NCBI GenBank assembly: GCA_032718475.1
Contig: JAUCBJ010008363.1
Span: forward strand, 1-64,000
DNA length: 64,000 nucleotides
Origin: Nemertoderma westbladi
Lineage: Eukaryota; Animalia; Xenacoelomorpha
Reading direction: 5' to 3'
This document shows positions 1-64,000 of this stretch, piece by piece. The translations under genes and the position numbers were made by a program. The notes under the pieces were generated by a model, which did no database searches, had not been told where the DNA came from, and saw nothing but the letters and a program-made list of their open reading frames with translations. Each line of letters starts with the position of its first letter. Within the stretch, counting starts at the first letter, position 1.

Positions 1-980
1 CGATGACCGATCCCTTCGGGGTTCGTGAGGGGTGGGACGGACATGCGAAAGGGCTGGCCACAGGACTGGTTTGACAAGGACTGCCCTTAGCGGTCCCTGG
101 CCAACTGCAGCTACTACGAGCCTGAAAAGGACTCGGAACGCTGACTGCTTGTGTCAGGGATTTGCGACGGGCACCGACGGCCCCTTAGTAGCCAAGCCGT
201 TCTGGGTCTCGATGATCGAACCCCGGGGTTCGTGAGGGGTGGAGCGGACACGCGAACAGGTGGCCAACTTAAGACTGCCCCCTGACCTAAGCCGTACTGG
301 TTCTCGATGACCGATCCCTTCGGGGTTCGTGAGGGGTGGGACGGACATGCGAAAGGGCTGGCCACAGGACTGGTTTGACAAGGACTGCCCTTAGCGGTCT
401 CGGGTCAACTGCAGCTACTACGAGCCTGAAAAGGACTCGGAACGCTGACTGCTTGACTGTGATTTGCGACGGGAACCGACGACAGACCCCTTAGCCAAGC
501 CGTTCTGGTTCTCGATGATCGTTCCCTTCGGGGTTCGTGAGGGGTGGAACGGACACGCGATGGGGTCGAAAGACAAAGGACTAGACTCGACTAGACTCTA
601 CTGGCCTACCGACTGTTCGGAGCAGTTTCTCGGCTGCCGAAGCGACTACGAGCCTGAAAAGGACTCGGAAAGCCTAGGTGGTTGGGTTTCTGTGATGAAC
701 TGACGGACCCCTAGCCAAGCCGTTCTGGTTCTCGATGATCGAACCCTTCGGGGTTCGTGAGGGGTGGAACGGACACGCGAACGGGTCCACCGACACGACA
801 GACTCCTAGCCAAGCCGTACTGGTTCTCGATGACCGAACCCTTCGGGGTTCGAGAGGGGTGGTACGGATACGCGACAGAGTCTACCGACTGGACCGACCC
901 TTAGCCAAGCCGTGCCGGTTCTCGATGATCGTTCCCTTCGGGGTTCGTGAGGGGTGGAACGGACACGCGACAGGGTCGAC
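1..980 (+). ncRNA. Putative structured-RNA array: 7 type-A hairpin modules (one cut by the window edge) and 3 type-B modules
   Basis: Type A is [stem]-TAGCCAAG-CCGTTC..TTCTC-GATGAT-CGAACCC-TTCG-GGGTTCG-TGAG..GAACGG-ACACGCGA-[stem'], at <1-54, 179-265, 277-358, 485-567, 705-788, 800-883 and 895-978. The type B core ACTA-CGAGCCT-GAAA-AGGACTCG-GAA lies in ~82-173, ~387-473 and ~600-700. Closing stems differ between copies but stay complementary. G-U pairs and UUCG/GAAA loops favour the + strand. Expression is not shown. Confidence 0.6.
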
Positions 981-1367
981 CGACACCGACACTACGGCAC
1001 TAAGACTGGGACTGAGGGAAAATCTGGGGTACATTAGGTAGGCTAAAATTCTGAGCGAACAGTGGGTTATTAAATAATATACCGTAGGGATTTATATTAT
1101 CGTGTATACTTATTGTGAATATTTGGTGTATATTGATTTGGGGAAGCCCAAAATTATTCTTAATCAGGTTTCAACAGGTTTTCAACTATAGGAAGTTACA
1201 TTAAAGAGTATATCCAACTAATGCAGCTTTTCTCAACCGCAAACTTGCATCTTAGAAATATTCCCTCCCCACAATCAATATCCGGTGACTGGCCGGGGCT
1301 CGGTGGTCTGTTAAGTCACGTCTCCAGCATCGGCGTTTTTTCCCCTGGTGTAGGAATAACGGCAACA
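1..1367. mobile_element. End of an LTR-like (TGT...ACA) element inserted into the Polinton ATPase gene
   Basis: The ATPase frame reads ...RDLLII and loses similarity where Walker B DD is expected. The junction coincides with GGCAACA (1361-1367; TGTTGCC on minus), a typical integrase-processed end. The other end and the TSD are outside the window. Confidence 0.55.
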
Positions 1368-1630
1368 ATAATTAATAAATCTCGACTATTCACTAAAGTA
1401 TCTATATTTTCAGGCAAGCCTTTGTAAAGGTGTGTAATACCGGGAATAGTTGGTGGATTGCTCCCGTAACAATACAATACGCGCAAGGGAGCTTCGTTGA
1501 AGCAGCCATTCTTGTGTTTAATTAAATTCCCCACAAAAGTTGATTTTCCAGAACCAGATGGGCCTGAAATTATCATACTTGTTCCCATTTGAAAGTTTAA
1601 ATTATATGGACCTGAATTAAAGTCAGCCAT
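1368..1630 (-). pseudogene. Polinton-type DNA-packaging ATPase (A32/FtsK-like), N-terminal part, interrupted at Walker B
   Basis: MIISGPSGSGKSTFV (Walker A), then F...P.RVLYCYG, KGLP and LLII, the pattern typical of Maverick ATPases. The residues VAVIPTPGEK onward are read-through into the insertion. Confidence 0.8.
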
Positions 1631-1862
1631 TTATTATTATTATTATTAAGATATATCAACAATACAATACAATATAATATCAATATCAATATCAATATCA
1701 ATAAACCATCACCATTACTATGTATGTATATAACAATAATTGACGGAACTACAATAATATTAGAGTACTGTATATTTAATTAACATATAACACAACTACA
1801 GTATGCGACGCTCGCTGCAACAAAAGGTGCTATTTCCAATTATAGTATAGACTGATGTAATT

Positions 1863-2315
1863 TCAAGCATGGTGAGCATCTTTATACGCGAAATAATAAT
1901 AGGTAACATCGGCGGTTTGGAAATCACTTCCTGAGAATTTCGCGCTAATGATTTTTTTATGTTCGCTGCTAAAAAAATAAGGAATATAATAGCAACACCT
2001 TCGGACAACATTTCTAAAAAAAATATTCTCCAATATTGTAAATAAATCTCCAGGATCATTACTTTTCGCAGAAATATAAGTTATATTGCGAAGCTCTTTC
2101 CAATAAAAGGGCTGGTAACTTACCAACTTTATATTAAACTTAGATATGGGTGCGCGACAAATAGGACAAATTTTAGAACAATAATTATTCATTTCGGAAT
2201 ATTGTACAATACATTGTACGCAAGTTGCATGTTTATTTTCACATTTATAATAATCTCGATGTTGTTGCAATAAATTAGAATAGCAAACTGGGCATTTTTC
2301 ATTTAAAATATCCAT
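1863..2315 (-). CDS. RING-finger (C3HC4-like) protein, probable viral-type E3 ubiquitin ligase
   Basis: CPVC-x13-CENKHATCVQC-x13-CPICR. The likely ATG is at 2315 (MDILNEK), giving about 150 aa. Confidence 0.7.
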   Translation of the reverse strand: MDILNEKCPVCYSNLLQQHRDYYKCENKHATCVQCIVQYSEMNNYCSKICPICRAPISKFNIKLVSYQPFYWKELRNITYISAKSNDPGDLFTILENIFFRNVVRRCCYYIPYFFSSEHKKIISAKFSGSDFQTADVTYYYFAYKDAHHA

Positions 2316-2475
2316 TTTTCCAAATTTTAAAGTAAATTGAAAATAATTACCACAATACACAACAACAAACAAAACTGTTATACTGTATATACAAATACTA
2401 CTACAATTTTCGATTATTTAAAAACATTAAAATTTTATATATTATCATAAAATATTTATAATATAGGGGGAAAAG

Positions 2476-2901
2476 TCAAGAATCAATGATATTATCCGTT
2501 GATTCTTCAGTTTCGACAAAGGATTCTTTTGAAATCATTACAATAAAGAAAGACATAATTTTGTAGGGGCTATGTCGATTTAGCCGAATTTCAAACTTTT
2601 CACCAACTTCGTTGTATTGTGTAATAACAATAAACCCCTCTATCATGGATAATAGTAAGATGTTGTTTAATTTTCCCTCTTGCTCAACTTTCCGGTTGTA
2701 ATCTAAGAGATGAATACTATTATCAGAAGCATCAATATCGATTGAGCTTAAAACTTTCCTGGCTTTTTCAGAAAACTCAATTTTATATTTATCATCTCCC
2801 TGGCGGTAAATTGTATAATCAATAACAATATAGGCTTGACCATCTTCTGCAAAAAATGAATGCCTTACTATTGGCATAACCATATCGGAATCGGAAGACA
2901 T
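2476..2901 (-). CDS. Hypothetical 141-aa protein of the Polinton-like element
   Basis: ATG-initiated open frame in very AT-rich DNA, co-oriented with the RING and ATPase genes, with protein-like composition. No motif recognised. Confidence 0.55.
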   Translation of the reverse strand: MSSDSDMVMPIVRHSFFAEDGQAYIVIDYTIYRQGDDKYKIEFSEKARKVLSSIDIDASDNSIHLLDYNRKVEQEGKLNNILLLSMIEGFIVITQYNEVGEKFEIRLNRHSPYKIMSFFIVMISKESFVETEESTDNIIDS

Positions 2902-3069
2902 TATTTAATTTATTTTATTGTAAATCAAACAAAGTAAAAACTTTTTAAACTAAAACCATTACAAATGATTAATTGTGATTAAAGCGAGAGATTATATATA
3001 AGATATTTTCAACAAAAATAATACAGGTCTTAAATAAACTGAGAAATATCCTAAATTCCGTTTATTGAT

Positions 3070-3623
3070 TGGTTGATTAGCCGGTAGGGAAATACAGTAC
3101 AGTACAGTACAGTACAATTAAATAAAAAATTACGGTCGAGGTTGAGCGACTATGGAAATGTTCGTATACGTGTAGCTGGAAACGTGGTGGAATTTCACGT
3201 ATCCTACTGCTGGACTGGTAGGCTGCTTGGTTGGTTGGTTTGGTGACAGCCGTCGAGGAGTAACGGTGGGTAAATAATCGTTGAGTTGGCAATCGATATA
3301 ATATAATAGCGTGGTGGGGGCTAGCCACGCATCGTGAAATTAGGTTACGCGCGAAGATGAATATGCGATGGTTGGTTGATGCAACGACTCGAACCAATAC
3401 AGACGCTTGGTAACAGCTGTAGGAGTAAGGCAGGCATCGTGAGGTTAGGCTACGCGTAGGTGATACGCAGCGATTGGTTGAAGGCAACGAGGCGAATCAA
3501 TATTGATGGTGACAGATGGTGTAATTTAGCAACGGAATTTGTCATTTTTCATAGCCCTCCGAGATGTAGCCCGTAGCCCAAGCTAGGGAGGACTATGCTG
3601 GGGTCACCTCTTCCTCTACTACT
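3070..3623. repeat. Probable terminal inverted repeat region of the Polinton-like element
   Basis: GC-richer non-coding block between the last ORF and the ACTACT end. It contains (TACAG)n at ~3093-3116 and a diverged ~105-bp duplication (GCATCGTGA...GGTTGA.GCAACGA at ~3329 and ~3434). The partner TIR is not in the window and the inner boundary is approximate. Confidence 0.5.
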
Positions 3624-6612
3624 TATATCAAGCCCTTCAAACGCCTGCTCAGTGGTGCGGACCACTGCGGATGACAACCAGGACACCTTCTCAAAAGAGG
3701 TGATAGATAACATCAAACGAGACATATACATGGATGACAATTTAAAGTCCCTTCCATCAGTAAAAGAAGCCATTGATGTCGCGAAAGGAACGGTTGAGTG
3801 TTTGAAAAGAGGTGGATTTCGACTGACGAAGTTCACCAGCAACTCCCGTGAGTTTCTGGAAGCCATACCTGTAGAAGACCGGGGAGCAAAAGACCTCGAC
3901 TTAATACATGACGATCTTCCGGTAACCAAGACGCTTGGCTTGAAGTGGGACAACGAAAGAGATATCCTGTTTTTTCAGCTAAAACAGCGAGATAATCCAG
4001 TTCGGACCAAACGGATTTGTTTGAGTATTCTGAGTACTTATTTCGATCCCTTGGGATTTATTAGCCCAGTTATATTGATTGCTCGGAGTTTAGTACAACA
4101 AATGTGGCTTGAAAACCACTCATGGGACGATCTACTCAAGGGAGAACTATTAAAGAAGTGGATGAAATGGGAGGACTCGCTACCTGCCATCGAGAACTTT
4201 ATAATTTCCCGTTCATATTTTGGTCATGTTCTCCCTACGTATTCCTATCAACTCCATGTATTTGGAGATGCCAGCGATATGGGAATCGGTATAGTAGCAT
4301 ACCTGCGAGTCGAAACTCCGGATGGAATCAAAGTTGCCTTGGTTACCTCTAAGGCATTGATTAACAACAAGCTGAAGGTTCCTCGGGCGGAGTTAAAAGC
4401 AGCTTTATACGCTACAGCTATCGGCCGGAATGTAACAGAACAAATCGATTATCCACTAGAGAAAACTGTTTATTGGACCGACGCTTTACTTGTGTTGGAT
4501 TATATAACGAATGAAGTCTGTCAGTTCAGCGTCTTTGTTACTAACAGAGTGGCCATTATTCTTAGTTGCACAACGATAGATCAATGGAGACATTGCCCTG
4601 GTACGATTAACCCAGCTGACATCGCCTCCAGGGGAGCAACTCCACAGGAACTGATAGATACTCCTGACTGGTTGGGTGGACCCGACTTCATGAGCAAGGA
4701 AGAGGATGAATGGCCTCCTCACCTTTCTACGGCTGAGATTAGACAAGCCAAGGGAGCGGAGAAAGTCAAACCCAAAACTCGGACAAGTAAGTCGAAATTA
4801 TTTAAACCGACAATCGATCTATCTGTATTACATACTTCCGAAAACGATACTTCGGATCCACAATCCCTCGTCACAAACAAGTCTGTTGTAGAAATTAAGG
4901 ATAGAGATTGAAAATCTGGAATACCAGACGTTCCGCAAGGAATCTCACCTCTGCTGCAGAGAGCACTGCATCACTACAGTTCCTGGAATCGGCTCTGTAA
5001 AGCCGTCACATACTTAAAAAGAGGTTTTCACCATCACTACTCCAGGACGCAGACCACTAGTGATACTGCTCCAGTGACATCTGTGCAAGTTCATGTTATT
5101 AAGGATCTACCTAAATATAAAATACCCGATCGGTTTCTCAAGGAAAAGATCAGTTACCAAGAGCATGAAGAAACCAATAAGCAAATACTGAGATTCCTGC
5201 AATGCTATGAGGATTCCAATAAGTATTTTCTGTTGTTGAGAAATCCGCATATGCGCTTAAGGGATCGCTTCTCTAGCACAATGATAGATGGGTTAATACG
5301 TGTTGGAGGAAGGCTTACCAACGCCCCATTATCTTTTGACACTAAATTCCCTATACTCATTAGAAATCTTGAAGTACAAATCAAGATGATTGTCGATGTT
5401 CACAGTAAACTGTATCATGCTGGTAGAGAACGAGTTCTTAGCGAAATTCGAACTCGCTATTATTTTCATAAACCACGTAGAGCTCTGAACCAAGTTCTTA
5501 GGAACTGCATACCTTGTAGGAAAGCATTCAGTAGGCCTTTAACCCAGCGAGAGGCAGAATTACCTAGGGAACGAGTAAGCTTTTATGAACCACCCTTTAC
5601 TAATACTGGTGTGGATTTATTTGGCCCTATTGAAGTGTATCGTGCTAGGACTATAATCAAGAGATGGTGTGTCATCTTTGTCTGCATGACTTGTAGAGCT
5701 ATCCATCTTGATATGGTGAACGATCTATCTACTAACAGCTTCGTCTTATGTTTACGACGACAGATCGCTCGTTTCGGAACTAGCAACACGATGAGATCTG
5801 ATAAGGGAATGAACTTCATTGGTGCCAACAACGAAATTCAGGCTTACGTAAAGGACTGGAATCAAAGACAGGTGGACGACCAGCTACGAGTAACAGCGTC
5901 TAGCTGGACCTTTAACGCCGCCGACGCCCCTTGGTGGGGAGGAAGTTGGGAGAGATTAATTCGAAGTGTCAAGACCGCATTTCACTTTATAGTGCCGTGC
6001 CGCGCATATCTCACCGACGAACTCCTGCGGACGTTAATGGAGGAAATCGCTGCCTATCTTAACGAGAGACCGCTTATGCCAGTCTCATCGAGTCCCGATT
6101 CCCTGGAAGCGCTAACACCCGCGCACTTCCTACTTAAGAAACCCGTAGCCATGCTCCCACATTCCGAGATTGCCGACGGAGATGAATACTGCCGTCGAAC
6201 TTGGCAGCTTATGCAGTTGCTATCCCGTCGTTTCGCTGACCATTTTGAGAAACATTATCTGCCCACGCTACAACTTCGAACTAAGTGGTTTGCGCAGCAG
6301 GAAAATGTCAGCGCCGGAGACATGGTGCTTATTGTAGATCCGGACCTTCCACGTAGACGGTGGCAGACAGGTCGTATCATCGAGACGCACATCTCGGAGG
6401 ATGGTTTAGTGCGCTCAGTAGAACTCGTCGTCATGCGGCGTAACTTCAAGAAACCCGGCATAATCTTTGAGACACAACAACTCAATCGCCCAGTTGGTCG
6501 TTTATGTTTGCTGGAAAGAGATCGGGAACTCTCCGGAAACTATGGAAGGCAAGAAACTCTTCCCACGACCACCTCCCTAATTCCTCAAACATCTAGGGGC
6601 TCTTCAACGTAG
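3624..6612 (+). pseudogene. pol: BEL/Pao pol (RT C-terminal half, Pao RNase H, integrase), 5'-interrupted, one in-frame stop
   Basis: RT: SSPS, YMDD, GGFRLTKFTSNS, KTLGLKW, FDPLGFISP. RNase H: LHVFGDAS, VPRAEL, YWTDA, WRHCPGTINPADIASRG. Integrase: H-x4-H...CIPC zinc finger, GVDLFGP, RSDKGMNF, GGSWERLIRSVK, and a C-terminal YLPTLQ.R.KW...GDMVL. ORFs 3595-4911 and 5074-6612 share a frame, separated by TGA at 4909-4911. The gap encodes the conserved YSSWNRLCKAVTYLKR. Confidence 0.95.
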
Positions 6613-7153
6613 TACGTATAGAGTGGGTGTATGTCTATATTATTTTATCTATTTTATTACATTTTATATGTGAAGGTTATTATGTACTTTATTATAATCG
6701 TTTTTATTTAATTTTATTTAGTAAAATGTTATTTTAGAATATTTAGTAAATTAGTGCAATATATTAGTGTTTATTACGTACGTAATTACTTATAATATAT
6801 ATTTAGTGCGACGGCAAGAAATAATTATTTTTTCTCTTTCCTTACTGTCCGTATTATATTGTAAATGCGAGACTATAGTAAGATGACATGTCAGTACTTA
6901 TTAAAGTACAATAAAGCCACTACTATATTTAAGTATTATAGGTAGGCAGAGTATTAGGAATGCAAAGTTCAGATCCTCGTGTCTCGGCTAAACCAAGCTC
7001 TGGGTAGACCTTGGAAACGACTTGCCTCTTCACACTGACATTGCTTCGTGCGATATTGCTCTTCTACCTTATAACAAACAATACGTAGCGTGATGTCCCT
7101 CTAACAGTAGCGTAAAACGCAAATAAATCTGTTAAATCTTTTGACCATCTGTA

Positions 7154-7417
7154 ATTCTAGTCGATTAAGATATCGTGGCACCCACCGATATACTTGAAAG
7201 ACAAATTCTAGAATCAGTGGTTAACGTCCCCAGACAAGTTCTGGAATAAATCGGTGCCCATCCTAAATATTAATTTAATATTTATTAAAATCTGTAAAAT
7301 TTAGATCCTTTAAAATATTCTAGTCGATTAAGATATCGTAGCACTTACCGATACACTTAAAAGACAATTTCATAGAATTAAGGATCCTATGTCCCCAGAC
7401 CTGCTCTGGAATCAAAT
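7154..7417 (+). repeat. Diverged ~163-bp-period direct duplication with hairpin potential in the BEL 3' non-coding region
   Basis: TTCTAGTCGATTAAGATATCGT.GCAC..ACCGATA.ACTT.AAAGACAA...GTCCCCAGAC....TCTGGAAT occurs at ~7155 and ~7318. Confidence 0.8.
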
Positions 7418-8229
7418 TGTGTCAATTGTAATATCAAATAATAAAATTTCAGGGAATAAATTTGAGTTCATATTTTAATGAATTTAATAAATTGCAATTT
7501 TATACAATTTGCAATATTCCCAAAATTCCATTAATTAATAGATCACGGGAGCGGAGATTTATCCCATTGAATGTGTCAGAGTGCGAGAATCTCCAACATA
7601 TAGTCAATAGCCGATAAAATTCATAAAATCATGCATAAAGAGGATATTGACAATTAAAGAATTACTATTAAATAGCATCCCAAATCTGTATGCATGAGAA
7701 TTACCCTAATTCTACCGCTAGTTTTCCATAATGTCACCATGGCAACACCCACGCTAGAATTAGAAGCAAGTTAAAAGAACAATAAAAGGCTTGCCCCATT
7801 GCGTAGCATAAGAGGACACATAGCGCACTATTAGTATCCAAGGATACATAGTAATAACGTGACATTCTGGAAGACACTGACTAACGGACAAATGGCCTGC
7901 ATGTGTGCAGTAAGTAATGATTGTATGGAATTTGTGCGTTTATAGGTGAATGTTACTACTAAAGTGTGTTTACAGTAGCTAATCGCAATTGTAAAGTAGC
8001 CCTAACTCTACCGAGAGAACCTAAAGTGATTCAAGCCTTTGGGACGGACAGTGGAGGGACTTGTGCCGGTTGTCATTGTCGTGCTGTTGCTACATGTTGG
8101 CGTGAACACCGCGATGACGGTACATCGGCACTGAGAAACCCACTGTCCGGGGGTAAAGACTGATAGGCAGCAACGCCCGCTTGCCTAAATATTGACTCAT
8201 ACTAATATTAATAAACTCAGATAGCAGAT

Positions 8230-9582
8230 ATGATGGAATTAATAGAAGATGACCTTGGTATTAGAGAGCGATATACCCTACCTTTACAAGCGTTTGTGGA
8301 TAGCTTGATACGCGGTGAAGCCGATCCGACTATTACGGAGGACGATGGTAGTTATATCGAATCGCCTGTGTCCCAGGAGCAATTTACGCGTGAATTGGAC
8401 CATAGAAAATTTACCGCTCGCTATACGCATTGTAATAGTACGTATATGGACTTCTTAACTACCGGTCATTCTATCGATTTACACGATATGGGCTACGTCA
8501 ACTCCCACAGGGAAATGGTACTATTTACATATCCTACCCAGCGGAGGCGGAACGATAAACTGTAATTCGAATGCGAAAATTCTATTCGAAATCGATTCGA
8601 ACGAAATGACGTTCAAGAAGCGGATCTAACGCAACTCTAACGTATATTTAGAATTCTTGAGGGAAGCATTGTAACACCAAATAAATATCACCTGCGTTTC
8701 CTTTACAGGACGTACGTCTTTGGTATTATTGTGACGCATGCCCTAGACCCAACCAAGAAACGGAAAGACATAAACATCCTCGGAGACGTTGCGCTAAACA
8801 CAGTTTTACGCGTTATACTTACGGGAGTTTCGAGCGAAACCTGTTCGACGTATCACCTACGATCGCTCGTCTCAAACGATCATTAAATAAACCTATGATC
8901 GGAGTTCCGGAATACTCGGTCAGACCTCCTCATTCCCTAATGAGACCTCAGACTCTTGATCCTATTAGTATGACGGATCCTCCCGAGCTGTATTCACTGT
9001 TCAAAGATCTAGTGTTACCCTAACGATTAATCGGTAACACTCCAGCAGTGAGCTCTAGCTAGTCACCCATCTTACCTAGCCGTATTGGGACGCGGACACC
9101 TAATATCGCCATCAAACCGTGTAGTCGCCCAGTTTAATGCGATACAACCCTGCATCAAGGTGGAGGAGAGCGTTGTACGAAACAAATTAAACTCTGTTCT
9201 ATAAGGATCAGAAAAGAAACCTGCGTTTGTTCAAATAAACGTAAGTTGTAACAGCAAGTCCAAGCGATAAACGAATTGGATTTATCTCAGTTCGATTGGG
9301 AAATCCATAATCTCTAAGACGATATCGAGCTTGGACGATTATATTCTCGGCGAGGGTTTTGGACGAACGTATCCAACCATGAGCGGAGGAAAATCAGCTC
9401 GAGGAGAAGCATATCGAAACGGCGGATACACCGACCATAATCCCATACCTTCTGATGCAATCATATTGCACCCTTCACCCAGGAGTTATAGCCCTCCTTG
9501 TAAAGTGGCTCGCCCCAAAGAGAAAAAGACTCTTGCTAGCTTTAAAAAACTGCGTAAACGCCGTCCACGCAAGAAAGACTAA
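8230..9582 (+). pseudogene. Possible decayed accessory ORF of the BEL element
   Basis: Coding-like composition between AT-rich spacers. Open fragments at 8230-8565 and 9331-9582, the latter ending in the basic KKLRKRRPRKKD* about 70 bp before the PPT. No family recognised. Confidence 0.35.
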
Positions 9583-9660
9583 CTGTTTAGAGTATTTTCG
9601 TATTTTAGAAACTGTGATTTTGTATATTTTATAGACTTAAATCCCATTTTCTGGGAGCGG

Positions 9661-10866
9661 TGTAAAAGCTTTTGTGAGATAACTGATTCATTTTGCCTTG
9701 CTAACCAGTTCCCCCCAGTCGCTGAAATACTCTAAGGAAGGATCTCTGGCTTGAGTGGTGCAGGCTACCTGTTGATTGGCTGATTTGCTCTTCCCTGGAG
9801 GAAGGTTGCCCCATAGCTCTGCTTTATGTATCTGCCAATAGGATTTGAGTTGGTTTTTGATTTTGACCTATCACAGATCTACTGAACTGAATTTTCCTAT
9901 CTGTATGCTCATTCTCTGTGGTGAATGGGATCCTTTGTGAAATAAGGGTAGCTGGTATTCTTATAGTTTTGCTTATTATTCTGTCACGTGTGTTGGTTTA
10001 TTCTAAGCCAGGAACAACGGCTATAGAATCAATTCTCTGTGATTTTATAAGAAACATTAGTAGTCTTAGATTATAGAGCATATAACTGTTATCGCATCAC
10101 AACGCATCTCACATCATATCAACTCATATTCAACATGCATCTTATCAGTGTTAATATCATATCTTAACCTACCGTCTTACTGCTTTTACTGTTTGTAATT
10201 ATTTGTGTCAGTTTGTTGGATGTTATTATTTGGAGAATATCAACAAATAACCCAAATTTCCCAATTTTCTTGATACACTATAGGTTAGAGAGACAGGCTA
10301 TATATAACAATTGCGATTTATATTATTGTGGTTTGTATTGAATGTAATGCTATTTGATAGCCACTACCCGAGTCAATTGCTATTCTCTTTATGTGTGATC
10401 AAAGTCAGTAACTGTCGGCAAACCAGTGAGCAGTATTGTGCGGTACCGGTAGTGTGTATGATTGTGACTGATAGTGATAACTAAGCATTTCCTAAAGAAT
10501 GCGTCTCATATGTGAATTCTAAGACATATCGTTGCATGTAGTATAAGTCATAGCTTTGTTTACATAGATAGAGCGCCACGTCCTAAAGGAACTGTTAATA
10601 TTTCCCGAAAGTGAATAATATTTGCCAGAGATTATATATTACTGATTAATCGAATAATACATGTAGGCTTCACTGCAATAAATCTAAGCATACGAATCCA
10701 GTCTCCCGGGTTAAACCATCGGGTGAATGAACGCGCACAGGCTGGCTTCGGCTAATGTTGTGTTTATTTTGCATTAAATCTTGTCATCTTATAAAATCAA
10801 TTTACCAACAAAAGACATATAAATTTTGGCAGGTTAAACTGCTAAAGGTCTCCAAAAGCTCGTACA
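9661..10866 (+). repeat. 3' LTR (~1.2 kb) of the BEL/Pao element
   Basis: Preceded by the purine-rich GGGAGCGG (9653-9660). Starts TGTA and ends TACA, with AATAAA at ~10677. It is followed immediately by satellite sequence starting mid-monomer (ACGACATCG...). Confidence 0.7.
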
Positions 10867-11190
10867 ACGACATCGATTTTCATATTCATGACTTCTAATC
10901 CACTCCAAGAGAGAGACAATCTTAAATGAAATTCAAAAGAGCAGGTAACACTTACATTTATAGAAGTAATCAGCTGTTCTTTGCTTCGTCTTTCCCCTGG
11001 AGATGGATGAATTTTGATTGCGTCGGAACACCCCCTTTTTGAGGCTCTCAGAGTGAAGATATAAGTAGCCTATCTCCCTGTTAATATTGGTGTGTTCTAG
11101 AATATGTATTATAGTTTCATCGTATTGCCAGAGCGGCTGGAGCCGAAGTTAATATGTGATACAATAATTCACCTCAAATTTCTCAGCTAT

Positions 11191-11511
11191 TTAGCAAGTC
11201 GTAGGACTTGATTACTGTAAGAATTGCTCGTGGCTGGCTGACTGATTGATTGATTGATTGACTGACTGATCTACAGCCAAAACTACTCTAACGATTTTGA
11301 TGAAATTTTCACAGCGGCTAGATACCGCGATTCTAAGGTCCCTGGTATGTTCCGCTATTTCGTCCATGAGCCGTGGGCTCGAAAAATAGACATAAACGAA
11401 AAAACGCCATAGGCGCAATGGTAAAATAACACCAATGACAGCTTGTTGATGGAATTTACATTTCATTGATGACTTCCGACTTGCTTAACGGCGTCTTGAC
11501 GCCGTCTCTAG
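11191..11511 (+). mobile_element. Non-autonomous Helitron/Helentron-type element (HINE/DINE-1-like), ~320 bp
   Basis: Inserted in the T-run of CAGCTAT|TTCATG with no TSD. Subterminal inverted repeats AGCAAGTCG (11193) and CGACTTGCT (11478). 5' hairpin CAAGTC-GTAG-GACTTG, internal (GACT/GATT)n microsatellite, and 3' hairpin ACGGCGTC-TT-GACGCCGT followed by CTAG. Confidence 0.85.
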
Positions 11512-13328
11512 TTCATGAATATAATGAGTATTAAAGCCATGTCAAAATCCTTGGTGTTTTTCAGCAATAATTTATTAAAATCTCCTCTGATTTTCTACAA
11601 AAAACGACATCGATTTTCATATTCATGACTTCTAATCCACTCCAAGAGATAGACAATCTTAAATGGAAGTCAAAAGAGCAGGTAACACTTACATTTATAG
11701 AAGTAATCAGCTGTTCTTTGCTTCGTCTTTCCCCTGGAAATGGATGCATTTTGATTGTGTCAGAACACCCCCTTTTTGAGGCTCTCAGAGTGAAGAGATA
11801 AGTAGCATATCTCCCTGTTAATATTGTTGTGTTCTAGAATATTAATTATAGTTTCATCGTGTTGCCAAAGCGGCTGGAGCCAAAGATAATATGTAATGCA
11901 ATAATTCACCTCAAATATCTCAGCTAGTTCATAAATATAATGAGTATTAAATCCTTGTCAAAATCCTTGGTGTTTTTCAGCAATAATTTATTAAAATCTC
12001 CTCTGATTTTTTACAAAAAACGACATCGATTTTCATATTCATGACTTCTAACCCACTCCAAGAGATAGACAATCTTAAATGGAAGCCAAAAGAGCAGGTA
12101 ACACTTACATTTATAGAAGTAATCAGCTGTTCTTTGCTTCGTCTTTCACCTGGAGATGGATGAATTTGATTGCGTCGGAACACCCCCTTTTTGAGGCTCT
12201 CGGAGTGAAGATATAAGTAGCCTATCTCCCTGTTAATATTGTTGTGTTCTAGAATATTTAATATAGTTTCATCGTATTGCCAAAGCGGCTGGAGCCGAAG
12301 TTAATAATATGTGATACAATAATTCACCTCAAATTTCTCAGCTAGTTCATGAATATAATGAGTATTAAATCCTTGTCAAAATCCTTGGTGTTTCTCAGAA
12401 ATAATTTATTAAAATCTCCTCTGATTTTTTACAAAAAACGACATCGATTTTCATATTCATGACTTCTAACCCACTCCAAGAGATAGACAATCTTAAATGA
12501 AAGTCAAAAGAGCAGGTAACACTTACATTTATAGAAGTAATCAGCTGTTCGTTGCTTCGTCTTTCCCCTGGAGATGGATGAATTTTGATTGCGTCGGAAC
12601 ACCCCCTTTTTGAGGCTCTCAGAGTGAAGATATAAGTAGCCTATTTCCCTGTTAATATTGTTGTGTTCTAGAATATGTATTATAGTTTCATCGTATTGCC
12701 AAAGCGGCTGGAGCCGAACTTAATATGTGATACAATAATTCACCTCAAATTTCTCAGCTATTTCATGAATATAATGAGTATTAAAGCCATGTCAAAATCC
12801 TTGGTGTTTTTCAGCATTAATTTATTTAAATCTCCTCTAATTTTTTACAAAAAACGACATCGATTTTCATATTCATGACTTCTAACCCACTCCAAGAGAT
12901 AGACAATCTTAAATGAAAGTCAAAAGAGCAGGTAACACTTACATTTATAGAAGTAATCAGCTGTTCGTTGCTTCGTCTTTCCCCTGGAGATGGATGAATT
13001 TTGATTGCGTCGGAACACCCCCTTTTTGAGGCTCTCAGAGTGAAGATATAAGTAGCCTATTTCCCTGTTAATATTGTTGTGTTCTAGAATATGTATTATA
13101 GTTTCATCGTATTGCCAAAGCGGCTGGAGCCGAACTTAATATGTGATACAATAATTCACCTCAAATTTCTCAGCTATTTCATGAATATAATGAGTATTAA
13201 AGCCATGTCAAAATCCTTGGCGTTTTTCAGCAATAATTTATTAAAATCTCCTCTGATTTTTTACAAAAAACGACATCGATTTTCATATTCATGACTTCTA
13301 ACCCACTCCAAGAGATAGACAATCTTAA

Positions 13329-14871
13329 CCCTATTAGTACCGGGCTATAAAATGTTGTACAAATACCGGGGGGGGGGGGGTCATATTGACCTCTCCCTCT
13401 AAAATCTACAAATATTAACGAAAACGTCTGATTTTTTGTTTGTACGTAGGTATCACTAGTCTGGATCCGACCGAAAAAAATTTTCGAAAAAATGTACTGG
13501 GGTGGTTATATTGTGGCACCAAAATTACAAGTAGTGCACAATTTTCACAAAATTTGAAAGTTATATTTTCGGCTAATTATTTTTCGATACAGGTTTTCTG
13601 GGGTGCAAAATACATTGGAAAATATTTAAAAATAATATGATTACAATAAATTGCTGTTTAGTCCTCTCTGCGTAGGAAAAAAATGAAAAAAACAAGTAAC
13701 CAGCACTTTTCAGTTAGAACACAAAATTTTTAATTCACTTATACGATGCTATAAATTCACATTTTCAGGTTTTCGAGGGCGCTGATTCTAATGGAATACA
13801 TTTCTATTATGCCAGATCATTGCTACTTGTATTTTTTGGCGTAATTTGGCAAATTTTGGTGCTAGCACCAAATTTCGTACCCATCACCAAAAAGTACAAG
13901 TTTGCGATGTCCAGTGCTGTTTTTATTGATTCCATCGGATTCAGGACCCTCATAAACCCGTATAACGCAAGAAACAAGGTGATACTATCTACTTATCAAT
14001 TTGCATATTTTCCAAAATTTGGTGCTGGCACAGCAATTTTCACCCACCGGCGAAAAATACAAGTTTGAGAACTCTTATGGAATTTTTACAGATTCCATTG
14101 AATTCAGAACCATCACAAACCCGTATAACGCAAGAAACAAGGTGACACAATCAATTGATATATTTGATGGTTTTCAAAATTTGGTGCTAGCACCACATTT
14201 TGCACCCACATCCAAAAAATACAAGTTTGAGATGTCTAGTTTGATAATTATATTTTCCATTGAATTCAGAACAGCCATAAACCTCTAAAACTCAAGAAAT
14301 AAATTGTCACAAGCAATTTTATCTATTGAATGGATTTTCAAAATTTCGTGCTAGCACCAAAATTTGCACACAGCACCGAAAAATACAAGTTTGATACACT
14401 TGGTGCAACTCGTATATATTTCATCGAATCCAGAACCCCAAAAAACCCCAATTGCGTAAAAAACAAGTTTCAAACAATCAATTTACAAAATTGACTTATT
14501 TCAAAATTTGGTGCTGGCACCAAAATTTGGCACCCACCGAAAAAAACAAGTTTGAAATTTCTAAATCAATTTATATGAATTCCATCCAATTTCAACACCA
14601 AAAAACCGTTGTAAATTAAAAATAGAGATGTTACAATTCATATTTAATGAAATGTAATTTTCAAAAAAAGTGCCAAAAGTAGGGTTAAAAAATGGTGCTA
14701 TAACTCGAAAAGTACCCAATATTTTTGAAAACGGTTTTCACTTCTAGGAAGACAATAGATTTTTAGGAAAAGTCACAAAATTTCAGATTCCCAACTGCGT
14801 TTGTTTCAGAATTATAATAAAAAAACCACGGGGGTGGTCATATTGACCCCCCCCCCCCGGGTTTAATAGGG
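13329..14871. mobile_element. Non-autonomous piggyBac-type DNA transposon (MITE-like, 1543 bp)
   Basis: TTAA duplicated at 13325-13328 and 14872-14875. Ends CCCTATTA...TAATAGGG, extending imperfectly to CCGGG. Subterminal G-run/GGTCATATTGACC/C-run motifs at both ends. No transposase ORF. A matching empty site is at ~26113-26125. Confidence 0.92.
13850..14660. repeat. ~163-bp internal tandem repeat (about 5 copies) with a palindromic core inside the piggyBac-type element
   Basis: AAAATTTGGTGCTAGCACCAAAATTT-like palindromes at ~13852, 14015, 14177, 14341 and 14503, each followed by AAATACAAGTTTG and ATTCCATTGAATTCAG-like motifs. Confidence 0.85.
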
Positions 14872-17800
14872 TTAAATAAAAGTCAAAAGAGCAGGTAACA
14901 CTTACATTTATAGAAGTAATCAGTTGTTCTTTGCTTCGTCTTTCCCCTGGAGATGGATGCATTTTGATTGTGTCAGAACACCCCCTTTTTGAGGCTCTCA
15001 GAGTGAAGAGATAAGTAGCATATCTCCCTGTTAATATTGTTGTGTTCTAGAATATTAATTATAGTTTCATCGTGTTGCCAGAGCGGCTGGAGCCGAAGTT
15101 AATATGTGATACAATAATTCACCTCAAATTTCTCAGCTATTTCATGAATACAATGAGTATTAAAGCCATGTCAAAATCCTAGGGGTTTTTCAGCAATAAT
15201 TTATCAAAATATCATCTGATTTTTTACAAAAAACGACATCGATTTCCATATTTATAACTTCTAACCCACTCCACGAGATAGAGAATCTTAAACGAAAGTC
15301 ATAAGAACAGGTAACACTTACATTTATAGAAGTAATCAGCTGTTATTTGCTTCGTCTTTCTCCAGAAGATGGATTAATTTTGATTGCGTCGGAACACCCC
15401 CTATCTGTGGCTCTCAGAGTGAAGATATAAGTAGCCTATCTCCCTGTTAATATTGTTGTGTTCTAGAATATTTATTATAGTTTCATCGTATTAAATATCT
15501 CAAATAGTTCATGAATATAATGAGTATAAAATCCTTGGTCTTTGGTGTTTTTCAGCAATAATTTATTAAAATCTCCTCTGATTTTTTACAAAAAACGACA
15601 TCGATTTTCATATTCATGACTTCTAATCCACTCCAAGAGATAGACAATCTTAAATGAAATTCAAAAGAGCAGGTAACACTTACATTTATAGAAGTAATCA
15701 GCTGTTCTTTGCTTCGTCTTTCCCCTATGGATGAATTTTGATTGCGTCGGAACACCCCCTTTTTGAGGCTCTCAGAGTGAAGATATAAGTAGCCTATCTC
15801 CCTGTTAATATTGTTGTGTTCTAGAATATGTATTATAGTTTCATCGTATTGCCAAAGCGGCTGGAGCCGAAGTTAATATGTGATACAATAATTCACCTCA
15901 AATTTCTCAGCTATTTCATGAATATAATGAGTATTAAAGCCATGTCAAAATCCTTGGTGTTTTTCAGCAATAATTTATTAAAATCTCCTCTGATTTTTTA
16001 CAAAAAACGACATCGATTTTCATATTCATGACTTCTAACCCACTCCAAGAGATAGACAATCTTAAATGGAAGTCAAAAGAGCAGGTAACACTTACATTTA
16101 TAGAAGTAATCAGCTGTTCTTTGCTTCGTCTTTCCCCTGGAAATGGATGCATTTTGATTGTGTCAGAACACCCCCTTTTTGAGGCTCTCAGAGTGAAGAG
16201 ATAAGTAGCATATCTCCCTGTTAATATTGTTGTGTTCTAGAATATTATAATTATAGTTTCATCGTGTTGTCAAAGCGGCTGGAGCCAAAGATAATATGTA
16301 ATGCAATAATTCACCTCAAATATCTCAGCTAGTTCATAAAAATAATGAGTATTAAATCCTTGTCAAAATCCTTGGTGTTTTTCAGCAATAATTTATTAAA
16401 ATCTCCTCTGATTTTTTACAAAAAACGACATCGATTTTCATATTCATGACTTCTAACCCACTCCAAGAGATAGACAATCTTAAATGAAAGTCAAAAGAGC
16501 AGGTAACACTTACATTTATAGAAGTAATCAGCTGTTCTTTGCTTCGTCTTTCACCTGGAGATGGATGAATTTGATTACGTCGGAACACCCCCTCTTTGAG
16601 GCTCTCGGAGTGAAGATATAAGTAGACTATCTCCCTGTTAATATTGTTGTGTTCTAGAATATTTAATATAGTTTCATCGTATTGCCAAAGCGACTGGAGC
16701 CGAAGTTAATATGTGATACAATAATTCACCTCAAATTTCTCAGCTAGTTCATGAATATAATGAGTATTAAATCCTTGTCAAAATCCTTGGTGTTTCTCAG
16801 AAATAATTTATTAAAATCTCCTCTGATTTTTTACAAAAAACGACATCGATTTTCATATTCATGACTTCTAACCCACTCCAAGAGATAGACAATCTTAAAT
16901 GAAAGTCAAAAGAGCAGGTAACACTTACATTTATAGAAGTAATCAGCTGTTCTTTGCTTCGTCTTTCCCCTGGAGATGGATGAATTTGATTGCGTCGGAA
17001 CACCCCCTTTTTGAGGCTCTCAGAGTGAAGATATAAGTAGCCTATCTCCCTGTTAATATTGTTGTGTTCTAGAATATTTAATATAGTTTCAACGTATTGC
17101 CAAAGCGGCTGGAGCCGAAGTTAATATGTGATACAATAATTCACCTCAAATTTCTCAGCTATTTCTTGAATATAATGAGTATTAAAGCTATGTCAAAATC
17201 CTTGGTGTTTTTCAGCATTAATTTATTAAAATCTCCTCCGATTTTTTACAAAAAACGACATCGATTTTAATATTTATAACTTCTAACCCACTCCACGAGA
17301 TAGAGAATCTTAAACGAAAGTCATAAGAACAGGTAACACTTACATTTATAGAAGTAATCAGCTGTTATTTGCTTCGTCTTTCTCCAGGAGATGGATTAAT
17401 TTTGATTGCGTCGGAACACCCCCTATCTGTGGCTCTCAGAGTGAAGATATAAGTAGCCTAACTCCCTGTTAATATTGTTGTGTTCTAGAATATTTTTTAT
17501 AGTTTCATCGTATTAAATATCTCAAATAGTTCATGAATATAATGAGTATAAAATCCTTGGTCCTTGGTGTTTTTCAGCAATAATTTATTAAAATCTCCTC
17601 TGATTTTTTACAAAAAACGACATCGATTTTCATATTCATGACTTCTAACCCACTCCAAGAGATAGACAATCTTAAATGAAATTCAAAAGAGCAGGTAACA
17701 CTTACATTTATAGAAGTAATCAGCTGTTCTTTGCTTCGTCTTTCCCCTATGGATGAATTTTGATTGCGTCGGAACACCCCCTTTTTGAGGCTCTCAGAGT

Positions 17801-20800
17801 GAAGATATAAGTAGCCTATCTCCCTGTTAATATTGTTGTGTTCTAGAATATGTATTATAGTTTCATCGTATTGCCAAAGCGGCTGGAGCCGAAGTTAATA
17901 TGTGATACAATAATTCACCTCAAATTTCTCAGCTATTTCATGAATATAATGAGTATTAAAGCCATGTCAAAATCCTTGGTGTTTTTCAGCAATAATTTAT
18001 TAAAATCTCCTCTGATTTTTTACAAAAAACGACATCGATTTTCATATTCATGACTTCTAACCCACTCCAAGAGATAGACAATCTTAAATGGAAGTCAAAA
18101 GAGCAGGTAACACTTACATTTATAGAAGTAATCAGCTGTTCTTTGCTTCGTCTTTCCCCTGGAAATGGATGCATTTTGATTGTGTCAGAACACCCCCTTT
18201 TTGAGGCTCTCAGAGTGAAGAGATAAGTAGCATATCTCCCTGTTAATATTGTTGTGTTCTAGAATATTATAATTATAGTTTCATCGTGTTGTCAAAGCGG
18301 CTGGAGCCAAAGATAATATGTAATGCAATAATTCACCTCAAATATCTCAGCTAGTTCATAAAAATAATGAGTATTAAATCCTTGTCAAAATCCTTGGTGT
18401 TTTTCAGCAATAATTTATTAAAATCTCCTCTGATTTTTTACAAAAAACGACATCGATTTTCATATTCATGACTTCTAACCCACTCCAAGAGATAGACAAT
18501 CTTAAATGAAAGTCAAAAGAGCAGGTAACACTTACATTTATAGAAGTAATCAGCTGTTCTTTGCTTCGTCTTTCACCTGGAGATGGATGAATTTGATTAC
18601 GTCGGAACACCCCCTCTTTGAGGCTCTCGGAGTGAAGATATAAGTAGACTATCTCCCTGTTAATATTGTTGTGTTCTAGAATATTTAATATAGTTTCATC
18701 GTATTGCCAAAGCGACTGGAGCCGAAGTTAATATGTGATACAATAATTCACCTCAAATTTCTCAGCTAGTTCATGAATATAATGAGTATTAAATCCTTGT
18801 CAAAATCCTTGGTGTTTCTCAGAAATAATTTATTAAAATCTCCTCTGATTTTTTACAAAAAACGACATCGATTTTCATATTCATGACTTCTAACCCACTC
18901 CAAGAGATAGACAATCTTAAATGAAAGTCAAAAGAGCAGGTAACACTTACATTTATAGAAGTAATCAGCTGTTCTTTGCTTCGTCTTTCCCCTGGAGATG
19001 GATGAATTTGATTGCGTCGGAACACCCCCTTTTTGAGGCTCTCAGAGTGAAGATATAAGTAGCCTATCTCCCTGTTAATATTGTTGTGTTCTAGAATATT
19101 TAATATAGTTTCAACGTATTGCCAAAGCGGCTGGAGCCGAAGTTAATATGTGATACAATAATTCACCTCAAATTTCTCAGCTATTTCTTGAATATAATGA
19201 GTATTAAAGCTATGTCAAAATCCTTGGTGTTTTTCAGCATTAATTTATTAAAATCTCCTCCGATTTTTTACAAAAAACGACATCGATTTTAATATTTATA
19301 ACTTCTAACCCACTCCACGAGATAGAGAATCTTAAACGAAAGTCATAAGAACAGGTAACACTTACATTTATAGAAGTAATCAGCTGTTATTTGCTTCGTC
19401 TTTCTCCAGGAGATGGATTAATTTTGATTGCGTCGGAACACCCCCTATCTGTGGCTCTCAGAGTGAAGATATAAGTAGCCTAACTCCCTGTTAATATTGT
19501 TGTGTTCTAGAATATTTTTTATAGTTTCATCGTATTAAATATCTCAAATAGTTCATGAATATAATGAGTATAAAATCCTTGGTCCTTGGTGTTTTTCAGC
19601 AATAATTTATTAAAATCTCCTCTGATTTTTTACAAAAAACGACATCGATTTTCATATTCATGACTTCTAACCCACTCCAAGAGATAGACAATCTTAAATG
19701 AAATTCAAAAGAGCAGGTAACACTTATACATTTATAGAAGTAATCAGCTGTTCTTTGCTTCGTCTTTCCCCTGGAGATGGATGAATTTTGATTGCGTCGG
19801 AACACCCCCTTTTTGAGGCTCTCAGAGTGAAGATATAAGTAGCCTATCTCCCTGTTAATATTGTTGTGTTCTAGAATATGTATTATAGTTTCATCGTATT
19901 GCCAAAGCGGCTGGAGCCGAAGTTAATATGTGATACAATAATTCACCTCAAATTTCTCAGCTATTTCATGAATATAATGAGTATTAAAGCCATGTCAAAA
20001 TCCTTGGTGTTTTTCAGCATTAATTTATTAAAATCTCCTCTGATTTTTTACAAAAAACGACATCGATTTTCATATTCATGACTTCTAACCCACTCCAAGA
20101 GATAGACAATCTTAAATGGAAGTCAAAAGAGCAGGTAACACTTACATTTATAGAAGTAATCAGCTGTTCTTTGCTTCGTCTTTCCCCTGGAGATGGATGA
20201 ATTTTGATCGCGTCGGAACACCCCCTTTTTGAGGCTATCAGAGTGAAGATATAAGTAGCCTATCTCCCTGTTAATATTGTTGTGTTCTAGAATATGTATT
20301 ATAGTTTCATCGTATTACCATAGCGGCTGGAGCCGAACTTAATATGTGATACAATAATTCACCTCAAATTTCTCAGCTATTTCATGAATATAATGAGTAT
20401 TAAAGCCATGTCAAAATCCTTGGTGTTTTTCAGCAATAATTTATTAAAATCTCCTCTGATTTTTTACAAAAAACGACATCGATTTTCATATTCATGACTT
20501 CTAACCAACTCCAAGAGATAGACAATCTTAAATGGAAGTCAAAAGAGCAGGTAACACTTACATTTATAGAAGTAATCAGCTGTTCTTTGCTTCGTCTTTC
20601 CCCTGGAAATGGATGCATTTTGATTGTGTCAGAACACCCCCTTTTTGAGGCTCTCAGAGTGAAGAGATAAGTAGCATATCTCCCTGTTAATATTGTTGTG
20701 TTCTAGAATATTAATTATAGTTTCATCGTGTTGCCAAAGCGGCTGGAGCCAAAGATAATATGTAATGCAATAATTCACCTCAAATATCTCAGCTAGTTCA

Positions 20801-23800
20801 TAAATATAATGAGTATTATATCCTTGTCAAAATCCTTGGTGTTTTTCAGCAATAATTTATTAAAATCTCCTCTGATTTTTTACAAAAAACGACATCGATT
20901 TTCATATTCATGACTTCTAACCCACTCCAAGAGATAGACAATCTTAAATGAAAGTCAAAAGAGCAAGTAACACTTACATTTATAGAAGTAATCAGCTGTT
21001 CTTTGCTTCGTCTTTCACCTGGAGATGGATGAATTTGATTGCGTCGGAACACCCCCTTTTTGAGGCTCTCGGAGTGAAGATATAAGTAGCCTATCTCCCT
21101 GTTAATATTGTTGTGTTCTAGAATATTTAATATAGTTTCATCGTATTGCCAAAGCGACTGGAGCCGAAGTTAATATGTGATACAATAATTCACCTCAAAT
21201 TTCTCAGCTAGTTCATGAATATAATGAGTATTAAATCCTTGTCAAAATCCTTGGTGTTTCTCAGAAATAATTTATTAAAATCTCCTCTGATTTTTTACAA
21301 AAAACGACATCGATTTTCATATTCATGACTTCTAACCCACTCCAAGAGATAGACAATCTTAAATGAAAGTCAAAAGAGCAGGTAACACTTACATTTATAG
21401 AAGTAATCAGCTGTTCTTTGCTTCGTCTTTCCCCTGGAGATGGATGAATTTGATTGCGTCGGAACACCCCCTTTTTGAGGCTCTCAGAGTGAAGATATAA
21501 GTAGCCTATCTCCCTGTTAATATTGTTGTGTTCTAGAATATTTAATATAGTTTCAACGTATTGCCAAAGCGGCTGGAGCCGAAGTTAATATGTGATACAA
21601 TAATTCACCTCAAATTTCTCAGCTATTTCTTGAATATAATGAGTATTAAAGCTATGTCAAAATCCTTGGTGTTTTTCAGCATTAATTTATTAAAATCTCC
21701 TCCGATTTTTTACAAAAAACGACATCGATTTTAATATTTATAACTTCTAACCCACTCCACGAGATAGAGAATCTTAAACGAAAGTCATAAGAACAGGTAA
21801 CACTTACATTTATAGAAGTAATCAGCTGTTATTTGCTTCGTCTTTCTCCAGGAGATGGATTAATTTTGATTGCGTCGGAACACCCCCTATCTGTGGCTCT
21901 CAGAGTGAAGATATAAGTAGCCTAACTCCCTGTTAATATTGTTGTGTTCTAGAATATTTTTTATAGTTTCATCGTATTAAATATCTCAAATAGTTCATGA
22001 ATATAATGAGTATAAAATCCTTGGTCCTTGGTGTTTTTCAGCAATAATTTATTAAAATCTCCTCTGATTTTTTACAAAAAACGACATCGATTTTCATATT
22101 CATGACTTCTAACCCACTCCAAGAGATAGACAATCTTAAATGAAATTCAAAAGAGCAGGTAACACTTATACATTTATAGAAGTAATCAGCTGTTCTTTGC
22201 TTCGTCTTTCCCCTGGAGATGGATGAATTTTGATTGCGTCGGAACACCCCCTTTTTGAGGCTCTCAGAGTGAAGATATAAGTAGCCTATCTCCCTGTTAA
22301 TATTGTTGTGTTCTAGAATATGTATTATAGTTTCATCGTATTGCCAAAGCGGCTGGAGCCGAAGTTAATATGTGATACAATAATTCACCTCAAATTTCTC
22401 AGCTATTTCATGAATATAATGAGTATTAAAGCCATGTCAAAATCCTTGGTGTTTTTCAGCATTAATTTATTAAAATCTCCTCTGATTTTTTACAAAAAAC
22501 GACATCGATTTTCATATTCATGACTTCTAACCCACTCCAAGAGATAGACAATCTTAAATGGAAGTCAAAAGAGCAGGTAACACTTACATTTATAGAAGTA
22601 ATCAGCTGTTCTTTGCTTCGTCTTTCCCCTGGAGATGGATGAATTTTGATCGCGTCGGAACACCCCCTTTTTGAGGCTATCAGAGTGAAGATATAAGTAG
22701 CCTATCTCCCTGTTAATATTGTTGTGTTCTAGAATATGTATTATAGTTTCATCGTATTACCATAGCGGCTGGAGCCGAACTTAATATGTGATACAATAAT
22801 TCACCTCAAATTTCTCAGCTATTTCATGAATATAATGAGTATTAAAGCCATGTCAAAATCCTTGGTGTTTTTCAGCAATAATTTATTAAAATCTCCTCTG
22901 ATTTTTTACAAAAAACGACATCGATTTTCATATTCATGACTTCTAACCAACTCCAAGAGATAGACAATCTTAAATGGAAGTCAAAAGAGCAGGTAACACT
23001 TACATTTATAGAAGTAATCAGCTGTTCTTTGCTTCGTCTTTCCCCTGGAAATGGATGCATTTTGATTGTGTCAGAACACCCCCTTTTTGAGGCTCTCAGA
23101 GTGAAGAGATAAGTAGCATATCTCCCTGTTAATATTGTTGTGTTCTAGAATATTAATTATAGTTTCATCGTGTTGCCAAAGCGGCTGGAGCCAAAGATAA
23201 TATGTAATGCAATAATTCACCTCAAATATCTCAGCTAGTTCATAAATATAATGAGTATTATATCCTTGTCAAAATCCTTGGTGTTTTTCAGCAATAATTT
23301 ATTAAAATCTCCTCTGATTTTTTACAAAAAACGACATCGATTTTCATATTCATAACTTCTAACCCACTCCAAGAGATAGACAATCTTAAATGAAAGTCAA
23401 AAGAGCAAGTAACACTTACATTTATAGAAGTAATCAGCTGTTCTTTGCTTCGTCTTTCTCCTGGAGATGGATGAATTTGATTGCGTCGGAACACCCCCTT
23501 TTTGAGGCTCTCGGAGTGAAGATATAAGTAGCCTATCTCCCTGTTAATATTGTTGTGTTCTAGAATATTTAATATAGTTTCATCGTATTGCCAAAGCGGC
23601 TGGAGCCGAAGTTAATATGTGATACAATAATTCACCTCAAATTTCTCAGCTAGTTCATGAATATAATGAGTATTAAATCCTTGTCAAAATCTTTGGTGTT
23701 TCTCAGAAATAATTTATTAAAATCTCCTCTGATTTTTTACAAAAAACGACATCGATTTTCATATTCATGACTTCTAACCCACTCCAAGAGATAGACAATC

Positions 23801-26800
23801 TTAAATGAAAGTCAAAAGAGCAGGTAACACTTACATTTATAGAAGTAATCAGCTGTTCTTTGCTTCGTCTTTCCCCTGGAGATGGATGAATTTGATTGCG
23901 TCGGAACACCCCCTTTTTGTGGCTCTCAGAATGAAGATATAAGTAGCCTATCTCCCTGTTAATATTGTTGTGTTCTAGATTATTTAATATAGTTTCAACG
24001 TATTGCCAAAGCGGCTGGAGCCAAAGTTAATATGTGATACAATAATTCACCTCAAATTTCTCAGCTATTTCATGAATATAATGAGTATTAAAGCCATGTC
24101 AAAATCCTTGGTGTTTGTCAGCATTAATTTATTAAAATCTCCTCTGATTTTTTACAAAAAACGACATCGATTTTCATATTCATGACTTCTAACCCACTCC
24201 AAGAGATAGACAATCTTAAATGAAATTCAAAAGAGCAGGTAACACTTACATTTATAGAAGTAATCAGCTGTTCTTTGCTTCGTCTTTCCTCTGGAGATGG
24301 ATGAATTTTGATTGCGTCGGAACACCCCCTTTTTGAGGCTCTCAGAGTGAAGATATAAGTAGCCTATCTCCCTGTTAATATTGTTGTGTTCTAGAATATG
24401 TATTATAGTTTCATCGTATTGCCAAAGCGGCTGGAGCCGAAGTTAATACGTGATACAATAATTCACCTCAAATTTCTCAGCTATTTCATGAATATAATGA
24501 GTATTAAACGAAAGTCAAAAGAACAGGTAACACTTACATTTATAGAAGTAATCAGCTGTTATTTGCTTCGTCTTTCCCCTGGAGATGGTTAAATTTTGAT
24601 TGTGTCAAAACACCCCTCCCTACCTGTGGCTGTCTGAGTGGAGAGATAAGTAGCCTATCTTCCTGTTAATATTGTTGTGTTCTAGAATATTTATTATAGT
24701 TTCATCGTATTGCCAAAGCGGCTGGAGCCAAAGTTAATATGTAATGCAATAATTCACCTCAAATATCTCAGCTAGTTTATGAATATAATGAGTATTAAAT
24801 CCTTGTCAAAATAATTGGTGTTTTTCAGCATTAATTTATTAAAATCTCCTCTGATTTTTTACAAAAAACGACATCGATTTTCATATTTATAACTTCTAAC
24901 CCACTCCACGAGATAGAGAATCTTAAACGAAAGTCATAAGAACAGGTAACACTTACATTTATAGAAGTAATCAGCTGTTATTTGCTTCGTCGTTCTCCAG
25001 GAGATGGATTAATTTTGATTGCGTCGGAACACCCCCTATCTGTGGCTCTCAGAGTGAAGATATAAGTAGCCTAACTCCCTGTTAATATTGTTGTGTTCTA
25101 GAATATTTATTATAGTTTTATCGTATTAAATATCTCAAATAGTTCATGAATATAATGAGTATAAAATCCTTGGTCCTTGGTGTTTTTAAGCAATAATTTA
25201 TTAAAATCTCCTCTGATTTTTTACAAAAAACGACATCGATTTTCATATTCATGACTTCTCACCCACTCCAAGAGATAGACAATCTTAAATGAAATTCAAA
25301 AGAGCAGGTAACACTTACATTTATAGAAGTAATCAGCTGTTCTTTGCTTCGTCTTTCCTCTGGAGATGGATGAATTTTGATTGCGTCGGAACACCCCCTT
25401 TTTGAGGCTCTCAGAGTGAAGATATAAGTAGCCTATCTCCCTGTTAATATTGTTGTGTTCTTGAATATGTATTATAGTTTCATCGTATTGCCAAAGCGGC
25501 TGGAGCCGAAGTTAATACGTGATACAATAATTCACCTCAAATTTCTCAGCTATTTCATGAATATAATGAGTATTAAAGCCATGTCAAAATCCTTGGTGTT
25601 TTTCAGCATTAATTTATTAAAATCTCCTCTGATTTTTTACAAAAAACGACATCGATTTTCATATTCATGACTTCTAACCCACTCCAAGAGATAGACAATC
25701 TTAAATGAAAGTCAAAAGAGCAGGTAACACTTACATTTATAGAAGTAATCAGCTGTTCGTTGCTTCGTCTTTCCCCTGGAGATGGATGAATTTTGAATGC
25801 GTCGGAACACCCCCTTTTTGAGGCTCTCAGATTGAAGATATAAGTAGCCTAGCTCCCTGTTAATATTGTTGTGTTCTAGAATATGTATTATAGTTTCATC
25901 GTATTGCCAAAGCGGCTGGAGCCGAACTTAATATGTGATACAATAAATCACCTCAAATTTCTCAGCTATTTCATGAATATAATGAGTATTAAAGCCATGT
26001 CAAAATCCTTGGCGTTTTTCAGCAATAATTTATTAAAATCTCCTCTGATTTTTTACAAAAAACGACATCGATTTTCATATTCATGACTTCTAACCCACTC
26101 CAAGAGATAGACAATCTTAAATAAAAGTCAAAAGTGCAGGTAACACTTACATTTATAGAAGTAATCAGCTGTTCTTTGCTTCGTCTTTCCCCTGGAGATG
26201 GATGCATTTTGATTGTGTCAGAACACCCCCTTTTTGAGGCTCTCAGAGTGAAGAGATAAGTAGCATATCTCCCTGTTAATATTGTTGTGTTCTAGAATAT
26301 TAATTATAGTTTCATCGTGTTGCCAGAGCGGCTGGAGCCGAAGTTAATATGTGATCAATAATTCACCTCAAATTTCTCAGCTATTTCATGAATACAATGA
26401 GTATTAAAGCCATGTCAAAATCCTAGGGGTTTTTCAGCAATAATTTATTAAAATCTCCTCTGATTTTTTACAAAAAACGACATCGATTTTCATATTCATG
26501 ACTTCTAACCCACTCCAAGAGATAGACAATCTTAAATGAAATTCAAAAGAGCAGGTAACACTTACATTTATAGAAGTAATCAGCTGTTCTTTGCTTCGTC
26601 TTTCCTCTGGAGATGGATGAATTTTGATTGCGTCGGAACACCCCCTTTTTGAGGCTCTCAGAGTGAAGATATAAGTAGCCTATCTCCCTGTTACTATTGT
26701 TGTGTTCTAGAATATGTATTATAGTTTCATCGTATTGCCAAAGCGGCTGGAGCCGAAGTTAATACGTAATACAATAATTCACCTCAAATTTCTCAGCTAT

Positions 26801-29800
26801 TTCATGAATATAATGAGTATTAAACGAAAGTCAAAAGAACAGGTAACACTTACATTTATAGAAGTAATCAGCTGTTATTTGCTTCGTCTTTCCCCTGGAG
26901 ATGGTTAAATTTTGATTGTGTCAAAACACCCCTCCCTACCTGTGGCTGTCTGAGTGGAGAGATAAGTAGCCTATCTTCCTGTTAATATTGTTGTGTTCTA
27001 GAATATTTATTATAGTTTCATCGTATTGCCAAAGCGGCTGGAGCCAAAGTTAATATGTAATGCAATAATTCACCTCAAATATCTCAGCTAGTTTATGAAT
27101 ATAATGAGTATTAAATCCTTGTCAAAATAATTGGTGTTTTTCAGCAATAATTTATTAAAATCTCCTCTGATTTTTTACAAAAAACGACATCGATTTTCAT
27201 ATTCATGACTTCTAACCCACTCCAAGAGATAGACAATCTTAAATGAAAGTCAAAAGAGCAGGTAACACTTACATTTATAGAAGTAATCAGCTGTTCTTTG
27301 CTTCGTCTTTCCCCTGGAGATGGATGAATTTTGATTGCGTCGGAACACCCGCTTTTTGAGGCTCTAAGAGTAAAGAGATAATTAGCCTATTTCCCCGTTA
27401 ATATTGTTCTGTTGTAGAATATTTATTATAGTTTCATCGTATTGCTAATGTGGCTGGAGTTATTATGTAATGCAATAATTCACCTCAAATATCTAATTTT
27501 TTTCATGAACATAATGAAGTATTAAAGCCATGTCAAAATCCTTGGGCTTTCAGCAATAATTTATCAAAATATCCTCAGATTTTTTACAAAAAACGACATT
27601 GATTTTCATATTTATATCTTCTAACCCACTCCACGAGATAGATAATCTTAAACGAAAGTCATAAGAACAGGTAAAACTTACATTTATAGAAGTAATCAGC
27701 TGTTATTTGCTTCGTCTTTCCCCAGGAGATGGATGAAATTTGATTGCGTCGGAACACCCCCTTTTTGAGGCTCTCAGAGTGAAGATATAATTAGGCTATC
27801 TCCCTGTTAATATTGTTGTGTTCTAGAATATTTATTATAGTTTCATCGTATTGCCAAAGCGGCTGGAGCCGAAGATAATATGTATTACAATAACTGACCT
27901 AAAATTTCTCAGCTATTTCATGAACATAATGAAGTATTAAAGCCATGTCAAAATCCTTGGGCTTTCAGCAATAATTTATCAAAATATTCTCAGATTTTTT
28001 ACAAAAAACGACATCGATTTTCATATTTATAACTTCTAACCCACTCCACGAGATAGACAATCTTAAACGAAAGTCAAAAGAACAGGTAACACTTACATTT
28101 ATAGAAGTAATCAGCTGTTATTTGCTTCGTCTTTCCCCTGGAGATGGTTAAATTTTGATTGTGTCAAAACACCCCACCCTACCTGTGGCTTTCTGAGTGG
28201 AGAGATAAGTAGCCTATCTTCCTGTTAATATTGTTGTGTTCTAGAATATTTATTATAGTTTCATCGTATTGCCAAAGCGGCTGGAGCCAAAGTTAATATG
28301 TAATGCAATAATTCACCTCAAATATCTCAGCTAGTTTATGAATATAATGAGTATTAAATCCTTGTCAAAATAATTGGTGTTTTTCAGCAATAATTTATTA
28401 AAATCTCCTCTGATTTTTTACAAAAAACAACATCGATTTTCATATTCATGACTTCTAACCCACTCCAAGAGATAGACAATCTTAAATGAAAGTCAAAAGA
28501 GCAGGTAACACTTATATTTATAGAAGTAATCAGCTGTTCTTTGCTTCGTCTTTCCCCTGGAGATGGATGAATTTTGATTGCGTCGGAACACCCCCTTTTT
28601 GAGGCTCTAAGAGTAAAGAAATAAGTAGCCTATTTCCCCGTTAATATTGTTCTGTTGTAGAATATTTATTATAGTTTCATCGTATTGCTAATGTGGCTGG
28701 AGTTAAAGTTATTATGTAATGCAATAATTCACCTCAAATATCTACGTTTTTTCATGAACATAATGAAGTATTAAAGCCATGTCAAAATCCTTGGGCTTTC
28801 AGCAATAATTTATCAAAATATCCTCAGATTTTTTACAAAAAACGACATCGTTTTTCATATTTATATCTTCTAACCCACTCCACGAGATAGAGAATCTTAA
28901 ACGAAAGTCATAAGAACAGGTAAAACTTACATTTATAGAAGTATTCAGCTGTTATTTGCTTCATCTTTCCCCAGGAGATGGATGAATTTTGATTGCGTCG
29001 GAACACCCCCTTTTTGAGGCTCTCAGATTGAAGATATAAGTAGCCTAGCTCCCTGTTAATATTGTTGTGTTCTAGAATATGTATTATAGTTTCATCGTAT
29101 TGCCAAAGCGGCTGGAGCCGAACTTAATATGTGATACAATAAATCACCTCAAATTTCTCAGCTATTTCATGAATATAATGAGTATTAAAGCCATGTCAAA
29201 ATCCTTGGCGTTTTTCAGCAATAATTTATTAAAATCTCCTCTGATTTTTTACAAAAAACGACATCGATTTTCATATTCATGACTTCTAACCCACTCCAAG
29301 AGATAGACAATCTTAAATAAAAGTCAAAAGTGCAGGTAACACTTACATTTATAGAAGTAATCAGCTGTTCTTTGCTTCGTCTTTCCCCTGGAGATGGATG
29401 CATTTTGATTGTGTCAGAACACCCCCTTTTTGAGGCTCTCAGAGTGAAGAGATAAGTAGCATATCTCCCTGTTAATATTGTTGTGTTCTAGAATATTAAT
29501 TATAGTTTCATCGTGTTGCCAGAGCGGCTGGAGCCGAAGTTAATATGTGATCAATAATTCACCTCAAATTTCTCAGCTATTTCATGAATACAATGAGTAT
29601 TAAAGCCATGTCAAAATCCTAGGGGTTTTTCAGCAATAATTTATTAAAATCTCCTCTGATTTTTTACAAAAAACGACATCGATTTTCATATTCATGACTT
29701 CTAACCCACTCCAAGAGATAGACAATCTTAAATGAAATTCAAAAGAGCAGGTAACACTTACATTTATAGAAGTAATCAGCTGTTCTTTGCTTCGTCTTTC

Positions 29801-32800
29801 CTCTGGAGATGGATGAATTTTGATTGCGTCGGAACACCCCCTTTTTGAGGCTCTCAGAGTGAAGATATAAGTAGCCTATCTCCCTGTTACTATTGTTGTG
29901 TTCTAGAATATGTATTATAGTTTCATCGTATTGCCAAAGCGGCTGGAGCCGAAGTTAATACGTAATACAATAATTCACCTCAAATTTCTCAGCTATTTCA
30001 TGAATATAATGAGTATTAAACGAAAGTCAAAAGAACAGGTAACACTTACATTTATAGAAGTAATCAGCTGTTATTTGCTTCGTCTTTCCCCTGGAGATGG
30101 TTAAATTTTGATTGTGTCAAAACACCCCTCCCTACCTGTGGCTGTCTGAGTGGAGAGATAAGTAGCCTATCTTCCTGTTAATATTGTTGTGTTCTAGAAT
30201 ATTTATTATAGTTTCATCGTATTGCCAAAGCGGCTGGAGCCAAAGTTAATATGTAATGCAATAATTCACCTCAAATATCTCAGCTAGTTTATGAATATAA
30301 TGAGTATTAAATCCTTGTCAAAATAATTGGTGTTTTTCAGCAATAATTTATTAAAATCTCCTCTGATTTTTTACAAAAAACGACATCGATTTTCATATTC
30401 ATGACTTCTAACCCACTCCAAGAGATAGACAATCTTAAATGAAAGTCAAAAGAGCAGGTAACACTTACATTTATAGAAGTAATCAGCTGTTCTTTGCTTC
30501 GTCTTTCCCCTGGAGATGGATGAATTTTGATTGCGTCGGAACACCCGCTTTTTGAGGCTCTAAGAGTAAAGAGATAATTAGCCTATTTCCCCGTTAATAT
30601 TGTTCTGTTGTAGAATATTTATTATAGTTTCATCGTATTGCTAATGTGGCTGGAGTTATTATGTAATGCAATAATTCACCTCAAATATCTAATTTTTTTC
30701 ATGAACATAATGAAGTATTAAAGCCATGTCAAAATCCTTGGGCTTTCAGCAATAATTTATCAAAATATCCTCAGATTTTTTACAAAAAACGACATTGATT
30801 TTCATATTTATATCTTCTAACCCACTCCACGAGATAGATAATCTTAAACGAAAGTCATAAGAACAGGTAAAACTTACATTTATAGAAGTAATCAGCTGTT
30901 ATTTGCTTCGTCTTTCCCCAGGAGATGGATGAAATTTGATTGCGTCGGAACACCCCCTTTTTGAGGCTCTCAGAGTGAAGATATAATTAGGCTATCTCCC
31001 TGTTAATATTGTTGTGTTCTAGAATATTTATTATAGTTTCATCGTATTGCCAAAGCGGCTGGAGCCGAAGATAATATGTATTACAATAACTGACCTAAAA
31101 TTTCTCAGCTATTTCATGAACATAATGAAGTATTAAAGCCATGTCAAAATCCTTGGGCTTTCAGCAATAATTTATCAAAATATTCTCAGATTTTTTACAA
31201 AAAACGACATCGATTTTCATATTTATAACTTCTAACCCACTCCACGAGATAGACAATCTTAAACGAAAGTCAAAAGAACAGGTAACACTTACATTTATAG
31301 AAGTAATCAGCTGTTATTTGCTTCGTCTTTCCCCTGGAGATGGTTAAATTTTGATTGTGTCAAAACACCCCACCCTACCTGTGGCTTTCTGAGTGGAGAG
31401 ATAAGTAGCCTATCTTCCTGTTAATATTGTTGTGTTCTAGAATATTTATTATAGTTTCATCGTATTGCCAAAGCGGCTGGAGCCAAAGTTAATATGTAAT
31501 GCAATAATTCACCTCAAATATCTCAGCTAGTTTATGAATATAATGAGTATTAAATCCTTGTCAAAATAATTGGTGTTTTTCAGCAATAATTTATTAAAAT
31601 CTCCTCTGATTTTTTACAAAAAACAACATCGATTTTCATATTCATGACTTCTAACCCACTCCAAGAGATAGACAATCTTAAATGAAAGTCAAAAGAGCAG
31701 GTAACACTTATATTTATAGAAGTAATCAGCTGTTCTTTGCTTCGTCTTTCCCCTGGAGATGGATGAATTTTGATTGCGTCGGAACACCCCCTTTTTGAGG
31801 CTCTAAGAGTAAAGAAATAAGTAGCCTATTTCCCCGTTAATATTGTTCTGTTGTAGAATATTTATTATAGTTTCATCGTATTGCTAATGTGGCTGGAGTT
31901 AAAGTTATTATGTAATGCAATAATTCACCTCAAATATCTACGTTTTTTCATGAACATAATGAAGTATTAAAGCCATGTCAAAATCCTTGGGCTTTCAGCA
32001 ATAATTTATCAAAATATCCTCAGATTTTTTACAAAAAACGACATCGTTTTTCATATTTATATCTTCTAACCCACTCCACGAGATAGAGAATCTTAAACGA
32101 AAGTCATAAGAACAGGTAAAACTTACATTTATAGAAGTATTCAGCTGTTATTTGCTTCATCTTTCCCCAGGAGATGGATGAATTTTGATTGCGTCGGAAC
32201 ACCCCCTTTTTGAGGCTCTAAGAGTGAAGATATAAGTAGCCTATCTCCCTGTTAATATTGTTGTGTTCTAGAATATTTATTATAGTTTCATAGTTTTGCC
32301 AAAGCGGCTGGAGCCGAAGTTAATATGTGATACAATAATTCACCTCAAATTTCTCAGCTATTTCATGAATATAATGAGTATTAAAGCCATGTCAAAATTC
32401 TTGTGGTTTTTAAGCAATAATTAATCATAATATCCTTTGATTTTTTTCAAAAACCACTTCGATTTTTATATTTATAACTTCTAAGCCACTCCACGAGATA
32501 GAGAATCTTAAATGAAAGTCAAAAGAACAGGTAACACTTCCATTTATATAAGTAATCAGCTGTTCTTTGCTTCGTCTTTCCCCAGGAGATGGATGAATTT
32601 TGATTGCGTCGGAACACCCCCTTTCTGAGGCTCTCAGAGTGGAGAGATAATTAAAGTAGCCTATCTCCCTGTTAATATTGTTGTGTTCTAGAATATTTAT
32701 TATAGTTTCATCGTATTGCCAAAGCGGCTGGAGCCAAAGTTAATATGTAATGCAATAATTCACCTCAAATATCACAGCTAGTTCATGAATATAATGAGTA

Positions 32801-34708
32801 TTAAATCCTTGTTAAAATCCTTGGTGTTTTTCAGCAATAATTTATAAAAATCTCCTCTGATTTTTTACAAAAAACGACGTCGATTTTCATATTCATGACT
32901 TCTAACCCACTCCAAGAGATAGACAATCTTAAATGAAAGTCAAAAGAGCAGGTAACACTTACATTTATAGAAGTAATCAGCTGTTCTTTGCTTCGCCTTT
33001 CCAATGGAGATGGATGAATTTTGATTGCGTCGGAACACCCCCTTTTTGAGGCTCTAAGAGTAAAGAAATAAGTAGCCTATTTCCCCGTTAATATTGTTCT
33101 GTTGTAGAATATTTATTATAGTTTCATCGTATTGCTAATGTGGCTGGAGTTAAAGTTATTATGTAATGCAATAATTCACCTCAAATATCTAAGTTTTTTC
33201 ATGAACATAATGAAGTATTAAAGCCATGTCAAAATCCTTGGTGTTTTTCAGCAATAATTAATCAAAATATCCTTTGATTTTTTTCAAAAACCACCTCGAT
33301 TTTCATATTTATAACTTCTAACCCACTCCATGAGATAGCGAATCTTAAATGAAAGTCAAAAGAACAGGTAACACTTCCATTTATATAAGTAATCAGCTGT
33401 TCTTTGCTTCGTCTTTCCCCTGGAGATGGATGAATTTTGATTGCGTCGGAACACCCCCTTTTTGAGGCTCTCAGAGTGAAGATATAATTAGGCTATCTCC
33501 CTGTTAATATTGTTGTGTTCTAGAATATTTATTATAGTTTCATCGTATTACCAAAGCGGCTGGAGCCGAAGATAATATGTATTACAATAACTGACCTCAA
33601 ATTTCTCAGCTATTTCATGAACATAATGAAGTATTAAAGCCATGTCAAAATCCTTGGGCTTTCAGCAATAATTTATCAAAATATTCTCAGATTTTTTACA
33701 AAAAACGACATCGATTTTCATATTTATAACTTCTAACCCACTCCACGAGTTAAACAATCTTAAACGAAAGTCAAAAGAACAGGTAACACTTACATTTATA
33801 GAAGTAATCAGCTGTTATTTGCTTCGTCTTTCCCCTGGAGATGGTTAAATTTTGATAGTGTCAAAACACCCCTCCCTACCTGTGGCTGTCTGAGTGGAGA
33901 GATAAGTAGCCTATCTTCCTGTTAATATTGTTGTGTTCTAGAATATTTATTATAGTTTCATCGTATTGCCAAAGCGGCTGGAGCCAAAGTTAATATGCAA
34001 TGCAATAATTCACCTCAAATATCTCAGCTCGTTTATGAATATAATGAGTATTAAATCCTTGTCAAAATAATTGGTGTTTTTCAGCAATAATTTATTAAAA
34101 TCTCCTCTGATTTTTTACAAAAATCGACATCGATTTTAATATTCATGACTTCTAACCCACTCCAAGAGATAGACAATCTTAAATGAAAGTCAAAAGAGCA
34201 GGTAACACTTACATTTATAGAAGTAATCAGCTGTTCTTTGCTTCGCCTTTCCAATGGAGATGGATGAATTTTGATTGCGTCGGAACACCCCCTTTTTGAG
34301 GCTCTAAGAGTAAAGAAATAAGTAGCCTATTTCCCCGTTAATATTGTTCTGTTGTAGAATATTTATTATAGTTTCATCGTATTGCTAATGTGGCTGGAGT
34401 TAAAGTTATTATGTAATGCAATAATTCACCTCAAATATCTACGTTTTTTCATGAACATAATGAAGTATTAAAGCCATGTCAAAATCCTTGGGCTTTCAGC
34501 AATAATTTATCAAAATATCCTCAGATTTTTTACAAAAAACGACATCGTTTTTCATATTTATATCTTCTAACCCACTCCACGAGATAGAGAATCTTAAACG
34601 AAAGTCATAAGAACAGGTAAAACTTACATTTATAGAAGTATTCAGCTGTTATTTGCTTCGTCTTTTCCCAGGAGATGGATGAATTTTGATTGCGTCGGAA
34701 CACCCCCT

Positions 34709-35346
34709 CCTCTACTTGAGCATGTGGACGACTTCTGTTACCTGGGATCATGGATCCGGAAGTCAGGTGAGGACCTTCGAATACGTAAGGGAAAGGCATG
34801 GGCAGCCTTGAATAGGCTTTCCAGGATTTGGAAGTCACCTAGAATTAATCGGAAACTTAAGGTCCGATTATTTAGAGCAGCAGTAGTTCCAGTACTCCTC
34901 TACGGGAGTCCATGCTGGGCTCTAACTGCTGAGGACACCAAATCTCTGGATGGCACATTCACAAGAATGCTACGCCGGGTACATTGTGTCAAGTACAATG
35001 CACACATCTCCAACCAGACACTATATAACATTGGAGGTGTCTCATTGGTTCCCCCAAGCTTGACACTAGAACAAAATCGCCTCCGCTTTGCAGGACATTG
35101 CTTTCGCCGTGAGGACCAGCCAGTGCATAATCTTGTACTTTGGCAGCCTCATGGAGTGAATAAGCATGGTGGACAGCCCATGACTTTCTTGGGACGCATC
35201 TTAAAGGACACTGGCCTTAAAGATGCGGATGATCTAGCAGGTGTCATGGGTGATAGGGAGTTGTGGCGGTGCAATTTTGTTGACAAGCCGGCACAGCATT
35301 CTTAAAAATGCAGCTGCTATGCAGCATGCCGATCCTAGTAGTCCTA
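34709..35346 (+). mobile_element. 5'-truncated non-LTR retrotransposon (RTE-like LINE), RT C-terminus plus short 3' UTR
   Basis: VDDFCYLGSWI...DLRIRKGKAWAALNRLSRIWKS...KVRLFRAAVVPVLLYGSPCW...RMLRR...RLRFAGHCFR, typical of the RTE-group thumb/C-terminal region. The frame is open to the stop at 35305, then a GCTGC-TAT-GCAGC hairpin and a TCCTAGTAGTCCTAG tail. It replaces a few T residues of CACCCCCTTTTTGAGG. Confidence 0.88.
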
Positions 35347-38300
35347 GAGGCTCTCAGAGTGGAGAGATAATTAAAGTAGCCTATCTCCCTGTTAATATTG
35401 TTGTGTTCTAGAATATTTATTATAGTTTCATCGTATTGCCAAAGCGGCTGGAGCCAAAGTTAATATGTAATGCAATAATTCACCTCAAATATCACAGCTA
35501 GTTCATGAATATAATGAGTATTAAATCCTTGTCAAAATCCTTGGTGTTTTTCAGCAATAATTTATTAAAATCTCCTCTGATTTTTTACAAAAAACGACGT
35601 CGATTTTCATATTCATGACTTCTAACCCACTCCAAGAGATAGACAATCTTAAATGAAAGTCAAAAGAGCAGGTAACACTTACATTTATAGAAGTAATCAG
35701 CTGTTCTTTGCTTCGCCTTTCCCCTGGAGATGGATGAATTTTGATTGCGTCGGAACACCCCCTTTTTGAGGCTCTAAGAGTGAAGATATAAGTAGCCTAT
35801 CTCCCTGTTAATATTGTTGTGTTCTAGAATATTTATTATAGTTTCATAGTTTTGCCAAAGCGGCTGGAGCCAAAGTTAATATGTGATACAATAATTCACC
35901 TCAAATTTCTCAGCTATTTCATGAATATAATGAGTATTAAAGCCATGTCAAAATTCTTGTGGTTTTTAAGCAATAATTAATCATAATATCCTTTGATTTT
36001 TTTCAAAAACCACTTCGATTTTTATATTTATAACTTCTAAGCCACTCCACGAGATAGAGAATCTTAAATGAAAGTCAAAAGAACAGGTAACACTTCCATT
36101 TATATAAGTAATCAGCTGTTCTTTGCTTCGTCTTTCCCCTGGAGATGGATGAATTTTGATTGCGTCGGAACACCCCCTTTTTGAGGCTCTCAGAGTGAAG
36201 ATATAATTAGGCTATCTCCCTGTTAATATTGTTGTGTTCTAGAATATTTATTATAGTTTCATCGTATTGCCATAGCGGCTGGAGCCGAAGATAATATGTA
36301 TTACAATAACTGACCTCAAATTTCTCAGCTATTTCATGAACATAATGAAGTATTAAAGCCATGTCAAAATCCTTGGGCTTTCAGCAATAATTTATCAAAA
36401 TATTCTCAGATTTTTTTACAAAAAACGACATCGATTTTCATATTTATAACTTCTAACCCACTCCACGAGATAGACAATCTTAAACGAAAGTCAAAAGAAC
36501 AGGTAACACTTACATTTATAGAAGTAATCAGCTGTTATTTGCTTTGTCTTTCCCCTGGAGATGGTTAAATTTTGATTGTGTCAAAACACCCCTCCCTACC
36601 TGTGGCTGTCTGAGTGGAGAGATAAGTAGCCTATCTTCCTGTTAATATTGTTGTGTTCTAGAATATTTATTATAGTTTCATCGTATTGCCAAAGCGGCTG
36701 GAGCCAAAGTTAATATGTAATGCAATAATTCACCTCAAATATCTCAGCTAGTTCATGAATATAATGAGTATTAAAGCCATGTCAAAATCCTTGGGGTTTT
36801 TCAGCAATAATTTATCAAAATATCCTCTGATTTTTTTCAAAAACCACATCGATTTTCATATTAATAACTTCTAACCCACTCCACGAGATAGAGCATCTTA
36901 AACGAAAGTCATAAGAATAGGTAACACTTTCATTTATAGAAGTAATCAGCTGTTCTTTGCTTCGCCTTTCCCCTGGAGATGGATGAAATTTGATTACGTC
37001 GGAACACCCGCTTTTTGAGGCTCTAAGAGTAAATAGATAAGTAGCCTATTTCCCCGTTAATATTGTTCTGTTGTAGAATATTTATTATAGTTTCATCGTA
37101 TTGCTAATGTGGCTGGAGTTATTATGTAATGCAATAATTTACCTCAAATATCTAAGTTTTTTTATGAACATAATGAAGTATTAAAGCCATGTCAAAATCC
37201 TTGGGCTTTCAGCAATAATTTATCAAAATATCCTCAGATTTTTTACAAAAAACGACATCGATTTTCATATTTATATCTTCTAACCCACTCCACGAGATAG
37301 ATAATCTTAAACGAAAGTCATAAGAACAGGTAACACTTACATTTATAGAAGTAATCAGCAGTTATTTGCTTCGTCTTTCCCCAGGAGATGGATGAAATTT
37401 GATTGCGTCGGAACACCCCCTTTTTGAGGCTCTCAGAGTGAAGATAGAATTAGGCTATCTCCCTGTTAATATTGTTGTGTTCTAGAATATTTGTTATAGT
37501 TTCATCGTATTGCCAAAGCGGCTGGAGCCGAAGTTAATATGGGATAAAATAATTCACCTCAAATTTCTCAGCTATTTCATGAATATAATGAGTATTAAAG
37601 CCATGTCAAAATCCTTGGGCTTTCAGCAATAATTTATCAAAATATTCTCAGATTTTTTATAAAAAACGACATCGATTTTCATATTTATAACTTCTAACCC
37701 ACTCCACGAGAATTAGAATCTTAAACGAAAGTCATAAGAACAGGTAACACTTACATTTATAGAAGTAATCAGCTGTTATTTGCTTCGTCTTTCCCCAGGA
37801 GATGGATGAATTTTGATTGCGTCGGAACACCCCCTTTCTGAGGCTCTCAGAGTGGAAAGATAAGTAGCCTATCTCCCTGTTAATATTGTTGTGTTCTAGA
37901 ATATTTATTATAGTTTCATTGTATTGCCAAAGCGGCTGGAGCCGAAGTTAATATGTGATACAATAATTCACCTCAAATTTCTCAGCTATTTCATGAATAT
38001 AATGAGTATTAAAGCCATGTCAAAATCCTTGGGGTTTTTCAGCAATATTTTATCAAAATATCCTCTGATTTATTTCAAAAACCACATTGATTTTTATATT
38101 TATAACTTCTAAACCACTCCATGAGATAGCGAATCTTAAATGAAAGTCAAAAGAACAGGTAACACTTACATTTATAGAATATAAGTAATCAGTTGTTCTT
38201 TGCTTCGTCTTTCCCCTGAAGATGGATGAAATTTGATTGCGTCGAAACACCCCGTTTTTGAGGCTCTCAGAGTAAAGAGATAAGTAGCCTATCTCCCTGT

Positions 38301-41300
38301 AAAGATTGTTGTGTTCTAGAATATTTATTATAGTTTCATCGTATTCCCAAAACGGCTGGAGCCGAAGATTATATGTAATACAATAACTCAGTATTAAAGT
38401 CATGTCAAAATCCTTGGTGTTTTTCTGCAATAATTTATCAAAATCTCCTCTGATTTTTTACAAAAAACGACATCGATTTTCATATTCATGACTTCTATCC
38501 CAGTCCACAAGATACAGAATCTTAAACGAAAGATAAAAAACAGGTAACACTGACATTTATAGAAGTAAGCAGCTGTTATTTGCTTCGTCTTTCCCCTGGA
38601 GATGGTTGAATTTTGATTGTGTCAAAACACCCCTCCCTATCTGTGGCTGTCTGAATGGAGAGATAAGTAGCCTATCTCCCTGTTAATATTGTTGTGTTCT
38701 AGAATATTTATTATAGTTTCATCATATTGCTAATGTGGCTGGAGTTAAAGTTTTTATGTAATGCAATAATTCACCTCAAATATCTCAGTTTTTTCATGAA
38801 CGTAATGAAGTTTTAAAGCCATGTCAAAATCCTTGGTGTTTTTCAGCAATAATTTATTAAAATCTCCTCTGATTTTTTACAAAAAACGACATCGATTTTC
38901 ATATTAATGACTTCTAACCCACTCCAAGAGATGGACAATCTTAAATGAAAGTCAAAAAACAGGTAACACTTACATTTATAGAAGTAATCAGCTGTTATTT
39001 GCTTCGTCTTTCTCCTGGAGATGGTTGAATTTTGATTGTGTCAAAACACCCCTCCCTATCTGTGGCTGTCTGAATGGAGAGATAAGTAGCCTATCTCCCT
39101 GTTAATATTGTTGTGTTCTAGAATATTTATTATAGTTTCATCATATTGCTAATGTGCTGGAGTTAAAGTTATTATGTAATGCAATAATTCACCTCAAATA
39201 TCTCAGTTTTTTCATAAACGTAATGAAGTTTTAAAGCCATGTCAAAATCCTTGGGGTTTTTCAGCAATAATTTATTAAAATCTCCTCTTATTTTTTACAA
39301 AAAACGACATCGATTTTCATATTAATGACTTTTAACCCACTCCAAGAGATAGACAATCTTAAATGAAAGTCAAAAGAGCAGGTAACACTTATATTTATAG
39401 AAGTTATCAGCTGTTCTTTGCTTCGTCTTTCCCCTGGAGATGGATGAATTTTGATTGCGTCGGAACACCCCCTTTTTGAGGCTCTCAGAGTGAAGATAGA
39501 ATTAGGCTATCTCCCTGTTAATATTGTTGTGTTCTAGAATATTTGTTATAGTTTCATCGTATTGCCAAAGCGGCTGGAGCCGAAGTTAATATGGGATAAA
39601 ATAATTCACCTCAAATTTCTCAGCTATTTCATGAATATAATGAGTATTAAAGCCATGTCAAAATCCTTGGGCTTTCAGCAATAATTTATCAAAATATTCT
39701 CAGATTTTTTATAAAAAACGACATCGATTTTCATATTTATAACTTCTAACCCACTCCACGAGATTTAGAATCTTAAATGAAAGTCAAAAGAGCAGATAAC
39801 ACTTACATTTATAGAAGTAATCAGATGTTCTTTGCTTCGTCTTTCCCCTGGAGATGGATGCATTTTGATTGCGTCGGAACACCCCCTTTTTGAGGCTCTC
39901 AGAGTGAAGATATAAGTAGCCTATCTCCCTGTTAATATTGTTGTGTTCTAGAATATTTATTATAGTTTCATCGTATTGCCAAAGCGGCTGGAGCCGAAGT
40001 TAATATGTGATACAATAATTCACCTCAAATTTCTCAGCTATTTCATGAATATAATGAGTATTAAAGCCATGTCAAAATCCTTGGGGTTTTTCAGCAATAT
40101 ATTATCAAAATATCCTCTGATTTATTTCAAAAACCACATTGATTTTTATATTTATAACTTCTAACCCACTCCATGAGATAGCGAATCTTAAATGAAAGTC
40201 AAAAGAGCAGGTAACACTTAAATTTATAGAAGTAATCAGCTGTTCTTTGCTTTGTCCTTCCCCTGAAGATGGATGAAATTTGATTGCGTCGAAACACCCC
40301 GTTTTTGAGGCTCTCAGAGTGAAGAGATAAGTAGCCTATCTCCCTGTAAAGATTGTTGTGTTCTAGAATATTTATTATAGTTTCATCGTATTGCCAAAAC
40401 GGCTGGAGCCGAAGATTATATGTAATACAATAACTCAGTATTAAAGTCATGTCAAAATCCTTGGTGTTTTTCTGCAATAATTTATCAAAATCTCCACTGA
40501 TTTTTTACAAAAAACGACATCGATTTTCATATTCATGACTTTTATCCCAGTCTACAAGATACAGAATCTTAAACGAAAGTTAAAAAACAGGTATCACTTA
40601 CATTTATAGAAGTAAGCAGCTGTTATTTGCTTCGTCTTTCCCCTGGAGATGGTTGAATTTTGATTGTGTCAAAACACCCCTCCCTATCTGTGGCTGTCTG
40701 AATGGAGAGATAAGTAGCCTATCTCCCTGTTAATATTGTTGTGTTCTCGAATATTTATTATAGTTTCATCATATTGCTAATGTGGCTGGAGTTAAAGTTA
40801 TTATGTAATGCAATAATTCACCTCAAATATCTCAGTTTTTTCATGAACGTAATGAAGTTTTAAAGCCATGTCAAAATCCTTGGGGTTTTTCAGCAATAAT
40901 TTATTAAAATCTCCTCTGATTTTTTATAAAAAACGACATCGATTTTCATATTAATGACTCCTAACCCACTCCAAGAGATAGACAATCTTAAATGAAAGTC
41001 AAAAGAGCAGGTAACACTTATATTTATAGAAGTAATCAGCTGTTCTTTGCTTCGTCTTTCCCCTGGAGATGGATGAATTTTGATTGCGTCGGAACACCCC
41101 CTTTTTGAGGCTCTCAGAGTGAAGAGATATGTAGCCTATCTCCCTGTTAATATTGTTGTATTCTAGAATATTTATTATAGTTTCATCGTATTGCCAAAAA
41201 GCGGCTGGAGCCGAAGTTAATATGTGATACAATAATTCACCTCAAATTTCTCAGCTATTTCATGAATATAATGAGTATTAAATCCTTGTCAAAATCCTTG

Positions 41301-44300
41301 GTGTTTTTCAGCAATAATTTATTAAAATCTCCTCTGATTTTTTACAAAAAACGACATCGATTTTCATATTCATGACTTCTAACCCACTCCACAAGATAAA
41401 GAATCTTAAATGAAAGTCAAAAGAACAGGTAACACTTACATTTATCGAAGTAATCAGCTGTTCTTTGCTTCGTCTTTCCCCTGGAGATGGGGGAATTTTG
41501 ATTGCGTTGGAACACCCCTTTTTTGAGGCTTTCATAGTGAAGAGATAAGTAACCTATATCCTTGTTAATATTGTTGTGTTCTAGAATATTTATTATAGTT
41601 TCACCGTATTGCTAATGTGGCGGGAGTTAAAGTTATTATGTAATGCAATAATTCACCTCAAATATCTCAGTTTTTTCATGAACATAATGAAGTATTAAAG
41701 CCATGTCAAAATCCTTGGTGTTTTTCAGCAATAATTAATAAAAATATCCTTTGATTTTTTTCAAAAACCACATAGATTTTCATATATATAACTTCTAACC
41801 CACTCCATGAGATAGCGAATCTTAAATGAAAGTCAAAAGAACTGGTAACACTTACATTTATAGAAGTAATCAGCTGTTCTTTGCTTCGTCTTTCCCCTGG
41901 AGATGGATGAATTTTGATTGCGTCGGAACACCCCCTTTTTGAGGCTCTCAGAGTGAAGAGATATGTAGCCTATCTCCCTGTTAATATTGTTGTGTTCTAG
42001 AATATTTATTATAGTTTCATTGTATTGCCAAAGCGGCTGGAGCCGAAATTAATATGTAATACAATAACTCAGTATTAAAGTCATGTCAAAATCCTTGGTG
42101 TTTTTCTGCAATAATTTATCAAAATCTCCTCTGATTTTTTACAAAAAACGACATCGATTTTTATATTCATGACTTCTATCCCAGTCCACAAGATACAGAA
42201 TCTTAAACGAAAGTCAAAAAACAGGTAACACTTACATTTATAGAAGTAATCAGCTGTTATTTGCTTCGTCTTTCCCCTGGAGATGGTTGAATTTTGATTG
42301 TGTCAAAACACCCCTCCCTATCTGTGGCTGTCTGAATGGAGAGATAAGTAGCCTATCTCCCTGTTAATATTGTTGTGTTCTAGAATATTTATTATAGTTT
42401 CATCATATTGCTAATGTGGCTGGAGTTAAAGTTTTTATGTAATGCAATAATTCACCTCAAATATCTCAGTTTTTTCATGAACGTAATGAAGTTTTAAAGC
42501 CATGTCAAAATCCTTGGGGTTTTTCAGCAATAATTTATTACAATCTCCTCTGATTTTTTACAAAAAACGACATCGATTTTCATATTAATGACTTCTAACC
42601 CACTCCAAGAGATAGACAATCTTAAATGAAAGTCAAAAGAGCAGGTAACACTTATATTTATAGAAGTATTCAGCTGTTCTTTGCTTCGTCTTTCCCCTGG
42701 AGATGGATGAATTTTGATTGCGTCGGAACACCCCCTTTTTGAGGCTCTCAGAGTGAAGAGATAAGTAGCCTATCTCCCTATAAAGATTGTTGTGTTCTAG
42801 AATATTTATTATAGTTTCATCGTATTGCCAAAGCGGCTGGAGCCGAAGTTAATATGTAATACAATAACTCAGTATTAAAGTCATGTCAAAATCCTTGGTG
42901 TTTTTCTGCAATAATTTATCAAAATCTCCTCTGATTTTTTACAAAAAACGACATCGATTTTCATATTCATGACTTCTATCCCAGTCCACAAGATACAGAA
43001 TCTTAAACGAAAGTCAAAAAACAGGTAACACTTACATTTATAGAAGTAATCAGCTGTTATTTGCTTCGTCTTTCCCCTGGAGATGGTTGAATTTTGATTG
43101 TGTCAAAACACCCCTCCCTATCTGTGGCTGTCTGAATGGAGAGATAAGTAGCCTATCTCCCTGTTAATATTGTTGTGTTCTAGAATATTTATTATAGTTT
43201 CATCATATTGCTAATGTGGCTGGAGTTAAAGTTTTTATGTAATGCAATAATTCACCTCAAATATCTCAGTTTTTTCATGAACGTAATAAAGTTTTAAAGC
43301 CATGTCAAAATCCTTGCGGTTTTTCAGCAATAATTTATTACAATCTCCTCTGATTTTTTACAAAAAACGACATCGATTTTCATATTAATGACTTCTAACC
43401 CACTCCAAGAGATAGACAATCTTAAATGAAAGTCAAAAGAGCAGGTAACACTTATATTTATAGAAGTAATCAGCTGTTCTTTGCTCCGTCTTTCCCCTGG
43501 AGAAGGATGAATTTTGATTGCGTCGGAACACCCCCTTTTTGAGGCTCTCAGAGTGAAGAGATAAGTAGCCTATCTCCCTATTAAGATTGTTGTGTTCTAG
43601 AATATTTATTATAGTTTCATCGTATTGGCAAAGCGGCTGGAGCCGAAGTTAATATGTAATACAATAACTCAGTATTAAAGTCATGTCAAAATCCTTGGTG
43701 TTTTTCTGCAATAATTTATCAAAATCTCCTCTGATTTTTTACAAAAAACGACATCGATTTTCATATTCATGACTTCTATCCCAGTCCACAAGATACAGAA
43801 TCTTAAACGAAAGTCAAAAAACAGGTAACACTTACATTTATAGAAGTAATCAGCTGTTATTTGCTTCGTCTTTCCCCTGGAGATGGTTGAATTTTGATTG
43901 TGTCGAAACACCCCTCCCTATCTGTGGCTGTCTGAATGGAGAGATAAGTAGCCTATCTCCCTGTTAATATTGTTGTGTTCTAGAATATGTATTATAGATT
44001 CATCATATTGCTAATGTGGCTGGAGTTAAAGTTATTATGTAATGCAATAATTCACCTCAAATATCTCAGTTTTTTCATGAACGTAATGAAGTATTAAAGC
44101 CATGTCAAAATCCTTGGGGTTTTTCAGCAATAATTTATTAAAATCTCCTCTGATTTTTTACAAAAAACGACATTGATTTTCATATTCATGTCTTCTAACC
44201 CACTCCAAGAGATAGACAATCTAAAACAAAAGTCAAAAGAACAGGTAACACTTACATTTATAGAAGTAATCAGCTATTCTTTGCTTCGCCTTTCCCCTGG

Positions 44301-47300
44301 AGATGGATGAATTGTGATTGAGTCGGAACACCCCCTTTCTGAGGCTCTCAGAGTGGAGAGATAAGTAGCCTATTTCCCTGTTAATATTGTTCTGTTGTAG
44401 AATATTTATTATAGTTTCATCGTATTGCTAATGTGGCTGGAGTTAAAGTTATTATGTAATACAATAATTCACCTCTATATATCTCAGCTAGTTCATGAAT
44501 ATAATGAGTATAAAATCCTTGTCAAAATCCTTGGGGTTTTTCAGCAATAATTTATCAAAATATCCTCTGAATTTTTCAAAAACCACATCGATTTTCATAT
44601 TTATAACTTCTAACCCACTCCATGAGATAGAGAATCTTAAATAAAAGTCAAAAGATCAGGTAACACTGGTAACACAGTGAAGAGATAAGTAGCCTATCTC
44701 CCTGTTAATATTGTTGTGTTCTAGAATATTTATTATAGTTTCATCGTATTGCCAAAGAGACTGGAGCTGAAGTTAATATATAATGCAACAATTCACCTCA
44801 AGTATCTCAGCTATTTCATGAACATAATGAAGTATTAAAGCCATGTCAAAATCCTTGGTGTTTTTCAGCAATAATTCATCATAATATACTTTGATTTTTT
44901 TCAAAAACCACATCGATTTTCATATTCATGACTTCTATCCCAGTCCACAAGATAAAGAATCTTAAACGAAAGTCAAAAAACAGGTAACACTTACATTTAT
45001 AGAAGTAATCAGCTGTTATTTGCTTCGTCTTTCCCCTGGAGATGGTTGAATTTTGATTGTGTCAAAACACCCCTCCCTATCTGTGGCTGTCTGAATGGAG
45101 AGATAAGTAGCCTATCTCCCTGTTAATATTGTTGTGTTCTAGAATATTTATTATAGTTTCATCATATTGCTAATGTGGCTGGAGTTAAAGTTTTTATGTA
45201 ATGCAATAATTCACCTCAAATATCTCAGTTTTTTCATGAACGTAATAAAGTTTTAAAGCCATGTCAAAATCCTTGGGGTTTTTCAGCAATAATTTATTAC
45301 AATCTCCTCTGATTTTTTACAAAAAACGACATCGATTTTCATATTAATGACTTCTAACCCACTCCAAGAGATAGACAATCTTAAATGAAAGTCAAAAGAG
45401 CAGGTAACACTTATATTTATAGAAGTATTCAGCTGTTCTTTGCTTCGTCTTTCCCCTTGAGATGGATGAATTTTGATTGCGTCGGAACACCCCCTTTTTG
45501 AGGCTCTCAGAGTGAAGAGATAAGTAGCCTATCTCCCTATAAAGATTGTTGTGTTCTAGAATATTTATTATAGTTTCATCGTATTGCCAAAGCGGCTGGA
45601 GCCGAAGTTAATATGTAATACAATAACTCAGTATTAAAGTCATGTCAAAATCCTTGGTGTTTTTCTGCAATAATTTATCAAAATCTCCTCTGATTTTTTA
45701 CAAAAAACGACATCGATTTTCATATTCATGACTTCTATCCCAGTCCACAAGATACAGAATCTTAAACGAAAGTCAAAAAACAGGTAACACTTACATTTAT
45801 AGAAGTAATCAGCTGTTATTTGCTTCGTCTTTCCCCTGGAGATGGTTGAATTTTGATTGTGTCAAAACACCCCTCCCTATCTGTGGCTGTCTGAATGGAG
45901 AGATAAGTAGCCTATCTCCCTGTTAATATTGTTGTGTTCTAGAATATTTATTATAGTTTCATCATATTGCTAATGTGGCTGGAGTTAAAGTTTTTATGTA
46001 ATGCAATAATTCACCTCAAATATCTCAGTTTTTTCATGAACGTAATAAAGTTTTAAAGCCATGTCAAAATCCTTGGGGTTTTTCAGCAATAATTTATTAC
46101 AATCTCCTCTGATTTTTTACAAAAAACGACATCGATTTTCATATTAATGACTTCTAACCCACTCCAAGAGATAGACAATCTTAAATGAAAGTCAAAAGAG
46201 CAGGTAACACTTATATTTATAGAAGTAATCAGCTATTCTTTGCTTCGTCTTTCCCCTGGAGATGGATGAATTTTGATTGCGTCGGAACACCCCCTTTTTG
46301 AGGCTCTCAGAGTGAAGAGATAAGTAGCCTATCTCCCTATAAAGATTGTTGTGTTCTAGAATATTTATTATAGTTTCATCGTATTGCCAAAGCGGCTGGA
46401 GCCGAAGTTAATATGTAATACAATAACTCAGTATTAAAGTCATGTCAAAATCCTTGGTGTTTTTCTGCAATAATTTATCAAAATCTCCTCTGATTTTTTA
46501 CAAAAAACGACATCGATTTTCATATTCATGACTTCTATCCCAGTCCACAAGATACAGAATCTTAAACGAAAGTCAAAAAACAGGTAACACTTACATTTAT
46601 AGAAGTAATCAGCTGTTATTTGCTTCGTCTTTCCCCTGGAGATGGTTGAATTTTGATTGTGTCAAAACACCCCTCCCTATCTGTGGCTGTCTGAATGGAG
46701 AGATAAGTAGCCTATCTCCCTGTTAATATTGTTGTGTTCTAGAATATTTATTATAGTTTCATCATATTGCTAATGTGGCTGGAGTTAAAGTTTTTATGTA
46801 ATGCAATAATTCACCTCAAATATCTCAGTTTTTTCATGAACGTAATAAAGTTTTAAAGCCATGTCAAAATCCTTGGGGTTTTTCAGCAATAATTTATTAC
46901 AATCTCCTCTGATTTTTTACAAAAAACGACATCGATTTTCATATTAATGACTTCTAACCCACTCCAAGAGATAGACAATCTTAAATGAAAGTCAAAAGAG
47001 CAGGTAACACTTATATTTATAGAAGTATTCAGCTGTTCTTTGCTTCGTCTTTCCCCTGGAGATGGATGAATTTTGATTGCGTCGGAACACCCCCTTTTTG
47101 AGGCTCTCAGAGTGAAGAGATAAGTAGCCTATCTCCCTATAAAGATTGTTGTGTTCTAGAATATTTATTATAGTTTCATCGTATTGGCAAAGCGGCTGGA
47201 GCCGAAGTTAATATGTTATACAATAACTCAGTATTAAAGTCATGTCAAAATCCTTGGTGTTTTTCTGCAATAATTTATCAAAATCTCCTCTGATTTTTTA

Positions 47301-50300
47301 CAAAAAACGACATCGATTTTCATATTCATGACTTCTATCCCAGTCCACAAGATACAGAATCTTAAACGAAAGTCAAAAAACAGGTAACACTTACATTTAT
47401 AGAAGTAATCAGCTGTTATTTGCTTCGTCTTTCCCCTGGAGATGGTTGAATTTTGATTGTGTCGAAACACCCCTCCCTATCTGTGGCTGTCTGAATGGAG
47501 AGATAAGTAGCCTATCTCCCTGTTAATATTGTTGTGTTCTAGAATATGTATTATAGATTCATCATATTGCTAATGTGGCTGGAGTTAAAGTTATTATGTA
47601 ATGCAATAATTCACCTCAAATATCTCAGTTTTTTCATGAACGTAATGAAGTATTAAAGCCATGTCAAAATCCTTGGGGTTTTTCAGCAATAATTTATTAA
47701 AATCTCCTCTGATTTTTTACAAAAAACGACATTGATTTTCATATTCATGTCTTCTAACCCACTCCAAGAGATAGACAATCTAAAACAAAAGTCAAAAGAA
47801 CAGGTAACACTTACATTTATAGAAGTAATCAGCTATTCTTTGCTTCGCCTTTCCCCTGGAGATGGATGAATTGTGATTGAGTCGGAACACCCCCTTTCTG
47901 AGGCTCTCAGAGTGGAGAGATAAGTAGCCTATTTCCCTGTTAATATTGTTCTGTTGTAGAATATTTATTATAGTTTCATCGTATTGCTAATGTGGCTGGA
48001 GTTAAAGTTATTATGTAATACAATAATTCACCTCTATATATCTCAGCTAGTTCATGAATATAATGAGTATAAAATCCTTGTCAAAATCCTTGGGGTTTTT
48101 CAGCAATAATTTATCAAAATATCCTCTGAATTTTTCAAAAACCACATCGATTTTCATATTTATAACTTCTAACCCACTCCATGAGATAGAGAATCTTAAA
48201 TAAAAGTCAAAAGATCAGGTAACACTGGTAACACAGTGAAGAGATAAGTAGCCTATCTCCCTGTTAATATTGTTGTGTTCTAGAATATTTATTATAGTTT
48301 CATCGTATTGCCAAAGAGACTGGAGCTGAAGTTAATATATAATGCAACAATTCACCTCAAGTTTCTCAGCTATTTCATGAACATAATGAAGTATTAAAGC
48401 CATGTCAAAATCCTTGGTGTTTTTCAGCAATAATTCATCATAATATACTTTGATTTTTTTCAAAAACCACATCGATTTTCATATTCATGACTTCTATCCC
48501 AGTCCACAAGATAAAGAATCTTAAACGAAAGTCAAAAAACAGGTAACACTTACATTTATAGAAGTAATCAGCTGTTATTTGCTTCGTCTTTCCCCTGGAG
48601 ATGGTTAAATTTTGATTGTGTCAAAACACCCCTCCCTATCTGTGGCTGTCTGAGTGGAGAGATAAGTAGCCTATCTCCCTGTTAATATTGTTGTGTTCTA
48701 GAATATTTTTTATAGTTTCATCGTATTGCCAAAGCGGCTGGAGCAGAAATTAATATGTAATGCAATAATTCACCTCAAATTTCTCAGCTATTTCATGAAT
48801 ATAATGAGTATTAAATCCTTGTCAAAATCCTTGGTGTTTTTCAGCAATAATTTATTAAAATCTCCTCTGATTTTTTTACAAAAAACGACATTGATTTTCA
48901 TATTCATGTCTTCTAACCCACTCCAAGAGATAGACAATCTTAAACGAAAGTCAAAAGAACAAGTAACACTTACATTTATAGAAGTGATCAGCTATTCTTT
49001 GCTTCACCTTTCCCCTGGAGATGGATGAATTTTGATTGCGTCGGAACACCCCCTTTTGAGGCTCTCAGAGTGAAGAGATAAGTAGCCTATCTTCCTGTTA
49101 ATATTGTTGTGTTCTAGAATATTTATTATAGTTTCATCGTATTGCCAAAGCGGCTGGAGCCAAAGTTAATATGTAATGCAATAATTCACCTCAAATATCT
49201 CAGCTAGTTCATGAATATAATGAGTATTAAATCCTTGTCAAAATCCTTGGTGTTTTTCAGCAATAATTTATTAAAATCTCCTCTGATTTTTTACAAAAAA
49301 CGACATAGATTTTCATATTCATGACTTCTAACCCACTCCAAGAGATAGACAATCTTAAATGAAAGTCAAAAGAGCAGGTAACACTTACATTTATAGAAGT
49401 AATCAGCTGTTCTTTGCTTCGTCTTTCCCCTGGAGATGGATGAATTTTGATTGCGTCGGAACACCCCCTTTTTGAGGCTCTCAGAGTGAAGATATAAGTA
49501 GCCTATCTCCCTGTTAATATTATTGTGTTCTAGAATATTTATTATAGTTTCATCGTATTGCCAAAGCGGCTGGAGCCGAAGTTAATATGAGATACAATAA
49601 TTCACCTCAAATTTCTCAGCTATTTCATGAATATAATGCGTATTAAAGCCATGTCAAAATCCTTGGGGTTTTTCAGCAATAATTTATCAAAATATCCTCT
49701 GAATTTTTTCAAAAACCACATCGATTTTTATATTAATAACTTCTAACCCACTCCATGAGATAGAGAATCTTAAATGAAAGTCAAAAGAACAGGTAACACT
49801 AGTAACACAGTGAAGAGATAAGTAGCCTATATCCCTGTTAATATTGTTGTGTTCTAGAATATTTATTATAGATTCATCGTATTGCCAAAGAGACTGGAGC
49901 TGAAGTTAATATATAATGCAACAATTCACCTCAAGTATCTCAGCTATTTCATGAACATAATGAAGTATTAAAGCCATGTCAAAATCTATGGTATTTTTCA
50001 GCAATAATTAATCATAATATCCTTTGATTTTATTCAAAAACCACATCGATTTTCATATTCATGACTTCTATCCCAGTCCACAAGATAAAGAATCTTAAAC
50101 AAAAGTCAAAAAACAGGTAACACTTACATTTATAGAATTAATCAGCTGTTTTTTGCTTCGTCTTTCCCCTGGAGATGGTTAAATTTTGATTGTGTCAAAA
50201 CACCCCCCTCTATCTGTGGCTGTCTGAGTGGAGAGATAAGAAGCCTATCTCCCTGTTAATATTGTTGTGTTCTAGAATATTTTTTATAGTTTCATCGTAT

Positions 50301-53300
50301 TGCCAAATCGGTTGGAGCCGAAGTTAATATGTAATACAATAATTCACCTCAAATTTCTCAGCTATTTCATGAATATAATGAGTATTAAAGCCATGTCAAA
50401 ATCCTTGGAGTTTTTCAGCAATAATTTATCAAAATCTCCTCTGATTTTTTTCAAAAACCACATCAATTTTCATATTTATAACTTCTATCCCACTCCACGA
50501 GATAGAGAATCTTAAACGAAAGTCATAAGAACAGGTAACACTTTCATTTATAGAAGTAATCAGCTATTATTTGCTTCGTCTTTCCCCTGGAGATGGTTTG
50601 CATTTTGATTGTGTCAAAACACCCATCCCTCTATCTGTGGCTGTCTGAATGGAGAGATAAGTAGCCTATCTCCCTGTTAATATTGTTGTTTTCTAGAATA
50701 TTTATTATAGTTTCATCGTATTGCTAATGTGACTGGAGTTAAAGTTATTATGTAATGCAATAATTCACCTCAAATATCTCAGTTTTTTCATGAACATAAT
50801 GAAGTATTAAAGCCATGTCAAAATCCTTGGTGTTTTTCAGTAACAATTTATCAAAATATCCTCTGATTTTTTTTCAAAAACCACATCGATTTTCATATTT
50901 ACAACTTCTAACCAAATCCACGAGATAGAGAATCTTAAACGAAAGTCATAAGAACAGGTAACACTTTCATTTATAGAAGTAATCAGCTGTTATTTGCTTC
51001 GTCTTTCCCCTGCAGATGGATGAATTTTGATGGCGTCGGAACACCCCATTTCTGAGGCTCTCAGAGTGGAGAGATAAGTAGCCTATCTCCCTGTTAATAT
51101 TGTTGTGTTCTAGAATATTTATTATAGTTTCATCGTATTGCCAAAGCGGCTGGAGCCAAAGTTAATATGTAATGCAATAATTCACCTCAAATTTCTCAGC
51201 TATTTCTTCAACATAATGAAGTATTAAAGTCATGTCAAAATCCTTGGTGTTTTTCTGCAATAATTTATCAAAATATCCTTTGATTTTTTACAAAAAACGA
51301 CATCGATTTTCATATTCATGACTTATAACCCACTACAAGAGATAGACAATCTTAAATGAAAGTCAAAAGAGCAGGTAACACTTACATTTATAGAAGTAAT
51401 CAGCTGTTCTTTGCTTCGTCTTTCCCCTGGAGATGGATGAATTTTGATTGCGTCGGAACACCCCCTTTTTGAGGCTCTCAGAGTGAAGAGATAAGTAGCC
51501 TATCTCCCTGTTAATATTGTTGTGTTCTAGAATATTTATTATAGTTTCATCGTATTGCCAAAGCGGCTGGAGCCGAAGTTAATATGTGATACAATAATTC
51601 ACCTCAAATTTCTCAGCTATTTCATGAATATAATGAGTATTAAAGCCATGTCAAAATCCTTGGGGTTTTTCAGCAATATTTTATCAAAATATCCTCTGAT
51701 TTATTTCAAAAACCACATTGATTTTTATATTTATAACTTCTAAACCACTCCATGAGATAGCGAATCTTAAATGAAAGTCAAAAGAACAGGTAACACTTAC
51801 ATTTATAGAATATAAGTAATCAGTTGTTCTTTGCTTCGTCTTTCCCCTGAAGATGGATGAAATTTGATTGCGTCGAAACACCCCGTTTTTGAGGCTCTCA
51901 GAGTAAAGAGATAAGTAGCCTATCTCCCTGTAAAGATTGTTGTGTTCTAGAATATTTATTATAGTTTCATCGTATTCCCAAAACGGCTGGAGCCGAAGAT
52001 TATATGTAATACAATAACTCAGTATTAAAGTCATGTCAAAATCCTTGGTGTTTTTCTGCAATAATTTATCAAAATCTCCTCTGATTTTTTACAAAAAACG
52101 ACATTGATTTTCATATTCATGTCTTCTAACCCACTCCAAGAGATAGACAATCTAAAACAAAAGTCAAAAGAACAGGTAACACTTACATTTATAGAAGTAA
52201 TCAGCTATTCTTTGCTTCGCCTTTCCCCTGGAGATGGATGAATTGTGATTGAGTCGGAACACCCCCTTTCTGAGGCTCTCAGAGTGGAGAGATAAGTAGC
52301 CTATTTCCCTGTTAATATTGTTCTGTTGTAGAATATTTATTATAGTTTCATCGTATTGCTAATGTGGCTGGAGTTAAAGTTATTATGTAATACAATAATT
52401 CACCTCTATATATCTCAGCTAGTTCATGAATATAATGAGTATAAAATCCTTGTCAAAATCCTTGGGGTTTTTCAGCAATAATTTATCAAAATATCCTCTG
52501 AATTTTTCAAAAACCACATCGATTTTCATATTTATAACTTCTAACCCACTCCATGAGATAGAGAATCTTAAATAAAAGTCAAAAGATCAGGTAACACTGG
52601 TAACACAGTGAAGAGATAAGTAGCCTATCTCCCTGTTAATATTGTTGTGTTCTAGAATATTTATTATAGTTTCATCGTATTGCCAAAGAGACTGGAGCTG
52701 AAGTTAATATATAATGCAACAATTCACCTCAAGTATCTCAGCTATTTCATGAACATAATGAAGTATTAAAGCCATGTCAAAATCCTTGGTGTTTTTCAGC
52801 AATAATTCATCATAATATACTTTGATTTTTTTCAAAAACCACATCGATTTTCATATTCATGACTTCTATCCCAGTCCACAAGATAAAGAATCTTAAACGA
52901 AAGTCAAAAAACAGGTAACACTTACATTTATAGAAGTAATCAGCTGTTATTTGCTTCGTCTTTCCCCTGGAGATGGTAAAATTTTGATTGTGTCAAAACA
53001 CCCCTCCCTATCTGTGGCTGTCTGAGTGGAGAGATAAGTAGCCTATCTCCCTGTTAATATTGTTGTGTTCTAGAATATTTTTTATAGTTTCATCGTATTG
53101 CCAAAGCGGCTGGAGCAGAAATTAATATGTAATGCAATAATTCACCTCAAATTTCTCAGCTATTTCATGAATATAATGAGTATTAAATCCTTGTCAAAAT
53201 CCTTGGTGTTTTTCAGCAATAATTTATTAAAATCTCCTCTGATTTTTTTACAAAAAACGACATTGATTTTCATATTCATGTCTTCTAACCCACTCCAAGA

Positions 53301-56300
53301 GATAGACAATCTTAAACGAAAGTCAAAAGAACAAGTAACACTTACATTTATAGAAGTGATCAGCTATTCTTTGCTTCACCTTTCCCCTGGAGATGGATGA
53401 ATTTTGATTGCGTCGGAACACCCCCTTTTGAGGCTCTCAGAGTGAAGAGATAAGTAGCCTATCTTCCTGTTAATATTGTTGTGTTCTAGAATATTTATTA
53501 TAGTTTCATCGTATTGCCAAAGCGGCTGGAGCCAAAGTTAATATGTAATGCAATAATTCACCTCAAATATCTCAGCTAGTTCATGAATATAATGAGTATT
53601 AAATCCTTGTCAAAATCCTTGGTGTTTTTCAGCAATAATTTATTAAAATCTCCTCTGATTTTTTACAAAAAACGACATAGATTTTCATATTCATGACTTC
53701 TAACCCACTCCAAGAGATAGACAATCTTAAATGAAAGTCAAAAGAGCAGGTAACACTTACATTTATAGAAGTAATCAGCTGTTCTTTGCTTCGTCTTTCC
53801 CCTGGAGATGGATGAATTTTGATTGCGTCGGAACACCCCCTTTTTGAGGCTCTCAGAGTGAAGATATAAGTAGCCTATCTCCCTGTTAATATTATTGTGT
53901 TCTAGAATATTTATTATAGTTTCATCGTATTGCCAAAGCGGCTGGAGCCGAAGTTAATATGAGATACAATAATTCACCTCAAATTTCTCAGCTATTTCAT
54001 GAATATAATGCGTATTAAAGCCATGTCAAAATCCTTGGGGTTTTTCAGCAATAATTTATCAAAATATCCTCTGAATTTTTTCAAAAACCACATCGATTTT
54101 TATATTAATAACTTCTAACCCACTCCATGAGATAGAGAATCTTAAATGAAAGTCAAAAGAACAGGTAACACTAGTAACACAGTGAAGAGATAAGTAGCCT
54201 ATATCCCTGTTAATATTGTTGTGTTCTAGAATATTTATTATAGATTCATCGTATTGCCAAAGAGACTGGAGCTGAAGTTAATATATAATGCAACAATTCA
54301 CCTCAAGTATCTCAGCTATTTCATGAACATAATGAAGTATTAAAGCCATGTCAAAATCTATGGTATTTTTCAGCAATAATTAATCATAATATCCTTTGAT
54401 TTTATTCAAAAACCACATCGATTTTCATATTCATGACTTCTATCCCAGTCCACAAGATAAAGAATCTTAAACAAAAGTCAAAAAACAGGTAACACTTACA
54501 TTTATAGAATTAATCAGCTGTTTTTTGCTTCGTCTTTCCCCTGGAGATGGTTAAATTTTGATTGTGTCAAAACACCCCCCTCTCTCTATCTGTGGCTGTC
54601 TGAGTGGAGAGATAAGAAGCCTATCTCCCTGTTAATATTGTTGTGTTCTAGAATATTTTTTATAGTTTCATCGTATTGCCAAATCGGTTGGAGCCGAAGT
54701 TAATATGTAATACAATAATTCACCTCAAATTTCTCAGCTATTTCATGAATATAATGAGTATTAAAGCCATGTCAAAATCCTTGGAGTTTTTCAGCAATAA
54801 TTTATCAAAATCTCCTCTGATTTTTTTCAAAAACCACATCAATTTTCATATTTATAACTTCTATCCCACTCCACGAGATAGAGAATCTTAAACGAAAGTC
54901 ATAAGAACAGGTAACACTTTCATTTATAGAAGTAATCAGCTATTATTTGCTTCGTCTTTCCCCTGGAGATGGTTTGCATTTTGATTGTGTCAAAACACCC
55001 ATCCCTCTATCTGTGGCTGTCTGAATGGAGAGATAAGTAGCCTATCTCCCTGTTAATATTGTTGTTTTCTAGAATATTTATTATAGTTTCATCGTATTGC
55101 TAATGTGACTGGAGTTAAAGTTATTATGTAATGCAATAATTCACCTCAAATATCTCAGTTTTTTCATGAACATAATGAAGTATTAAAGCCATGTCAAAAT
55201 CCTTGGTGTTTTTCAGTAATAATTTATCAAAATATCCTCTGATTTTTTTTCAAAAACCACATCGATTTTCATATTTACAACTTCTAACCAAATCCACGAG
55301 ATAGAGAATCTTAAACGAAAGTCATAAGAACAGGTAACACTTTCATTTATAGAAGTAATCAGCTGTTATTTGCTTCGTCTTTCCCCTGCAGATGGATGAA
55401 TTTTGATGGCGTCGGAACACCCCATTTCTGAGGCTCTCAGAGTGGAGAGATAAGTAGCCTATCTCCCTGTTAATATTGTTGTGTTCTAGAATATTTATTA
55501 TAGTTTCATCGTATTGCCAAAGCGGCTGGAGCCAAAGTTAATATGTAATGCAATAATTCACCTCAAATTTCTCAGCTATTTCTTCAACATAATGAAGTAT
55601 TAAAGTCATGTCAAAATCCTTGGTGTTTTTCTGCAATAATTTATCAAAATATCCTTTGATTTTTTACAAAAAACGACATCGATTTTCATATTCATGACTT
55701 ATAACCCACTCCAAGAGATAGACAATCTTAAATGAAAGTCAAAAGAGCAGGTAACACTTACATTTATAGAAGTAATCAGCTGTTCTTTGCTTCGTCTTTC
55801 CCCTGGAGATGGATGAATTTTGATTGCGTCGGAACACCCCCTTTTTGAGGCTCTCAGAGTGAAGAGATAAGTAGCCTATCTCCCTGTTAATATTGTTGTG
55901 TTCTAGAATATTTATTATAGTTTCATCGTATTGCCAAAGCGGCTGGAGCCGAAGTTAATATGTGATACAATAATTCACCTCAAATTTCTCAGCTATTTCA
56001 TGAATATAATGAGTATTAAAGCCATGTCAAAATCCTTGGGGTTTTTCAGCAATATTTTATCAAAATATCCTCTGATTTATTTCAAAAACCACATTGATTT
56101 TTATATTTATAACTTCTAAACCACTCCATGAGATAGCGAATCTTAAATGAAAGTCAAAAGAACAGGTAACACTTACATTTATAGAATATAAGTAATCAGT
56201 TGTTCTTTGCTTCGTCTTTCCCCTGAAGATGGATGAAATTTGATTGCGTCGAAACACCCCGTTTTTGAGGCTCTCAGAGTAAAGAGATAAGTAGCCTATC

Positions 56301-58779
56301 TCCCTGTAAAGATTGTTGTGTTCTAGAATATTTATTATAGTTTCATCGTATTCCCAAAACGGCTGGAGCCGAAGATTATATGTAATACAATAACTCAGTA
56401 TTAAAGTCATGTCAAAATCCTTGGTGTTTTTCTGCAATAATTTATCAAAATCTCCTCTGATTTTTTACAAAAAACGACATCGATTTTCATATTCATGACT
56501 TCTATCCCAGTCCACAAGATACAGAATCTTAAACGAAAGATAAAAAACAGGTAACACTGACATTTATAGAAGTAAGCAGCTGTTATTTTCTTCGTCTTTC
56601 CCCTGGAGATGGTTGAATTTTGATTGTGTCAAAACACCCCTCCCTATCTGTGGCTGTCTGAATGGAGAGATAAGTAGCCTATCTCCCTGTTAATATTGTT
56701 GTGTTCTAGAATATTTATTATAGTTTCATCATATTGCTAATGTGGCTGGAGTTAAAGTTTTTATGTAATGCAATAATTCACCTCAAATATCTCAGTTTTT
56801 TCATGAACGTAATGAAGTTTTAAAGCCATGTCAAAATCCTTGGGGTTTTTCAGCAATAATTTATTAAAATCTCCTCTTATTTTTTACAAAAAACGACATC
56901 GATTTTCATATTAATGACTTTTAACCCACTCCAAGAGATAGACAATCTTAAATGAAAGTCAAAAGAGCAGGTAACACTTATATTTATAGAAGTTATCAGC
57001 TGTTCTTTGCTTCGTCTTTCCCCTGGAGATGGATGAATTTTGATTGCGTCGGAACACCCCCTTTTTGAGGCTCTCAGAGTGAAGAGATAAGTAGCCTATC
57101 TCCCTGTTAATATTGTTGTATTCTAGAATATTCATTATAGTTTCATCGTATTGCCAAAGCGGCTGGAGCCGAAGTTAATATGTGATACAATAATTCACCT
57201 CAAATTTCTCAGCTATTTCATGAATATAATGAGTATTAAATCCTTGTCAAAATCCTTGGTGTTTTTCAGCAATAATTTATTAAAATCTTCTCTGATTTTT
57301 TACAAAAAACGACATCGATTTTCATATTCATGACTTCTAACCCACTCCAAAAGATAAAGAATCTTAAATGAAAGTCAAAATAACAGGTAACACTTACATT
57401 TATCGAAGTAATCAGCTGTTCTTTGCTTCGTCTTTCCCCTGGAGATGGATGAATTTTGATTGCGTTGGAACACCCCTTTTTTGAGGCTCTCAGAGTGAAG
57501 AGATAAGTAACCTATATCCTTGTTAATATTGTTGTGTTCTAGAATATTTATCATAGTTTCATCATATTGCTAATGTGGCTGGAGTTAAAGTTATTATGTA
57601 ATGCAATAATTCACCTCAAATATCTCAGTTTTTTCATGAACGTAATGAAGTTTTAAACCCATGTCAAAATCCTTGGGGTTTTTCAGCAATAATTTATTAA
57701 AATCTCCTCTGATTTTTTACAAAAAACGACATCGATTTTCATATTAATGACTTCTAACCCACTCCAAGAGATAGACAATCTTAAATGAAAGTCAAAAGAG
57801 CAGGTAACACTTATATTTATAGAAGTAATCAGCTGTTCTTTGCTTCGTCTTTCCCCTGGAAATGGATGAATTTTGATTGCGTTGGAACACCCCTTTTTTG
57901 AGGCTCTCAGAGTGAAGAGATAAGTAACCTATATTGTTAAACAAACTATCCCGGCCTAACCAATAAAGACACAAAACTGCTCTATTTATCAGACAGGGCA
58001 ATCAGGAGCGTATTATTGCTAATGTGTAGGGCTGCTAAATACAAAACTGCTAATTGCCGTTAGATGGCGCTAATCTGCCGTCCGCTAATATGTTTTACTA
58101 ATTTTCTACGGCTCCTGCTAATTTCTTGTTCCTTTCTCTACCAATTACTCGATAGAGAGCTAACTGTTCGAATATATGAGCCACGCGGGAATAACCAAAA
58201 CAACAAACCCGAATCGGCTCCCTAAGCTGACTTAAAACGAGTGTGAGAGGTTTTACACTCAGAGTATATTCTTACGCCTAATCTTACTGTTAAAGTACGC
58301 CAATGCCTACGTCTTTTCTAATCGCGAATACTGGGGTTCCCTAATGGAATGTGTGAATGCGAGAATATTTAAAATAATCAAAATGGTACAGTGTTTATTA
58401 GGGCTAATACCTATAGTGGGACTAAACTTGTCTGCGGCTGGCTTTAGGCCAGCAAATTACTAATGCGTTTTGCGTACTGAATACTGCGATCTAGCTTATT
58501 GCCCGCTAATTCAAATAACCGCTCAGCGTGAATAGTTTACGGTACTCTAATTATTACCTTAGCTACTCTCCGCTATGCTGCGTACTAATTCTTAATTTTA
58601 CTAATTAATTACAGTCACAAATATGTAACAGCCTAAAATACTGTATTATTTTGACCTAATCAGTAATTATTTACAGTAAACTAAGAAATAGAAATCAATC
58701 AAAGGGAAAAGAGCGCCTATCTAAGCATTCGTAATCTTAGGCACACTTTAATAACACACCAATCAGCGTCAGCAATCAC

Positions 58780-58900
58780 AGCTCGCAATGCGCGATTCGC
58801 AATTGTACAATCCGCAATTACACAATTCGCAATGCACGCAATTCGCAATTACACAGCACAATATAATAATTCGCAATGCATGCAATTCGCAATTGTAAAG
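58780..58900. repeat. Short degenerate tandem repeat (ATTCGCAAT core) within the solo LTR
   Basis: At least six (A)TTCGCAAT/TCCGCAAT units at 10-25 bp spacing. Confidence 0.75.
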
Positions 58901-59472
58901 CACGCAGACCTCTCCCGGCTACATCTAGGCTTCCTAACTAACCCAATTCCTGCCCCCTAAAGCTACAAGATTGAGACAAAATCTGGATCATCAGCCCCCT
59001 AATTACTGTACCAGCGAGCTGCCCCCACGCTACAATGCAAATTGCTCGACCGCAACGGTGACCCCCCGCCAGCGTTGCTCGCCTTTGAATCCTCCGCTCC
59101 CTTCGTCGGTAACCCCCCGATGCGCCCACCGCCTACCGGTACCTTAGCCCTCCATCAGGATGAATAGCTACCGTAGCGGCGCATGCAAATCACAAACAGT
59201 CTGACAGTCTAAAGAAATCCCGTGGGATTATCACATCTTAAATCACATAGGAATTAGTAATCAAAGTAGAAACCATAATTCAAAGTTGTAATTTGCAGTA
59301 ATTGATTGAGAAATACAGAAAGATAGACGAAAGATTTAACAATTAACCAGAAACAAAACTACAATACTGCCACTGGTACTGCTGTAACAACTGAGAACTA
59401 GAGAACTAGATACAAAGATAACTAGAGATTAAGATAACTAGAACTAGATGCACATACCGGAAATACAGCCAC

Positions 59473-59566
59473 TTTATAGGTGATGCAACAGGGATGACGC
59501 AATATTCCTCTCATTGGCTCCCCAATCCGCCCCACCATCAGACCAACCTGGAACAGCTGGGCCAAT
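59473..59566 (-). promoter_or_regulatory. Probable Pol II promoter in the U3 of the solo LTR
   Basis: Minus-strand TATAAA at 59478-59473. Upstream of it are CCAAT boxes (59513-59517, 59522-59526, 59562-59566) and a GC box CCGCCC (59527-59532). Confidence 0.55.
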
Positions 59567-59879
59567 AAGGAAGCCGGATTGTGAACCTCAGGGCTTCCAA
59601 ATCGCAAATTATTACCATATATGGTAATGGATCACGTCCCTGGCTGCTGAATGGTTAGGATTGCGTTCCTGGATGCTAGCCCTATCGAGGCTAATAATAG
59701 CAAGCTTATATCCAGGGTCCAACAAGAAACTTGCTACCCTGGAACTATCTACTTATATCCTATTACAAAATTACATAGGTAGGGCTACATACTATACAAA
59801 ATGGATTAATTCAAAATATATGGGCGTTTTATTTCCTTATCTAAATGTCATCGCGCATTATCATGTCTTATCTAAATAA

Positions 59880-60010
59880 TTATACTGCATAATGACTAAT
59901 ATTGTGTACAGTAGAACGGCTAATAATGTGTACTGCATAATGGCTAATAATGTGTACTGCATAATAGTGCATAATAGCTAATAATGTGTACTGCATCGGC
60001 TAATAATGTA
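59880..60010. repeat. ~24-bp minisatellite (GGCTAATAATGTGTACTGCATAAT) near the solo LTR end
   Basis: Four to five imperfect copies are visible. Confidence 0.8.
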
Positions 60011-62105
60011 GATACAGCGCCATATACCGTAACATATATCCTTATTAATATTGTTGTGTTCTAGAATATTTATTATAGTTTCATCGTATTGCTAATGTGG
60101 CTGGAGTTAAAGTTATTATGTAATGCAATAATTCACCTCAAATATCTCAGTTTTTTCATGAACATAATGAAGTATTAAAGCCATGTCAAAATCCTTGGTG
60201 TTTTTCAGCAATAATTAATCAAAATATCCTTTGATTTTTTTTCAAAAACCACATCGATTTTCATATTTATAACTTCTAACCCACTCCATGAGATAGCGAA
60301 TCTTAAATGAAAATCAAAAGAACAGGTAACACTTACATTTATAGAAGTAATCAGCTGTTCTTTGCATTGTCTTTCCCCTGGAGATGGATGAATTTTGATT
60401 GCGTCGGAACACCCCTTTTTTGAGGCTCTCAGAGTGAAGAGATAAGTAGCCTATATCCCTGTTAATATTGTTGTGTTCTAGAATATTAATTATAGTTTCA
60501 TCGTATTGCCAAAGCGGCTGGAGCCAAAGTTAATATGTAATGCAATAATTCACCTCAAATATCTCAGTTTTTTCATGAACATAATGAAGTATTAAAGCCA
60601 TGTCAAAATCCTTGGTGTTTTTCAGCAATAATTAATCAAAATATCCTTTGATTTTTTTTAAAAACCACATCGATTTTCATATTTATAACTTCTAACCCAC
60701 TCCATGAGATAGCGAATCTTAAATGAAAATCAAAAGAACAGGTAACACTTACATTTATAGAAGTAATCAGCTGTTCTTTGCATTGTCTTTCCCCTGGAGA
60801 TGGATGAATTTTGATTGCGTCGGAACACCCCTTTTTTGAGGCTCTCAGAGTAAAGAGATAAGTAGCCTATATCCCTGTTAATATTGTTGTGTTCTAGAAT
60901 ATTAATTATAGTTTCATCGTATTGCCAAAGCGGCTGGAGCCGAAGTTAATATGTAATGCAATAATTCACCTCAAATATCTCAGTTTTTTCATGAACATAA
61001 TGAAGTATTAAAGCCATGTAAAAATCCTTGGTGTTTTTCAGCAATAATTAATCAAAATATCCTTTGATTTTTTTAAAAAACCACATCGATTTTCATATTT
61101 ATAACTTCTAACCCACTCCATGAGATAGCGAATCTTAAATGAAAGTCAAAAGAACAGGTAACACTTACATTTATAGAAGTAATCAGCTGTTCTTTGCATC
61201 GTCTTTCCCCTGGAGATGGATGAAATTTGATTGCGTCGGAACACCCCGTTTACGAGGCTCTCAGAGTGAAGAGATAAGTAGCCTATCTCCCTGTAAAGAT
61301 TGTTGTGTTCTAGAATATTTATTATAGTTTCATCGTATTGCCAAAGCGGCTGGAGCCGAAGTTAATATGTAATATAATAACTCACCTCAAATTTCTCAGC
61401 TATTTCATCAACATAATGAAGTATTAAAGTCATGTCAAAATCCTTGGTGTTTTTCTGCAATAATTTATAAAAATCTCCTCTGATTTTTTACTAAAAACGA
61501 CATCGATTTTCATATTCATGACTTCTATCCCAGTCCACAAGATACAGAATCTTAAACAAAAGTCAAAAAACAGGTAACACTTACATTTATAGAAGTAATC
61601 AGCTGTTATTTGATTCGTCTTTCCCCTGGTGATGGTTGAATTTTGATTGTGTCAAAACACCCCTCCCTATCTGTGGCTGTCTGAATGGAGAGATAAGTAG
61701 CCTATCTCCCTGTTAATATTGTTGTGTTCTAGAATATTTATTATAGTTTCATCATATTGCTAATGTGGCTGGAGTTAAAGTTATTATGTAATGCAATAAT
61801 TCACCTCAAATATCTCAGTTTTTTCATGAACGTAATGAAGTTTTAAAGCCATGTCAAAATCCTTGGGGTTTTTCAGCAATAATTTATTAATTTGCCAAAG
61901 CGGCTGCAGCCAAAGTTAATATGTGATACAATAATTCACCTCAAATTTCTCAGCTATTTCATGAATATAATGAGTATTAAAGCCATGTCAAAATCCTTGG
62001 TGTTTTTCAGCAATAATTTATCAAAATATCCTCTGATTATTTTCAAAAACCACATCGATTTACATATTTATAACTTCTAACCCACTCCACGAGATAGAGA
62101 ATCTT

Positions 62106-64000
62106 AAGATTCGCTATCTCATGGAGTGGGTTAGAAGTTATGAATATGAAAATCGATGTCGTTTTTTGAAAAAAATCAGAGGATATTTTGATTAATTATT
62201 GCTGAAAAACACCAAGGATTTTGACATGGCTTTAATACTTCATTATGTTCATGAAAAAACTGAGATATTTGAGGTGAATTATTGCATTACATAATAACTT
62301 TAACTCCAGCCACATTAGCAATACGATGAAACTATAATAAATATTCTAGAACACAACAATATTAACAGCGATATAGGCTACTTATCTCTTCACTCTGAGA
62401 GCCTCAAAAAAGGGGTGTTCCGACGCAATCAAAATTCATCCATCTCCAGGGGAAAGACGAAGCAAAGAACAGCTGATTACTTCGATAAATGTAAGTGTTA
62501 CCTGTTCTTTTGACTTTCATTTAAGATTCATTATTTTGTGGAGTGGGTTAGAAGTCATGAATATGAAAATCGATGTCGTTTTTTGTAAAAAATCAGAGGA
62601 GATTTTAATAAATTATTGCTGAAAAACACCAAGGATTTTGACAAGGCTTTAATACTCATTATATTCATGAAATAGCTGAGAAATTTGAGGTGAATTATTG
62701 CATTACATAATAACTTTAACTCCTGCCACATTAGCAATACGATGAAACTATAATAAATATTCTAGAACACAACAATATTAACAGGGAGATAGGCTACTTA
62801 TCTCTTCACTCTGAGAGCCTCAAAAACGGGGTGTTCCGACGCAATCAAATTTCATCCATCTCCAGAGGGGAAATACGATGCAAAGAACAGCTGATTACTT
62901 CTCTAAATGTAAGTGTTATCTGTTCTTTTGACTTTCATTTAAGATTCGCTATCTCATGGAGTGGGTTAGAAGTTATAAATATGAAAATCGACGTGGTTTT
63001 TTAAAAAAATCACAGGATATTTTGATTAATTATTGCTGAAAAACACCAAGGATTTTGACATGGCTTTAATACTTCATTATGTTCATGAAAAAACTGAGAT
63101 ATTTGAGGTGAATTATTGCATTACATAATAACTTTAACTCCAGCCACATTAGCAATACGATGAAACTATAATAAATATTCTAGAACACAACAATATTAAC
63201 AACGATATAGGTTACTTATCTCTTCACTCTGAGAGCCTCAAAAAAGGGTGTTCCAACGCAATCAAAATTCATCCATCTCCAGGGGAAAGACGAAGCAAAG
63301 AACAGCTGAATACTTCGATAAATTTAAGTGTTACCTGTTCTTTTGACTTTCATTTAAGATTCATTATTTTGTGGAGTGGGTAAGAAGTCATGAATATGAA
63401 AATCGATGTCGTTTTTTGTAAAAAATCAGAGGAGATTTTAATAAATTATTGCTGAAAAACACCAAGGATTTTGACATGGCTTTAATACTTCATTATGTTC
63501 ATGAAAAACTGAGATATTTGAGGTGAATTATTGCATTACATAATAACTTTAACTCCAGCCACATTAGCAATACGATGAAACTATAATAAATATTCTAGAA
63601 CACAACAATATTAACAAGGATATAGGTTACTTATCTCTTCACTCTGAGAGCCTCAAAAATAGGGTGTTCCAACGCAATCAAAATTCATCCATCTCCAGGG
63701 GAAAGACAAAGCAAAGAACAGCTGATTACTTCGATAAATGTAAGTGTTACCTGTTCTTTTGACTTTCATTTAAGATTCTTTATCTTGTGGAGTGGGTTAG
63801 AAGTCATGAATATGAAAATCGAAGTCGTTTTTTGTAAAAAATCAGAGGAGATTTTAATAAATTATTGCTGAAAAACACCAAGGATTTTGACAAGGATTTA
63901 ATACTCATTATATTCATGAAATAGCTGAGAAATTTGAGGTGAATTATTGCATTACATAATAACTTTAACTCCACCCACATTAGCAATACGATGAAACTAT
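62106..64000 (-). repeat. Same ~416-bp satellite in inverted orientation, continuing beyond the window
   Basis: Reverse complements of the monomer landmarks (GGAGTGGGTTAGAAGT, GGGGTGTTCCGACGC, CTCCAGCCACATTAGC) start directly after GAATCTTAAGATTC. Confidence 0.97.

Follow-up and report, generated by a model that had tools for sequence, protein, structure and literature searches.

A tandem array of structured modules, probably a new RNA, in a likely Polinton/Maverick-like element

RESULTS

The first kilobase of the window (the whole 64-kb stretch of DNA analyzed here) carries an array of structured-RNA modules, and the observation, originally made in a sequence-only reading, is confirmed as real. 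The array very probably represents a selected RNA fold, and it is probably a new structured RNA. It is assembled from motifs already known, and structured RNAs encoded by viruses are familiar as a kind; for the repeated, shuffled multi-motif architecture in such elements, no description was found in the literature searched.

Ten modules follow one another over bases 1 to 978, all on the + strand, in the order A0 B1 A1 A2 B2 A3 B3 A4 A5 A6. Type-A modules (n = 7) measure ~84 nt and type-B modules (n = 3) ~90 nt, with GAC-rich linkers in between. As the sequence-only reading had counted, a covariance model of type A retrieved exactly seven copies from the 64-kb window, all on the + strand, and a type-B model retrieved the three B copies; both models were built from the array's own modules, so that these matches arise by construction and the informative part is that no further copies appeared. 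The window starts inside A0 (1 to 54, model match 1 to 56), a truncated module of the A2 subtype, and the array is therefore longer than seen. A0 is followed by a GAC-rich linker (55 to 81) that is the same as the A2-B2 linker, and the A0-B1 and A2-B2 units are identical over their first 95 of 95 bases. They arose by a recent duplication, which means that A0 and A2 cannot count as independent copies. The complete type-A modules are A1 (179 to 265, model match 179 to 263), A2 (277 to 358, match 273 to 360), A3 (485 to 567, match 481 to 568), A4 (705 to 788, match 702 to 788), A5 (800 to 883, match 797 to 883), and A6, the final one (895 to 978, match 892 to 978). The array has 60% GC, falling to 35% beyond a GAC-rich tail (979 to 1015, + strand) and ranging from 28 to 35% just downstream of the first kilobase. 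A coding role was rejected, the longest stop-free + frame being 92 codons. The three studies yielded 4,022, 1,083, and 78 variant contigs, respectively, and a synthetic-construct origin was rejected on that ground.

Three-dimensional motifs of the modules

A type-A module contains a 4-bp C helix closed by C-G, a GAU bulge, tandem G.A and A.G pairs, and a helix capped by cUUCGg. In A4, the C helix pairs 730-733 with 761-764, the bulge occupies 734-736, then come G737.A760, A738.G759, and U739.U758, and the cUUCGg loop lies at 746-751. The C helix is present in all six complete copies, and the seven bulge and G.A letters are invariant in 7/7, which is unsurprising because about three-quarters of the core columns are invariant overall. 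All seven copies have the 3-nt bulge and tandem G.A/A.G between C and NC helices that define the standard k-turn in the available part of PMC5061560. Every A module thus carries a box C/D-like k-turn sequence, with a predicted kink. The 3b.3n pair is U.U in four copies, C.U in two, and C.A in one. According to the accessible text of the same source, k-turns with 3b=C or 3n=G fold in ions alone, while box C/D k-turns fold only with L7Ae (PMC5061560); since only the 3b=C forms fit this published rule, four of the seven k-turns are likely protein-dependent. As to the cUUCGg tetraloop claimed in the sequence-only reading, the array does hold six, compared with three in the remaining 63 kb, but the A1 tetraloop lacks UU. 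Similarly, of two unpaired segments said to be conserved, TAGCCAAG occurs in five of the six complete modules and CACGCGA in only 4/7.

A second loop of the A modules resembles the 11-nt GAAA receptor, with which it was compared through the available parts of PMC2615604 and PMC10243134. All six complete modules have the C2-G10 pair, the A4-A5 platform, and G6 paired with U7 or C7; the departures concern the U3.A8 core and the C1-G11 pair. U3 is found only in A2 (1/6), whose CUAAG/CAUG loop is the nearest to the receptor and whose 1-11 position is C.C, the other modules having C3 and G-C. The two receptor-loop positions that distinguish A0 and A2 change together. Such changes cost over 2 to 2.5 kcal/mol in the receptor, as given in the accessible part of PMC10243134. 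With C.A at the core step in five of the six complete copies, the A loop falls outside strict receptor membership and strong docking is doubtful.

The UA/GA internal loop, which we take to be loop-E-like, occurs basally in five A modules (A2 having GA instead) and in B1 and B2, again below the B apex, and flipped in B3, four unrelated positions in all. The basal AGUA/GAA of A1 has the bulged-G/loop-E pattern. The loops under the main stems (95-150 and 715-778) recall, in our view, the J5/5a hinge of the P4-P6 domain of the Tetrahymena intron. In A modules (e.g., 705-794), the closing stem is followed by UAGCCAAG, with ACCG after the 3' arm, a layout resembling the acceptor stem, the start of the D arm, and the NCCA end of a tRNA. 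A T arm is absent from the A modules, and a tRNA origin was rejected, ARAGORN finding 0 tRNA genes; a remote tRNA-like ancestry is still conceivable.

All B modules end in a GAAA tetraloop. B1 (82 to 173) is a long hairpin with a basal UA/GA loop, a 13-bp stem, and an inner CUA/GAA loop. The B modules keep one apex but rebuild the helix beneath it: B2 (386 to 475) differs from B1 on both arms and is still paired, and B3 (614 to 700) keeps the B1/B2 apex on an unrelated 10-bp helix, in which 5/10 pairs are G.U, with a flipped GAA/CUA loop. In one contig of sequencing run X6, the B loop is swapped from CUA/GAA to UUA/GAC, the same swap by which A modules differ among themselves. The C121-G130 pair below the GAAA stem is broken in one X6 contig, with both bases changed to A. 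Changes of these two letters to A are found in a large share of copies, and they make up a frequent alternative version of the B apex.

Paired changes and folding

The six copy-specific closing stems named in the sequence-only reading are all present at the coordinates given there. Its inner-stem covariation holds in part, as the swap is intact in A5 and the same swap is broken in A2 and A6. With a 28-pair hand structure on a seven-row alignment, 93.1% of 173 cells pair, against 30 to 55% in slid-register controls. Four of the 28 pairs change on both sides (1.5 ± 0.9 in shuffles, 4/500 as high), one of them belonging to the closing stem of A1, which aligns poorly. In the top stem, U.U stands at two pair positions, in 2/7 and 4/7 copies, respectively. 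This test is supportive only, because the shuffle control takes no account of relatedness and the hand structure was itself derived from these sequences.

Natural copies were then aligned in register, without gaps, for a sharper test against a null of random stem changes (200,000 trials for A4-A5). A4 and A5 differ at 11 positions, 7 of them in stems, with three compensatory double changes, one G-C to G.U, and no broken pair (null P ~4e-5). A4 versus A6 gave one double change and three broken pairs (null 0.11), and A5 versus A6 two double changes and three broken pairs (null 0.03), most breaks being A-U to U.U in the top stem. Covariation, based on the six complete paralogues of one array, is thus real but not clean, since other copies also break pairs. 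Together, the paired-change tests and the A4-A5 comparison support the earlier view that a + strand fold is under selection.

On the + strand, fold z-scores are -3.6 for A4, -3.0 for A5, -2.0 for A3, -1.7 for A6, -1.3 for A1, and +0.9 for A2, and -5.6, -2.1, and -2.7 for B1, B2, and B3. With RNA parameters, all nine complete modules fold better on the + strand than on the - strand, by 2.6 to 16.6 kcal/mol. That copy-specific stems prevent mispairing between modules was found to be weakly backed: three of the six complete A modules clearly favor their own closing duplex, by a margin of 1 to 1.5 kcal/mol, but A5 ties, A1 and A2 favor another arm, and the unrestricted fold of the whole array (-409 kcal/mol, compared with -392 when pairs may span no more than 120 nt) pairs across modules.

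Linkers and 3' signals

The linkers, previously described as ACCGAC-rich, are indeed rich in GAC, with 25 occurrences in 201 bases against 4.8 in base shuffles and 18.1 in dinucleotide shuffles (0/2,000 as high in either), and the reverse word GTC is absent from them. When the duplicated linker is excluded, 22 GAC remain in 172 bases (1/5,000 dinucleotide shuffles as high). The longest linker (568 to 613, + strand) repeats GAC. GAC is the RBM45 motif and the minimal m6A consensus in the available text of PMC9472474. DRACH occurs 13 times in the linkers against 14.9 in dinucleotide shuffles, and m6A is hence not favored over a plain GAC reader. In the accessible part of PMC4782049, no GAC motif is given for SR-protein export. 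Downstream, ATTAAA at 1069 to 1074 (+ strand), followed by U/GU-rich sequence, is a candidate poly(A) signal; a second ATTAAA lies at 1200 on the + strand and none on the - strand within 1-1330. Between the two hexamers, at 1137-1152 (+), a small 6-bp hairpin precedes U-rich sequence.

The carrier element

Tail to tail with the array and 300 bases from it, an A32-like packaging ATPase gene (1316 to 1630, - strand) encodes 104 aa, compared with ~200 to 250 aa in its relatives; it is broken near 1368, where other copies continue into different sequence. The fragment has 160 relatives at E ≤ 0.001 (best E 1e-8), mostly without a protein name (10/10 looked up), and Pox_A32 matched 7 of the 15 relatives scanned, 6 of them above cut-off. 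The fragment itself matched only generic P-loop models, a PDB profile search likewise gave generic P-loop matches only, and word searches with it and with the 142-aa open reading frame (ORF) below gave no relative. Maverick ATPases are A32-like in the available part of PMC5803895. Two further ORFs on the - strand belong to the same repeat unit as the array: a RING-finger-like ORF (1863 to 2417), with Pfam RING matches below cut-off, and the 142-aa ORF (2476 to 2904), for which no family or homologue was found. The visible piece is bounded by the window start and by a separate element, a Pao/BEL retrotransposon pol remnant (3577 to 6612, + strand), which presumably points to an animal host.

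At least half of the array words are present in five runs from three studies of a single organism. Contigs bridge A6 to the ATPase flank (949-1098 and 1069-1345 in run X5, 917-1357 in X6), including one 886-nt contig of depth 5.7 in X6. Contigs also span B3-A4, A5-A6, and A6 with the AT-rich flank and run on to 1345-1357 at similar depth (205, 172, 159, and 133 in X5), and the repeat unit continues evenly to ~3200. The array is therefore an integral part of a multi-copy unit, which bears out its proposed carriage by a mobile element. Some array contigs of run X3 have depths of 4,000 to 9,000 and rare forms 10 to 35; we infer some hundreds of element copies, a rough figure made without a single-copy baseline. 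As shown by joints from 184 to 807 and from 171-182 to 791-803 and by loose ends at the B apex, module order differs in other copies, which also include one or more additional B-like contexts. Run X6, the only run suspected to be RNA, covers 30/30 bins between 880 and 10700, spacer and Pao DNA among them, and hence behaves like trace genomic DNA that is uninformative about expression.

The carrier is likely a Polinton/Maverick-like element, an assignment we keep short of certainty because the other hallmark genes lie out of view. Of the five Maverick hallmark genes, the ATPase alone is seen in the visible piece; pPolB, integrase, cysteine protease, and capsid genes were not among the 10 ORFs scanned of 78 listed. 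As the window begins inside the array, no promoter or upstream gene is visible.

The rest of the window is repetitive. Many Pao/BEL copies skip a 1.7-kb stretch (4766-6472) in all four runs examined and are likely a non-autonomous deletion family. A very high-depth repeat (8096-9735) has short ORFs without a Pfam or PHROG match, and its part at 9408-9735 reaches a depth of 34,587 in X5, far over its neighbors. Most of 10830-64000 is filled by a 415- to 417-bp satellite, in which 291-, 324-, 362/364-, and 381-bp deletion variants recur like higher-order repeats; an inverted block begins at ~62100, and a 163-bp tandem repeat (4.6 copies, 72% alike) is inserted in it at 13850-14591.

Searches for known relatives

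As previously suspected, the array belongs to no known Rfam family: Rfam 15 gave 0 matches at gathering threshold in 1-12000, and 4 weak matches of 13.6 to 16.6 bits in 1-1500. The eukaryotic SECIS has an AAR loop 10 to 14 nt after AUGA; an AAR loop at that spacing gave 0 matches on either strand in 1-1330. DNA pattern searches of viral contigs returned 9, 0, 1, and 40 single-match loci and those of prokaryote genomes 0 and 3 loci, all taken as chance, and the metagenome search returned one locus inside a bacterial-type coding stretch. On 11 + 3 + 40 of these loci, the A model reached at best 19.5 bits, against 58 to 112 for true modules, and on 40 loci the B model gave one match of 16.2 bits, taken as chance. 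Neither a blastn search of 60-1010 against phages and plasmids nor ATPase-anchored locus searches in viral contigs gave a relative. These blanks weigh little, because none of the collections contains animal genomes. No structured-RNA array in Polintons was found in the literature searched at the level of titles and abstracts; the element's DNA could still be present in Repbase, Dfam, subscription papers, or supplements.

DISCUSSION

We tentatively propose that the array works in cis, within the 3' portion of a + strand Pol II transcript, as a multivalent RNP scaffold on which L7Ae-family and GAC-binding proteins would stabilize or export the element RNA. This model, which we hold with less than even confidence, starts from the module anatomy, the paired changes, the k-turn sequence of the A modules, the GAC-rich linkers, and the ATPase linkage, all directly observed, and the later steps are deduced. 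Modules would fold locally, one by one, during transcription, and each A k-turn would recruit an L7Ae-family protein (15.5K/Snu13, L30e, or SBP2 type). The linkers could be recognized by a GAC reader, for instance RBM45, or be m6A-modified, while UA/GA loops and contacts between GAAA loops and receptor-like loops would pack the domains. The protein-coated RNA would be protected and exported, as an intronless element RNA would need; avidity would be tuned by module number, and the transcript would end at the ATTAAA at 1069. The idea of a protein-binding scaffold, already raised from the sequence alone, thus gains concrete candidate sites in the k-turns and GAC linkers.

A further model, which we judge unlikely, is that the array is a natural RNA origami, in which interchangeable domains (k-turn, UA/GA, GAAA loop, receptor-like loop), with number and order evolving through recombination, would fold into a protein-coated cage or ring for packaging or RNA traffic. 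If true, such origami RNA would be a new class of RNA of eukaryotic virus-like elements and the first for Polintons.

It is decidedly unlikely that the modules are stand-alone Pol III transcripts of the VA RNA kind, serving as trans decoys for antiviral RNA sensors, Dicer, or 15.5K. Polintons are relatives of adenoviruses, and a type-2 Pol III gene has an A box, a B box ~30 to 60 nt apart, and a T-run terminator. An A-box-like 11-mer does lie 8 bases into five of the six complete A modules, B-box-like GWTCRANNC occurs in A1 and A4, and the first T4 run on the + strand comes only at 1179. Nevertheless, the B box is found in only 2/7 modules and just 14 bases behind the A box, and the same UA-GC letters recur, unaccompanied by an A box, in B modules and face GC-GA on the opposite arm as in an RNA loop. 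The lack of T4 runs is unremarkable, as only ~1.4 would be expected at 19% T.

Improbable in our view is a self-assembling RNA ring or cage in which the GAAA loops of B modules dock in the receptor-like loops of A modules, the arms are bent by k-turns, and the whole might serve the neighboring packaging ATPase as a pRNA-like scaffold. One chain does hold GAAA loops (three B) and receptor-like loops (seven A), the ATPase is 300 bases away, A2 keeps the C-G, U.A, and AA-platform core, and the two positions differing in A0/A2 co-change. Against docking stand the C.A core step in five of the six complete A modules and the C.C outer pair of A2; module number and order vary among copies, which is awkward for a fixed-size ring, and we know of no A32-family motor that uses RNA, which counts against a pRNA-like role.

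A DNA-level element, whose single-stranded DNA hairpins would provide a replication origin, an enhancer, or sites for recombination in the manner of baculovirus hr arrays or attC sites, is very improbable. Polintons are thought to replicate via single-stranded DNA, modules recombine among copies, and in DNA too G.T is better tolerated than A.C. However, the + strand advantage falls to -1.2 to 4.7 kcal/mol with DNA parameters, and both the cUUCGg and the UA/GA loop rely on contacts made by the 2'-OH. The same dependence is described for the k-turn in the available part of PMC5061560.

A new self-cleaving or ligating ribozyme class in tandem copies has a small chance in our estimate. The internal loops are conserved with tertiary-type motifs, and ribozyme arrays occur in mobile elements; but neither a catalytic consensus nor a conserved pseudoknot was seen, the sole candidate pseudoknot pairing breaking by eye in A1 and A6, no Rfam ribozyme matched even at E 10, and RNA cleavage answers no clear need of a DNA element. 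The ribozyme-like class put forward earlier thus finds no support. Smaller again is the chance of a neutral GC-rich repeat whose arms were homogenized by template switching or inverted-arm conversion. The window is full of repeats and some copies have several broken pairs, but template repair predicts perfect pairs rather than kept G.U, a k-turn, and one loop motif at four unrelated positions; the A4/A5 result and the module junctions common to runs of three studies at high depth also speak against it. The least probable is a small-RNA precursor cluster processed by Drosha/Dicer, since its ~85-nt hairpins followed by CNNC-type linkers, a feature of such precursors, come with 4-nt apical loops, a kink, several internal loops, and loops conserved as much as the stems.

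Polintons/Mavericks are widespread virus-like animal elements known almost only through their proteins, and a kilobase-scale RNA of repeated 3D-motif domains would extend their biology by a non-coding layer and give them a counterpart of adenovirus VA RNA. Moreover, with its paralogous domains in one molecule, the array is an unusual case in which nature itself has experimented with modular RNA design, and in which k-turn, receptor, and loop-E variants with known energetics allow folding and protein-binding rules to be tested on natural variants.

Among known systems, adenovirus VA RNA is likewise a GC-rich structured RNA beside packaging genes in a related virus lineage; it is a single Pol III unit of 160 nt that has good A and B boxes and a T-run, whereas the array is at least 1 kb of shuffled modules. 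CTE/RTE export elements and SECIS have stem-loops, repeated and with conserved internal loops, near the transcript 3' end, and SECIS uses a k-turn; the array is similar in its repeated stem-loops and differs by having no AAR loop and no Rfam match and by sitting in a DNA element, not a retroelement. The large ornate bacterial RNAs ROOL, GOLLD, OLE, and raiA are, like the array, dense in UUCG/GNRA loops and 3D motifs, whereas the array is eukaryotic, a beads-on-a-string of two repeated module types without an Rfam match. With Polintons/Mavericks, as far as the available part of PMC5803895 goes, the carrier shares the A32-like ATPase and many genomic copies, the hallmark genes beyond the ATPase being out of view. 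With the 11-nt GAAA receptor (accessible parts of PMC10243134 and PMC2615604), the A loop shares the order of C-G, AA platform, G-C/G.U, and one bulged base, with GAAA loops nearby, although its core U.A is C.A in five of the six complete copies and its outer pair is reversed or mismatched. Finally, unlike the box C/D and U4 k-turns bound by 15.5K/L7Ae, those of the array sit within a closed cUUCGg hairpin, without guide sequence, and are repeated at least seven times in a mobile element; they share with them, in the available text of PMC5061560, the 3-nt bulge, the tandem G.A/A.G, the C-G at -1, and, in 4/7 copies, the U.U 3b.3n pair.
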